A stretch of DNA of 64,000 nucleotides, taken from positions 44,826,001-44,890,000 of the forward strand of contig NC_042999.1 of NCBI RefSeq assembly GCF_006345805.1. The letters run 5' to 3'. The first letter of the stretch is position 1; every line of letters starts with the position of its first letter. Source of the DNA: Octopus sinensis. Its lineage: Eukaryota. Under the pieces are notes generated by a model that had not been told where the DNA came from, made no database searches, and saw nothing but the letters and a program-made list of their open reading frames with translations. The position numbers and the translations under genes are program-made. This document shows positions 1-64,000 of this stretch, in pieces.

Positions 1-472
1 ACAGTAAGGTGGGGGGATTACACCACCGCTGTTTAGCCCTAGGAAGCATCGACACTTCCTGTTGGCCTTCACACATTTCCTGTGTCCTTATATATTTACG
101 AAGGGGAGACAAATACCCCCAACAGCTAGGCCTGCATCTAGAGACACGCATGTTTCAGGGTTTTTGCCCATTATCGGTCTAGAGTAGCAGAGGCCTGCTT
201 GCTGAAGACATCTGTCTAGTCCACTGAAATATTTGTATGTATATTTATGAAGACTAGACAGATATCTTCAGCTAGCAGGCCTCTGCTACTCTAGACCGAT
301 GATGGGCAAAGACCCTGAAACATGCGTGTCTCTAGATGCAGGCCTAGCTGTTGGGGGTGTTTGTCTCCCCTTCGTAAATATATAAGGACACAAGAAATGT
401 GTCAAGGCCGACAGGAAGTGTCAATGCTTCCTAGGGCTAAACAGCGGTGGTGTAATTCCCCCACCTTACTGT
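1..472. repeat. Inverted repeat (arms 1-221 / 252-472, 30-nt spacer), PLE terminal-repeat-like, with a hammerhead motif in each arm
   Basis: Arms are near-identical reverse complements (acagtaaggtgggggg... / ...cccccaccttactgt); left arm may continue beyond the window start. Confidence 0.9.
290..336 (+). ncRNA. Minimal type-I hammerhead-like motif, CCGAUGA core variant (inverted copy at 137-183 on -)
   Basis: tctaga-CCGATGA-tggg caaaga ccct-GAAA-catgcgt-GTC-tctaga: stem I 6 bp, stem II, 3-bp stem III, GUC triplet. Confidence 0.7.
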
Positions 473-1258
473 CACGTTAAGTTGACAGTATACAACCACA
501 TTATATATACTATATGTTTTGTAGAATGATACATTAAAGAGCATTTTTTATGAGTACTACCCAATTACTTGAATCCGTATATTGTGACTTAAATATATTT
601 GTATATATGTATGTATTTGTGTTTGCATGGATGTGGGCATGTTTTTGTGTTTCCATGTCCTAACATCACATTACAGTTGTGAGTGTCACTTTAACACAAA
701 CAATGTTATTCATTACTATGGAAGCATGTCTGGCCAAGGCAAAATATTATGTTACTTGGAAACAAGTGGGGGTTGGTGCCAGAAAGGGCAACCAGATAGA
801 AAATTTGCCTCAACAAATTTCATCATACAAACATAGAAAGTTAGATGTTAAAATGATTATGATGTTGATAATATATTTAAGGGGAATTTTAGGTGAGTTA
901 AAATAATTTTTGTGATATGTTTCAACTTCTAAAAGCAAATTCACTGCAGTTGCTGAGGAAAAGAAATTCCCTCTTATGTTAAAAAGGTGTTAAAACATTA
1001 TATCTGTGCAGTGCTGCCCCCTGTCAGATTCCCAGATGTATTTCTTGCTTTTTTGCCATTATCAACAAGAAATACTGAAGAGAGGCAATTCTGGATAGAT
1101 CTAATCAAGCCATGGCTTTATCTAAAATATAGGCAATAACTTTGACTAATTTGCACTAGCTGACTGGCTTTACCTTTAGCAGTTGAAATATGTTACAAAC
1201 ATTTTAACTAACCTAAAGTTTACTTATACCGAAACACTGCTTGGTGCCAATATTACTG

Positions 1259-1305
<47 letters not shown>

Positions 1306-1354
1306 TATATATATATATATAATATATATGTATGATATATATATATATATATCA

Positions 1355-1660
1355 AGTCTGGGTGGAAAGTTGCTTCTCCAGCAAACACATAACCTAGAGG
1401 TGTTTTCATGGAAGACCAGCAGTTGCCCATGCATACCATCCTCCCCTCTCCATACCACCGATATTATCCAAGGGAAAGACAAAGGTCAATACATCTTGGC
1501 ACCAGTGACATCGCAACTCATTTCTACTGCCGAATGAACTGGAGCAACGGGAAATAAAGTGTCTTGCTCAAGAATACAACACACAGCCTGGTCTGGGAAT
1601 TGAACTCACAACCTCATGATTATAAGCCTGACACTCTAACCACTGAGCCATGCACCTTCA
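1355..1660 (-). mobile_element. tRNA-derived SINE (family C)
   Basis: Minus-strand head tggctcagtggttagag...gagttcaattccc (A/B boxes), then ttcttgagcaagacac core shared with 14626 and 37690. Confidence 0.8.
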
Positions 1661-1662
1661 CA

Positions 1663-1698
<36 letters not shown>

Positions 1699-1704
1699 TA
1701 TATA

Positions 1705-2337
1705 GTGTGTTATGAGAATTTACGGAAAGGTATCCCATAGAGACTCAACAAGTATGTTAAAAAATGGAGAAGAAAAGATGTTAAAATTTAAAAGAATTTT
1801 AATACATGCATACGATCATTTCGAACAGCGATATTAACATATAAATAACATGGTAGAATAATTAAAATTAATTTGATTAAATTAAATTAATTACATATCA
1901 CTATTCCTCTCAGTGCAAGTGGCATACAACAGGAATTATTATTATTATTACATAAAACCTGAAGAAAATAGTAGAGTTTTAGCTTATACACAACTAGACT
2001 CAACAGTATTCTTTAGTATGCTCTCAATTTTTCATAAGGATAAAATATTTATATCCGAATTTGTTATCTACTATTTTCTTCATCAAGTCTTCTGCAACAA
2101 TAATAATTCCTGTTGTATACTACTTGCACTGAAGAGAACAGTGATAAGTAATTAATTTAATTTAATCAAATTAATCTTAATTATTCTACCATGTTATTTA
2201 TATGTTAATATCACTGTTCAAAGTGATCATATGCATGTATTAAAATTCTTTAAAATTTTAACATCTTCTCTTCTCCATTTTTTAACATACTTGTTGAGTC
2301 TCTATGGGATACCTTTCCATAAATTCTCATAACACAC
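1705..2337. repeat. Inverted repeat (arms ~1705-1940 / ~2099-2337), PLE-like, next to a (TACA)n/(TA)n tract
   Basis: gtgtgttatgagaattt... mirrored by ...aaattctcataacacac; nested small IR tgaagaaaatagtaga / tctactattttcttca in the spacer. Confidence 0.9.
2125..2235 (+). ncRNA. Decayed hammerhead with an 84-nt stem II region (inverted copy at 1807-1917 on -)
   Basis: tgca-CTGAAGA-gaacagtgata...tatcactgttc-AAAG-tgatca-TA-tgca; the other arm keeps GAAA-tgatcg-TA but reads CTGAGAG in the core. Confidence 0.7.
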
Positions 2338-2483
2338 AATATACATGTAATAATTTCATATTCACAAAAATCTTACGCCAGTAAGGTATAACAAAATATG
2401 AAGAAACTTTGTTAGAAATCGCCCTTTGTGGAACCCTCAAAAATAAAGGATGAAATATAATTCAACCTCTCCATATATATATA

Positions 2484-2515
<32 letters not shown>

Positions 2516-2734
2516 ACAATTTGATTTGAAAACCCCACTAGAATGGGAGAAAGCGCTAATAATCTGAATGATATGATCTGAATGATATGATATATATATG
2601 TAAAAAATGTAATATATAAATAAATATCTATAAATATGAACCATCCGATCTTCTGATTACCTCATTTCTTCTAATATATAATACCTGTACATCATCTCCA
2701 AACCTTCCAATATATATATACATATATATATAAA

Positions 2735-3890
2735 GGGATCTCAGGGAGTAGTGTCCCTGCCTTCCTGAGCTAGTTTTCCACCACAAATCATGGTAGAGGC
2801 CTTGGTCTCAGGACCACTTATGTCTAGAAACTGAGGTTGCAGGTAAGCAAGGGCATGCTCCTCATAGAAAATCCAGCTTTGAAAAAGCCTCATGATAAAA
2901 GCAAAGGAGAATGGGCACCAGCAATCCCAAACGCTGGGGTGGGCTGCATCTGCCTATGTAAAAAAGGAAGGTGCAAACCCTCATCCTGGGTTGCACAAGC
3001 ATGACTTGCCTTATGATGGCCATCAGAGAAGCTTGGGGTGAGGTTGGGAAGTTGGAATGTGGGAAGCCTATGTGGAAGGGGAACTGAGGTGTGTGAGGAA
3101 TTAAGGAAGAGGAGGGTGGATGTGTGCTGTGTGCAGGAGGTTAGGTGGAGGGGTCAGGGTGAAAGATTTGTGGGGTCAAGGGAAGAAGGTACAAGTTGTG
3201 TGGTTGGGAAATAGTAGGGGGACTGGAGGTGTGGGAGTTTTGGTGAAGGAAGAAATCTGTGAGAAGGTGGTGGCAGTCAGGAGAAAGAGTGACAGAATGA
3301 TGACAATAGTGTTAGCTTTTGAGGTAGAAGTGGTGAGGGTGATTTGTGGGTATGGTCCACAAAATGGAAGAGGGATCATTGAGAAAGAGCAGTTTTTTGA
3401 TGAAATAGTGGATGAGTGGGACTTACAAAAGGTAGATGAATTGATTTGGGGTATGGAAGATTTTAATGGACATGTTGGGAAATGGATCCAGGGCTTTGAG
3501 GGTGTGCGTGGGGGAAATGGAATTGGGAAGAGAAATTTGGAAGGAAGGATGCTGTTGGAGCTTTGTGGTGAGAAAGAGTTGTGTGTGGCAAATACGTGGT
3601 TTAGGGAAACAGAGAAAAGGAAGGTGACTTTCAATGCAGGAGGGAATGAGACAGAGATTAATTTCGTGTTGGTTGACTGGAAAAACAGAAAATATCTAAG
3701 AGATGTGAAGACAATACCAAGGGGAGTTGCAGCACAGGTTGGTGGCTGCTGGCTTGGATAAGAAGAAAGTTAAAAAGTGAGTGAGAAAGGTGTGGAAAGT
3801 GAAGGAAGAAGAAACAAAAGCAAGGTTTGAGGAGAGAGTTGGGGAGTTGGTAAGCATTGATGCACCTGATTTGTATACACAGGTAAATGA
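2735..3890 (+). mobile_element. RTE-clade LINE, 5' region plus decayed AP endonuclease
   Basis: Frameshifted GSWNVGSL, QEVRWRG, GGVGVLV, GYGPQ, DFNGHVG, ANTWF motifs (ORF 3120-3761). Confidence 0.85.
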
Positions 3891-4240
3891 GAAAAAAGAA
3901 AGGAAGAGAAAGAGAGAACAAAACAGAGATGGGCCATGAGCCTTAAGTAAGTTAGAATAGAATGAATTCTGAATTGTAATAAAGTAAAAAAAAAATAGGT
4001 GCATATAAGGACATATGGGACCCATGTATGAATTTATGTGTGTCTAATAACTTGCCCTGATGTATAGGCTTTCTTTGTGCATGTGTTTGTGCAGCTGTCT
4101 CTGCATGCATGCACATGCATGAATATGCTAATGAGAATGGGTTTTGCATGAGATCATTTGGAATGTAACTCATGCATAAATTATACTAGTATCAGTGTGA
4201 GAATATGAAAAATAAGAGAGTTTGTATGAGCAACTGAGAT

Positions 4241-4243
<3 letters not shown>

Positions 4244-4291
<48 letters not shown>

Positions 4292-4638
4292 TGTGTGTGT
4301 GAATGTGTGTTTGCATGTGTGTGTAATATGCAAGTTCTGAATTTATTGTATTATCAATGTGGTACATTATGTATGTATGTATGTATGTGTGGACATGTGT
4401 ATGAATATATATGTGTGCGTGTGTATGAGTATGTGTAATACATTCATGTGAATATATGTACATGTATATATATATATATGTGTATATATATATATAGATA
4501 TAGTTGCATGTATGTATGAGAATAAGTTATGTTGTACATATTTATGTTTATGTATATATCTATATGTATGTATTTATACATGTATACATAAATGTATATA
4601 TATATATGAATACTTATATATATGTATATGTCTCTGTG

Positions 4639-4682
<44 letters not shown>

Positions 4683-4732
4683 GAACATATACAGGAACAT
4701 ATATTATACATGCATAAACACACACACACACA
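4244..4732. repeat. (TG)n/(TA)n/(CA)n compound microsatellite
   Basis: Direct inspection. Confidence 0.95.
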
Positions 4733-5656
4733 TTAATATATTCTCATAAAAATGTTAAAACTTCTTATAGTGATTATGTCTGTTGTCTATCAACAAAGTT
4801 ATTCAATTTTAATATGCTTTGTTTCAGCAATTATGACTATATACTGTACTCACCATCTCTCATATCTACTAAATGATTCACACATTTCATATGTTCTAAT
4901 TAGAATTATCCCAAATTAAAATGAAAATTTGTAGACGCATGAAATATAATAGATAATAGATAAGTGTGGCAGTCACAGAACCTCCAGCAGGGCTTTTAAC
5001 AATAACTATCAGATAATAAATAATTCAGCCACACACATTCTGAGTTATGAAATTAAGTAAGTACATCAAGAACTGCTGGTGAATGGAGACAAATATTTCC
5101 TTAACATCTGGTATATATATATATGTATGTATGTATACCAATGAGACAGAATGAGTGCTTTCTCTCTCTCTCTCTCATTTAAATAAGGATAAGATCGTTA
5201 TTTAAATACCGATCTTATCAGGTGGCCAGCATGAATAAAAACCTTTAAAGGTAATAATTATTATTAAAAGTCATCTTTTTGTTTTTTGCTAGTTTATTTT
5301 GTCTCTTTGTCTTCTCTCCTGGTGGTGTATGAACATTTATTGTGGTTTTAGAGTCAAGTTTTGGCTGCTATTTCCAGGGTGTTTAAATGTACACTGTATT
5401 TTATAAGTAATACATAGTCTTTGGACTAAATTTTTACATGCTAGGCCACTGGAAGTGAAAATTTCTATAAATTTCCATTTCCCTTCGATATGATTATATA
5501 TATATATATATATATATATAGTATATATCTATATAATATATTATATATAATATAAATATATATATATATATTATATATATATAAGAGGTAATGGTGTCAT
5601 TGAGAACCCAAGGTGTCCGGTAATGCTGAATAAGTGCTAACCATCCTCTCACACCA

Positions 5657-5705
5657 TCTCCGATGAAGGGATATAATAACAAATATCCTGGAAACAGCTG
5701 TAAGA
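5657..5705 (+). ncRNA. Minimal hammerhead-like motif, CCGAUGA core variant, in a (TA)n-flanked cassette (~5583-5770)
   Basis: tct-CCGATGA-agggatat aataacaa atatcctg-GAAA-cagctg-TA-aga; palindromic stem III ACAGCTGT. Confidence 0.7.
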
Positions 5706-5768
5706 ATTTCTATCTATAAATGTTCTAATATCTACACAGCCTTGGTTTTTAATCTCAAGCAAAAAATT

Positions 5769-5839
<71 letters not shown>

Positions 5840-5987
5840 CAGGTGCAGAAGAGCTTGCTTACCAACTACATGGTTCCTGGTTCAGTCCCACTGTGTGGAA
5901 CCTTGGGCAAGTGTTTTCTACCATAGGCTTGGGCCGACCAAAGCCTTGGAGTGGATTTGGTAGACGGAAACTGAAAGAAGCCAGTCA

Positions 5988-7378
5988 TACTGCCAGTGTC
6001 ATTCCTCTGTTCAAAAAGGGCGACCGCACATCACCTGTCAACTATCGCCCAGTCAGTCTCACTAGCTGTATTGCAAAACTGATGGAATCGTGTGTCAGAG
6101 AAACACTCTGGAACTTCTGGAGCTCTCACAGTCTCATCCGACCCTCACAATATGGATTTGTCCCTAACTCCAGCTGCAGTGACCAGCTTGTCGAGTTCCT
6201 TGAGGACATTACTCAGATTACTGACAGTGGCTCATGGGTGGATGTTGTCTACCTTGACTTTGCTAAGGCTTTCAACTCTGTGCCACACAAAAGGCTTATG
6301 GTGAAACTCTCTGCAATGGGTGTGGGGGATGACCTTTTTAACTGGTTGAAATCCTTCATCCTCAGCCGAAAGGAGGTAGTCACAGTTCTAGGACAGCACT
6401 CTACACCATATGAGATGTCATCGGGTGTACCACAGGGATCTGTCCTTGGTCCCCTCTTGTTTGTGGCATACATTAACGACATAGATGCCATTTAAAGAAT
6501 GCCACAGTATTGAAATATGCAGACGACATCAAGCTGTACCTTGAAATCAAAGGAGGACAGATCCTGATGTCTACAACTCTTTCCTGCAATCAGACCTAGA
6601 CACAATGCAGCAATGGATCACAGACTGGCAACTGAAACTGGCTGTGGACAAGTGTACCACCATGCATTTTGGGAGAAAAAACCCTGCGTTCACTTACTCC
6701 CTCCACAACACTGATATCAAGAAATCCTCTTGCAAGCGTGACCTAGGCATCACTGTCAGCAGTGATTTGCGTTGGTCAAAGCATATCTCTAAGATTGTCA
6801 GGAAGGCCGAGGGTGTCTTGGCATCACTCAGCAGGTCTTTTGTTAGCCGCTCTCCAGCCATCTATTTAAAACTGTATACAGCTATGGTACAACCACACTT
6901 GGAATTCGCATCATCAGTTTGGAACCCCTATCTTGCACAGAACATTGACCTCCTGGAATCTGTCCAGAGACGTGCAACCAAACGCATACCCTCCATCAGA
7001 CACCTACCATATTCTGAGCGCCTTGTTTCCCTGGGCATGGATTCACTGAAGCTCCGGCGTTTGGCGACGGACTTGGTAAACACCCACAAAGTTATCAACC
7101 ACCTCACCAACAACAACACTGAACACCTTTTTGATCTCCATGTGTCTAACACACGTGGACATGCCTACAAGTCAGAAAACAATACAGCTCCCATGACTTT
7201 CGGAAACATTTTTTCATGCTCAGAGTTGCTGAAGCATGGAATAAACTGCCTGCGTCAGTTGTTGACTGCCATGACACTGCATCTTTTAAGGCCCTCATGC
7301 TTTCCGAAATCCGCCGAAACTACACCTGATTATATATACACTTTAGATGAGTTGTAGTGCACCTGAGCACTGTACACA

Positions 7379-7405
<27 letters not shown>
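5988..7405 (+). mobile_element. 5'-truncated CR1-clade LINE, frameshifted RT, (TAT)n tail
   Basis: NYRPVSLTS, YLDFAKAF, GVPQGSVLGPLLF, YADD, VQRRATK, NTRGH motifs; 3' end gtgcacctgagcac then (tta)n. Confidence 0.92.
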
Positions 7406-7413
<8 letters not shown>

Positions 7414-7704
7414 GTATATATATCATCATCATCATCATCATCGTTTAACGTCTGTTCTCCATGCTAGCATGGGTTGGACGGTTCGACCGGAGATCTGGGA
7501 AGCCAGAAGGCTGCACCAGGCTCTGATGGACGGTTCGACTGGGGATCTGGGAAGCCAGAAGGCTGCACCAGGCTCTGGTCTTATCAGAGCCTGGTGCAGC
7601 CTTCTGGCTTCCCAGATCCCCGGTCGAACCATCCAACCCATGCTAGCATGGAAAACGGACGTTAAGCGATGATGATGATGATGATGATATATATACATAT
7701 ATAT
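7405..7704. repeat. Palindrome of RTE 3' ends (arms ~7405-7527 / ~7583-7704) with a directly duplicated spacer
   Basis: (cat)n-gtttaacgtc...ggctctgat and its reverse complement, including flanking TA/TG bases; spacer repeats ggacggttcgac...caccaggctctg. Confidence 0.9.
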
Positions 7705-7788
7705 GACTGGCTTCTTTCAGTTTCCGTCTACCAAATCCACTCACAAGGCTTTGGTCGGCCCAAGCCTATGGTAGAAAACACTACCATA

Positions 7789-7890
<102 letters not shown>

Positions 7891-8439
7891 ATATATATAT
7901 AATGTGTGTGTGTGTGTGTGTGTGTGTTTGTGTGTGCACGTGCGTGTGTATATGTTTATTTGCCCCCCCCCAATATCGCTTGACAACCGATGCTGGTGTG
8001 CTTATGTCCCTGTAACCTAGTGCTTCAGCAAAAGTGACTGATAGAATAAGTACTAGGCTTACAAAGTATAAGTCCTGGGGTTGATTTGCTCGACTAAAGG
8101 TGGTGCTCCAGCATGGCTGTAGTCAAATGACTGAAACAAGTAAAAGAAAGAAAGAATAAGAATATGGAAAAAAAAGTCAAGGTAGAAAATGCTAAAATAA
8201 TTTTATAAAAAACATTTCAGTACCGATTTCAGTCATTGAGACTTTTCACCTGTAAGTATGGAAAACAATTAAATTTTTGGAAAAATTAAATGAAAAGGGG
8301 TATTTTCCTTGTTTCTGCCTGTTTTTGTCTCTCTTGTTTACTCTTGTGGGTTCCTTTTCAACCTTCAACACACACACACACACATATACATTATATATTG
8401 TTGTGTTAACTCACAGGAGGTTTGATTGAAAATGCCATA

Positions 8440-8527
<88 letters not shown>

Positions 8528-8529
8528 AA

Positions 8530-8745
8530 TTCTTTTCTACTCTAGGCACAAGGCCTGAAATTTTTAGAGAGGGACCAGTCAATTAGATCAAACTCAGTAC
8601 GCAATTGATACTTAAATTATCAACCCCCAAAAGGATGAAAGGCAAAGTCGACCTCAGAGGAATTCGAACTCAAAATGGAAAGACAGTTGAAATACCGGCA
8701 AGCATTTTGCCCAGCGTACTAATGTTTTTACCAGCTTGCCTTATA
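8530..8745 (-). mobile_element. SINE family B (Deu/Nin-like core)
   Basis: Reverse complement of ggtcgactttgcctttcatcctt core. Confidence 0.8.
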
Positions 8746-8787
8746 TAAATATATATATATATATACATACATACATCTATGTATGTG

Positions 8788-8819
<32 letters not shown>

Positions 8820-8820
<1 letters not shown>

Positions 8821-9100
8821 CATCATCATCATCATCATTTAACATCCACTCTCAATGCTGGCATGGGTTAGATGGTTTACTGGAACTGATGAGCTGGAGA
8901 GCTGCACCAGGTTCCAGTCTGATTTGGCATGGTTTCTATAGCTGTTTGCCCTTCCTAATGCCAACCACTCCAGGAGTGTAATGGATACTTTTACACGCCA
9001 CCGGCACAGGTGCCATTTAGATGACACTAGCCATGAACACAACTAAAATTCATGGGTGCCGTTTATGTGACACTGGCAACGACCATGACGATGTCTTCTA
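8820..9100 (-). mobile_element. RTE-type 3' UTR fragment with (GAT)n tail
   Basis: Similar to 18487-18700. Confidence 0.75.
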
Positions 9101-10032
9101 AATTCCATTCATGACACATTGGTCAAAGAGAGAAAGAACTCTAGTGGTTCTAAAGCAAACTTCTTCACCACAAGGCCATACCTGTATCCTGTTAATCAAG
9201 AACTCCTTTTATACCCTTTCTTTGCTTTAAGTATCCAGAATTAAGAGCTTCTAACACTCAAAGTAATTTTCATATATTAAATATATTCAAAGGGAAGCTT
9301 TACTTGGAATATGAAACCTTAGAAATATAGACACTAGTGAAGGTAAACCTAAAGTAATTGCATCCACGTCTTTTCACAACAGGTATTAACACCTATTGTT
9401 ATTAATTCCTGGCACTTCAAATATTCCACTTTTATGAGAAGAAAATGACAAAATTAATTCTTTATGTTTGAAGTATTAGCATTTTTATTTCCATTGTTGA
9501 AAATGTTATTGGATGCAAGTAATTATATTTGGTTATGCAATTATTATATCTGGAAATTGTCATTACTTTTGTGGTTTTGTTTTTAGACTTACCAAAGCAT
9601 TCATTTTCTTTCTATTTTTTTGTTTGTTTTTCCTTTTTCTTTTCTTTTTTTTTTTTTTTCACAGAATGATAATTTAGGCATTATAGAGTTAAGGCAAACT
9701 TGGAATTCTTTCTAATTGGGAATTGAAACAAATATACTGACGATTTACCATTGAATATTGAAGCCCCCCCCACTCCCCTCCTCACATACACATTAAGCAT
9801 ATCAAAGTAAAATTTCGGTCCTTCTGTTGTAAAAGTTCTCGAAGCTTTCATGTTCTGTTATTGCTGTCACTGTGGTTGCTGCTGCTGTTGTTGTTGTTGT
9901 TGTAGTTTCTGGTGTGGTTGTTCTTGGTGTTATTATTGCTGTTGATGATAGTCACCACTGCTGTTGTTGTTGTTGTTGCTGCTGCTGTTGGTTTTCTTGT
10001 AACTGTTGTTGTTGCTATTGTTGCTGTAATTA

Positions 10033-10432
10033 GGTAGCGAGCTGGCAGATATGTTAGCGCGCCAGGTGAAATGCTTAACAGTATTTCGCCTGTCGTTCCG
10101 TTCTGAGTTCAAATTCCGCCGAGGTCGACTTTGCCTTTCATCTTTTTGGGGTCGATAAATAAAGTACGAGTTTCGCACTGGGGTCGATGTAATCGACTTA
10201 ATCCCTTTGACTGTTTTTGTTTGTCCCCTCTGTGTGTAGCCCCTTGTAGGTAGTAAAGAAATAGGTATTTCGTCTGCTGTTATGTTCTGAGTTCAAATTC
10301 CGTCGAGGTTGACTTTGCCTTTCATCCTTTCAGGGTCAATAAATAAAGTACCAATTTTTCACTGGGGTCGATGTAATCGACTTAATCCCTTTGTCCCCTC
10401 TATGTTTAGCCCCTTGTGGGTAGTAAAGAAAT
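10033..10432 (+). mobile_element. SINE family B with a tandem duplication of its 3' part, inside (GTT/GCT)n low-complexity DNA
   Basis: gagctggcaga head; ttctgagttcaaattccg...gtagtaaagaaata present twice. Confidence 0.85.
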
Positions 10433-10434
10433 AT

Positions 10435-10910
10435 ATTGTTGCTGATCTCACTGCTGCTGTTGTTGTTTTTGTAATTGCTGTTGTTGTTGTTGTTGCTGTT
10501 GCTGCTGCTGCTGATTCTCTTTTTGTTGTAATTGTTGTTGTTGTTATTGCTGCTGTAATTATTGTTGCCGATCTCACTGCTGCTGTTGTAATTGTTATTG
10601 TTGTTGTTGCTGCTGCTTTAGCTTCTACAGTTGTTGGTGTTTTTACCGTTACTGCTGCTGCGGCTCTCACTGTTGTAGCTGTTGAAGTTGTTATTGTTAT
10701 TGTTGTTGTTATTGTTATTGTTGTTGTTATTGTTGTTGTTGTTATTGTTGTTGTTGTTATTGTTGTTGTTGTTATTGTTGTTGTTGTTATTGTTGTTGTT
10801 GTTATTGTTGTTGTTGTTAATGTTGTTGTTGTGACTGCACCGCTGCTGTTCTTGTTGTTGCTGCTGCGTTGTTATTGCTGTTGTTGCTCCTGCTGCTACT
10901 ACTATTGTTC
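10435..10910. repeat. (GTT/GCT)n trinucleotide repeat with a 12-bp (GTT)3ATT higher-order unit
   Basis: Direct inspection. Confidence 0.9.
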
Positions 10911-11344
10911 AGCACCAGATTACCCCTAACAGAGTAGACCTACGATCAAAGAGATTTCAGTCATGAACCTCTTGCACTTTTTTTATAGTATGAAACAAAT
11001 ATATGTAAACTCTAAGACAGTAACAAATGATTTAATTGGAATTCGGTTACTATTTCTAGCAGGCTGAATGACTCTCTGAAGTGCCTGTTGCTGACCTATG
11101 CATTTTAATGCATCAATGCTTTGTTCTGATTTCATGACATTAAGCAGATGTGAAGTAAATGACCCCTGGATAGATAATGGATAGAATGATATAGTAACTA
11201 TTTCTGAGGGCTGATGGTAATAGAATTCAATATTCAGCTAATCGTTACACATTGAAATATCAGGGATTTATATTAATTAAAGACATCTAATTTGCTGATC
11301 CAGTGCCAAATACAGCCATTTGTTTTAATCTTTTTTTGGTATCT

Positions 11345-12250
11345 TTTACTTGTTTCAGTCATTAGACTGTGGACATACTGGGGCATGCTTTGAAGAATTT
11401 TTAGTGAAAGGAATTGACCCCAGTACTTGTTCTTTTTTCTTTTTAAGCCTGGTACTTATTCTATTGTAGTCTTTTTGCTGAACCACTAAGTTACAGAGAA
11501 TGAAGCATACCAATACTGGTTGTTAAGTGGTGGTGGTGGTGGTGGTGGACAAACACAGACACAAAGACACACACACACACACACACACACTGATACACAC
11601 ACACACTGATACACACACACACACACTGATACACACACACACACACACACACATATAGGCATAGGAGTGGCTGTGTGGTAAGTAGCTTGCTTACCAACCA
11701 CATGGTTCCGGGTTCATTCCCATTGCATTGCACCATGGGCAAGTGTCTTCTACTATAGCCTTAGGTCGACCAAAACCTTGTGAGTGGACAGAAACTGAAA
11801 GAAGCCCGTCGTATATATGTATATATGTATGTGTTTGTATATGTTTGTGTGTCTGTGTTTGTCCCCCCAGCATCGCTTGACAACCAATGGTGGTGTGTTT
11901 ACATCCCTGTAACTTAGCGGCTTGGCAAAAGAGACCAATAGAATAGTACTTATTCTATATATATATATATCAGATTGGAGCCTGGTGCAGCCTTCTGGCT
12001 TGCCAGCCCGAAGTCAAACCATCCAACCCATGCCAGCATGGAAAACAGATGTTAAACGATGATGATGATGATGATGATGATGATGATATACAACAGGTCT
12101 CTTTCAGTTTCTGTCTACCAAATCCACTCACAAGGTTTTGGTTGGCCCAAAGGCTATAGTAAAGGAGATTTGCTGAAGGTGTCATGCAGTGGGACTGAAA
12201 CCTAGAACCTTGTAGTTGGGAAGCAAGCTTTTTACCACACAGCCACACTG
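11345..12250. mobile_element. Cluster of SINE A pieces (11345-11560 -, 11660-11950 +, 12095-12250 -) and an RTE 3' end (11972-12085 +)
   Basis: Similarity to intact copies in the window; consistent with a + SINE and an RTE tail nested in the microsatellite of a - SINE. Confidence 0.8.
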
Positions 12251-12789
12251 ACAAAAAAAGTAATAAATGCCGATACCTCTATAAACAACAGTCAAATTTC
12301 CCTCAGAACATGCCCTTATTATCCTCACTATCCTCATTTTAATGTCCCCTTTTCAATGCTTGCATGACCCAGAAGAAAATCACTGAGGCAGAGTTTTCTG
12401 TCACTCATGCTCACCTATTTCCAAGTAAGGGAATATTTCCCTACAGTCAGGCATGTTCTCACGGAAAACTGGGAATGAGGGACTTTGCTTGCATGATGGT
12501 GACTCTCATTTACAACTGACATATGATGTCAAGGCAAGAAAACACAAGCACACACACACACACACACACACACATGCACGTACGTACATGCATACATGTA
12601 TAAATATATGTATGCATGCATAGGAGATGAGGTGAGTGGAAGAAAATCAGGAACTCACCACCAAAGAAAAGGACACTCGATCAGAGGAAATAACAGTAGC
12701 ACTGGCAGAGAGGGCAGAGAGTGCCTTCAAATGCAGTCGCTGTATGTGTGACTGCCACTCCTGTATGGACCTGATGATTGTGATGGTGG

Positions 12790-13815
<1,026 letters not shown>

Positions 13816-14065
13816 ATTATTACTATTATTGTTATTGTTGTTGTTGGTTTTCAAAAAGTGCAGACATTTTATTTTTACTCTTTACTGTTGGCTAGTTTTT
13901 GACTTTATTTTTCCTAAAATTTTCATAAATAAAATGATATTTTTATGTGCCTAATGTCTATTTACAAAGCTGGTGAGATTTTTTATTCTATTAATTCTTG
14001 CATCACTTTTGAAAAAAAAGAAAAAAGAAAAAAAGAAATTATTGAACATTTTTATTTCCTTTCAG

Positions 14066-14179
14066 TTCAACTTCGATGTTGTTCAATGTTTAATACCTTT
14101 CTCCGATACACTGGATTTGTATATTTTTTACAACACAGTGGATTCATATTTTTACATGCAGAACTATTTTACACAACAA
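14066..14179 (+). CDS. Candidate internal exon of an unidentified gene
   Basis: Acceptor ttttatttcctttcag, donor caa|gtaaat, 114 nt, open in two frames, non-repetitive DNA. Confidence 0.3.
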
Positions 14180-14625
14180 GTAAATTTTTATTAAATTATT
14201 TTCACCAAAAAAAAAAAAATAAATAGAAGATAACTACATCTGAACTTTATTTGAACATTTTGGTCAATTTTACGGTTTGACTTGGTTTATAACAACGTGA
14301 AGCAAACCAAGTAATACCAACAAAAACTTTAAAAAAAAGTTAAAAGGAAGCAATCATTTCAATAAACACACACTATAAAGACATAAACAAGCTTGCTTTG
14401 CAACCAGACATATATTTTTCATACACTGGAAGCATATTATTTTTAGGAGTGAATAATTTAAGTCATTTTAAATGCTTACTCAGTAGTTACAAAAAGACAA
14501 TAACATTGCTGCCAATATACAGGCATGAATTTTGCTGAGTGAAGTATGCTGTAAGAAATGTTAGAATCATAAGAATTTCAACCACAAATGTCTTGGATTG
14601 AGCATTCCTTACTATTACTGTGTGA

Positions 14626-14925
14626 AGGTGCATGGCTTAGTGGTTAGAGTATTTGGTTTACAATAGTAAGCTCATGAGTTCAATACCTGGTGACACATTG
14701 TGTTCTTGAGCAAGACACTTTATTTCACATTGTCCCAGTCCACTCAGCTGGCAAAAATGAGTAGTACCTGTATTTCAAAGGGCCAGCCGAACCCCACTGA
14801 GAAGTATGTCATGGGTACACATGTCAGTGGAGTGCTCAGCCACTTGCACGTTAATTTTGCAAGCAGGCTTGTTCAATTGATCAGATCAACTGGAACCCTC
14901 ATCGTTGTAACTGATGGAATGCACT
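14626..14925 (+). mobile_element. tRNA-derived SINE (family C)
   Basis: ggtgcatggcttagtggttagag head; ttcttgagcaagacactt core. Confidence 0.8.
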
Positions 14926-14964
14926 ACAATTGTGCAGGATGTGGAAAATTATACAAAAAAATGT

Positions 14965-15860
14965 GTGATAAGTAGCTTGCTTACCAACCACATGGTTCCA
15001 GGTTCAGTCCCACAGTGGGGTACCTTGGGCAAGTGTTTTCTACTATAGCCTCATACCAACCAAAGCCTTGTGAGTGGATTTGGTAGATGGAAACTGAAAA
15101 GAAGCCCGTTGTATATATGTATATATATGTGTATATATCCACAAATATAAGAGAGTGTCCACTATATGGTCGACTCTTGCGCTAAAAATAGATCCGCTAT
15201 GGTCTCAACCACCAAGAATTGTTTCCAAGGAGAATTAGCACAACTATGAGTGTAAACGAGCAGGACAAATGAAAAATAACATAAATGTAGATTAATTTTA
15301 GACAATTGTTTCACTATTAATGAATTATGCAATTTTACTTACATAATATATCCATAGCTCATCAGTAGAATTTGTCTTGGGTACAATTTACTAAACCGCA
15401 CGCCAAATTTTAACACAACGTCAAACACACGTGTGGTTTAGTCAATTATATTCGCAGTTATGATTCGAATGTCCTCGCTATAGCGTGCCAAAAATCCCGG
15501 AAACAAATACTGCATAAAACCCTGGTTTTTTATGCGCTAAGTCACTTGGTGTTAAATTGATGGTATTATTAAATTAATATCCAATTTTTTCACCCTTATT
15601 TTTGATATATGTGTATATATATATATATATATATAAGTATGCTTATGTTTGTGTGTCTGTGTTTGTCCCCCCAACATCACTTGACAACCAATGCTGGTGT
15701 GCTTACATCCCCATAACTTAGCGGTTCGGCAAAAGAGACCGATAGAATAAGTACTAGGCTTACAAAGAATAAGTCCTGGGGTTGATTTGCTCGACTTAAA
15801 GGCAATGCTCCAGCATGGCCGCAATGAAATGACTGAAACAAGTAAAAGAGTAAAAGAGTA
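14965..15860 (+). mobile_element. SINE A interrupted in its microsatellite by a PLE-like cassette (~15137-15605, -)
   Basis: 5' half 14965-15115 and 3' half 15640-15860; the insert carries a hammerhead. Confidence 0.8.
15294..15372 (-). ncRNA. Type-I hammerhead ribozyme motif, intact core
   Basis: Minus strand: aattcta-CTGATGA-gctat...atagt-GAAA-caattg-TC-taaaatt; palindromic stem III ACAATTGT, GUC triplet. Confidence 0.85.
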
Positions 15861-16060
15861 AACCCAAACAATGGGCTACTCAAAACATATACTATTATAA
15901 AAAGCACAAATATGTTCTTGCCAGGAAAGCACTCAGTTTTGTAAAATTGCTGTGTTGCTCAAAAAGTTCTTTATATCTCTACTTGACTCATTTCGCATTA
16001 GTAAGAGTCCCTCCTTTCAGCAAGATACAACATATGCCTAAATGTATGCCATTTTTGCAG

Positions 16061-16144
16061 TTTTTTTCAGTTTTGCCGGAATTATCTCAAATATTCAATC
16101 CGTGGATATAGAAGAAGCACAGTCTGAAATGGAACAATTGCAAG
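16061..16144 (+). CDS. Candidate exon (FFSFAGIISNIQSVDIEEAQSEMEQLQ)
   Basis: Tandem acceptors tttttgcag / tttttttcag; weak donor aag|gttgca; phase-compatible with 14066-14179. Confidence 0.3.
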
Positions 16145-18293
16145 GTTGCATTTATAAAGACTCCATCTCCCTGCTCAATTAATTCATTACAGGAGTAGGA
16201 AAGGCAAAAACTTATTTAGCTTTGTCTCATAAAACGAAAAAATTGCAATAATCTCAAATGACCACCTAAAGGAAAACCCTGACAGATATATGGGCTAGTA
16301 TCTCATACATAAAGATACATATGTATCTGGGCTAGAATAGAGATAGGTAGATATATGAGCTAGTATCTTTTATGTTGAGAAGAGCAAAGCCTATAGCACC
16401 ATCTGACTAAACTTCAGAATGAAGATGAGGCTCAAAGACAGGCAGAGATCATGCACAAAACATCCCCACACAAGCCTGTTCCTCAGGGGAAGTGTAATAC
16501 AAGAATAAATCAGGATAGGAGCAAATGTTGCTATATTGAACTCCTGGTTCAGTAATATGGGTTGTTAATAAGGTAGTGAGAAATGATATGCGGTTGGGAG
16601 AGGTTGGTATAGACTTGTACATACTTACATCTCTACAAAGTCACAAAACAATTCCTGAGTGGTATCTTGTTGTGGGCCATAAATCATAGGCAATAAGTCT
16701 GACAGTCCAGGTGAGAAAGCTCAGTTGTTATACTTGGAGCAGAGAAATCCACCTGAGGGATTTCAGTTCCAAACAGTCAGAAAAAAATTGAGAAAGAATG
16801 AATTGGATTTGGAGGCTGCTGTTCTTGAGTGATGACAGCCAGAATCCCCCCCCCACCATATACACACATAATCATCCTTGGTCCCAGAAGAGAAACAGTT
16901 ATGAGACCGTCACTTCTGGTAGAATTATCCTACTGAGTTAGTAATCTTTTATTTTATTTCCTTTTAATTATATCCTGTTTTGATAATTGTGTAGTTTATC
17001 ATACACTTCAAGGATTTTTCCCGTGGAAATATATGTACTTTTAAAATTTTAATCCATCCATTCATATACTGCATAACGTCTCTCATCCCTTCATTTTTCA
17101 ATTTGTAAACCTATCTTTCATTCTACACTTTCCCTTTAAGGGTAGAAAACTGGTAGAACCACTAGAATGTTAGAAAAAATGCTTTGTGGTATTTCTTCTG
17201 GCTCTTTCCATTCTGAGTTCAAATCCCAATGAAGTCAACTTGTCTTTCAACCTTTCAAGGACAATGAAATAAAGTACCAGTCATGTACTGGGGCTGCTGG
17301 TTTAGTCCCCTTCTCCTCAAAATTGTTCGTCTTTTGCCTAAGTCTTTAGAAATACTTGCTCTATATTTCTGGAGCAGCACTTTGTAATATCTTCCAAGAC
17401 TTCCACTATAGTTACATCCTATGGAATAAAAACATTGTTTCCTTCTTTATTTACTTTTTCTTTTAGAATAGGAAGAAGATATTGAAAACAAGAGGTTCAG
17501 ATCATCACAACCAAAATTCCAAGAAGAATTAATGAACTGGTGAAATTGTAATGTTGTTAAATTTATTCCAGTTCCACTCACATAAAAGGAGAAATGAAAA
17601 CTACGCATTTGTTATTTGTTTTAAAAAGTTGGCACTCAGTTGATAAAAGATACTTGAACAAAGATAAGATTCTGCACAATAACATTAGGAAGCGTTCATT
17701 AAAGAATAGAAAACAAAAATAAAACAAAACAAAACAAAACAAAATAAAACAAAACACAGCAAAACTAGTCAAAGCTTAATAGTGTTACATAGAATTGACA
17801 CGTTCTTACCAAAAAGAAAGAAAAAAAAGTCTAAAAAAGAAAAAAGAAAAAGAAAAAGAAAGAAAGAGAAATTTCAATTCAGAAATACAACAGGGAAGTC
17901 ATTTGCAAACTGAGAATCTCAAATGAAGATGTGAGAATGAGTGTGAATATTAGTTCACACTTCAGGAATATAAATTGACAATTCTCAAACAGTAATCCAG
18001 TAGATCTAAACATGGTTAGCATTTCTTCTAGAATGATCCTCAGTCCTAACTCTCATCCACACCCTCTCTTACCTTCAAAATGCTGATGTGCACATGTCTA
18101 CATACACACATGCACACATATGCACAACAGATATATATAAATAAATATATATATATATATATATATATGTATATGTTATATGTATGTGTGTATGTATATA
18201 TGTATATAACATATGTATATGTTATATGTATGTGTGTATGTGTGTGTATGTATGTATATATATACACATATATGTTTATATGTGTGTATATAT

Positions 18294-18347
<54 letters not shown>

Positions 18348-18486
18348 ATATATATATAATATATATATATATATTATATATATATATATATATCTGTAAA
18401 TATAACATGTGAAAATTATTCGGTAGCCATGATAAAACTCGGTGGAAACCCACACCGCCATCTCTTCAGTTATATATATATATATA

Positions 18487-21400
18487 TCATCATCATCATC
18501 GCTTTCCATGCTAGCATGGGTTGGATGGTTCAACTGGGGTCTGGGAAGCCAGAAGGCTGCACCAGGCCCAGTTTGATCTGGCAATGTTTCTACAGCTGGA
18601 TGCCCTTCCTAACGCCAACCACTCCATGAGTGTAGTGGGTGCTTTTTACGTGCCACCGGCACAGGTGCCAGACGAATCTGGCAACGGCCACGAATGGATG
18701 GTGCTTTTTACGTGCCACTGGCCCGAAGCCAATTGGGGCGGCGCTGGCAATGGTCACGAACGGGTGGTGCTTTTTACGTGCCACCTGCACGAGGCCAGTC
18801 GGGGTGACGCTGGCAATGGCCACGTTCGGATGGTTCTTACGTTCCACCGGCACTGGTAACTCAGCTACAATTTCCATTGATCGATTTCGATTCTGATTCT
18901 GATTCTCACTTGCCTCAACAGGTCTTCACAAGTAGAGTTTTGTGTCCCAAGAAGGGAAGGTATGCATAAGTGGGCTGGCTACATCCCATGTAGAAGGCCA
19001 CGGGTTATGGTCTCACTTGTCCTGCCAGGTCTGCTCACGCACAGCATACTTCCAGAGGTCTCGGTCTCTAGTCATTTCCTCAGTGAGACCTAAAGTTTGA
19101 AGGTCGTGCTTCACCACCTCATCCCAGGTTTTCCTGGGTCTGCCTCTTCCACAGGTTCCCTCAACCGCTAGGGTGTGGCACTTTTTCACACAACTATCTT
19201 CATCCATTCTCGCCACATGCCCATACCAGTGCAAACATCTCTCTTGCACACCACATCTGATGCTTCTTAGGTCCAGCTTTTCTCTCAAGGTACTTACACT
19301 CGGAGCATACTGGCTTCATTTCTTGCGAGCTTACGCATATCCTCAGCAGTCACGGCCCATGTTTCACTGCCATGTAGCATGGCTGTTCGTACACACGCGT
19401 CATACAGTCTGCCTTTTACTCTGAGCGAGAGGCCTTTTGTCACCAGCAGAGGTAAGAGCTCTCTGAACTTTGCCCAAGCTATTCTTACTCTAGCAGTTAC
19501 ACTTTCAGCACACCCGCCCCCGCTGCTGACTTGGTCACCTAGGTAACGGAAGCTATCAACTATTTCTAGTTTTTCTCCCTGGAAAGTGACAGAAGTTGGT
19601 CTCAGAGCATTTTCAGTGTTTATTGTTTCTGAGCATCTGCCAAATACAAAAACCAACTTCCTAGTTAGCCTTCCTTTGACATTGCTGCACCTCTTATGTG
19701 TCCATATCTTACACTTGGTGCATCTTATAGAGTTTCTACCTACACCTTTTCTACAGATCGAGCAGGGCCATCTACCTGAAGGCGTTTGTGATTTGTCTAC
19801 CTTCCTACTTATTAGGACTTTGGTTTTAGCCAGATTGACTCTAAGGCCATTCAATTCTAATCCTTGCTTCCACACCTGAAACTTCTCCTCCAGTTCTGAT
19901 AGCGACTCAGCAATTAGAGCAAGGTCATCAGCATAGAGGAACTCCCAGGGGCATCCTGTCTTGAATTCCTCCGTTATTGCCTGGAGGACTATGGTAAATA
20001 GGAGGGGGCTGAGGACTGAGCCTTGGTGGACCCCTACCTCTACCCGAAATTCTTCACTGCACTCGTTGCCAACCCTCACCTTACTAGCAGCGTCTCTGTA
20101 CATGGCTCGCACAGCTCTCACTAACCATTCATCTATTCATAGTTTCCTCATTGACCACCAGATAAGGGATCGGGGGACCCTGTCAAAGGCTTTCTCCATG
20201 TCAACAAAAGCCAGGTACAGGGGCTTATCTTTGGCTAGGTATTTCTCCTGCAGCTGCCTTACCAGGAATATAGCATCAGTGGTACTTTTCCCTGGCACGA
20301 ACCCAAACTGCATCTCATCTAAACTAACTCTCTCTCTAATTAGTTGGGCTATGACCCTCTCCATAACCTTCATCACCTGATCCAACAGCTTGATACCTCT
20401 GTAATTATTTGTATCTAGGGCGTCACCTTTACCTTTGTAGCAGTTGACTATTATGCTGCTACACCAGTCATTGGGTATGACTCCTTCGTGTATCACCTGA
20501 TTAACTATACGGGTGACTAGGCTATAACCAACACTACCAGATATTTTGAGCATCTCTGCAGTGATTCCTGATGGGCCTGGGGCTTTCCCTGTCTTCATGC
20601 TTCTAATTGCCTTAACTACCAAGGAACTGTCAACTTGGTTAGCTGGTCCCTCTGTTGGGTCAACGTTTGGCAGACTCTCTTTATCCCATTCATTTTCTTT
20701 ATTCAGCAACATTTCATAGTGGCATCTCCAAACCTCTCTCTTTGCATCCTCATTTAGCGCAAGTGAACCATCTTCCATGTGAACACACTTCTCTCCTACC
20801 ACATCACAATTCTCTCTCACACACTGTCTTGCAACGCGAAACACCTCCAGTCTTTGGTCCTCACGGTGCAGAACATTGGCAAATTTTTTCTTATCTGCTT
20901 CCCCTCTGGCTAGATAGATCTGTCTCCTAGCTTCCCTTTTGGCAGTCTGATACAATTCCCTGCTACCACCATTCTTCCAGTCCTTCCAAGTCTGTCTCTT
21001 TTCTCTAATAGCCCTGTCTACAACACTGTTCCACCACCACGTTACCTTGGGACGAGAGGGGACTTTGCACCAGCCACAGATCTGGTCAGTGGCTCTCAGC
21101 AGGTTGTCCCTTAGAAACGTCCAGTTGCCTTCTACCCCATGTGATACTCTATCCCCTTCTACTTCGTCAAAGGCTTCAAGTAGCGTGTCCCTAAATCTCT
21201 GTCCATTCGCAGGATCTTTAAGCTTCCAGATCCTTCTTCTCCATGCTGGTCGTCTTCTGGTTGTCCTCCTAGTCCTGATCCTAAAGTCACTAACTACCAG
21301 TCTATGTCGTGGGGTACATTCTTCGCCTGGGAAGGTTTTGGCATTTATAAGCAGCCATCTCTCCCTTTGCCTGGCAAGGATGTAGTCAATTTGGCTGGTA

Positions 21401-22215
21401 TGTTGGCCCGATTGGTAGGTGACTAGGTGGCTGGTAGGTTTCCTGAAGTTAGTGTTGCAAATCATAAGATTATTTGCATCACAGAACTCCAGCAGCTTGG
21501 TCCCCTCCTCGTTGCAGGAACCATAGCCATAGCCTCCATGTACAGCATGGAAGCCCCCAGCATGTCGTCCAACGTGACCATTGAAGTCACCAGCCACAAA
21601 GAGAAGGTCTCTGTCGTTCGTCAACGAGGTAGTCTGCAGTAGAGTGTCATAGAATTGGTCTTTCTGTCCATCGGGTAGCCCCAACTGAGGAGCATAGGCC
21701 GATATAATGGTTGCTAAACTATGATGAAGCACTAATCTAATCTTAAGTATTCTGTCACATACTCTGATTACCTCAATTACTTTATCTACCCATTTCTCAG
21801 CGATAAGTATACCCACGCCACCAACTCTGTCAGTGTTCCCTGCCCAGAAAATCTTGTACCTGTGTTCCTTGCCTGTGAGGAACCTAGCAGATCCTCCTCT
21901 CCACCTTACTTCTTGCATGCAACATATATCCACACATCTCCATTCAAGCATCTCGACTATCTCACCAGACCTACCTTTCAGTGTGCCAACGTTGAGGGTG
22001 CCAACCCTGAGGGTGCCAACCCTGAGGGTGTGGGACAGTGGACAGTAGCTTCATGTACCTGAAAAGAAAGCTCGCATTTGGCAGAATTCATGTGCAAGTA
22101 ATACAGTAGCCTTCAGTTCAACCTGCATAACACTAGCCTTTCATATTTTGCACTGTATGAACATTACCTTACACAGGTCGAGACTAGGGATAGGGATGGT
22201 GAAAGAGCATTTGCA
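18487..22215 (-). mobile_element. Near-full-length RTE-clade LINE, (GAT)n tail, inserted in (TA)n
   Basis: Continuous APE-RT-C-terminal coding plus ~520-nt 3' UTR; the 5' boundary is approximate. Confidence 0.95.
19013..22054 (-). pseudogene. RTE ORF (APE + RT + PHD-like Cys/His finger), broken by frameshifts near 22040, 20125 and 19290
   Basis: TLNVGTL, QEVRWRG, SAYAPQ, GDFNGHVG, QIDYIL, KAPGPSG, NYRGIKLL, FVDMEKAFDRVP, GVHQGSVLSPLLF, YADDL, GRGRPRKTW. Confidence 0.95.
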
Positions 22216-22264
22216 TATATATATATAAACACACCAGCATATAAATATATATGTGTGTGTGTGT

Positions 22265-22482
22265 ATATAGGTTTGTGTGTCTGTGTTTGTCCCCCCAACA
22301 TTGCTTGACAACCGATGCTGGTGTGTTTACGTCCCCGTAACTTAGCGGTTCAGCAAAAGTGACCAATAGAATAAGTACTAGGCTTACAAAGAATAAGTCC
22401 TGGGGTCGATTTGCTCAACTAAAGGCGGTGCTCCAGCATGGCCACAGTCAAATGACTGAAATAAGTAAAAGAGTAAAAGAGT
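22265..22482 (+). mobile_element. SINE A 3' half
   Basis: Matches the 3' half of intact copies. Confidence 0.85.
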
Positions 22483-23689
22483 ATATTACTTTTTCTAATA
22501 AATAAACAAAATTTTTCAATTCAAAATAACCTTATTTGGAAGAAATTTTTACATATGTGTGTATGTGTGTGTGCATGCATGCACATATAAAATACACTGT
22601 AGTTTCATTTTATTCCCATTTGTCTGTTAGTAAAGATTTACTTCTCAAAAAAATATTCATCTTCTACTTTTGTCATTAATTTAAATATCTGCTGCCTTAA
22701 AAAATTTGGAAGCATCTTTCTCTAGAATCCGAATAATGAATATTAGATGACTACTTACTATATATATATATATATACTTACTATATATATATATATACAC
22801 ACACACACATATATAGATAGATAATGTGTATATATGTTCATATATTATCATTAACATCACCACCACCATCATTATTTTGTGTCTGTTTTCTATGGGTAGG
22901 ACAGTTTGATAGGATGCAACAAGTCAGTGGGTTATGTCTTGCCTTTAATGTCTCATTTTTGGCATGTTGTCTACAACTGGATACCCTACCTAACATTAGC
23001 CACTTTACACACACACACACCATACACATTCCCATATGCACTCCTATCACCATCATCATCATTTAACATCCACCTTCCATGCTAGCTTGGGTGGGACTGT
23101 TTCACAAGAGACAGCCAGGCAGAAGCCTGTACTAGGCTTCTGTGACTGTTTTGGCAGGAATTTTACAATATATGTATATGTGTCTATAATACATTAAAAG
23201 TCAGATTGAATTTTGCTTGCTTGTTTGCAATGTTACTCAACCTACCTGGCGCATAATGGGAAAATACTATGAATTAAGTTTCCCCTAAAATGTAAATATG
23301 AATGGAATGAAACAAATTGCATGTAAATTAGATAATTGGTTGTGAGAGTATTAAGGGTTTTCAGGGTATTAATACCCAAAATGGTGCATAATGGGAAAAG
23401 TCTCCGAAATTAACTTAATCCTGAAAGGAACGTAATTCTTCCCTTTCTATTAAATAATGACTTGACAACAAAAAATACAATTTGTTTTTTTTTTACAGTA
23501 GATAACAATTTTGAAAAATTTTTAAGTGAATGTAATTTCAAAAATGTAAGTGGTTTGTACAATAAGTGTTTATATTTTAGCTGTCTTTAACTAGATAATA
23601 TTTTAATGTTTTTAAAACTTATTTTCAAGTGAATACTATTACAAAAATTTTTTTGGCATAAATATTTCATAAAAGACCCATTCATAACC

Positions 23690-24420
23690 TCAGTGTTAAA
23701 TAATTTTTTCCATAGGTTTTTTCGAGTGCATTCAATGTAAATGAGTCAAGGATCTTATGTGATTCACTCTGGATCTTGACAACAGAATTAAAATGGCGAC
23801 CTTTGAGCTGCATTTTCGTCTTGGGAAAGAGATGGAAGTTCATAGGTGCTAAATCTGGTGAATAGTGTGGGTGCAGAAGTGATACCATGTTGTTTTTGGT
23901 GAGGAACTCATGAGTGAGGAGAGCAGGGTGAAGAATCCAATTCTTTGTGTGCTCCACAGATTACTGTGGCTGCTTTTGCCAAATGTCCTCCCTCAAACAC
24001 TTCAAAACGCTGCAGTAGAACTCTTGATTGAGGGCCTGGCCCTGGGGGATGAATTCTTGATGCACAATCTCACATTTCCGGGGTTGATGCTTGTGACCAA
24101 TCAGGTCTTCCAGATTGCTCATCATCATCATCATCATCATCCAGGGACGTTCTTTCACTTTTGAAGTGCCCATGCTACTTGAAACATTGCATAGGACCCA
24201 TTGCCACATCGCTGTAAGCTTGCCAAATTATGCTCAATGTCTCTGTAGCAGACTTCTCAAGTTTAATGCAAAATTCCACATTGGCTCTTTGCTCCTGTCC
24301 ATGACAAAATCACAGACTACAGCATACATGTGATCACAAAAACCCAAATTTCACAACTTGCGAAGCAAATACACCAATGTCACTCGGCACTCTGCCTCAT
24401 GAAGGTCACTGCTTGTCAGA
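23690..24420 (-). mobile_element. Decayed, internally deleted mariner transposon
   Basis: IVHQEFIPQGQ, NWILH, HPHYSPDLAP.NFHLFPK motifs; same family as 41258-42195. Confidence 0.85.
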
Positions 24421-25051
24421 GCCAGATTAAGATCCATCAAGGCCCTAAGCACTTAAAAAATTTTGGTGCCTCCATAAAAGATTATGTAATTCAAAATATA
24501 AACAATAACAAACCATAAAATAAATTTTTGTTTTTCAAAATGAAACAGAACAGTAAGAGGGGAAAATAATGTTTATTTTTGTATACTTCCACTTTATTTA
24601 TATTTGAAAAGTTTTCTCCTACTTTTTTGAATTGCAAAGTTTTTGACCAGATCCTCAAAATTAATCTTAGGTAACACATTTGCATCTAGACTTAGTAGAG
24701 ATAAAGGCATCCTGAATATTGTTTTAGCAAGTTTAAAGTGATTTCTTTCGTTCTGTAAACCATTTACCATTTCTGTGGTGTTGCCTTCTTCCCTTGAGGC
24801 CCTAAGCACGTGCTTATTTTGCTTATTGGTTAATCCAGTGCTGCTGTTAGCTCTCATTGTGCATACAACTATGTGTCATGTGTTGGTGCACTACAGAACA
24901 AGTCTGGGACCTTTTTCATACAACCTTGTACGTCTATGGAATATTCAACTGTTTGCATTTCAATTCAGGAGCCTATAATTTAGTTGACAACTGATTTACA
25001 ATTGAATCCTTTTCATCAAATGATGGAAATCTAACATCATCAACATATATA

Positions 25052-25282
25052 CAGGGTGTTCATAAATTACCTTTACAACTTCCACAATTTATTGTATCTA
25101 TTAAGGTTGAAAGCCATCAATCAACTTACATGCAACCAATGGAGTCCACTTGAAAGTGTTCTGATGTTTCTAATAAAAAACTTTGTTCGCCTATGTTTTC
25201 CAATACACTCTTCTGAATTATCCTTATTTTTCATTTTTTTTTCTGAATATTTGAGATTGTAAAGTAATTTATGGACACCTTT
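25052..25282. mobile_element. Tc1/mariner-type MITE
   Basis: TIR cagggtgttcataaattacctttacaa / ttgtaaagtaatttatggacacct, TA context. Confidence 0.75.
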
Positions 25283-25499
25283 TATAATTACATGTTATAT
25301 CTAATATGATGAAAAGCAAAAGTTCTTATTCAATATACTAGAGCTCTTACTGTATTATGACAAATGTAAAGCAACATCTTTTTATTTCTCTCTGCAGACA
25401 ACAAAACTGAATCTACTTGACTGATTCCAGTTCTTGCTTAAATCTTATCAGAAACAAAATACTATTTGAACTGCCCAGAGAGAGAGGGAGGGAGGGAGG

Positions 25500-25530
<31 letters not shown>

Positions 25531-26254
25531 GGAGGGAGAGAGAGAAAGTGAGAGAGAGAAAGAGAGAGAGAGGGAGGGAGAGAGAGAGAGAAAGAGAGAG
25601 ATAGTTAATTTGATATGCTTAGTGCTTTGCTGATGATTTATTTAAGTTAATTAATAAATTATGTGTTGAACAGGATTAATGTTCTGCTATATCAGTTGAA
25701 CTACAAAAGTTCAATGGTTTCTCACTGTTGTGATGAGGAAAAACAAAAAACAAAAAGAAGGAACTTTGTCAATCCTGTAAGTTTGCACCAGGACTTTGCC
25801 CAGTTCACTACAGCTCTTTGTTCTTAACATGAACGGGATGACCACCACTTTCTAGTGCAGCACCTATGAACATTCATACACTAATAACATGTTCCAGAGG
25901 ATGCAAGACATAGACATAAGCATCTTGAATGGCAGGCTCAACTATGGGAAATACATCTATCAATGTGCATCTTTACTATTATTCAAAGAGAATCAAAGTG
26001 AAGTGATAAAAAAGGAGCAATGGAAGAGAACTTGTATGGTGGTGGTGGAGAGCTTGATGGAGTTAACAGTGAAGGAAGAGGGAAAGACTGATAGACAGTT
26101 AGTTACATGACGTTTGTTGGTAAGGAGATTGAATAGAAACACATTTTGAGTGATGGGGAAAGAGAGCATGGTAGGAAGAAGGCAGGGTGAGAGAAACGCT
26201 ATTAGAAGTAGGAAATAGTGTTAGGAGAGAGAAAATGTGATACTGTGGTGAATG

Positions 26255-26297
<43 letters not shown>

Positions 26298-26469
26298 TGA
26301 GAGAGTGAGAGCAAAAGAGAGAGAGAGTGAGAGAGAGTTATGTATGTCAAAAATATGTGATAGAGGGTGGAGTGATGTGAAAAGTGATAAGATAGTAATA
26401 AAGGTAGGTAATGGTGAGAGAGTCAGGGTAAAAGATGTGATAGATGTCAATGATGAGGGATAAGAGAGT

Positions 26470-26965
26470 GAAGGTAAAGGCGAAGTTACCTTCTCGAGTC
26501 ATACTGACTCATAAGGGTCGGTTTCATTGTCTATATATTCTCCATGTGGATAGGACACTGGACTGTTACAAAATTACTCCTTTTTTCCAGCTAAGTGGAC
26601 TGGAGCAATGTGAAATGAGGTGTTTTGCTCAAGAACACAATGTATTGCCTGGTCTAGGAATCAAAACCACAATTTTATGATCACCCTAACCAGTAAGACC
26701 CGTGCTTCCATGATAGGAGAGTGATGGTAATTAATAAAGAAGTGAGTAAAGGAGGTGAGCTGGCAGAAATGTTAGCATATCGGGTGAAATGCTTAGCGGT
26801 ATTTCGTCTGTCTTTACGTTCTGAGTTCAAATTCCGCCAAAGTTGACTTTGCCTTTCATCCTTTTAGAGTCAATAAAATGAGTACCAGTTGTGTACTGGT
26901 GTCGATCTGATCGACTGGCCCCCTCCCCCCAAATTTCTGGCCTTGTGCCTAGAGTAGAAAAGAAT
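26470..26965. mobile_element. SINE C-like copy (26470-26710 -) and SINE B (26752-26965 +)
   Basis: Core motifs as in other copies. Confidence 0.75.
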
Positions 26966-27329
26966 AAAGAAGTGAGTAAGGATAAAGGAAGATTGAATAA
27001 ACTGGATGGGGTAATGAGAAAGGGATACAGTGATAGTAAAGATGCACATTGACAGATGAGTGGTGAGTGATAGATGAGAGTGTAGTAAAGAGACAAAGAG
27101 AGTGGTATAAAGAGCCTTATTAAGAGTATAATAGTCAGGAGAGACCCAAATATAGATATTATACATTACAATCTCCATGACCACAGCTGTATTGTTTTTA
27201 CATCTGCCTTCATATGGCTGGAATTGTCAACAATATTCACTGGCATAAACATTTGAAAGCATCTTGCAAATTTTAATATCATTTAATAGATTTAGTAATT
27301 AAGTCTTAGTCCTGGTTTTTTTCAAGGTG

Positions 27330-27725
27330 CTTTGGCTGTGTGGTAAGTAGCTTGCTTACCAACCACATAGTCCTGGGTTCAGTCCAACTGCGTGGCACCT
27401 TGGGCAAGTGTCTTCTACTATAGCCTCAGGCCAATCAAAGCCTTGTGAGTGGATTTGGTAGATGGAAACTGAAAGAAGTCCGTTGTATATATGTATATGT
27501 ATGTCTATGTGTTTGTGTGTTAGTGTTTGTCCCCGCAACATCGCCTGACAACCAATGGTGGTGTATTTACGTCCCCGTAACTTAGTGGTTCGGCAAAAGA
27601 GACTGATAGAATAAGTAACTAGGCTTACAAAGAATAAGTCCTGGGGTCGATTTGGTCGACTAAAGGTGGTGCTTCAGCATGGCCACAGTCAAATGACTGA
27701 AACAAATAAAAGAGTAAAAGAGAGT
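27330..27725 (+). mobile_element. SINE family A, full length
   Basis: tggctgtgtgg (A box), ggttcagtcc (B box), ccttgggcaagt core, gtaaaaga tail. Confidence 0.9.
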
Positions 27726-27799
27726 AAACAGCTTATAAATCATTTGAGCTGTTCAAAAATATGTCATAGATCCTGGTATGCACTCAGCCATGTCATTTA

Positions 27800-28310
27800 C
27801 CATAAATCCTCGAGTATAGTCTGCCCTTCAGTACAATACACAGGGGATTTTTAGTGGGCTGTACCGCTGAAAAACCTAAACCTTGTGTATAATACGCACC
27901 CCTTCTCTAACTTGAGTCAAGGAGGTTGATATAACGTCCTTGGTTTGTAAAAATGTATACGGTAACGTCCTTTATTATTATTGTACATATAACATAATGC
28001 AAATGCGTAGCTTTTTGTGCATTTTGTTTGCAGAAAATAAAGAAATAACAGTAATAACATTTAATAAATGTTGCCTACTGCAAGTTATGGATGATTCTTT
28101 TATGACTTCATTGCTTTCAGGCTTAGCTTAAGATATTTTTGCACCCGACATCACAAAATGCGTCTGAATAAACATTGCCGGACAGCAAATAGAGACTCGG
28201 ACATTGCTTAGAAAATAATTTTTATTTTTAACCTCGTATATAGTATGCACTAGGAATTTTGACCTTTAAATTTTGGGAAAAAAGTGTGGATTATACTCGA
28301 ACATCTATGG
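27800..28310. mobile_element. Non-autonomous TA-target DNA transposon (Tc2/pogo-like MITE)
   Basis: ta-ccataaatcctcgagtatagtc ... gattatactcgaacatctatgg-ta. Confidence 0.75.
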
Positions 28311-28339
28311 TACACAAAAACTGAGTGTATGGGAGTGGC

Positions 28340-29760
28340 CACATGGAAAAAATATCACTATTGAATACTACTTTGATATATTTCCTTGGGAGTCATTTTA
28401 CTTTTCACCATATGGATAATATTGCTATTTGTTTGATTCTCACAGTCACTCAGATGAATGGCATATTTTTCAGGATATCCATAATTAGATGAGCACTCTC
28501 TTCCCCATAGTTATTACTGCAATCTGTGAACTTGGGAGATCCTTTTATTCCTTTTGTATTTATATTTCATATCTACCATCCTTTTAGATAAATATTGCTT
28601 CAACAGAAGTGCTCAGTATGAGAGAATTTGGAGTTGCAAAGAGTGAAATACTTTGAATACTTCTTTTCCAACAAAATATGTGGCTTCACAATGCTAAAGC
28701 ATTCTCATATAAACTTATTCTGTCTTGGGAGATAGGTAGTGAACTTTAAGGCCTTTACCTGTTTCATTGTATTCTACATGTAGTATACATTTTTGGAGAA
28801 TAGAATTCCATCTTGACAGTAGTTCTGTTAGACCTAAGAAGCTATCATTGTTTGGATTCCTGTGATGATCCACTCAATGATAAACTACATTCTCCACAAT
28901 GATATCAGGAGAGTTAAATTAGAAAGCAAGGAAGTAAATGCCTCTTGGCAGCTTAAAGCCAAATGGTGGCATGTACATTTTATGAATGTAATATTTGGTT
29001 GCATATTTCTGAATCTTGGAAATACAGAATTATGTTGTCCACTAATGTTGTCCAAACCCAATGCAATTAATTGAATCAATGCTGTTTGTCGTTAAAAATT
29101 TTTCAGCTGTATGATAAAAACTTTTGCAGGTTGTTTGTATAAGAAGTATCCCTAAAAACGATGTTTCCACTCATTGATGCTTATAGGAAAAATACCTACA
29201 TACAAACATATTAGTGTGTGGCACATATCAGTTGATTCATCATTTATGTGCAAGTATTTTGACTTACCAAGTCATCAGCTATCTCCACACATATAGGCAG
29301 AGCAATAGCATTCTTGATTAGACTAAAGATTAGATTAATGAATTGATCTCCTTTTCTGTAACTCATAATACATCAGATTGAGTAATGTAGGAGGATGCTG
29401 TTTATACACTGTATTTAATTTCAAAGTTTTACACTTCTCTGTTATGTAAATATATTTGAAATTAAATTTGAATTTGAATTTGAATTCTTTTTTCACTTCT
29501 GTGTTTCATAAATATGATTGAAATTAGATTTCTATTTTCGCAATGATTAACATTAATTTTACAGATTCTTCATGATCAAGTAGATTGGATCTAAGAATGT
29601 TTATTAGAAAGCATTTGCAACACTTGCATATAGCATTTATTATTCTTCCACGTAAGCCACTTGAATGGACTTTTCCAATCTTTGTTGTACTGACTACCAT
29701 CATTAGTATTCCACTTTCCAATTAAGAGGAGCTGTTAATAAGATTAGATCAACAATAACT
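28340..29760 (-). pseudogene. Highly decayed hAT-superfamily transposase with an N-terminal zinc finger
   Basis: Minus-strand fragments in the expected order: YNKDWKSPFKWL...AICKCCK...SNLLDHEES; INDESTD (~29230); GFG...SGQHNSV...IKCTCHHLAL. Confidence 0.8.
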
Positions 29761-31116
29761 AAAGAGAGATGCTACCGTTAATATGACTAGAGAATTTTTT
29801 CCAATAATTAAAGCATATTATTCACCGAATGCCAATAAGAAGGGCTTTAAAAATTCAAATAAATATAACAAACTCCACAAAATGTCCTTTCTGTCTTTTC
29901 TCCAACTCAATTAGGCCACAAATTAAAGATGGCAGCGTCAATAGTCGAAGTCTTAAAAAAATAAACTAAAAAAATTATTTAAAAAGAAACCGTCACCTAA
30001 ACATGAAAAGAATTTTTGCTTTAATTTAATATAAAAACAAATTCCTCATTTCAGAATAATAGAAAAATTCTTTAATAGATAACAAAATTCATACCGAAAA
30101 TAGTTTACCAAAATTGTGTATTTCGTATATTTTCATAAATAAACTAATCTAACACTATGATTGGTTAGATTAGGAAAGGTCAGATTAGTTTATTTGAAAA
30201 TGTACAAAATATTTATGTTGCAAATAAACTTCTCTTCATGAATGAGCAAAGTTTGTTTTGAACTTACTGGCCCTTTGAGTTATAACTTGTCCCCAGTCTC
30301 CATTGTGCTTAGCCCTTTTAGCAATTCAAACTGGCCATATCAGGGTGCATATTCTATCTGTTTTATATTCAAACAAACTGACCAGATCCAGACTCTCACT
30401 CCTATCCAGCAATGTCATTCTGAAAATAAGCAATCACATCATGAGAATCTCAAAGCTGCCAGATAATACATGCTTAATTCAAAACAAATGTGAATAAACA
30501 AGCATCCCGTTTGACAGAATCCTCCTCAACCTCCTCATCATCATCACCACCACCACCACCACCACCACCACCACCACCACCACCACCATCATCATCACCA
30601 TCATCATCACCACCATCATTTAATGTCTGTTGATGAGTACAATACTTCATTCCTAAACAAGATTCCAGTCCACTGCAAGGTCATCTCCTCCCTAACAGTG
30701 ATACTCAATTTTGAAATAAGTGTTGTTGCTGAAGCAATTTAAAATGAAGCAAAGCAACCTGTTTAAGGACACAACACAAAGCTTGGTCTGAGAATCCAGC
30801 CCACAATGTTAGAATCATGAGTCCAACATACAAATTACTACATCACATACCTTTGCTCTGAAAGAGTATAAAGAAACTAAAAGAACCCCAAAACTTCTTG
30901 ATTAAAAGTTCTGCTTATTGGTTTTCAATGAGTTCTGTACACTAATTGGGTAACATAGAATTTTCTCCAGTTATAGTAATACCAGCGCATGGTTACTGTA
31001 AATCCATGGATGACTTGATTGTTTGCCAAATTCTAACTCCAGATTGAAAATTTGTTCAATCTTACTTTTCAGGCATAATTGAAAGCTTTCATTCCTCAAA
31101 TCACCTTATTTTCCTT

Positions 31117-31147
<31 letters not shown>

Positions 31148-31532
31148 TTCACATGCACATACACAGATTTACATACACTTACATGCACACAGACACTCAC
31201 ACCCATATGTTCACATCCATATGCTCGTGCATGCATGTACACACACACACGTGCGCACATGTGTACACAAACACACACACACCTGCACACTTGCACGTGC
31301 AGACAATATATCTTTTAGCATTTGAATAACTAAAATGAAAATTAAATTAAATGCACCAATTACTATAATGTCTTTGTGACTTAATCAAGGAAGGAACTTT
31401 CCAGGAAAATTTGTGCTTTTCTGTTCTTCATGTGTTCCAGCAATAAGATTGCTTGAATTTTAATTCAAATGCATCTTTCTTTCTATCTTTCTTTTGGAGA
31501 GAAAACAATAATTAATAATTAAATATACTTAA

Positions 31533-31745
31533 GGCGGTGAGCCGGCAGAATTGTTGGAATGCCAGGCAAAATGCTTAGCAACATTTCATGTCTTTGTGTC
31601 CTGATTTCAAATTCTGTTGAGGTTGTTGTTATCTTTCACCTTTTCATGGCCACTAAAATAAATATCAGATGAGCAGTGCTGTCAGTGTAATTGAGTTACT
31701 CCCTCCTCCAAAATTGCTGGTATTGTGCCAAAATTTGAAACTAAT
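31533..31745 (+). mobile_element. SINE family B
   Basis: ggcggtgagccggcagaa head; flanked by repeated aatatacttaa. Confidence 0.75.
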
Positions 31746-31791
31746 ATTGAATATACTTAATGAGCCTAAATTATAAATGTTTTAACCGTTT

Positions 31792-32211
31792 CATAGGAGT
31801 GGCTGTGTGGTAAGTAGCTTGCTTATCAACCACATGGTTCTGGGTTCAGTCCCACTGCATGGCACTTTGGGCAAGTGTCTTCTACTATAGCCTCGGGCCG
31901 ACCAAAGCCTTGCGAGTGGATTTGGTAGATGTAAACTGAAAGAAGCGTGTCGTATATATGTATATATATGTGTGTGTGTGTGTGTGTGTATAGGTTTGTA
32001 TGTCTGTGCTTGTCCCCCTTAACATCGCTTGACAATGATGCTGGTGTGTTTACGTCCCCGTAACTAAGCAGTTTGGCAAAAAGATACTGATAGACTAAGT
32101 ACTAGGCTTACAAAGAATAAGTCCTGGGGTCACTTTGGTCAACTAAAGGCGGTGTCCAGCATGGATGCAGTCAAATGACTGAAACAAGTAAAAGAGTAAA
32201 AGAGTAAAGAG
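31792..32211 (+). mobile_element. SINE family A, full length, 50-bp target-site duplication
   Basis: 31742-31791 repeated at 32212-32261 (1 mismatch). Confidence 0.92.
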
Positions 32212-32255
32212 TAATATTGAATATACTTAATGAGCCTAAATTATAAATATTTTAA

Positions 32256-32477
32256 CCGTTTTGTTACCACTTCTATTTTACGATGCTCTGTGTTTCTTTC
32301 AATTAATTTTAAATATAACAAAGAATTTAGTAAAATAACTTAGTTATCATTAAGCTGGCATTAGGAACATAAATTGGGACTAAGGTTTGGTGGAAGATTT
32401 AATTTCAAAACTTACGAAAACAAGACATTTGTACTACAGAGCTAGAGGCGGTTTCAGCCAGGTTGGTATCAAAAGGG
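32256..32477. mobile_element. piggyBac-like MITE
   Basis: TTAA-ccgttttgttacca ... tggtatcaaaaggg-TTAA. Confidence 0.75.
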
Positions 32478-32979
32478 TTAAAGGAAAGTTTATATATAAA
32501 GCTTTTAGTTTCAAAAATATTAATCTGAATGTATGTAGGTTTTGCCTTAAATCAAATATAATTTGGACAATTTTGGTCAACAGACAGATTTAAATTTAAA
32601 CCAGACATACAAAGCTAAAAACGGACACAATGTCTGAAAGTGGACATACATTGTAACTTTGTTCATGGGTATTATCACTCATTCTTAATTTCATGATAAA
32701 AACAGGCTGGTTTTGGTAAAAAGTCATGAATATTCCCGAAGAAGTGTATGCGTTCAAACCTCTGTAAACTGTCACAAAGAAAAGAGGCTGAAAGGTATTT
32801 TAGGGATGAGGCTATCAAATGTTCATGCTCTCTCCTCCTTGGCTCCCTGGGCTGTAGATTCATGTACTAGTAACCCTACCCCAACAGCTTTTATAGGCTT
32901 TGTCAACAACATCGATGGGAATAGTAACCTCTCTTAAGTCCATTGATAGATGCCTGGCATTCTTTCTAGAAGGATATAT

Positions 32980-33240
32980 CTGTGATATACACAAATAGGA
33001 GATGCACCAAATACCTGATAAATAAACCAGAAGTGGATGCCTTCAAACCTCCCCTTTGTGAAAGAAAACTGTTGATAGTGTTATATCAGAGTGAAAGATA
33101 TTGCTTACATCAATAACAGCTGTCCAAAAATGTCCCATGAGACATGACATTCTTGCTAAAACTATTTACAATTCTATAAGTATGGAGGATTGTTCTGACA
33201 ATCAAACCAAAAAGAACACCAGAAGCATTCCAATAACAAC
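32980..33240 (+). mobile_element. Relic of an RLE-type non-LTR retrotransposon (R4/Dong-like), zinc-knuckle/RHD region
   Basis: Frameshifted TKYLINK...SCPKMS...MRHDILAKTIYNSI. Confidence 0.6.
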
Positions 33241-33442
33241 ATCAATCCATATGCATGTGCTTATGTGTGTGTATGTGTGTGTGTGTATACATACACACAC
33301 ATGCATGCATTCAAAAATATATACACACACATAAACATATATACACACATAAATACATATGTATATATATCTATGAATGTGTGTGTATGCATATATATAT
33401 GAGTGTGTGTGTATATATAATATATCTAGGAATGTGTATGTA

Positions 33443-33514
<72 letters not shown>

Positions 33515-33973
33515 ACATATATATGTACATATATATGAGTGTGTGTGTGTATATATATATATCAGCTCTCCCTTGAAATGCATTGAATATATTTTTTCAA
33601 GCACTTTGGCTCTTTGACTAAAGATGTCTGTATTAAACATACATAAACACACATACAACATATATACAGTTAAAAAGTTGTTTTTTATAATTATTAAATA
33701 TAAAACTATTAAAGCTATGAGCATTAACTGGAAAAAAGGACTTCCTAAAAATGTAGTGTAAGATGTTATTAATAATTTTACTGCCAGTAAGTTGTCAATA
33801 AAATTATTAATAATAGCCACTATTAATAGCATTATATATGTATATATATATATATAATGAAGGGTGAAATTAATTAATTTGGAATAATTATCAAAGCTCG
33901 CTCTGATACTGAGTTGAGTTAGTGCCTTCTAGTATCTCAAAATTCAATATATAATCATTTATGATTATAGTAT

Positions 33974-34073
33974 TCTACGCTGAAGAGAAAAGAAGTTTTG
34001 GTAAGGTAGAATTATTTAATATTTAATTCTTATGCTTTCCTAAAAACTTGATTTCGAAACGTGCGTCCGTAGA
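33974..34073 (+). ncRNA. Type-I hammerhead ribozyme motif, intact core, 69-nt stem II region, in a (TA)n-flanked cassette (~33857-34260)
   Basis: tctacg-CTGAAGA-gaaa...tttc-GAAA-cgtgcg-TC-cgtaga; predicted cleavage after C34067. Confidence 0.9.
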
Positions 34074-34582
34074 TAACTTAAAATTGTATGATAGATTGCC
34101 GTCAATTCATTCTCTCTTACCTGTTTGTGTCTGCCTTTCAATTGTTGTTTTTACTGAGATCTCCCTTTTTAGTAGAAGAAATAGCTATAACTCTTTGACT
34201 GCTATTTCTAAATTCGGTATGTGGCAAGGCAATTCGTTGCTAAACCCTTTATTGCTTAGTATATATATATATATATAAACATTACTGATGTCATAGTGAA
34301 TGTATTTGTTTTGTTCATGTGCTTATGAGCTGCAGGATAGTGCTAGGAGAAATGTCCCTTTAAGACTTTGGGTGTTAAAAAATACTGAATACCCCAAACG
34401 AAGGAGAATGATGGATGGAATGAGCAAGTTTTAAAAGTTTTTTTGATACATCAATTTACAATTGTTTCATCTAAATTTTATCTCATGAACACCAGGTTTT
34501 ATATTCAAATTACATATGTGTATATGTATGTATATATATATATTACAAACACACACACATATATATGTATGTATATATAGGT

Positions 34583-34972
34583 GTAGGAGTGGCTGTGTGG
34601 TAAGTAGTTTGCTTACGAACTACATGGTTCCGGGTTCAGTCCCACTATATGGCACCTTGAGCAAGTGTCTTCTACAATAGCCTCAGGTCAACCAAAGCCT
34701 TGTGAGTGGATTTGGAAGACAGAAACTGAAAGAAGCCTGTTGTATATATGTATATGCATATATAAGTTTGTGTGTCTGTGTTTGTCCCCCAACATCGCTT
34801 GACAACAAATGGTGGTATGTTTACGTCTCCTTAACTTAGCGGTTCAGCAAAAGAGACCAATAGAATAAATACTAGGCTTACAAGGAATAAGTCCTGGGGT
34901 CGATGTGCTCGACTAATGGCGGTGCTCCAGCATGGCCACAGTCAAATGACTGAAACAAATAAAAGAGAAAGA
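34583..34972 (+). mobile_element. SINE family A, full length
   Basis: As 27330. Confidence 0.9.
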
Positions 34973-35041
34973 GTATACATACATACATATAGATATATAT
35001 TTATATATACACACTCATACACACATGCACACACACACACA

Positions 35042-35073
<32 letters not shown>

Positions 35074-35171
35074 TACACACATATATATATAATTAAAAAA
35101 TGGAGAAACAGACAACAAGAAAAACAACATGTAAAATATTAATAATATGCCCAGAGAAGGAAAAAAGGGGT

Positions 35172-35208
35172 TGTTTTATGTTTTAAGCATAGCTCTTCTT
35201 CAGAAACA
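35172..35208 (-). ncRNA. CpG-decayed ultra-minimal hammerhead
   Basis: Minus strand: tgttt-CTGAAGA-a-gagc tat gctt-AAAA-ca-TA-aaaca; same layout as 48709-48744. Confidence 0.65.
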
Positions 35209-36484
35209 GGAAACAAGAAAGTCCAAAGGAAAAGGGAGAAGGAGGAAAGAAATTGGCAACAGTTCACACGTAGTTACACACATATATACATACGTGTGTG
35301 TATGAATATATTTAGTGTATGTATGAATATATATTTAGTAACCATGCACTAGTATTACAGATTGCTTGAAGCTAATTTTTTTCCTACATCCCCGATCCTT
35401 GGATCTTACTTTTATATATATAAGACTGGCTTTCTTCACTCACAAGGTTTTGGTTAGCCTGAGGATGTAGTAGAAGACACTTGCCCAAGGTGCTATGTAG
35501 TAGAACTGAACCTGGAGCCATGTGGTTGGGAAGCAAGCTTCTTACCACTCAGCCATGCCTTTGCACATACTTAAATGTATATTGGTTGTTAATGTTACAC
35601 TGGCCTGAAATGCAATAAAGCAAAAGAATATATTCAATACTGAAATAATATTAATTAAAAAATGAGTCCGAGTGAATTACTACTCAGAGTTTCTTGTACT
35701 TGATTGTCAGGCAATAGATCTTTTGGTAAATGAAGCTTTCTTATATATTCATTAACTGGATCTGTTTGGACCATGCTGAAAACAACTGAGCAAGGGTGAT
35801 TAGTTCAACATAATGGCATGTGACAGCATGCAAATAAACATAAAATTTTATAAAACTTACTCTAAAAAATATGTAACAATTTATGAGAATGTTAGTAGAA
35901 TGGCATCTGTAACTATTGTGAATATCTATTGAAAAGTTCTCTATGGGGTATTCTATTAAGAAGCCTGTTATGAACTTAGGAAGACAGACATATCAACATA
36001 TGAATATAGACCTCTGTACAAGTTAGTGGTTTGAATATGGGGAAGTTTATAGAATTTGGGATAAGGTAAATTAAATTCTGTGTGTGATTACGTTTTCATT
36101 CATGATATAAATAACATATTTCATGCCGCGAATATGGCTTCAGGCAGAAGGTTTCTGGAGTAATTCAGGTCAAGTATAAAGTCTTTCAACGTCTATATTG
36201 TGCGAGGGTTTTAACATTGTGTTGGTGTGTACTTTGTGATGCACATACAATCACATACAAATACATATGCATATATAAATGTAGTCACACACATACAAAC
36301 GCATGTACATGTATGTGCACATACACTGACTCATACATACACACAAGATTAGCCTGTTGACCCTTTTGATATTCCAATGAAAGAACCTTGTTTGTAGGCT
36401 AGAAACCGAGTCTTTCTTCTTGGGAGAAAAATTCGGAAAATAAAACTAGGAATGTGTGTGTGTGTGCGTGCATGTGTGTGCGTG

Positions 36485-36542
<58 letters not shown>

Positions 36543-36659
36543 TATACATACACACACATACGCATGCACACACACACTTGTGACCTCTTACATTGACCAA
36601 CTATTCATCTCTTATTACCCTCATTCCATTTGTGCTATTTCACCTATGTATATACCTTT

Positions 36660-37415
36660 TTACTCTTTTACTCTTTTACTTGTTTCAGTCATTTGATTGC
36701 GGCCATGCTGGACCACCACCTTTAGTCGAGCAAATTGACCCCAGGACTCATTCTTTGCAAACCTAGTACTTATTCTATTGGTCTATTTTGCCGAACCGCT
36801 AAATTACGTGGACGTAAACACACCAGCATCGGTTGTCAAGCGATGTTGGGGGGACAAACACAGACACACAAACGTATACACACACATACATATATAATAT
36901 ATATATACATATATACGATGGGCTTCTTTCAGTTTCCGTCTACCAAATCCACTCACAAGGCTTTGGTCGGCCCGAGGCTATAGTAGAAGACACTTGCTCA
37001 GGGTGCCACACAGTGGGACTGAACACAGAACCATGTGGCTGGTAAGCAAGCTACTTACCACACAGCTACTCCTGTGCCTATAATATACGTGTACATATTA
37101 TTTAGATAGCCATGTGTTTATCATTACCTCTTTTTAATGGCAGCTGCTTTTTTGGGAGAAAGCTTTGTGTGGGTGCACCTCTGTTGTATTGGTTGTAATA
37201 TGCGGTATCTCTGTATGAATTCTATGACAGAACTTTTCTGTAGATATTCACCATAGGCATAGGAATGGCTGTGTGTGCAGAAGTAGCTTGCTTAACAACT
37301 ATATTGTTGCAGGTTCAGTCCCACTGTGTGGCACCTTGGGCTAGTGTATTCTACTATAGCCTTGGGCTGACCAAAGCCTTGTGAGTGGATTTGGTAGATG
37401 GAAGCTAAAAGAAGC

Positions 37416-37484
<69 letters not shown>

Positions 37485-37680
37485 ATATGTTTGTGTGAGT
37501 GTGTTTTGTCCCCCCACCATCACTTGACAACCGATGTTGGTGTGTTTACATCCCTGTAACTTAACAGTTCGGCAAAAGAGACTGATAGAATAAGTCTTGG
37601 GGTCGATTTGTTCGACTGAAGACAATGCTCCAGCATGGCTGCAGTCAAATGACTGTTACAAGTAAAAGAATAAAAGAATA
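36660..37680. mobile_element. Two divergently oriented SINE A copies (36660-37080 -, 37257-37680 +)
   Basis: Family similarity. Confidence 0.88.
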
Positions 37681-37689
37681 GTGAACCCA

Positions 37690-38510
37690 TATAGCTTAGT
37701 GGTTAGAGTGTTTGTCTCATGATTGTAAGGTTGTGGGTTTGATTCCTGGCAATGGGTTGTCTCCTTGAGCAAGATACCTTATTTCATATTGCTCCAGTCC
37801 ACTCAGCTGGCAAAAGTGAGTAGTACCTGAAATTCAAAGGGCCAGTCTTGTCACATTGAGTCTCCCTGAGAACTACATTAACCCTTTAGTATTCAGATTG
37901 CTCTGTCAAATGTATTGTTTATTTATTCCCATTGCTTTGAATTTTATTTTTCAAGCCTAGCCAGGTTCATGGGCCCGGTTTCCCGGTTTCTATGGCGTAT
38001 GTGCCCCCCCCCCAGCTGGACGGGACGCCAGTCCATCGCAGCATTACTCAAGAAACAGGAAGAAAGAGTGAGAAAAAGTTGGGGTGAAAGAGTACAAAAG
38101 GGGTCCCCACCCCACCCTGCCAGAGCCTCGTGGAGCTTTAGGTGTTTTCACTCAATAAACACACACAATGCCCGGTCTGGGAATTGAAACCGCGATCCTC
38201 CGACCATGAGTTCACTGCCCTAACCACTGGGCCATTGCGCCTCCATTGCTTTGAATTAATCATACATAATTTTGTAGCTCCAGGATTTCAATGGTGTGTT
38301 TCTCTGTGTTGAGAATGGCATTGTCGGGTAGGTGTGAGAGGTTGGAGCTAGTCAGCTTCAACATAAAACAGGTAGAATATTTGGGCTATGTATGGCCAGA
38401 TTAAATGCTAAAGGGTAAAAGCTGCCTGTGTCTGTGGAGTACTCAATCACATGCATGTTAATTTCATTAGCAGGCTATTTTACTGATCAGATCAACTGAA
38501 ACCCTCATGC
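37690..38510. mobile_element. Three-level nest: SINE C (+) > piggyBac-like MITE (37882-38415) > tRNA-SINE (~37950-38243, -)
   Basis: ttaa-ccctttagtatt ... aatgctaaaggg-taaa; inner TSD ccattgctttgaatt; outer SINE resumes at ~38420. Confidence 0.8.
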
Positions 38511-38711
38511 TAGTTATAATGGTGACATGATGGCAGTGTCCTCTGGTTAATGAGTCATATCCCCTATTGTTGGAACTCCACAGATATAAAGAGATTTGTG
38601 TTCTTCTGAGTCATACTAGTTCACTGCATGTCAGCACAGATTCATAGCCAACTAAATTTTACCCCAGTGCTTTGCTACTACTGTTTTATTGACAGTATAG
38701 ATGAAGAAATA

Positions 38712-39318
38712 CAGTGGGCGGAAATAAATATTCTTCACTTCATTTTTCTTAAAGATATAGGGAAATTTTGCATGGTGCTCTGGATCTTATTCTGTTTTCA
38801 ACAGTTCCCAATTTTTTATATCTTTGAATAAACGAAGATATGGTAGAAAATGGAATACAAAGGGTCTCTGATATTTTCCTGTAACTTTTACCTGCTTTCC
38901 ACTGTTCAATAATTAAGTTTTTCATTGTATTTGTGAGTTCTTTACTTTTCACCATCATTATTATACTACTTTATGTTGTGTCAGTGCTGAATGAAGAAGC
39001 TAGCGTTTTGACACTTAAAAATGACAACTGATAAGATTATTGGAACAAATGAGAAAGTTCTACCAAAAAAAAAATATTTTAACAGTATTTTGTGGCATGG
39101 AAAATTATAAATTTATTCTGTACGAATACTTTTTTCACCCCTAAATATTTATGATTGTATATAAATTCCTTAGTTACTATAATTTATTAGTTTCTTTTGC
39201 ATATTATTAGTTTATGCATGTGCATGCAAATATAGTATTAGTATATCTCATTTATGTTTATTAGAAATTAAATAAATAAAGAATTTTGACATGTACGAAT
39301 ATTTATTTCCCCCCACTG
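38712..39318 (-). mobile_element. Internally deleted Tc1 element with both TIRs and the transposase N-terminus
   Basis: TA-cagtgggcggaaataaatattc ... gaatatttatttccccccactg-TA; ORF 38749-38958 MVKSKEL...GKSYRKIS...STISSFIQRYKKLGTVENR. Confidence 0.88.
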
Positions 39319-39677
39319 TATATTGGTCTTAGTCAGATTTGAACTCAGAATGTAAAGATCCCACAGTAAATACTACAAACTTTCTGTCTTACATTCCAAT
39401 GATTCTGCCCAGCCATAGCTTCACACATGTGCATACACACACACACAAACATGCACGCATGCACACACACATGTACACACACACTCACATATGTGCACAT
39501 GTGCATGCCACACCATAGATATATATATGCTTGCATGCATATGATTGTAACGATACGTATGTAAGCATTTACATAGAGATGCATACATACATGCATGGGC
39601 GTACTGACATCCTTACATGGACATATAAATAAGATACATATACTCATCTGAACACACCCACACAGACGCAAACATAT

Positions 39678-39679
<2 letters not shown>

Positions 39680-39721
<42 letters not shown>

Positions 39722-39858
39722 TATATATATGCATATCATACATATATATACATACAGACATACACACATATACATGCATACATACATGCATACATATATA
39801 TATAGTGAATAATAAACAAATAACAACCAATGGATGGTGGTTCACATATATATTTATG

Positions 39859-39918
<60 letters not shown>

Positions 39919-39994
39919 ATATGTATGCATGTATGTATATGTATGTATGTATCTATCTATCTATCTATATATATATATATGTATATATATCTAT

Positions 39995-40056
<62 letters not shown>

Positions 40057-40165
40057 ATATATATATCATCATCATACATATATATATATTATATATATAT
40101 ATATAATATATATATATATATTATATATATATGCTCACACACACACTCTCACACACATGCACACA
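39680..40165. repeat. Large (TA)n/(TACA)n microsatellite
   Basis: Direct inspection; similar tracts at 7786-7900, 18100-18400, 44820-45033, 45480-45730, 50678-51030. Confidence 0.95.
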
Positions 40166-40489
40166 CAAACAGTCTCTTTCGAATAGAATTTTATTTTTAG
40201 TTATACATATTCAAACGTGCCTCTATGGTCTCAAGCTATCAGATGTGTGCACATAAGCATTAATGCAAATGCACATGAACATATGCAAATGCATTTTTAT
40301 GCACAGAAATATGCATGAACACTGGTGTGTATGCACAAATGCACACCAGTGCATGAGTAACAAGTATACAAATAAACAAATATACAAAACAATGAAACTG
40401 CAGAATGGGGCGACCCAAATATATTTGGATGATCACAAATTGTGTGCACCAATTACATTGGTGTATGGTTATGAATTAAAAAATACACA

Positions 40490-40716
40490 CACATGGGTTC
40501 TGGTGCCACGTAAAAAGCACTGGTGATGGTGCCATATAAAAAGCACCCAGTACACCCTGTAAAGTGTTTAGCATTAGGAAGGGCATCCAGCTGTAGAAAC
40601 CAGGCCAAAACAGACTATAGAACCTGATGTGGCCCCGGGCCTTGCCAGCTCCAGTCAAGCTGTCCAACCCATGCCTACATGGAAAACAGACATTAAATGA
40701 TAATAATGATGATGAT
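40490..40716 (+). mobile_element. RTE-type 3' UTR fragment
   Basis: gcattaggaagggcatccagctgtagaaac...(gat)n. Confidence 0.75.
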
Positions 40717-40802
40717 ACTGAGCGGTAAGAAGTTTGCTTACCAACCACACTGTTCCAGGTTCAATCCCACTGTGTCACTTTAGGCAAGTGTCTTCTAGTA
40801 TA

Positions 40803-41177
40803 TTGGATGATTCAAAAGTCGCCATACATAGGAACAATTTTTCTTTTTATACGAAGCAGTTTATAAGAACAGTTTTTAAAAATTTATTTAACAGGCTCTA
40901 TATGGTTACCATTGTTTTGAATACACATTGCAATATGTTTACCCCACTCATTGTGAACTTGTAATTGCACATCTGATGATACATGTGCAAATGAGTTGGT
41001 GATGCATTCCTTCAAATGATTTTTGCCTTTTATCTTTCCGCAATACACCATGCCTTTCAAATGCCCCCAAAGATAGAAATCAAGAGGGGTCAGATCAGGG
41101 AATCTAGGGGATCCTACAAACTGTTTCTTATAAGAAAATAAATTTTTCCTATGTATGGAGACTTTTGAATCACCCTG
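40803..41177 (-). mobile_element. Deleted Tc1/mariner-superfamily element inserted at a TA within a SINE A
   Basis: TIR gatgattcaaaagtcgccatacatagg / cctatgtatggagacttttgaatcaccctg; minus-strand PDLTPLDFYLWGHLK. Confidence 0.85.
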
Positions 41178-41257
41178 TAGTCCTTGGCCTACTAAAGTCT
41201 TGCGAGTGGATTTAGTATGTGTATGTAAATTGAAAGTAGTCTGTTGAATGCATACAC

Positions 41258-42195
41258 ACGAGGTGGTAGCAAAAGGCTCTTGAACTAGTTATGTTTGATA
41301 AAAAATAACTTATTTACCATCATCGTCTTTGAAATAGTCACCTTGCTCAGCAATACACCAGTGTTCCTGTCACTTTAGGAATCCAGCCTGGAAGTAATTT
41401 TCTGTAAGCGAATTTAGGAGCTTTGTGATTTGCTCAAGATCTTGACACTGGTGTTAAAATGGCAACCTTTGAGCTACATTTTCATCTTGAGGAAGCAATG
41501 GAGATATGTAGGTACTAAATCTGGCAAATCTGGTTAATCCAGCTGTAGAAATGAGTTGCAATGTCAAAGGTGCCAAGCTGTATTGGCCTTTGCCTTATCC
41601 CTTGGATAACATTAGTGGTGTGGAGAGGGGAGGCTGGTATGCATGGGTGACTGCTGGCCTTCCACAAACAATCTTGCCCTGACTTGTGCCTCGGAGGGTA
41701 TCTTTCTAGGTACAATCCCATGGTCATTCATGACTGAAGGGGGTCTCCTCCTCCTCAAATCTGGCAAATCTGGCAGAAGTGATACCATGTTTTTGGTGAG
41801 AAACTCACAAGTGAGAAGAACTCGGTGACAGGGTGCATTATTGTGAAGAACCCAATTCTTCGTGCTCCACAGATCTAGTTGCTTTCACCAAATGTCCTCC
41901 CCGAAATGCTTCAAAATGTAGAACTCTTCATTGATGGTCTGGCCCTAGGGGATGAATTCCCAATGCACAATACAAGAGATGTTGGAAAAAAACAAAGAGC
42001 ATGCTCTTGATTGAGCTGTGGGTATGTTGTGCCTTTTGAAATGCCCATGCTACTTGAAACATGGCATAAATCCCCTTTGCCATGTTGCTGTAAGCTTGCC
42101 CAAGCATGCTCAATGTCTCTATAGCAGACTTCCCATGTTTAACACAAAATTTCCCGTTGGCTCTTTGTTTCAACTTCCTGTCTTTAACAAAAATT
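41258..42195 (-). mobile_element. Decayed mariner with a SINE fragment (~41535-41750) inserted
   Basis: Similar to 23690-24420; ORF 41928-42251 has a mariner N-terminus (LKQRANGKFCVKHGKSAIETLSML); aaatctggcaaatctgg duplicated around the insert. Confidence 0.8.
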
Positions 42196-42199
42196 GCAC

Positions 42200-42352
42200 A
42201 CCCCAGTACGTAACTGGTACTAGTTTTATTCCCCAAAAGGATGAAGGGCAAAGTCGACCTCAGTGGAATTTGAACTCAGAACCTAATGGCAGACAAAATA
42301 CTGATAAGCATTTCACCTGGTGGGTTAATGATTCTGCCGGCTCACTGCCTTA
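42200..42352 (-). mobile_element. SINE family B fragment
   Basis: Core on the minus strand. Confidence 0.75.
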
Positions 42353-42354
42353 AT

Positions 42355-42912
42355 ATAATATAATAATATAACATAATAAAATATTTAAAATATGTGAATG
42401 TCAGTGTGTCAGTGTGTTGCACTTTTTCAACTTTACTCTTAGAGGCTGTAGCCCAACATATACCATTTTGCAATCAGGCTGACTACATGAGTAAAAAACA
42501 TTCTGGACTGAATCCAGACCCACAATCCCGAAATTTTGGATTCCCAAGTTTTCATTACTGTGATTGCTTCCAGCGAGTTTTTCCCCTTATATTTTTGTAT
42601 AATAGCAATTTTTATAATCCAAAGGCCGACTCTGTGAGTAAATAAAAAACATTCCAGGCTGAATCTGAACCTGCAATTCTGAAATTTTGGATTCCTATGC
42701 TTTCATTACTGTAATTGTTTTCGGTGATTTTTTTTACATGATTTTTTGCAACAAATATCATCATTTTTAGGATAGGACTCTGATGGAAGTAATTGCAATA
42801 AATTCTCCAAAACAAGGCAGAGATCTGTGTGCAGATCTTCCCATTCAGGGTCAGTTGCTTAAAAGCTATACAGTAATGTAAAAACCACCCTACAGGGCGG
42901 CTTTTAAGCTAG
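42355..42912 (+). mobile_element. Non-autonomous Helitron-like element
   Basis: 3' hairpin aaaaccaccc-taca-gggcggctttt followed by CTAG-t; two internal ~150-bp direct repeats. Confidence 0.65.
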
Positions 42913-42973
42913 TATATATATATGTATATTGTTGTATTAAAAAATCTTGTAAAACAAATATATATATAATATA

Positions 42974-43025
<52 letters not shown>

Positions 43026-43051
43026 GTGGTGTGTGTGTGTATATATATATA

Positions 43052-43999
43052 ATCATCATCATCATCATCATCATTTAGCGTCCGTTTTCTATGCTAGCAT
43101 GGGTTGGACGGTTCTACTGGGGTCTGTGAAGCCAGAAGGCTTCATCAGGCCCAGTCAAATCTGGCAGTGTTTCTACGGCTGGATGCCCTTCCTAACGCCA
43201 ACCACTCCGTGAGTGTAGTGGGTGCTTTTTACGTGCCACCCGCACTGGTGCCAGACAGAGCTGGCAAACGGCCACGAACGGATGGTGCTTTTTATGTGCC
43301 ACCGGCACGAGGCCAGGCGAGGCTGGCAACGGACACGAAACGGGGCGGTGCTGGCAACGGTCGCAAAACGGAAAGTTCTCTTACATGCCACCGGCACTGG
43401 TAACACATCTGCAATTTCCATTGATCGATTTCGATTCTGATCCTCACTTGCCTCAATGGGTCTTCACAAGCAGAGTTCGACATGCCACCGGCACTGGTAG
43501 CACATCCGCAATTTCCATTGATCGATTTCGATTCTGATCCTCACTTGCCTCAACACGTCTTCACAAGTAGAGTTTTGTGTCCCAAGAAGGGAAGGTATGC
43601 ATACGTAGGCTGGCTCCATCCCATGTAGAAGGCCACGGGTTGTGGACTCACTTGTCCTGCCGGGTCTTCTCGTGCACAGCACACTTCCAGAGGTCTCGGT
43701 CTCTAGTCATTTCCTCAGTGAGACCTAAAGTTCGAAGGTCGTGCTTCACCACCTCGTCCCAGGTTTTCCTGGGTCTGCCTCTTCCACAGGTTCCCTCAAC
43801 CGCTAGGGTGTGGCACTTTTTCACACAACTATCTTCATCCATTCTCGCCACATGACCATACCAGCGCAAACGTCTCTCTTGCACACCACAACTGATGCTT
43901 CTTAGGTCCAGCTTTTCTCTCAAGGTACTTACACTCTGCCGAGTGTGAGTACCGGCATTACACATCCATCGGAGCATACTGGCTTCATTTCTAGCGAGC
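43052..43999 (-). mobile_element. 5'-truncated RTE copy (same family as 18487-22215) with a ~95-bp tandem duplication in the 3' UTR
   Basis: ORF 43648-43977 nearly identical to 19013-19288; 43383-43477 repeated at 43480-43575. Confidence 0.92.
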
Positions 44000-44543
44000 T
44001 TTTAATCAATCATCAACTGCCAGATAATACCAATTCACATAATTTATTAATCAACTACATAGGAACATCCAGATCAAACACAAAAATAACAATAATAATA
44101 CAGAACAAAACAGTACACATCAATGATTGAGGTAAAACATTTTACCTTCGCCCATATAATACAATAAATGAATTAATTGCATTGCAATTCTTAGCATTTA
44201 TGTATTAGCATTTCTGGGTGCTTTACTGGCAGTATATTGGATATATGTTATCCCATAGAGGGTTACACTCACAACTCCTATCTCACTTTGTAATATATAA
44301 TATATATATATATTATATTAAATTAGAGATAAAACCACTATTAGGCAAATCATACAATGAAAAACTTAAGCCAATACATAAGATTAATTAATTTATATTA
44401 TTAAATATATATCAAAATTATTAATAGTGGTTTTATCTCTAATTTAATATAATATAATATTTTACTATAAAATTGGATTCAATCCTAAATTTGATTTTTC
44501 CCTGTAAGTTTGGATTTATCCCTAATATTTTATTATATATATA

Positions 44544-44577
<34 letters not shown>

Positions 44578-44578
<1 letters not shown>

Positions 44579-44765
44579 CGTGCCGGTGGCACGTAAAAAG
44601 CACCCACTACACTCTCGGAGTGGTTGGCATTAGGAAGGGCATCCAGCTGTAGAAACTCTGCCAAATCAAGATTGGAGCCTGGTGCAACCATCTGGTTCGT
44701 CAGCTTTCAGTCAAAATCGTCCAACCCATGCTTGCAGGGAAAGCGGACGTTAAACGATGATGATG

Positions 44766-44767
<2 letters not shown>
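44578..44767 (+). mobile_element. RTE 3' end in (TA)n
   Basis: Family similarity, (gat)n tail. Confidence 0.8.
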
Positions 44768-44816
<49 letters not shown>

Positions 44817-44837
44817 TGTGTGTGTGTGTGTGTATGA

Positions 44838-44904
<67 letters not shown>

Positions 44905-44981
44905 TGTATACATACATATATATATATATACATATAATACGTATATATAATATACATACATACATATATATATACATGTAT

Positions 44982-45038
<57 letters not shown>

Positions 45039-45269
45039 GAATTTTATTGTGTTAATTATCCATCACAGCTGGTCTTACCAATCGGTTTTGCATGAAATAT
45101 AATGGAGTGTTAAGCAACAATCCAGTTATATAATATATGTGCGCCAGAGATAGCTGATATAGAAGAGGAAACTGTGACTGTTCTCCACTGTTGGAGGTGG
45201 AAATGATTCTGACTTTTCGGCATCTCCAACTGTGGAGAATGGCCGCCATTTCCCATTCCATGTTGGCTA

Positions 45270-45350
45270 TCTCTGATGAGTGTATATTATATAATTGGTT
45301 TGTTGCCTAACACTCCATTATATAATATTGCATGAAACCGATTGGTAAGA
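45270..45350 (+). ncRNA. Type-I hammerhead ribozyme motif, intact core (decayed inverted copy ~45070-45152)
   Basis: tct-CTGATGA-gtgtatattatataat...attatataatattgcat-GAAA-ccgattgg-TA-aga; stem I extendable (tggct / agcca). Confidence 0.88.
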
Positions 45351-45500
45351 CCAGCCATGATGGATAATTAACACTATAAAATTCTGATGATATACCCACT
45401 CTACTATCCGTTATATGAGTACATCTTCTCACTGACTTATGGTCTCTTAGATGACTCAAGCACTTATATATATATACACACACACACAAATATATATATA

Positions 45501-45538
<38 letters not shown>

Positions 45539-45634
45539 GAATGTATATGTAGAGATATATGTATATAAATACATATGCATACACACATACATATACACAT
45601 AAGATTTATTATTGATATATATAATATATATATA

Positions 45635-45696
<62 letters not shown>

Positions 45697-46829
45697 CATA
45701 TATATATATACACATATACATATATAGATGCACATATACATTTGAAAAATGAATAGTAATGTTTCTCATAATTTTTTGAATCTAGAGAGAGAAAGAGAGA
45801 GAGAGAGAGGAGAGAGAGAGAGGGAAAGAGAGAGAGGGAGAGAGAGAGGGAAAGAGAGAGAGAAAGAAAGAGAGGAGAGGAAGAGAGTGAGAGAGAGGGA
45901 GAGGGAGAGAAAGGAATCATACATAAAAACAGAATGTATAGAAATTAAGTAATGCAGAGTAATTATCTTAAATAATTATCAACTAATACTTCTCTATTCT
46001 TTTGTTATTCTACAGAACATTTTTGTAAATTGTTATAAATTTTTATGGAGTAATCTTTGAACAAATTCTTAAGCTTATTTAAATGTTATACATCCAAATG
46101 TCAAACCAGTAATTCCTGCCAAGTTGTTTTTCAGTATAATTCAAGCCAATTCATTCAATATTTATATAAAAACAGTTTCATTCACTCAGATTTGAATATA
46201 TAAATATACATGCATTTTCCCTAGAGATAGAAGCTACTACAAGGGAGGTAATCATTCCTTCATAATACAAAGTGGGATTAGAAATGAGAATTTAAAATTG
46301 AAGAATTCCAAGGAAAAAGATGCATAGAATTTAAACTGGTCATGTCAGGCCCAAATATATGCAGTTTTGGTTACTTTATCTGATGAGTTGTAGCACACCT
46401 GAGCACCGTATACAATAAATTCATTATATATTATTATATTCTACATGTTTTGTGTTCAAGCCAGCCACAGCCAGCCTACTCTATAATGTCATTTGAAAAA
46501 ATAAAGCACCACATCATTGAAACCCCAAAGCTACACGAAAATACATGATTTAATCAAAACAGTATGAATAAATATGTATTACATTTGGCAAAGTAATCGG
46601 AAAGCTTAAGGGTTAATTCATAATTTTGTTTATTTATTTTGAACTTCTTACAATTTCTAATCGGTAGTGGTTGGTGCATATACCTCAGATACCAGACTAC
46701 CTGCTGCTTGGAATTGTCAGAAAGGTGATACAAAACTATCTAGCTATCAGCAGAAATACCCTTCCTCCTTTTCGTTTTTAGATTTGGTTTGCAAGATTCT
46801 TTATATGAGTTCGTGTGTTGAAGCATATT

Positions 46830-47059
46830 CTGTTGTGTCTGGGGAGAGTCATTTTCTTTTTGTGCTTTATTATGTAACACACTCACTGATAAAATTGAAA
46901 ACTATTGAAAACACCGGTAAAATTGAAAACTATTGAAAAGGTTGCAAGACGCAATGAAAATTTTAGGACAATGAAAATAAGAAAAAAGTGGAAATTTTAC
47001 CAGTGAGTGTGTTACATAATAAGGCACAAAAAGAAAATGATTCTCCCCAGACACAACAG
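46830..47059. mobile_element. MITE-like inverted repeat (~65-bp arms)
   Basis: ctgttgtgtctggggagagtcatt...cactgataaaatt / aattttaccagtgag...tccccagacacaacag. Confidence 0.75.
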
Positions 47060-47780
47060 GTTACCCTTCCTCGTGTTTAGTCCCAAATATTTAGCGCTGT
47101 TGTCTTCAGTGTTAGCATGAGGAAAAATAGGTCAGGAATGATTGTAAAGGTGTTGGAGAAGAAATGAGTAGATACATACTTTGTAAAAAAAGAAATAAGG
47201 AGACAAGATCCAACTTGGGTAAGGAATAAAGGTACAAATTCTTCTGGAGAAAGTTTAGGCAGAGAAGAACTCACTGTAGTGTGAGATCACTAAGAAAACT
47301 CAAGATAGATGAATGGGTTGTGTGAATCATAAAAATCATTTAAAGAAATGTCATTAGCAAGGAGGAAATAAACAAATATAACGAGAAATTTAGCATACAG
47401 GTTGGTGTACACCATGGCTCGTGTTTGCAGCTCCTTTCTCTTTATTATGTTTATCCAGGCCGTAACAGAGGGATTTAATATTATTTGTCAATGTGAAATT
47501 CTACATTCCAATCACCTATTATTTGTAGTTGAATCACACAAGGATTTAGAAAGGAAATTCCAAACTGGGAAGAAAAACCTTGAATTGTGAGGTCTGAACG
47601 GATTAAAATTTTAGTTAGCAGAGTAGGTGTAGGAATGGGTGTGTGGTAAGTAGGTTGCTTACGAACCACATGGTTCCAGGTTCAGTTCCACTGCATGGAA
47701 CCTTGGACAAGTGTCTTCTACTATAGGCTGACGAAAGCCTTGCGAGTGGATTTGGTAGACAGAAACTGAAAGAAGCCCAT

Positions 47781-48587
47781 TGAAGATTGAAGGCTTCGAA
47801 TGATTTGTCTGTGTTCCGTGTTCGTCCCTTCCTGTATTTCACGTTCATTATATATAAAAACATTCATTCTTATATTATTACGGCGTTACGTGCACCCCCC
47901 CGTTTGTTTGTCCAATTTTAAACCCTGCACGACTTCTATACACACTGTCTTTCCTACCCGCCATTGCTTCTTCACCAAACTATTTTGGTGCCCTCCGATT
48001 CTTCCCCCCTCTTCCTCCCATCCTCCTCCCCTCTTCCTCCCATCCTCCTTAATCCCTTCTTTCTCCTTTTCTCTTGGTCACTGATTCTGTCCCCTGCCTT
48101 CCACCCTCTTTGATTCCCTCTCTCTCTGTCTCTCTTTCTCTCTCTCTCCTGCAACCTGCTGATTCTTAACCATTCTGTTGGCCATCGTATCTTGACCAAC
48201 ATGTGTCCCCGCTACCGAAACGGTAATTATTTCTACGCCAGCTGCTATGTTGTTGTTGTTTTGTCTCATTTGGTCTAAAGTCGTATGACAACCACCGTTA
48301 TATATATTTTGTTTATTCATTACTGTTTTCAATTTCGTTTTCGTCTCTTGTATTTACATCCGTCTTGTGCGTTCACATTCCTGTCTTCTACAAGAAATCT
48401 AATGCTTACAGCTTAGTTTTTTTCTTGGGGCTGGCCGAGTTGGAGCAAATATCAGAATTGAACAGCCGAAATTTGCTATGATGATTCGGTGTCTGACTGA
48501 AGATTGAAGGCTTCGAATGATTTGTCTGTGTTCCGTGTTTGTCCCTTCCTGTATTTCACGTTCATTATATATAAAAACATTCATTCT

Positions 48588-48592
<5 letters not shown>
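47781..48592. mobile_element. Unclassified non-coding element with 95-bp terminal direct repeats
   Basis: 47781-47875 = 48498-48592 (1 mismatch); ends in (TA)n. Confidence 0.8.
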
Positions 48593-48618
<26 letters not shown>

Positions 48619-48708
48619 AGAATTTACGAAAAAAATAACAAAAGACGAAGACAGGTGGTGTACAAAACAAACAGATGTATTAGTATAACGCTCAGAAATA
48701 GAAAAAGT

Positions 48709-48744
48709 CTTTTACGTTTCGAGCCTATGCTCTTCTACAGAAAG
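48709..48744 (-). ncRNA. Ultra-minimal hammerhead-like motif (36 nt), CUGUAGA core variant
   Basis: Minus strand: cttt-CTGTAGA-a-gagc atag gctc-GAAA-cg-TA-aaag; stem III reduced to the palindrome ACGT. Confidence 0.75.
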
Positions 48745-49733
48745 GGACACAGAAGAAAAGAGAGAAACAAGGAGAGAAAAAAAATGTGTGTAGTGGCTAA
48801 CGATCGTGTGTATACATTTGTGTGTCTGTGTTTGTCCCCCCAACATCGCTTGACAACCAATACTGGTGTGTTTATGTTTCCGTAACTTAGTGGTTCGGCA
48901 AAAGAGTCCGATAGAATAAGTACTAGGCTTACAAAGAATAAGTCCTAGGGTCGATTTGCTTGACTAAAGGCGGTGCTCTAGCATGGCCATAGTCAAATGA
49001 CTGAAACAAGTAAAAGAGGGTAGATAGTAAACTAAGAAAGAGGAGTGAGTATGAATCCCATACAATGCACCGATTGCAACTATGAAGGCACAAGATGTAT
49101 AGTGGGACCATAACCAGGCTGAGAGTTAAGGTATTTTTCATACATAGAAGATGTACAGGAATAGCTAGCATTAAAAATGCTCATATCAAATTTCTGTATA
49201 TTGCTCTCCTCTTTTGGTTACTCTCTCATTTACCATTCACCCACCTATCCTATGAAATATCTCTTCTTCCTACTGTCATTCTATTTCTCTCTCATCATGA
49301 CGGTTGTATAATGAGGGTCATATCCCATTGAATCTGTCTGGATTCAGTTCCTTATATCTTTATTGCTAGTCATTGCTCTCTCTCTCCTTCTTTCCATTAT
49401 GCGGAGGCACATGCCTTAGTGGTTAGGATATTTAACTCATGGCGCAGGAGTGGCTGTGTGGTAAGTAGCTTGCTTACCAACCACATGGTTCCGGGTTCAG
49501 TCCCACTGTGTGGAACCCTGGGCAAGTGTCTTCTATTGTAGCCTTGGGCTGACCAAGGCCTTGTGAGTGGATTTGGTAATGTATGTGTGTGTGTGTGTGT
49601 GTATCATCATCACCATCATTTGATGTCTGTTGTCTATACTGGCATGGGTTGGACAGTTTGACCAGAACTGGCAAGTTGGAAGGCAGCACCAGACCCCAGT
49701 CTGATTTGACATGGTGAGACCAGAGTCTGGTGC

Positions 49734-49768
<35 letters not shown>

Positions 49769-49809
49769 ATATATAATCAAAATAAGCAACAAGAATATCT
49801 CCGGTAATT

Positions 49810-49893
49810 TGGTACGATTGTTTCACGCTACATCATTTTATTAAATATTGTAAATATTACAACAGTTTTAAAATGTTGAGCAATCATCAGCCA
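49810..49893 (-). ncRNA. Type-I hammerhead ribozyme motif, intact core, 59-nt stem II region
   Basis: Minus strand: tgg-CTGATGA-ttgctcaacatttta...taaaatgatgtagcgt-GAAA-caatcg-TA-cca. Confidence 0.8.
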
Positions 49894-50670
49894 TTAATAG
49901 AGGTTTCCCATTGATACATAATTTTCATATTAATTGATAACATTATAGAGAAGGTAGATATATAGACAAGAATGTTGGTGACATTGACTTTTGGACAGAT
50001 TAATCATCAAAATTTTGAAGTCACTATCAACAACATTCTTGTATAGGAATTATAAATTTGTACTCTGCAAAAGTATAGAGTAACCCTTCAGATTAATGTA
50101 AAATTGCTTCTTTTTTTATAACTGAACATAAAGACAAACATCATGAACATGTACAACAGGCTTCATATTGTTTCTATATGGGGCTACAGTAGAAGACATT
50201 TACTTAAGATGTCATGGAGTAGAATTGAACCTAAAACCATGTGGTTAGGAAGCAAACTTACCACACAGCCACACCTTTGCCTATTGTAATAACTCTGAAT
50301 GAATTAAGGTAGGTATAGTCTTGAATGAATGCAAAATGGCACATATACATTTCATTTTCTATACGAGCTTGTTATTGTTAAGGGATTGAACTATAAAATA
50401 ATTCTTCAAAGTGAGTAATTACCTGCTTAGTAAAGGAACAAAGTACCTGGCTGCAATTCATGTGATGATAGAGCTTTTAGATCTTGTGATTCATAAAAGC
50501 ATCCTCTTGCAGGAATTGTGAAGAAATGGTTAGGAAGCAATTTCAAGTATGTGGCAGTAGCTGAATGAGTGTGGGTGTCGTAAGCAAGTTTTCTTTACCT
50601 GTACACCTGTAGCACAGGTGTGGGTGAATCATTTTGTGTCAAGCTGCATATCTGAACATAATTTTCTGTG

Positions 50671-50767
<97 letters not shown>

Positions 50768-50922
50768 ATATATATACACACACATATATATACATATATA
50801 CATATATACATATACATATATACATATATACATATATACATCTGAGCGCCATACTAATACAATTGTTTGTTTGTACTCCACCTGCCTTCGTCTTTTGTTT
50901 ATTTTCGTCAGCTTCCCGTTAT

Positions 50923-51040
<118 letters not shown>

Positions 51041-51044
51041 TATA

Positions 51045-51268
51045 AAAGATGAAGACAGGTGGTGTACAAAACAGATGTATTAGTATAAAACTCAGGAATA
51101 GAAAATACATATATATATACATATATATATATATATTATATATATTATATATATATATAATATATATATATATAATATTATATATATATATGTATATATA
51201 TATGTATTTTCTATTCCTGAGTTTTATACTAATACATCTGTTTTGTACACCACCTGTCTTCATCTTTT
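51045..51268. repeat. Near-perfect palindrome of a PLE-like end centred on (TA)n
   Basis: aaaagatgaagacaggtggtg...gaaaatacat mirrored; homologous to 48640-48705. Confidence 0.92.
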
Positions 51269-51291
51269 GTTTTTTTTTTGTAAACTCTCCC

Positions 51292-51330
<39 letters not shown>

Positions 51331-51438
51331 AATTATAATTTAGGGTATCTAAGAGATACCTCCATGCTGGAAATAGCAGTCAAGACTTGACTGCTATTTC
51401 CAGTGTGGTGTATCTCTTAGATACCCTAAATTATAATT
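51331..51438. repeat. ~53-bp-arm hairpin with almost no spacer
   Basis: aattataatttagggtatctaagagatac...gcagtcaag-a-cttgactgc...gtatctcttagataccctaaattataatt. Confidence 0.9.
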
Positions 51439-51779
51439 TTAAATAATTATTACTTTGAAGGTTTTAATTCCCATGCTGGCCACCTGATAAGATCGGTATT
51501 TAAATATCAATCTTATCCTTAAGTATATAAATAAATATATATATATATATTGGTGGCATGTAAAAAGCACTATGTGATCATCACCACGTCACCTTACTGG
51601 CACTTGTGCCAGTGGCATGTGAAAAAATATTCGAGTGAGGTCGTAGCCAGTGCTGCTGGACTGGCTCTTGTGCAGGTGGTACATGAAAAACACCATTTGA
51701 GTGTGGCTGTTGCCAGTACTGCCTGACTGGCCTTCATGCCACAGTCTTTGGCCTGCTGATGTTTCTGTCTCTTTGGCCT

Positions 51780-52530
51780 CACACCTTGCTTCACAAATCC
51801 TGTCTTGCACAAGCTCAGTTCAGGCACTTGACCCTCTCTTGCAGCTGAAGCAACAACCTTTAGCACTAAATTATGTCTAAATGTATACCATCCAGACTGG
51901 AGTGCATTTGGGCAAGCTGACAGCATGTGTTTGAGGCTGCCATACTTCCCGTACAAGTGGCACTGTGGACTCTCTTGGATACCCCATTTTTTGAGATTTG
52001 CTGGAGACGTATGCACATCATATGCAGTCTGGATCAGAGCTTTCAAATGCCCTGCACTGAAACACCACCAATCAGACCGCTTCAACTCAAGCTTTTTGAC
52101 ACCATCCCAATTCAGCCACCAACCCTGCTCTGCTAGTTGCACTGCATGACCCAGATGCCTCTCATCTTCCAGCTGCCTTACTTGTTGTTCATGTAGCTTC
52201 TGCTGTTCTTGTTTACTTGACTCAGACCAATACTGCTCTCTCTTGACAAGCCCCACACCAGCCCTGCCATCTATCATCACTCCACATGCTCCAGCATCCT
52301 GAGCCATCTCATCAAGCTTTTGCATCACCTCAGTGACCTTCCATTTCCTACCAGTGTTCAAATCTGGTGGATTGTCCTGGACCACAGTGTCTCTCAACTC
52401 AGACAGCATCGATTGTTGCAGACGCACCTTGGAGACCTTGTACTCCTCCACTAGTGACATCAAGGGCAACTGGAGCATACCCCGGTTGCCAAAAAGGGTG
52501 ACAGATGAAAGGCACTTCGAAAGATGAAAG
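51780..52530 (-). mobile_element. HERO-clade (R2-like, RLE) retrotransposon fragment, post-RT region through the zinc knuckle
   Basis: LQLP.MSLVEEYKVSK, TGRKWK, GRAGVG, QGWWLNW, AYDV..SPANL..WG, CHLY..YGSLKHMLSAC, YTFRHNLVL in ORF 51594-52697. Confidence 0.85.
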
Positions 52531-53525
52531 CAGAAATTCCATTTGGTTTCAATTCCAATTGAAACACCATTTACACTGGTGTACCCAGTGCAAGCTATGG
52601 ACACACAAGAGGTGCAGCGGACTAGCTGGAAGGTTAACAGAGAAAGTATTGTTTGTATGTGGAAGATGCATAGAAGCCATAAAGACCATAGATACATGGG
52701 AAACTGATTTCCTCAAATGTCCCAGAGGTTCTCTGGAAGTAGTAGATAATTTCTGCTATCTAAGTGACCTAATTAGCAGTGAAGGAGGATATACTGAAAG
52801 TGTAATTGCTAGAATAAGATGGAGAAAGTTCAGAGAGCTTTTTTCTCTGTTGGCAACCAAAGGTTTTTCTATCTAAGTGTTAAGACGAGTGTATGAAGCA
52901 TGTGTTTGAACTGCAATATTATATGGTAGAGAGACATGGGCTCAGAATGCAGAGGACATGTGAAGACGAGAGAGGAACGAATTTGGTATGCTAGACTGTG
53001 ACAGAGTATCTAGGCATAAGAGGAATGATGTGCAGTATGCAAGAGAGAAGGCTGTGATGGTTTGGTCATGTGATGCAGACAGATGAAGATAGTTGCATAA
53101 AGGAATGCTGATCACTTGAAATGGATGGAAGTTGTGGAAGAGGGAAATCCAGGAAGTCATTTGATGAAGTAGTATTGAAAGCTGACCTCAAAATGCTGAG
53201 CCCTATGAAGGAGATGACAAAGGATTGAGATATATGGTGCTTATGCTGCATTCAAGAAGGCCCATTCACCACAACAATATTGATGTCCTGATACCACAGT
53301 GCCACATGAAAAGAACTCATGTTGGTGGAACATAAAAAGCATTGGTGCTGGTGCCATCTAAAAAACATCCAGTACACTCTATGAAGTAGTCGGAGTTTGG
53401 AAGGGCAACCAGACGTCGAAACTATGCCAAAACACAGTCAGGCCTGTTGCCAGCACCTGTGAAGCCATCCAACCCATGCTAGCATAAAAAATGGACGCTA
53501 AAGGATGATAATGAAGATAATGATA
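52530..53525 (+). mobile_element. Older decayed RTE 3' portion
   Basis: CTQCKLWTHKRCSG...FVCGRC, VDNFCYLSD, WRKFREL; 3' UTR and (gat)n-like tail. Confidence 0.85.
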
Positions 53526-53575
53526 TATATATAAATATATATAAAGGAAAAGAGATGCATATATATATATATATA

Positions 53576-54855
53576 CGAGGGACGTTCAATAAGTAATGCT
53601 TCTGATCCACTTGCAGTTGGTTGATCTAGCTGAAATTTTGCTTGTGCAATTATTTATATCTCTATAGATTAAGTGGCAAATTACAGCTCTGAACTAATTG
53701 TAGTCTCTGATTTACAGGTGTTTGAACAGAGTCAAGTGTGAAATGGAGCCAGTTGAGTGTCGAGCAGTGATCCGGTTTTTGTATTTGAAAGGACGCACAC
53801 CACGGGAGACTTTTGATGAAATGAAAGTAACTTATGGTGATGATGCCCCATTCATATGACCTTGTAAAACGCTGGCATCGTGAATTTAAACATGGTCGGA
53901 ACTCTGTGGAAACAGCTCCCAGATCTGGTTGCCCCCTTCTGCCAATGATGAGGCATCTGTCATCAAGTTGAGGCTGCCATTTTGGAAGATCGACGCATAA
54001 CTATTTGCCAAATAGCCCATGAGGTCAAGATTAGTACCGGGTCTGTGGAAACTATCATTCATGACTATTTGCATATGCAAAAGGTGTCTGCCAGATGGAT
54101 TCCCAGGTTGCTCACACCTTTCCAGAAGCAAAAACGCGTCGAGTGCTCGAGGATGAATTTGGAGATGTGCCAAGAAGATGAGTCAAAATTTTTCAAAAGA
54201 CTGATTACACAGGATGAAACCTGGGTCCATCACTATGATTCAGAGACCAAAGCCCAGTCAATGCAGTGGAAGCACCATGACTCACCGCCTCCAAAGAAGG
54301 CAAGGGTGCAGCCCTCCGCTGGCAAGGTCATGCTCACAGTCTTCTGGGACCAGGACGGAGTAGTGTTGACAGATTTCCTGGCAAAGGGTACCACAATTAC
54401 AGGAGCCTATTATGCTTCACTTTTGAAGAAATTAAGAGAAGCTATCAAAATCAAGAGGCGGGGCAAGATCAGCAAAGGTATCCTCCTCCTGCAGGACAAC
54501 GCTCTGGCGTGTCGCCAGATCAGATGCACAGACGTGCGGCTATGAACTCCTCCCCCATCCACCCTACTCTCCTGACCTTGCACCCTCTGATTTTCACCTC
54601 TTCCCAGCCATGAAGTTGTTTTTGAAAGGAAAGCGTTTCCCAGATGATGTAGCCTTGATTTCTGAAGTCACGTCATGGTTGGAGGACCAGACTGGGGTAT
54701 TCTACAAAAACGGTCTCCAGAGCTGCATCAAACGATGGAAGAAATGCGTAACTCTGGGTGGTTCCTATGTAGAAAAAGACTAATAACTGTGCCAAGTTTT
54801 GTTGCTCTACTGCTATGGGAAGTGGGTCAGGGGCATTACTTATTGAACGCTCCTC

Positions 54856-54856
<1 letters not shown>
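53576..54856 (+). mobile_element. Full-length mariner transposon in (TA)n
   Basis: TIRs cgagggacgttcaataagtaatgc / gcattacttattgaacgctcctcg, flanked by TA. Confidence 0.95.
53743..54783 (+). pseudogene. Mariner DD34D-type transposase, frameshifted
   Basis: MEPVECRAVIRF start; SARWIPRLLT, ITQDETWVHHY, LLQDNA, HPPYSPDLAPSDF; ends YVEKD*. Confidence 0.93.
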
Positions 54857-54903
<47 letters not shown>

Positions 54904-54983
54904 TATATATTCATATATATATATATGTGTGTGTATGTATGTATATAGTTCAAATATACGGAAATCAAAGACATATATATATA

Positions 54984-55014
<31 letters not shown>

Positions 55015-55018
55015 CATG

Positions 55019-55055
<37 letters not shown>

Positions 55056-56142
55056 CTATCCATCTGTCTATCGGTCTATCGGCCTGCCAATCTATACGTA
55101 TAAAGTAATTATGAGGATTTTAAGAGACATCTCTAAAAATGCAGTTCTCTTCATTCTCTCCTCACACACTATCAACCCATTTCTTAACTTATTGATTAAT
55201 GATTCCTTATTGACAAGGAATTCCACTGATTAACCAGCTGATTAGAAGCATATTGTATGCGTATTCACTAAACTAGCTATTAAATGCACACAAAGAAGCC
55301 TCTATACAATGCAACAATGTTCAGGAATTATTCATAGTTTTCTTATATGATAGGCAAAATTAATGGTAAGAATTGAAGTAATAAGGACAAGGTAGAATAG
55401 ACGATAGTGCTGATGTTGTTCTTTAGAAGTTGGTGCATTGGTACATGAGATATGAGCGTATGTGTGTAATTATACATGCGTGCGTGTGTATCTATTTACC
55501 TATGTGTCTATTTGTCTGTCCGCCTATTTATCTATCTATCTATCTATCTATTCACATACACACACACATGCATAAACATACTCATACACTCATATATAGA
55601 CAGATGTGTACATGTATTATATATACTTACATGCATATATTCATATGCCCAAATACCTCATTAATGCTGTTTAAAATTCCAGCAAAGGAGCCTTGCATCT
55701 AGACTAGAAATTGGCTCTTTCTCTTTGGGCAAGAAATCTAGAAATGAAACTGAATAATAAAACACATACACACACACACACACACATGCCAAACCATAGA
55801 TATATATGCTCTCTCACACATGTGATTACAATTATATGCATGTAAGCATATACATAAATATGCATACAAACATGCACAGGCATACTGACATCCTTACATG
55901 GACCTCTAAATAATGTATTCAGGAGTGGGTGTGTATAAGAAGCTTGCTTCCCAACCACATGGTTCTGGGTTCAGTCCTACTGTGTGGCACCTTGGCCAAG
56001 TGCCTTCTACTATAGCCCTGGGATTACCAAAGCCTTGTAAGTAGATTTTGTAGATGGAAACTGAAAGAAGCCTATCATTACTCTACCTCCTGTATTTGAG
56101 TACTATTTTTCCCACCTTGTTTTACACTTATGTACTTATTCT

Positions 56143-56220
<78 letters not shown>

Positions 56221-56221
56221 C

Positions 56222-56835
56222 ATCATCATCATCATCATCATCAATTAACGTCCGCTTTCCATGCTAGCATGGGTTGGACGGTTCAACTGGGGTCTGGGGA
56301 GCCCGAAAGCTGCACCAGTCCAGTCAGATCTGGCAGTGTTTCTACAGCTGGATGCCCTTCCTAACGCCAACCACTCCGAGAGTGTAGTGGGTGATTTTAT
56401 GTGCCACCGACACAGGTGCCAGACGAGGCTGGCAAACGGCAAGCTCGGATGGTGTTTTTTTGTGCCACCGACACAGGTGCCAGACGAGGCTGGCAGACGG
56501 CCACGCTCGGATGGTGTTTTTTTATATGTGCCACTGACACAGGTGCCAGACGAGGCTGGCAGACAGCCACGCTCGGATGTTTTTTTATGTGCCACCGACA
56601 CAGTGCCAGACGAGGCTGGCAGACGGCCACGCTCGGATGGTGTTTTATGAGGCTGGCAACGGCCACGATCGGATTGTGCTTGTTACGTGCCACAGCACGG
56701 AGGCCAGTCGATGCGGTAGTACGGCTACGGCCACGTTCGGATGGTTTTCTTGTGTGCCACATGCACTGGTACCACAAAGATACAAATTCCATTGATGTTC
56801 ATCTATTTGATTGATTTTCACTTGCCTCAGCAGGT
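56222..56835 (-). mobile_element. RTE 3' UTR with an expanded ~60-bp tandem repeat (56399-56660)
   Basis: Four units tgtgccaccgacacaggtgccagacgaggctggcagacggccacgctcggatggtgttt plus partial units. Confidence 0.88.
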
Positions 56836-56859
56836 CATATATATAAATATATTCTTTTA

Positions 56860-57111
56860 TTTTTTTACTTGTTTCAGTCATTTGACTGTGGCCATGTTGG
56901 AGCACTGCTTCTAGTTGAGCAAATCGGCCCCAGGACTTATTCTTTGTAAGCCTAGTACTTATTCTATTCATCTCTTTTGACAAACCGCTAAGTTACAGGG
57001 ACGTAAACACACCAACCTTGGTTGTCAAACAAATGTGGGGGGACAAACACTGACACACAAACATATTCACACACATACATACATACATGCATACACACAC
57101 ACACATATATA

Positions 57112-57158
<47 letters not shown>

Positions 57159-57318
57159 GACAGGCTTCTTTCAGTTTCCATCTACCAAATCCACTCACAA
57201 GGGTTTGGTCGGTCCAAGGCTATAGTAGAAGATACTTGGCCAAGGTGCTACGCAGTGGGACTGAACCTGGAATCATGTGGTTAGTAAGCAAGCTATTTAC
57301 TACACAGCCACTCCTGCA

Positions 57319-57320
<2 letters not shown>
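56860..57320 (-). mobile_element. SINE family A, full length
   Basis: Family similarity; further partial copies at 35430-35560, 49443-49578, 50180-50285, 55920-56075. Confidence 0.88.
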
Positions 57321-57376
<56 letters not shown>

Positions 57377-57747
57377 ATGTATGCATGTAGAGAAGTAGAT
57401 AATCTCAAGCTTCAAGGATTATCTAAAGTTGACATGCCATTAAAGAAAGGGATAGGATTATTGTATAGAGATAAGAAGTCAATTGCGGATACATGTTTCT
57501 GTCTCAACAGCTGTCATCAATATATCAATAGTCTGACTTTACCTCAGGTAGCCAAGGGACTTGGAACTTACACAAGAAAGAGTAGAATGCATATATAGTG
57601 TAGGTAATTTACATCTATCTATCTGCCAGTCTGTCTGACTGTCTATCTCTCTATCTGTATACACACACACACACACACACATACACACACACACACATAA
57701 ATAAATAAATAAATGGAGTTTAATGCAGGTGTAATTCAAATTCCTTT

Positions 57748-57836
57748 ACTTCCAACACATGCTTCGAAGATATCACTGATATTATTCCAAAGAAATAAAA
57801 TAGTGTAAAACAATGTAATCTTCTCTTCATGAAAGT
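57748..57836 (-). ncRNA. Decayed hammerhead downstream of the PLE GIY-YIG coding end
   Basis: Minus strand: actttc-ATGAAGA-gaagat...atcttc-GAAG-catgtg-TT-ggaagt; stems preserved, two core substitutions. Confidence 0.65.
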
Positions 57837-58064
57837 GAAGTAATGAAACTCGTCAATAAGACATTTTAACAGAAAATGATGGATATGTATAGTGATTAAC
57901 TGAATGCTATTAATATTGTTTGAAAAAACGTTATATGATATAACGTCAGAAGTAGCCCATAGAAAGAGGAGGGATAAATTAAAGAAAAATTAAATAAATG
58001 AGAAGTATATGACTATATGTATATTAAATAAAACCTTATAAACTAGGAAAATATATATTTAGTG

Positions 58065-58067
<3 letters not shown>

Positions 58068-58098
<31 letters not shown>

Positions 58099-58194
58099 GT
58101 TTAACGTCCGTTCTCCATGCTAGCATGGGTTGGACGGTTCAACCGGGGATCTGGGAAGCCAGAAGGCTGCACCAGGATCCAGTCTTATCTGGCA
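58068..58194 (-). mobile_element. Short RTE 3'-end insertion in the left PLE arm
   Basis: Absent from the right arm; (cat)n plus RTE tail. Confidence 0.9.
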
Positions 58195-58669
58195 GTGAAA
58201 TATAAAAGAAAATTAATGTTTAAATTATATATAATGATAGAGATCGCTTATATGAACTAAAGGTGTGGCTTTGCCAATGTTTACATCGGTATGCACGCTC
58301 TATAACCGTGTTTACTAGGGGATTTTTTAGAAAGAATAATGAAAAATAGTTCAGAATTACAGAGAAGACAGAATTTCTTGCCTTTGTCATAAGGTATTGA
58401 GATTGAGAGGATCAACCAATCTAAATTAAACTGTTTATTGTGGTCTTTTAGATCCCAAATTAATTTACTGAGCCCTGTATTGTTACGTTTATTCCTATCC
58501 CTAAATGTCAAGTAATGATTAGAAATCCTTCTAGATAATTGTAAAGACGTGCTAAGTTATCTGGTAATGATTGATTGATTGATTGATTCTAGTTTCAGCT
58601 TATGAGCTGTGGCCATGCTGGGGCACCGGTTGACATTTTCTATGATAATGCCGAATTTTATAACTCTGC

Positions 58670-59093
58670 CTTACTTAAAGCATGTTATACAGAGAAAATT
58701 ATCTGCATTGATTCTACCTGGTCTTATTATTCTCATAATCAAGTATAATTTTATATTGGAAGCACGTCTTTACAATTATTTAGAAGGATTTCTAATCATT
58801 ACTCAACATTTAGGGATAGGAATAAACGTAACAGTACAGGGCTCAGTAAATGAATTTGGTATCTAAAAGACCACAATAAACAGTTTAATTTAGATTGGTT
58901 GATTCTCTCAATCTTGATACATTATAACAAAGGGAAGGAATTCTGTCTTTTCTGTAATTCTGAACTATTTTTCATTATCTTTTCTAAAAATCCCCTAGTA
59001 AACACGGTTATAGAGCGTGCATACCGATGTAAACATTGGCAAAACCACACCTTTAGTTCATATAAGCGATCTCTATCATTATATATAATTTAA
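58670..59093 (+). pseudogene. GIY-YIG endonuclease C-terminus of a Penelope-like element
   Basis: FYIGSTS..RRISNHYSTFRDRNKRNSTGLSK*IWYLKD..FNLDWLIL..FCLFCNSE..YRCKH. Confidence 0.85.
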
Positions 59094-59444
59094 ACATTAA
59101 TTTTCTTTTTATATTTCACATTCACTAAATATATATTTTCCTAGTATATAAGGTTTTATTTAATATACATATAGTCATATACTTCTCATTTATTTAGTTT
59201 TTCTTTAATTTATCCCTCCTCTTTCTATGGGCTACTTCTGACGTTATATCATATAACGTTTTTTCAAACAATATTAATAGCATTTGGTTAATCACTATAC
59301 ATATCCATCATTATATACACTATAGTATAAAGATACTTTTGTCTAAACTTACTTTTGGCTTATAACTATTTTGTCTATAGAATCTCACAAAAAAATGTTA
59401 AAGATCTAAATAACTATACTCTAATAATCCTTTTTGTCTTTAGA

Positions 59445-59525
59445 TGAAAATGCTTTTAGACCAAAGTGTATTAGACTAAAGTGGTTTAGACCAAAGCGTT
59501 TTAGACCAAAGTGCTGTATTCCCCC
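59445..59525. repeat. 15-bp tandem repeats (tttagaccaaagtg-like, about 5 units)
   Basis: Direct inspection; possibly subterminal repeats of a DNA transposon. Confidence 0.75.
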
Positions 59526-61323
59526 CACACACATATATACACATGCATACACACACACATATATACATTATGTGTGGATTAAAAAAGCTACCACTGTTTT
59601 CATGCAGAGAATTCTAAGCAATTATCAATGTCTCTTGTGGTAGGCTTGATTATTGCTAGGAATTTTTAGCATCAAACCACTGATGGCCTTGTTAAAATAC
59701 AAATAAAGAATATTTATCCACCAATGCAACATTGAGCACTCATTCTCACAGTTTGATATTAGCGTACACACACACACATGCATGCACGTATAAATGGTGA
59801 GGATGAAGAGTATATCTGTCTTGCTGTATCTATATATCATCATCGTCATTTAATGTCTATTCTCCATACTGACATAGGTTGGACGGTTTTTCCAGCTCGT
59901 CAGATCCTGTCAAACTATCCATCTAATGCCAGTATGGAAAGTGGACATTAAATAATGATGACGATATATAGTTATAGAAATATAGACATACTTTTTGGCT
60001 TCCTCTTCTTCCTTTTTTCCCCTCCTCTTCCTCCTTTTCATCATCATCTTCATGATCATTATCAGTTTTGCACCTGGTTTTCCATGCTTGCGTGAATTGG
60101 ATGGCTTCTTGCATCTGTATCAAATCTTATTTGGAATTATCCTTTCCATAGAATGGTTAGGAACTACATCTTATATAACCATTACAATTTTGGCATTGTT
60201 TCTATGGCTAGACTATTTCCTATTGATAATTGTCACTGTTCAATGGGTGCATTTTATCATGGCACTAGCACTAGAGAGGTAACTTTGATTTTGACAAGAC
60301 AAAAGAAGCCTCTCTACCTTATGTTATTTTCATTTATTTGTTCACCTGCAGCAGAAGGCAGATAGAGTAGAGTGTGACAAAAGAATACAAGAATGATAGG
60401 TTGATACACTAAAAAACTGGTAAGAGATTGGAGAGGAGAAAGTACGTGATGGATGTTGACTGTAAATGATAGAGAGGAATGGTTTGAGAATGTGCTGGAT
60501 AGTAATAAAGATGGGCAATGGTAAGAGAGTAGGAATGATAGATGTCAATAATAGGTAATAAGAGAGAAAGTGACGGTGATTGCAAAATGGGGATTGAATA
60601 CAGATAGATCTAATGTGACCTTGTTACACAAGCAGCATGATGGAAGAGAGATAGAATGGTAGTTTGGAAGTTTATTGATAGGAAAGACTATGAGTGATAG
60701 ATGAGAACATAACAACAGGAGAAAGCATTATATATTCATAAATATTTTTGTTTTCATTTAGTAACACATATTTTTACTCACATACGTTACATACATGCAC
60801 ATATATAAAACTCTCTCTCTCTCTTTTCAAACACCTACAGGATTAAAGGCATATAAATAGCAGTTACCAATGTTTGGATATCTTGAAAAAGAAGATATTT
60901 GGAAATGAGATTATGAATAAATTTAGGAATATTTCAAAGTTTTGAAGTATCTAAAGTACACTTTTTTCCTGCTTCTTCAGTGATAGTTTGAAAGATAGCA
61001 AGATTAGAAAGATAAATTGATAGAAATATAGATAGATAGATTGATTGATAGATAGTACGAGAGAAAGAGAGAGAGAGAGGTTATAGAAAAAGGGGGAGAT
61101 TTAAACAAAAACGAGGGAGGGGCAGAGATAGAAGAAAGAATTGACTTAGATGAAAAAATTGAAGAAAATAAAAGTCTATGCTTAAATCCATCATTAAGAC
61201 AATATTTAACTTACACACACACAGACACACATACGTATATACATAAATATTTGCAGAGTAATATATAAAAAATATGTACACATTGCAACTTGTTTTAACA
61301 AATCTCTGATGTTGAGTTTATAA

Positions 61324-61325
<2 letters not shown>

Positions 61326-61394
<69 letters not shown>

Positions 61395-61555
61395 TGTGTG
61401 TGTGTGTGTGTGCATGTGTGGTGTGTGTGTGCATGTGTGCGTGCATGTGTGTGTGTGTGTGTGTGGTGTGAGAGTGTGTGCATACATATCCATGTGTATG
61501 TGTGTGTATGTATATGTGTATATAATTGTCTGTGAGTGCGTGTATGTGTGAGAGA
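61326..61555. repeat. (TG)n microsatellite
   Basis: Direct inspection. Confidence 0.95.
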
Positions 61556-62231
61556 GAACATATGACTTATGTATATATGTCATGCTTAATGGCAGGTGAA
61601 TTAACTGATATTATTGTGAGGAATGTAATACAGGTTGATCGAAAGACCCAGTCTTTTATTGAAGTGACAGTGATTAACAACAATTTTTCACATTGACACA
61701 AATGATATAAATATTGTAAGTGTAGGATATGTAGTCAATAAAATGAACTGCCATATATTATTTTTTTCATCAAACCAACAAGGTGGCCTCTACATAGTAG
61801 CTTGATTTGCTAGAAATAACAACTAAATCTCTCTAAAATCACACACTATGATGATTAAAAAAAAAAAAGGGATATATTGGATATTGTAGACTTACAAAGT
61901 CTTTGATCACAGGTCTTCTCAACCAGAGCTGACCTGAGGCTAAACAACATTAGTATTTATTTTATTGATTCCAGTGAGATAAAAGAAAAAGGCAGAACAC
62001 TGTAAGGTTTGAATTCAGAACAAAGAGTTTACATAATAAATTACTTTCTGCTAATTAACTAGAGATGCACTAAGTTGGGTTGATTGAAATATATGTTTGT
62101 ACAATTATACTTAACATTGTGTGTGCTCAAATGTATAAAGACTTTTGCTGCAGAAATTGTCAGAGAGAGAAATTCTCCTTATATACAATGTGTGTGAAAA
62201 ACACTGCTGAGCTACAGACGGCATCATCAGA

Positions 62232-62276
62232 CTATAGAACATGTGTTACTGCATAATTATGCCTCATCAGCTACAG
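62232..62276 (-). ncRNA. Decayed minimal hammerhead
   Basis: Minus strand: ctgtag-CTGATGA-ggcat aatt atgca-GTAA-cacatg-TT-ctatag; GAAA mutated to GTAA. Confidence 0.65.
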
Positions 62277-62514
62277 GACACTGAATCTGCTACTTACATC
62301 CCTCTAAGAACTACTGCTCTTATATGTAAATAGGAAATAATAAATTTTCTGATGTGCACAAAGTTTTATTAAGCTGGAATTAATTAACAAGAGGTGCACA
62401 ACATTTCTATGTAACTAGTTTGTGTACAGTCAAATGTAGACAAACCTTCGCAGTGGAAATTGCCTCGGGAAACAAAAAGTCCTTAGTCTTCATTACGAAA
62501 GCAACATGTACATG

Positions 62515-63080
62515 TAGATTGTTACTGTTACCTAGGTGACCTAATTTGCAGTGGAGGTGGATGCAATCAAAGGATAGTTGCTAGAATAAGAACTGGTTGG
62601 AGAACGTTCTGAGAACTATTACCTCAGTTAATAACAGAAGGTTTCTCTATCAAAGTGAAAGGCAGATTGTACAATGTCTGTCTATGAACTGCAATGCTAC
62701 ATGGCTGTGAAGGTTGGGTTGTGAAAGCAGATGACATGCAAAGACTTGAAAGAAATGGAAGTAGCTTACTCCAACAGATGTGCAATGCCATTGTGCATTG
62801 TGCATGCATGACTGTATGGCTAAGTATATGTTGGGCATAAGAAGCATTGGATGTGATGTACTGGAGAGAAGACTGCTGGCATGGTCATGTGATGTGGATG
62901 GATGAGGACAGCTGTATGAAGAGTGCTGGTTGCTAAACATGAAAGGAACCTGTGAAATAGGGAAACTCAGGAAGATGTAGGATGAAGTGGTGAAGACTGG
63001 CTTCAAGTTGTTGAATCTCTTGATGGAGGTGAGGGTATATTGAGATGAATGGCAATATGTTGTGCTTTAGAAGACTCATC
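62515..63080 (+). mobile_element. Old RTE 3' coding relic
   Basis: Degenerate similarity to 19013-19560 (YLGDLI.SGGG, AMLHG, WHGHV). Confidence 0.75.
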
Positions 63081-64000
63081 TATCTCAGCAAGCCTCCCTT
63101 CACAGTTCTTCTTCTAACACCCAATCACCTATTAGTTCCCTGTGATGCTCTATTTCTGTCCTTCACTTCTTTTGCCCTGAACTGATATACTCTGTGTTCA
63201 TCTCATTCCCTACTGCTAATCACCTGTCATACTATTTTCACTCTTGAGCACTTACCTATCCCCATTATTTCTATTCCTCTATGTGTGAAGTAGTGTACAA
63301 GATGATACTATCACAAAATTTACGAAATATTTTTTAAAAAATTAACTATTTAAAATTTTATCTGGCATACAAAATGTCACCAACTGTTGGGGAATAAGTT
63401 TTCATATAATGTGCATTTTATGTGTAAGTGCTTTCATTGTTCAACTTTTCAACTCACATGTTCCGAGCTAAAACATATAGGGGAAGTTGTTTTTAGTAAT
63501 GATGTTAATTGTTTCTGGTTTAGTTTTGGATTTAGAATTCTTATAAAGTATTATTCTTTTGCCTTTTGTAGTTGATTATTTCTTTTATTTTGTGAAAAGG
63601 AAATATTCTGAATTTTCCATTTGCACAAATATCTAAAAGTTTACTGCTTGGAACACTTCTGAGAAATGAAATTTTAATTTGCTGCTTGTCCATGTTCACA
63701 CAGCTAGTTAGTTTTGTTCCTGTTCCTCCAATGTAATTTTCATTTCATTGTGGGCATGTGATGCTGTAAGATAAGATTTTTTGTTTTGAAATTCATGTTT
63801 GCATTCACTTTCAGTTCTTTCCCATCCTTGAACCTTTTGATCACTCCTTATTCAATTATTTCACATGTCCCACAACGAGGATCTGTAAAGAATTTTTTGA
63901 TAGTTAATAACTTTAAAAAAATCTTTATTTTAGCATCATTTTCTGCCTTGACTTTTTCCATATATATATATATAATATAAATATATTATATATATATATA

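Follow-up and report, generated by a model that had tools for sequence, protein, structure and literature searches.

Non-LTR retrozymes of metazoans are described, in the portions of the literature drawn on here, as non-coding tandem repeats of low GC content that carry one type I hammerhead ribozyme per unit, are predicted to form highly self-paired RNA circles, and co-occur with Penelope-like elements (PLEs) (PMC7229834; bioRxiv 10.64898/2026.07.22.740005). Units of approximately 170-400 nt were reported for invertebrate retrozymes (Cervera and de la Pena 2020, PMC7229834), a range of 51-972 bp was given in the preprint of Li, Clavereau and Pollet (2026), and stem II of these ribozymes comprises approximately 4 bp and a loop. 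The hammerheads of PLEs are likewise of type I, with a short palindromic stem III, a G10.1-C11.1 pair, and predicted dimeric action (Cervera and de la Pena 2014, PMC4209133), a stem II of 6-8 bp being called large among them. Dimer-type hammerheads have been described for both PLEs and newt (PMC4209133, PMC6765202, PMC3088659). Insertions of PLEs, including the anole Poseidon element, comprise partial tandems and inversions in AT-rich targets; the anole PLE extends both target strands, and two RT start sites define its tail (Frangieh 2024, PMC11167929). Tails, inversions, and (TA)n targets have similarly been listed as PLE features (PMC8557442). Non-autonomous Chlamys elements, e.g. MRC1, are non-coding PLE dependants with head-to-tail multicopy insertions, and the Chlamys clade favours microsatellite targets; these elements generally share 3' sequence with an autonomous partner, and most Chlamys lack hammerheads (PMC8557442).

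A hammerhead in Octopus sinensis was compared with these systems, starting from a stretch of 64,000 nt (hereafter the window; C3:44826001-44890000 in a genome of 2.72 Gb) that was searched against its own genome. Like the retrozymes, the repeat unit that hosts this hammerhead is a non-coding, low-GC (35%) tandem repeat with one type I hammerhead per unit, shares its genome with PLEs, and was highly self-paired when folded in silico as a circle (z -6.4, 67% paired). Its length of approximately 593 bp falls within the 51-972 bp range and exceeds that of the invertebrate retrozymes. The type I fold, short palindromic stem III, G10.1-C11.1 pair, and predicted dimer are shared with PLE hammerheads, and the partial-tandem and inverted insertions, tail, and AT-rich target with PLEs and the anole element. 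Unlike PLEs, the unit has no ORF, and unlike most Chlamys it carries a hammerhead. Its stem II of 69 nt is far beyond those of either retrozymes or PLEs, and there is no extra nucleotide between A9 and G10.1. A strict (TA)n target, frequent inversions, and a rule governing the two insertion ends (below) further set it apart, being unreported for retrozymes in the relevant portions of PMC7229834 and the 2026 preprint. With a probability of roughly 0.8, we interpret the locus as a type I hammerhead within a young non-coding repeat, likely a non-autonomous PLE (non-LTR retrozyme), whose dimers are predicted to self-cleave and whose insertion into (TA)n is likely performed by a PLE enzyme acting in trans.

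The hammerhead occupies positions 33974-34073 on the forward strand, and the elements named in the initial annotation were all borne out by a sequence check. Stem I consists of 6 bp formed by 33974-33979 and 34068-34073, both strands of which were recovered in a both-strand scan, the 5' strand also in comparison with relatives. The core boxes are CUGAAGA (C3-A9) at 33980-33986, which is also placed by the Rfam alignment, and GAAA at 34056-34059 (G12 at 34056). Between them lies the 69-nt stem II (33987-34055), described previously as an interrupted hairpin of three helices; folding and comparison with relatives agree with this description: the minimum-energy fold contains all three helices. 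The hairpin is closed by G10.1-C11.1. Stem II alone folded at -14.9 kcal/mol (z -2.8), with 10 of 1000 shuffled sequences equally stable. Stem III and its loop form an 8-nt wobble palindrome at 34059-34066, with 2 bp and a 4-nt loop when folded alone and a predicted pairing with a second copy. By canonical numbering, the predicted cleavage site after C17 (34067..34068) is the one that had been proposed. The CUGANGA, GAAA, and UH core at a three-way junction open at stem I is that of a type I hammerhead, and the self-complementarity of the 8-nt stem III and loop, with two G-U pairs, marks it as dimer-type.

A scan of both strands of the window gave 33974-34073 as the one convincing match. In a strict scan it was the sole such match, and one of 300 windows simulated with an order-3 Markov model contained an equal match. 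In a local search, the full Rfam Hammerhead_1 model (RF00163, 45 positions) aligned to 33974-34073 at 21.2 bits, below the gathering cut-off of 34, with 65 nt of the long stem II falling on a 10-position stretch of the model. The hammerhead was absent among the 150 of 176 matches listed from a whole-window Rfam search. Most of the whole-window matches were microsatellites resembling miRNA models and were rejected. The motif is thus real as described, and the locus itself is ordinary.

Mapping of scored matches placed the hammerhead in a non-coding unit of approximately 593 bp that occurs as head-to-tail arrays and inverted pairs inside (TA)n tracts, with a tandem period of 592-603 bp. In the window, sequence and copy mapping delimit the insertion by (TA)n microsatellite on the left (33833-33853) and right (34262-34277). 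It comprises an inverted 41-bp piece (33854-33894, reverse strand; unit positions 55-95), the outer end of which belongs to the tail class of ends, followed by a 5'-truncated sense copy (33895-34262, forward strand; unit positions ~225-593) that ends at the main 3' end and is 98-99% identical to copies elsewhere; the insertion therefore holds a single, solo hammerhead. A second copy of the element was not found in the window, where repeat finding was swamped by microsatellites. Insertions of other long-stem-II families are located at 15187-15485 (reverse strand, core 15365), 49734-49966 (reverse strand, core 49890), 1678-2346, and 57697-57835, all more decayed than the 33974 copy.

Elsewhere in the genome, a 381-nt query returned 1,378 candidates, of which 40 were scored to give 48 matches at 98-100% identity. 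An exact 19-mer spanning stem I and the first core box had 1,684 genome matches, a 22-mer just 3' of the cut had 701, of which 614 also had the upstream half-core, and the full core of the window's subfamily had 215; the reversed control of each count gave 0. The family therefore has at least 1,684 (~1,700 near-identical) copies sharing the window core. Stem III was the window's wobble palindrome in 41 of 100 listed half-core matches and a perfect palindrome in 59. Stem II measured 75-83 nt in other subfamilies and approximately 60 nt in older relatives, suggesting that the arm tolerates length change. The subfamily with a 75-nt stem II forms arrays of approximately 12 units at C1:70560472-70567150 (genome G000) and C1:95522477-95534861, which are the best natural substrates for cleavage tests. 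At the level of the family, the presence of one type I hammerhead in every non-coding tandem unit corresponds to a non-LTR retrozyme, the window copy being solo.

The age of the family was estimated from 149 pieces (at least 90% identity) at 52 of 68 loci, the 16 others being overlapping views of the same insertions. Copies in different insertions differed by approximately 1.4% in this sample, which leans towards close relatives of the window copy (30 loci are its best matches). The window copy differed from the commonest letter per column at 4 of approximately 350 sites, none within the ribozyme. The inference that the hammerhead is young or constrained therefore holds for its first half. Its core was not significantly less variable than the rest of the unit (2 variants in 1,137 site-copies versus 146 in 42,736, p = 0.6), and the retention of CpGs noted for the ribozyme holds outside it as well, each of the unit's 15 CpGs being kept by nearly every copy. 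Both the CpGs and the intact state are hence attributed to youth and not to constraint. On a longer time scale, compensatory changes affect 4 of 33 pairs in eight relatives, a level reached by 4 of 500 shuffles and resting on two distant relatives.

Folding predictions differed markedly between one copy and two. For the 100-nt motif, the active monomer fold lay 2.7 kcal/mol above the minimum; stem III had a probability of 0.01 in the fragment 33960-34090; and folding of the entire insertion left stems I and III at a probability of approximately 0, with competing pairing at 0.96-0.98 and the base of stem II at 0.95-0.99. The solo window copy is thus predicted to misfold and to be a poor candidate for activity alone, so that its earlier designation as the best candidate in the window stands with regard to intactness and fails with regard to its own sequence context. 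Two isolated copies co-folded as a double hammerhead (-50.8 versus 2 x -21.3 kcal/mol) with an 8-bp stem III between copies; the palindromic duplex was predicted at -8.8 kcal/mol, in keeping with a dimer-type hammerhead. In a natural 742-nt tandem stretch, the double hammerhead was the minimum-energy fold, with a between-copy stem III probability of 0.52-0.62. These models predict that the family hammerhead cuts RNA only when two copies pair. Neighbouring copies would pair via the palindromic stem III, swap stem I strands, and cut after C17, releasing unit-length RNA. The long stem II is regarded as an arm outside the core, stable and tolerant of changes in length. Being solo and truncated, the window copy would probably need a partner RNA in trans to cut, if it cuts at all. 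Rates in the literature are low: cleavage of PLE hammerhead dimers is weak (PMC4209133), the anole PLE hammerhead needs protein for cleavage and is dispensable for insertion in vitro (PMC11167929), and one of nine Xenopus retrozyme dimers cleaved (bioRxiv 10.64898/2026.07.22.740005). These rates count against the preferred reading. PLE hammerheads usually miss the tertiary contact between loops 1 and 2 that is found in fast canonical hammerheads.

Contigs from three runs, the RNA status of which was guessed, covered all 30 bins of the unit and crossed the unit-to-unit junction; genomic tandems give the same junction. Contigs in two of the runs guessed to be RNA bridged the cut site, indicating that uncut, antisense, or DNA-derived sequence is present. 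The contigs are compatible with cleavage and with its absence, and steps in their depth near the cut site were set aside because contigs do not show ends. Among runs recorded as RNA, none was listed with the unit, which argues neither way. In runs aligned to the flanks, which had very little coverage, no empty-site joint was seen. Stem II contains a splice-donor-like GGTAAG (34000-34005, forward strand) that is invariant in eight of eight relatives, and a pyrimidine tract and AG lie approximately 170 nt downstream (34150-34172, forward strand); an intron of this kind would excise the cut site. GTRAG was present in 9 of 50 other stems II versus 1-3 in control stretches. In run X8, one contig departs from the element precisely at this donor; the remainder of the contig was unmatched in the genome with one mismatch allowed, and the contig counts as a lead. 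The antisense strand from 34120 to 33980 also reads as a good 141-nt intron, with a strong donor and with a pyrimidine tract and acceptor overlapping the core box, which may be chance. A splice joint was not seen for either the sense or the antisense pair in the contigs guessed to be RNA.

The pattern of insertion ends points to PLE chemistry. The 3' ends of insertions are of two kinds: main ends, at unit position ~593, and tail ends, at 95-110. Inverted insertions account for 22 of the 52 non-redundant loci. A main end is combined with a tail end in 19 of them, and an end is truncated internally in the other 3; none combines two ends of the same class. Of the 30 insertions in one direction, 25 end at main and 5 at tail, from which independent ends would give approximately 28% mixed pairs, as compared with the 19 of 22 observed. 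The family shows 5'-truncated, partially tandem, and inverted insertions with a tail at one end, as expected of a non-autonomous PLE. The pairing of main and tail ends fits the two points of RT initiation by which the tail of a PLE is defined (PMC11167929), and the combination of tail, inversion, and (TA)n target agrees with the PLE pattern of PMC8557442. The assignment is weakened by the length of the tail, 95-110 nt, which exceeds the 30-40 bp described for PLEs (PMC4209133, PMC11167929). We propose that unit-length RNA would be circularised, or an uncut multimer used as template, that a PLE RT-endonuclease supplied in trans would nick both strands of a (TA)n tract, and that the two cDNAs would be initiated at different ends, main and tail, yielding inverted insertions like that of the window.

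The nature of the template bears on the strongest alternative, in which the element is a non-autonomous PLE whose hammerhead is catalytically marginal or serves as a landmark for folding or protein binding, with uncut multimeric transcripts of existing arrays as templates and no circle. Units within one insertion differed by 0.54% versus 1.4% between insertions; among locus-private variants, 22 were common to at least two units and 80 were confined to a single unit; of 76 shared-variant sites, 17 were mixed. A single circular template is not proven by these data, and a circular template and an uncut multimer both fit them. The heterogeneity within single insertions, the contigs (RNA status guessed) that bridge the cut site, the retention of the upstream half-core in 614 of the 701 copies, and the insertion of the anole PLE without cleavage (PMC11167929) are all consistent with a marginal hammerhead. 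The same is true of 5' truncation points, 1 of 75 of which lies within 5 nt of the cut site, but a circular template likewise predicts no accumulation there. Against this alternative, many families that are unrelated in sequence have retained core and stems (below), which implies selection on ribozyme geometry, and we consider it unlikely, though deserving of serious weight beside a retrozyme-like element with self-cleaving dimers.

To identify a helper, the genome was searched for GIY-YIG domains, yielding 5,029 candidates, of which 150 were scored. Five intact 781-aa ORFs encode RT and GIY-YIG with the cysteine linker of the Neptune type. They share 98.8-100% identity and terminate in (TA)n, in some cases with a tail; the clade name is based on motifs described in the literature and not on a tree. 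These belong to a young two-ORF Neptune-type PLE (loci L084-L088, e.g. G000:C6:12728500-12736500) that encodes 479 aa and an overlapping 781 aa and has a 3' UTR of approximately 1 kb with a U3-A8 hammerhead approximately 60 nt before its (TA)n end. This short hammerhead differs from that of the unit, and the Neptune-type PLE has no sequence in common with the unit. In contrast to the non-autonomous Chlamys elements with their shared 3' sequence, no partner homology was found for the unit, as none of approximately 55 GIY-YIG loci, with their extensions, held an autonomous element similar to it and the few matches were separate non-coding relatives. On age and target, the Neptune-type PLE is the best helper candidate, not a demonstrated partner. 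A motif, TTGGTG ... CACCCT, lies just before the tail end and is common to otherwise dissimilar non-coding families (L043, L085:6416-7497, L095:7050-7330, L121), making it a candidate RT-binding or start signal.

That the unit is instead a solo or tandem pseudo-LTR of an autonomous PLE with an unsampled coding part appears improbable. Pseudo-LTRs of PLEs do carry such hammerheads (PMC4209133), two cephalopod Naiads have half cores with the second half 35-50 nt away (PMC8557442), and the 150 scored candidates are a fraction of the 5,029. However, all 52 loci consist of unit sequence only, with each unit directly adjoining the next; a long ORF is absent from the unit and between units, leaving no trace of an RT and GIY-YIG ORF between pseudo-LTRs; and the autonomous Neptune-type elements seen carry the different, short U3-A8 hammerhead. 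A host-domesticated ribozyme acting as a monomer at 33974-34073 is far less credible still, since its perfect core, 6-bp stem I, and active fold within 2.7 kcal/mol of the minimum are set against a sequence identical to the commonest variant among sampled copies, no sign of constraint (p = 0.6), a stem III probability of at most 0.01, and flanks without cover in one run guessed to be RNA (not proof of silence).

Other features of the window include long inverted repeats at 1-472, 1693-2349, 57875-59312 (arms 92-98% complementary), and 7543-7619, which could potentially form double-stranded RNA if transcribed; that at 1693-2349 is a decayed hammerhead element. SINE-like families of 150-210 nt, with 7-9 copies each, lie beside microsatellites (e.g. 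34553-34967, 22261-22473, 27333-27533). Coding stretches at 19013-22050 (reverse), 5836-7357 (forward), 3105-3761 (forward), 51594-52712 (reverse), and 53952-54783 (reverse) are presumably LINE-like RT/endonuclease ORFs (637 and 280 aa; 219 and 270 aa; others) and a mariner-like transposase fragment.

Long-stem-II hammerheads were counted genome-wide with a pattern of hammerhead core and near-palindromic stem III, binned by stem II spacing. Core matches numbered 10,546 at 9-39 nt, 20,942 at 40-70 nt, and 4,199 at 71-101 nt, as compared with 126, 140, and 127 in controls. The two longer bins together hold 25,141 matches (controls 267), or approximately 70% of the 35,687 counted. Many matches with a short stem fall within sequence coding for a mariner-like transposase and were not accepted as ribozymes. 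Quality was judged on 50 listed matches, all from contig C1, a non-random sample in which some come from the same insertion. Stem I reached at least 4 bp in 28 of the 50, as compared with an average of 2.8 for swapped-flank controls. Closure of stem II at the core was seen in 36 and z <= -1.5 in 33; a second copy lies nearby in 19, and 25 co-folded with a between-copy stem III. These scores suggest that many long-stem-II sites are genuine and many decayed.

The published minimal descriptor allows approximately 26 nt for stem II (PMC4209133 supplement), and Craig et al. used a spacer of 7-17 nt and labelled cases of 35-50 nt, including the two cephalopod Naiads, half cores (PMC8557442); a squid genome paper reported 235 Rfam hammerheads (PMC6962438). 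As a stem II of 40-101 nt exceeds this descriptor, censuses in such genomes are likely large undercounts, and approximately 25,000 hammerhead-like sites with a long arm would likely escape standard searches. In the literature searched, which did not extend to subscription papers, Repbase, or Dfam, no description of the long-stem-II class or of these families was found, and they may be catalogued already. A broader reading is possible, though on balance doubtful: that numerous families of non-coding retrozymes parasitic on PLEs have radiated in this genome, with approximately 25,000 active long-stem-II hammerheads, circular RNA, and rolling-circle reverse transcription primed at two fixed sites, that in some families a splice donor in stem II would set splicing and cleavage as alternatives, and that the Naiad half cores would be complete hammerheads.

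The single site is ordinary; the genome-wide class of long-arm hammerheads and the main-plus-tail rule carry the interest, and they expose a blind spot of searches. The rule provides genomic evidence that PLE chemistry inserts a retrozyme-like element, a link for which earlier work relied on co-occurrence and homology. Furthermore, a young family with solo, dimer, and multimer copies, together with a young candidate helper PLE, makes the role of the PLE hammerhead directly testable.

Follow-up and report, generated by a model that had tools for sequence, protein, structure and literature searches.

The 64-kb window analysed here (the whole stretch of octopus DNA, 64,000 nt) was found to contain, at positions 57697-59312, a dead, 5′-truncated, head-to-head insertion of a Penelope-like element (PLE) with a C-terminal endonuclease. 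The element belongs to a lineage with a most likely origin in the Hydra clade, and the left arm of the insertion carries the pseudo-LTR (pLTR) hammerhead of the family, in which two changes of the core would abolish cutting. A probability of roughly 0.93 was assigned to this reading, and the locus as such is an ordinary dead PLE stump. For the family that it represents, the balance tips slightly towards a broader proposal, in which an octopus lineage of Hydra-clade descent that was active recently would have swapped its four-cysteine linker for a Cys-free motif and would still target (TA)n, so that the linker would not be what aims PLEs at TA, and in which the youngest copies would have spread with a weakened U4C long-stem hammerhead.

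Layout of the two-armed insertion

The earlier note had read the left arm, on the minus strand, as the end of a GIY-YIG-type endonuclease followed by a 3′ UTR and a decayed hammerhead, and the whole as a 5′-truncated inverted duplication of one element. Both readings were borne out when the head-to-head arms were aligned: the inner block (58195-58553 against 58761-59119) was identical at 341/360 positions and the outer block (57875-58067 against 59120-59312) at 189/193, and the left arm extended to about 57697, beyond the edge of 57748 noted earlier.

The left arm, on the minus strand, begins with the C-terminal part of the endonuclease (58220-58553), which was recognised by tblastn to the whole ORF of locus L064 (E 3e-47), includes the R, H, CxxC, E, N and CxH residues, is 5′-truncated just after YIG and presents one frameshift near 58328. 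It is followed by the 3′ UTR (57836-58219), which is split by a 127-nt fragment (58068-58194, plus strand) of an abundant (CAT)n-headed repeat with 14 further matches in the window, presumably SINE-like; since this fragment is present in the left arm only, its insertion is younger than the duplication. Next comes the type I hammerhead (57749-57835), found in this arm only and parsed into core and stems, and then the 3′ tail (57697-57753), which stops about 50 nt past the cleavage site, at the first of two fixed ends of the family, and adjoins (GT)n. The spacing of about 400 nt previously given between endonuclease and hammerhead agreed with the 416 nt measured, but 127 nt of those correspond to the later insertion, leaving 289 nt for the element.

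The right arm, on the plus strand, opens with an RT-thumb fragment (58552-58728, in pieces 58552-58574 and 58629-58728), inside which lies a fragment of about 54 nt (58575-58628, plus strand) of a second dispersed repeat with 5 further matches in the window. At the inversion point the arm starts overlap by 2 nt. The thumb fragment is joined across a deletion of about 540 nt to the endonuclease part (58726-59093), which has YIG at 58752-58760 and two in-frame stops. This deletion was absent from every other locus compared (L001-L118), and a subfamily sharing it is therefore unsupported. The right-arm 3′ UTR (59094-59312) ends at the CATT/ATATAC junction; because it stops 39 nt before the hammerhead, only one arm has the motif.

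It is highly improbable that the inverted repeat arose after insertion, through a local fold-back duplication of a single truncated copy, or that it is an assembly artefact. Such an origin would suit the arm starts lying within 2 nt of each other and the arms being 95-98% identical, closer than most sister copies (88-95%). However, the arms differ at 23/553 columns, hold different later insertions and reach different 3′ ends, and the thumb fragment of the right arm has no counterpart in the left. Moreover, at least 9 loci of the family have arms facing opposite ways, a layout described for PLEs in PMC8557442 (legend of Fig. 2). The insertion of one element as two opposed arms is thus the preferred reading.

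Protein domains and placement of the lineage

That the peptide comes from a PLE GIY-YIG endonuclease, as had been proposed, was corroborated by the conserved endonuclease residues, the Atlas neighbours and a telomerase-like RT in one and the same ORF. In a 106-row protein alignment (10 genome loci plus 96 of the 120 listed homologues, the omitted ones being mostly short or partial), residues Y658, Y671-G673, R682, H686, E741 and N754 were conserved in 105-106 of the 106 rows. The Atlas neighbours were named GIY-YIG at 0.95, and PF01541 was found on 11% of one cluster. The structure model obtained from the same alignment reached a pLDDT of 88, the single-sequence fold reaching only 34, and its top PDB fold matches were telomerase RTs (Foldseek E 6e-9), in line with what a PLE should give. 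A VIA fold match to telomerase RT (Z 17.0, rmsd 5.4, 325 aligned) was closely followed by a DGR RT (Z 16.2), in a fold search that covers residues 56-486, and both PDB fold searches were dominated by the RT domain.

The viral fold library returned generic polymerases only, and a PDB sequence search with profile A2 gave 0 matches. Pfam yielded no GIY-YIG or RT match on L005, L015, the window peptide, L064, L119 and P0003, a sub-threshold RVT_1 on P0001 being the sole relevant match in the tested set. A telomerase-related RT and a GIY-YIG-type endonuclease were found in a single 775-aa ORF (L063 and L064). Judged from sequence and modelling, the PLE identity and the physical link between endonuclease, UTR and hammerhead are supported. 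Regarding the other PLE groups, a Naiad/Chlamys identity was ruled out by the endonuclease being C-terminal to the RT rather than N-terminal, and Penelope/Poseidon, Neptune and Nematis by the absence of a CCHH motif with two Cys between GIY and YIG.

The motifs of the Hydra clade were defined by Craig et al. 2021 (PMC8557442). In the octopus lineage, DKG is replaced by DKT (QSDKT in L063 and L064), CCHH is absent, the 9-residue gap between IY and YIG lacks CxxC, and CxxC plus CxH are present around E and N (C735, C738, C763, H765). The N-terminal motif is IRWL in the linker-less lineage (RWK in Hydra) and IRWK or IRWR in sister families. The CxCX5C linker that precedes the endonuclease is absent in the window's lineage, and a conserved Cys-free motif occupies its place. 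Each of the four linker columns holds C in 99/106 rows, the 7 exceptions all belonging to the linker-less lineage, and CxC-x4-7-C was observed in 109/111 homologues with an endonuclease end, with two spacing variants. In a quick IQ-TREE analysis of the RT core, comprising unnamed homologues and genome loci and no published Hydra sequence, the 10 linker-less rows formed one branch (SH-aLRT 100) among linker-bearing families of the same genome. Its motifs make descent from the Hydra clade most likely for the lineage, which was filed as a variant rather than a plain member because the linker cysteines are missing.

The hammerhead of the window copy and of its family

The hammerhead of the window (57835-57749, minus strand) is composed, in this order, of a 5-bp stem I (57835-57831 paired with 57753-57749), the core ATGAAGA (57830-57824), a 58-nt stem II region (57823-57766), GAAG (57765-57762), a 2-bp stem III and GTT (GUU at 57756-57754). 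Sister copies read CTGAAGA and GAAA, against ATGAAGA and GAAG in the window, so that a type I core with stems I-III is present in the family and not in the window copy, which bears C3A and A15.1G. Changes at C3 and at A15.1 abolish hammerhead activity. For position 3, loss of activity was shown with another change, C3G, in PMC11167929.

Taken on its own, the window motif is weak and has no above-chance status. Rfam at gathering score gave 0 matches in the 64-kb window, a scan allowing two mismatches gave 14 rows in the window, many of them low-complexity, and the fold z-score was -0.73; three intact hammerheads of the family folded at z -1.7 to -2.6. The motif was accepted as a hammerhead because sister loci keep the core at an equal offset. 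It had been suggested that relatives be checked for an intact hammerhead at this offset, and the core was found 291-295 nt past the last conserved codons in 15/19 sister loci (416 nt in the window, or 289 nt without the insertion). Among the 19 best sister loci, CUGANGA was kept in 16 and the whole core pattern was matched in 10, and the whole copies of the element have it too.

In 19 hammerheads of this linker-less lineage, 7/12 stem II pairs had changed on both sides, and 90.5% of stem II cells were paired, compared with 83.0% for shuffled and 30-53% for slid controls; these are related sequences, from which the tested structure was itself drawn, and two of the five covariation measures (counts of pairs or types) were no better than shuffles (177/500 and 344/500). 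RNAalifold, unaided, recovered 11 of the 12 stem II pairs. Stem II is built of 12 bp plus an apical hairpin, and stem III of 2 bp with a self-complementary loop, from which the intact family hammerhead would likely cut weakly or as a dimer. The stem II region measures 54-58 nt in the linker-less lineage, 59-100 nt in several sister families and 19 nt in one. Stem II regions of 54-100 nt are thus common in this PLE radiation and are missed by Rfam, and core searches with spacers of 7-17 nt would overlook them.

In nine loci of the young subfamily, both whole ORFs among them, the core reads CCGA for CUGA (U4C), and six of these nine match L064 at 98-100% of positions in the 3′ region, where CUGA copies reach at most 94.7%. 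U4C is already known from nature; although less active in vitro, it suffices to sustain a viroid (PMC3088659). In PAc, a Poseidon element of Anolis, hammerhead mutants did not affect insertion in vitro (PMC11167929). Since U4C is viable elsewhere and cleavage is dispensable for PAc insertion in vitro, the presence of U4C in young copies fits current knowledge.

These data also bear on whether the motif is a chance match, or a structure kept for a role other than that of a ribozyme, such as protein binding or the start of reverse transcription. The absence of Rfam matches in the window, the z-score of the window copy, the U4C change common to the youngest copies and the dispensability of cleavage for the insertion of PAc all agree with such an explanation. 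It is nonetheless regarded as unlikely: core positions do not vary, or scarcely do, between families with only about 58-65% protein identity, and the stems covary, which excludes chance, and the position of the motif is the same as in the Hydra hammerheads of File S2 of PMC8557442. The decayed ribozyme of a PLE remains the favoured interpretation of the motif.

The family in the genome

A nucleotide search of the 2.72-Gb genome returned at least 2267 candidate copies of the family, of which the best 40 were 88-95% identical, the window itself apart. A protein search returned at least 3431 candidates, and the best 150, which were scored, provided the whole ORFs. The autonomous copies whose recovery had been proposed were thereby obtained as 775-aa ORFs at L063 and L064, which share 99.8% identity along 2988 nt. 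Identity between L064 and the window arms is 82-86%. L064 is arranged as inverted arm, pLTR, ORF and pLTR, and the sequence past its hammerhead serves the next unit as 5′ UTR. The combination of pLTRs from partial tandems, an inverted 5′-truncated copy and a tail at one end was observed in L064, L066, L067 and L071. Among named homologues, the two closest to the family protein come from Octopus species.

No spliced joint in the 5′ UTR was found among the contigs of four runs, which, being assembled, cannot demonstrate its absence. The contigs of three runs, guessed to be RNA, span most of the element with no such joint and are silent on expression. In one of the runs guessed to be RNA (X3, contigs), the summed depth over the hammerhead of L064 (5220-5329) was 12,117, against 0-72 in other bins, which could come from a short RNA present in abundance or from a fragment with many copies. 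At L063:5678 (minus strand), the 5′ end of this whole copy was noticed inside the hammerhead core, right after (TA)n and 72 nt before the cut site instead of at it.

Other loci presented features of their own. At L062 (G000:C20:16425255-16427816), an otherwise whole ORF without its first codons is in frame with an upstream sequence resembling a host protein domain, an open frame that may be due to chance or to exon fusion. Sister families (L068-L073, L119-L138) have ORFs of 860-960 aa, several of which look whole, and their lengthening corresponds to N/S-rich insertions that flank the pre-endonuclease domain on both sides. Two fragments of this PLE radiation, P0002 and P0011, are publicly labelled 'GATA zinc finger domain-containing protein 4-like' and 'myb-like protein I', which are misannotations.

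3′ ends, TA neighbours and a possible route of insertion

In 52 non-duplicate loci, the 3′ ends clustered at about +45-52 and +197-204 nt past the cut site. (TA)5 occurred within 30 nt of 25/36 anchored 3′ ends of the linker-less lineage (16/23 and 9/13 by end site), against a background of 474/9139 windows of the 64-kb window (about 5%) and 1649/34191 in the loci; the anchor missed several young copies that do show (TA)n. The left end of the window copy adjoins (GT)n and not (TA)n. It could also be that TA runs grew from an AT-rich end after insertion. Of nine loci with opposite-facing arms, read by eye, each fixed end is occupied by one arm in five (L023, L030, L034, L045 and L064), and in the other four, the window included, one arm ends 95-152 nt before the cut site.

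PMC11167929 and PMC8557442 suggest a possible route of insertion. The element's own protein would bind a tandem transcript (3′ UTR, hammerhead, 5′ UTR and ORF), its endonuclease would nick AT-rich DNA, and reverse transcription would begin within the RNA, at two sites. Priming off both target strands would give two cDNAs that stop early and are joined head to head. In the window, one arm probably began at the +50 site, and -121 was probably the start of the other; the gap between thumb and endonuclease in the right arm would stem from a template jump or a later deletion, and the two short repeats would have been inserted after the arms had formed. By analogy with PAc, hammerhead cutting is likely dispensable for insertion.

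Other hammerhead cassettes of the window

The earlier note had also tied the ribozyme cassettes found elsewhere in the window to PLEs. This link held for the cassette at 1693-2472 on evidence of its own, and for those at 33895-34260 and 1-472 by architecture only, and no sequence was shared between the hammerhead at 57749-57835 and the other cassettes of the window. The region 1693-2472 contains a head-to-head pair of decayed hammerheads with an 84-nt stem II, its right arm being about 130 nt longer than the left and both ends lying at (TA)n. This cassette was followed by an ORF in 2/14 other loci, and in L132 a cassette of this type, RT, Cys linker and endonuclease succeed one another in that order. 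It is the pLTR of a second, Cys-linker-bearing Hydra-like family.

An intact type I hammerhead (33974-34073) with a 69-nt stem II was found within 33854-34260 (plus strand). The repeat at 33895-34260 is young, with at least 1190 candidates, 98-99% identity, a tandem spacing of about 590 nt and inverted arms. No PLE ORF was present within 1.5 kb of this cassette in 15/15 loci, and a search for its autonomous partner among 34 PLE loci gave microsatellite matches only. By analogy, the repeat at 33854-34260 is best described as retrozyme-like and seemingly non-coding. The palindrome at 1-472, which extends past the start of the window, contains a short-stem hammerhead and belongs to a repeat with at least 3056 candidates, the core being CCGAUGA in both copies that passed the filter; again, no PLE ORF was seen within 1.5 kb in 15/15 loci.

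That the present element mobilises all the hammerhead cassettes of the window was judged very unlikely. Their hammerheads are all of type I and either long or PLE-like, and all have inverted arms, as such mobilisation would lead one to expect. However, the other cassettes share no sequence with the present hammerhead, the 1693 cassette comes from a different, Cys-linker family, and comparison of the 33895 cassette with the 34 PLE loci gave nothing beyond microsatellite.

Elsewhere in the window, ORFs of transposon remnants were noticed at 19294-22050 (minus strand), 5836-7357 (plus), 51594-52712 (minus) and 53952-54783 (plus), which, by their motifs, we take to be endonuclease/RT frames of LINE type and part of a mariner-like transposase.

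Comparison with known systems

The association of PLEs with hammerheads was already published in 2014 (Cervera and de la Pena, PMC4209133). The metazoan PLE hammerheads described there share with those of the octopus family the type I fold, a short palindromic stem III fit for dimers and G10.1-C11.1, and they occur mostly in truncated single copies, with some opposite-strand pairs; their stem II has 7-8 bp, whereas that of the family has 12 bp plus an apical hairpin.

Among the closest systems is the Hydra clade, which includes Hydra-1_Obim (PMC8557442). Common features are a single ORF below 3 kb with RT followed by GIY-YIG, DKT, RW, no CCHH, CxxC and CxH flanking E and N, a type I hammerhead in the pLTR and (TA)n neighbours, as well as an inverted 5′-truncated copy, which Penelope-13_HM has too. 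Unlike the clade, the octopus family has a Cys-free motif for the four linker cysteines and RWL for RWK, and its stem II region of 54-58 nt differs from the 10-24 nt of the 26 Hydra rows in File S2. A precedent for a long stem II is provided there by PLE-X1_sMoe, a spike-moss element (52 nt). Identity with Hydra-1_Obim, the one octopus family listed in that paper, was ruled out by its N-terminal sequence (compared by eye with partial text) and its 22-nt stem II region.

PAc (Frangieh et al. 2024, PMC11167929) resembles the family in its AT-rich targets and in having 3′ ends fixed at two sites past the hammerhead, and its mechanism involves an internal RT start, with cleavage dispensable for insertion in vitro. 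Nevertheless, PAc belongs to another clade and its starts are adjacent and inside the ORF, whereas in the family they lie in the 5′ UTR with some 150 nt between them. Metazoan non-LTR retrozymes, as described in bioRxiv 10.64898/2026.07.22.740005, have a type I hammerhead and a proposed PLE origin and fit the 33895 cassette; the window stump differs from them in having coding remnants and no tandem non-coding unit.

Craig et al. tied the Cys linker to (TA)n targeting as a hypothesis, Chlamys being without linker (PMC8557442). The octopus family bears on two points left open there, the role of the linker in (TA)n targeting and the need for hammerhead cleavage. If the broader proposal is true, the genome offers natural family pairs with and without linker and with and without canonical core, and the role of the linker is testable by direct comparison because linker-less whole ORFs sit beside linker-bearing sister families. 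Neither a linker-less, TA-adjoining PLE lineage nor U4C in youngest copies was found in the literature searched, which comprised open papers. The insertion layout, the PLE-hammerhead link and octopus Hydra elements are already published, and, set against these systems, the lineage without linker cysteines and with TA neighbours is genuine as a variant, though a modest one.
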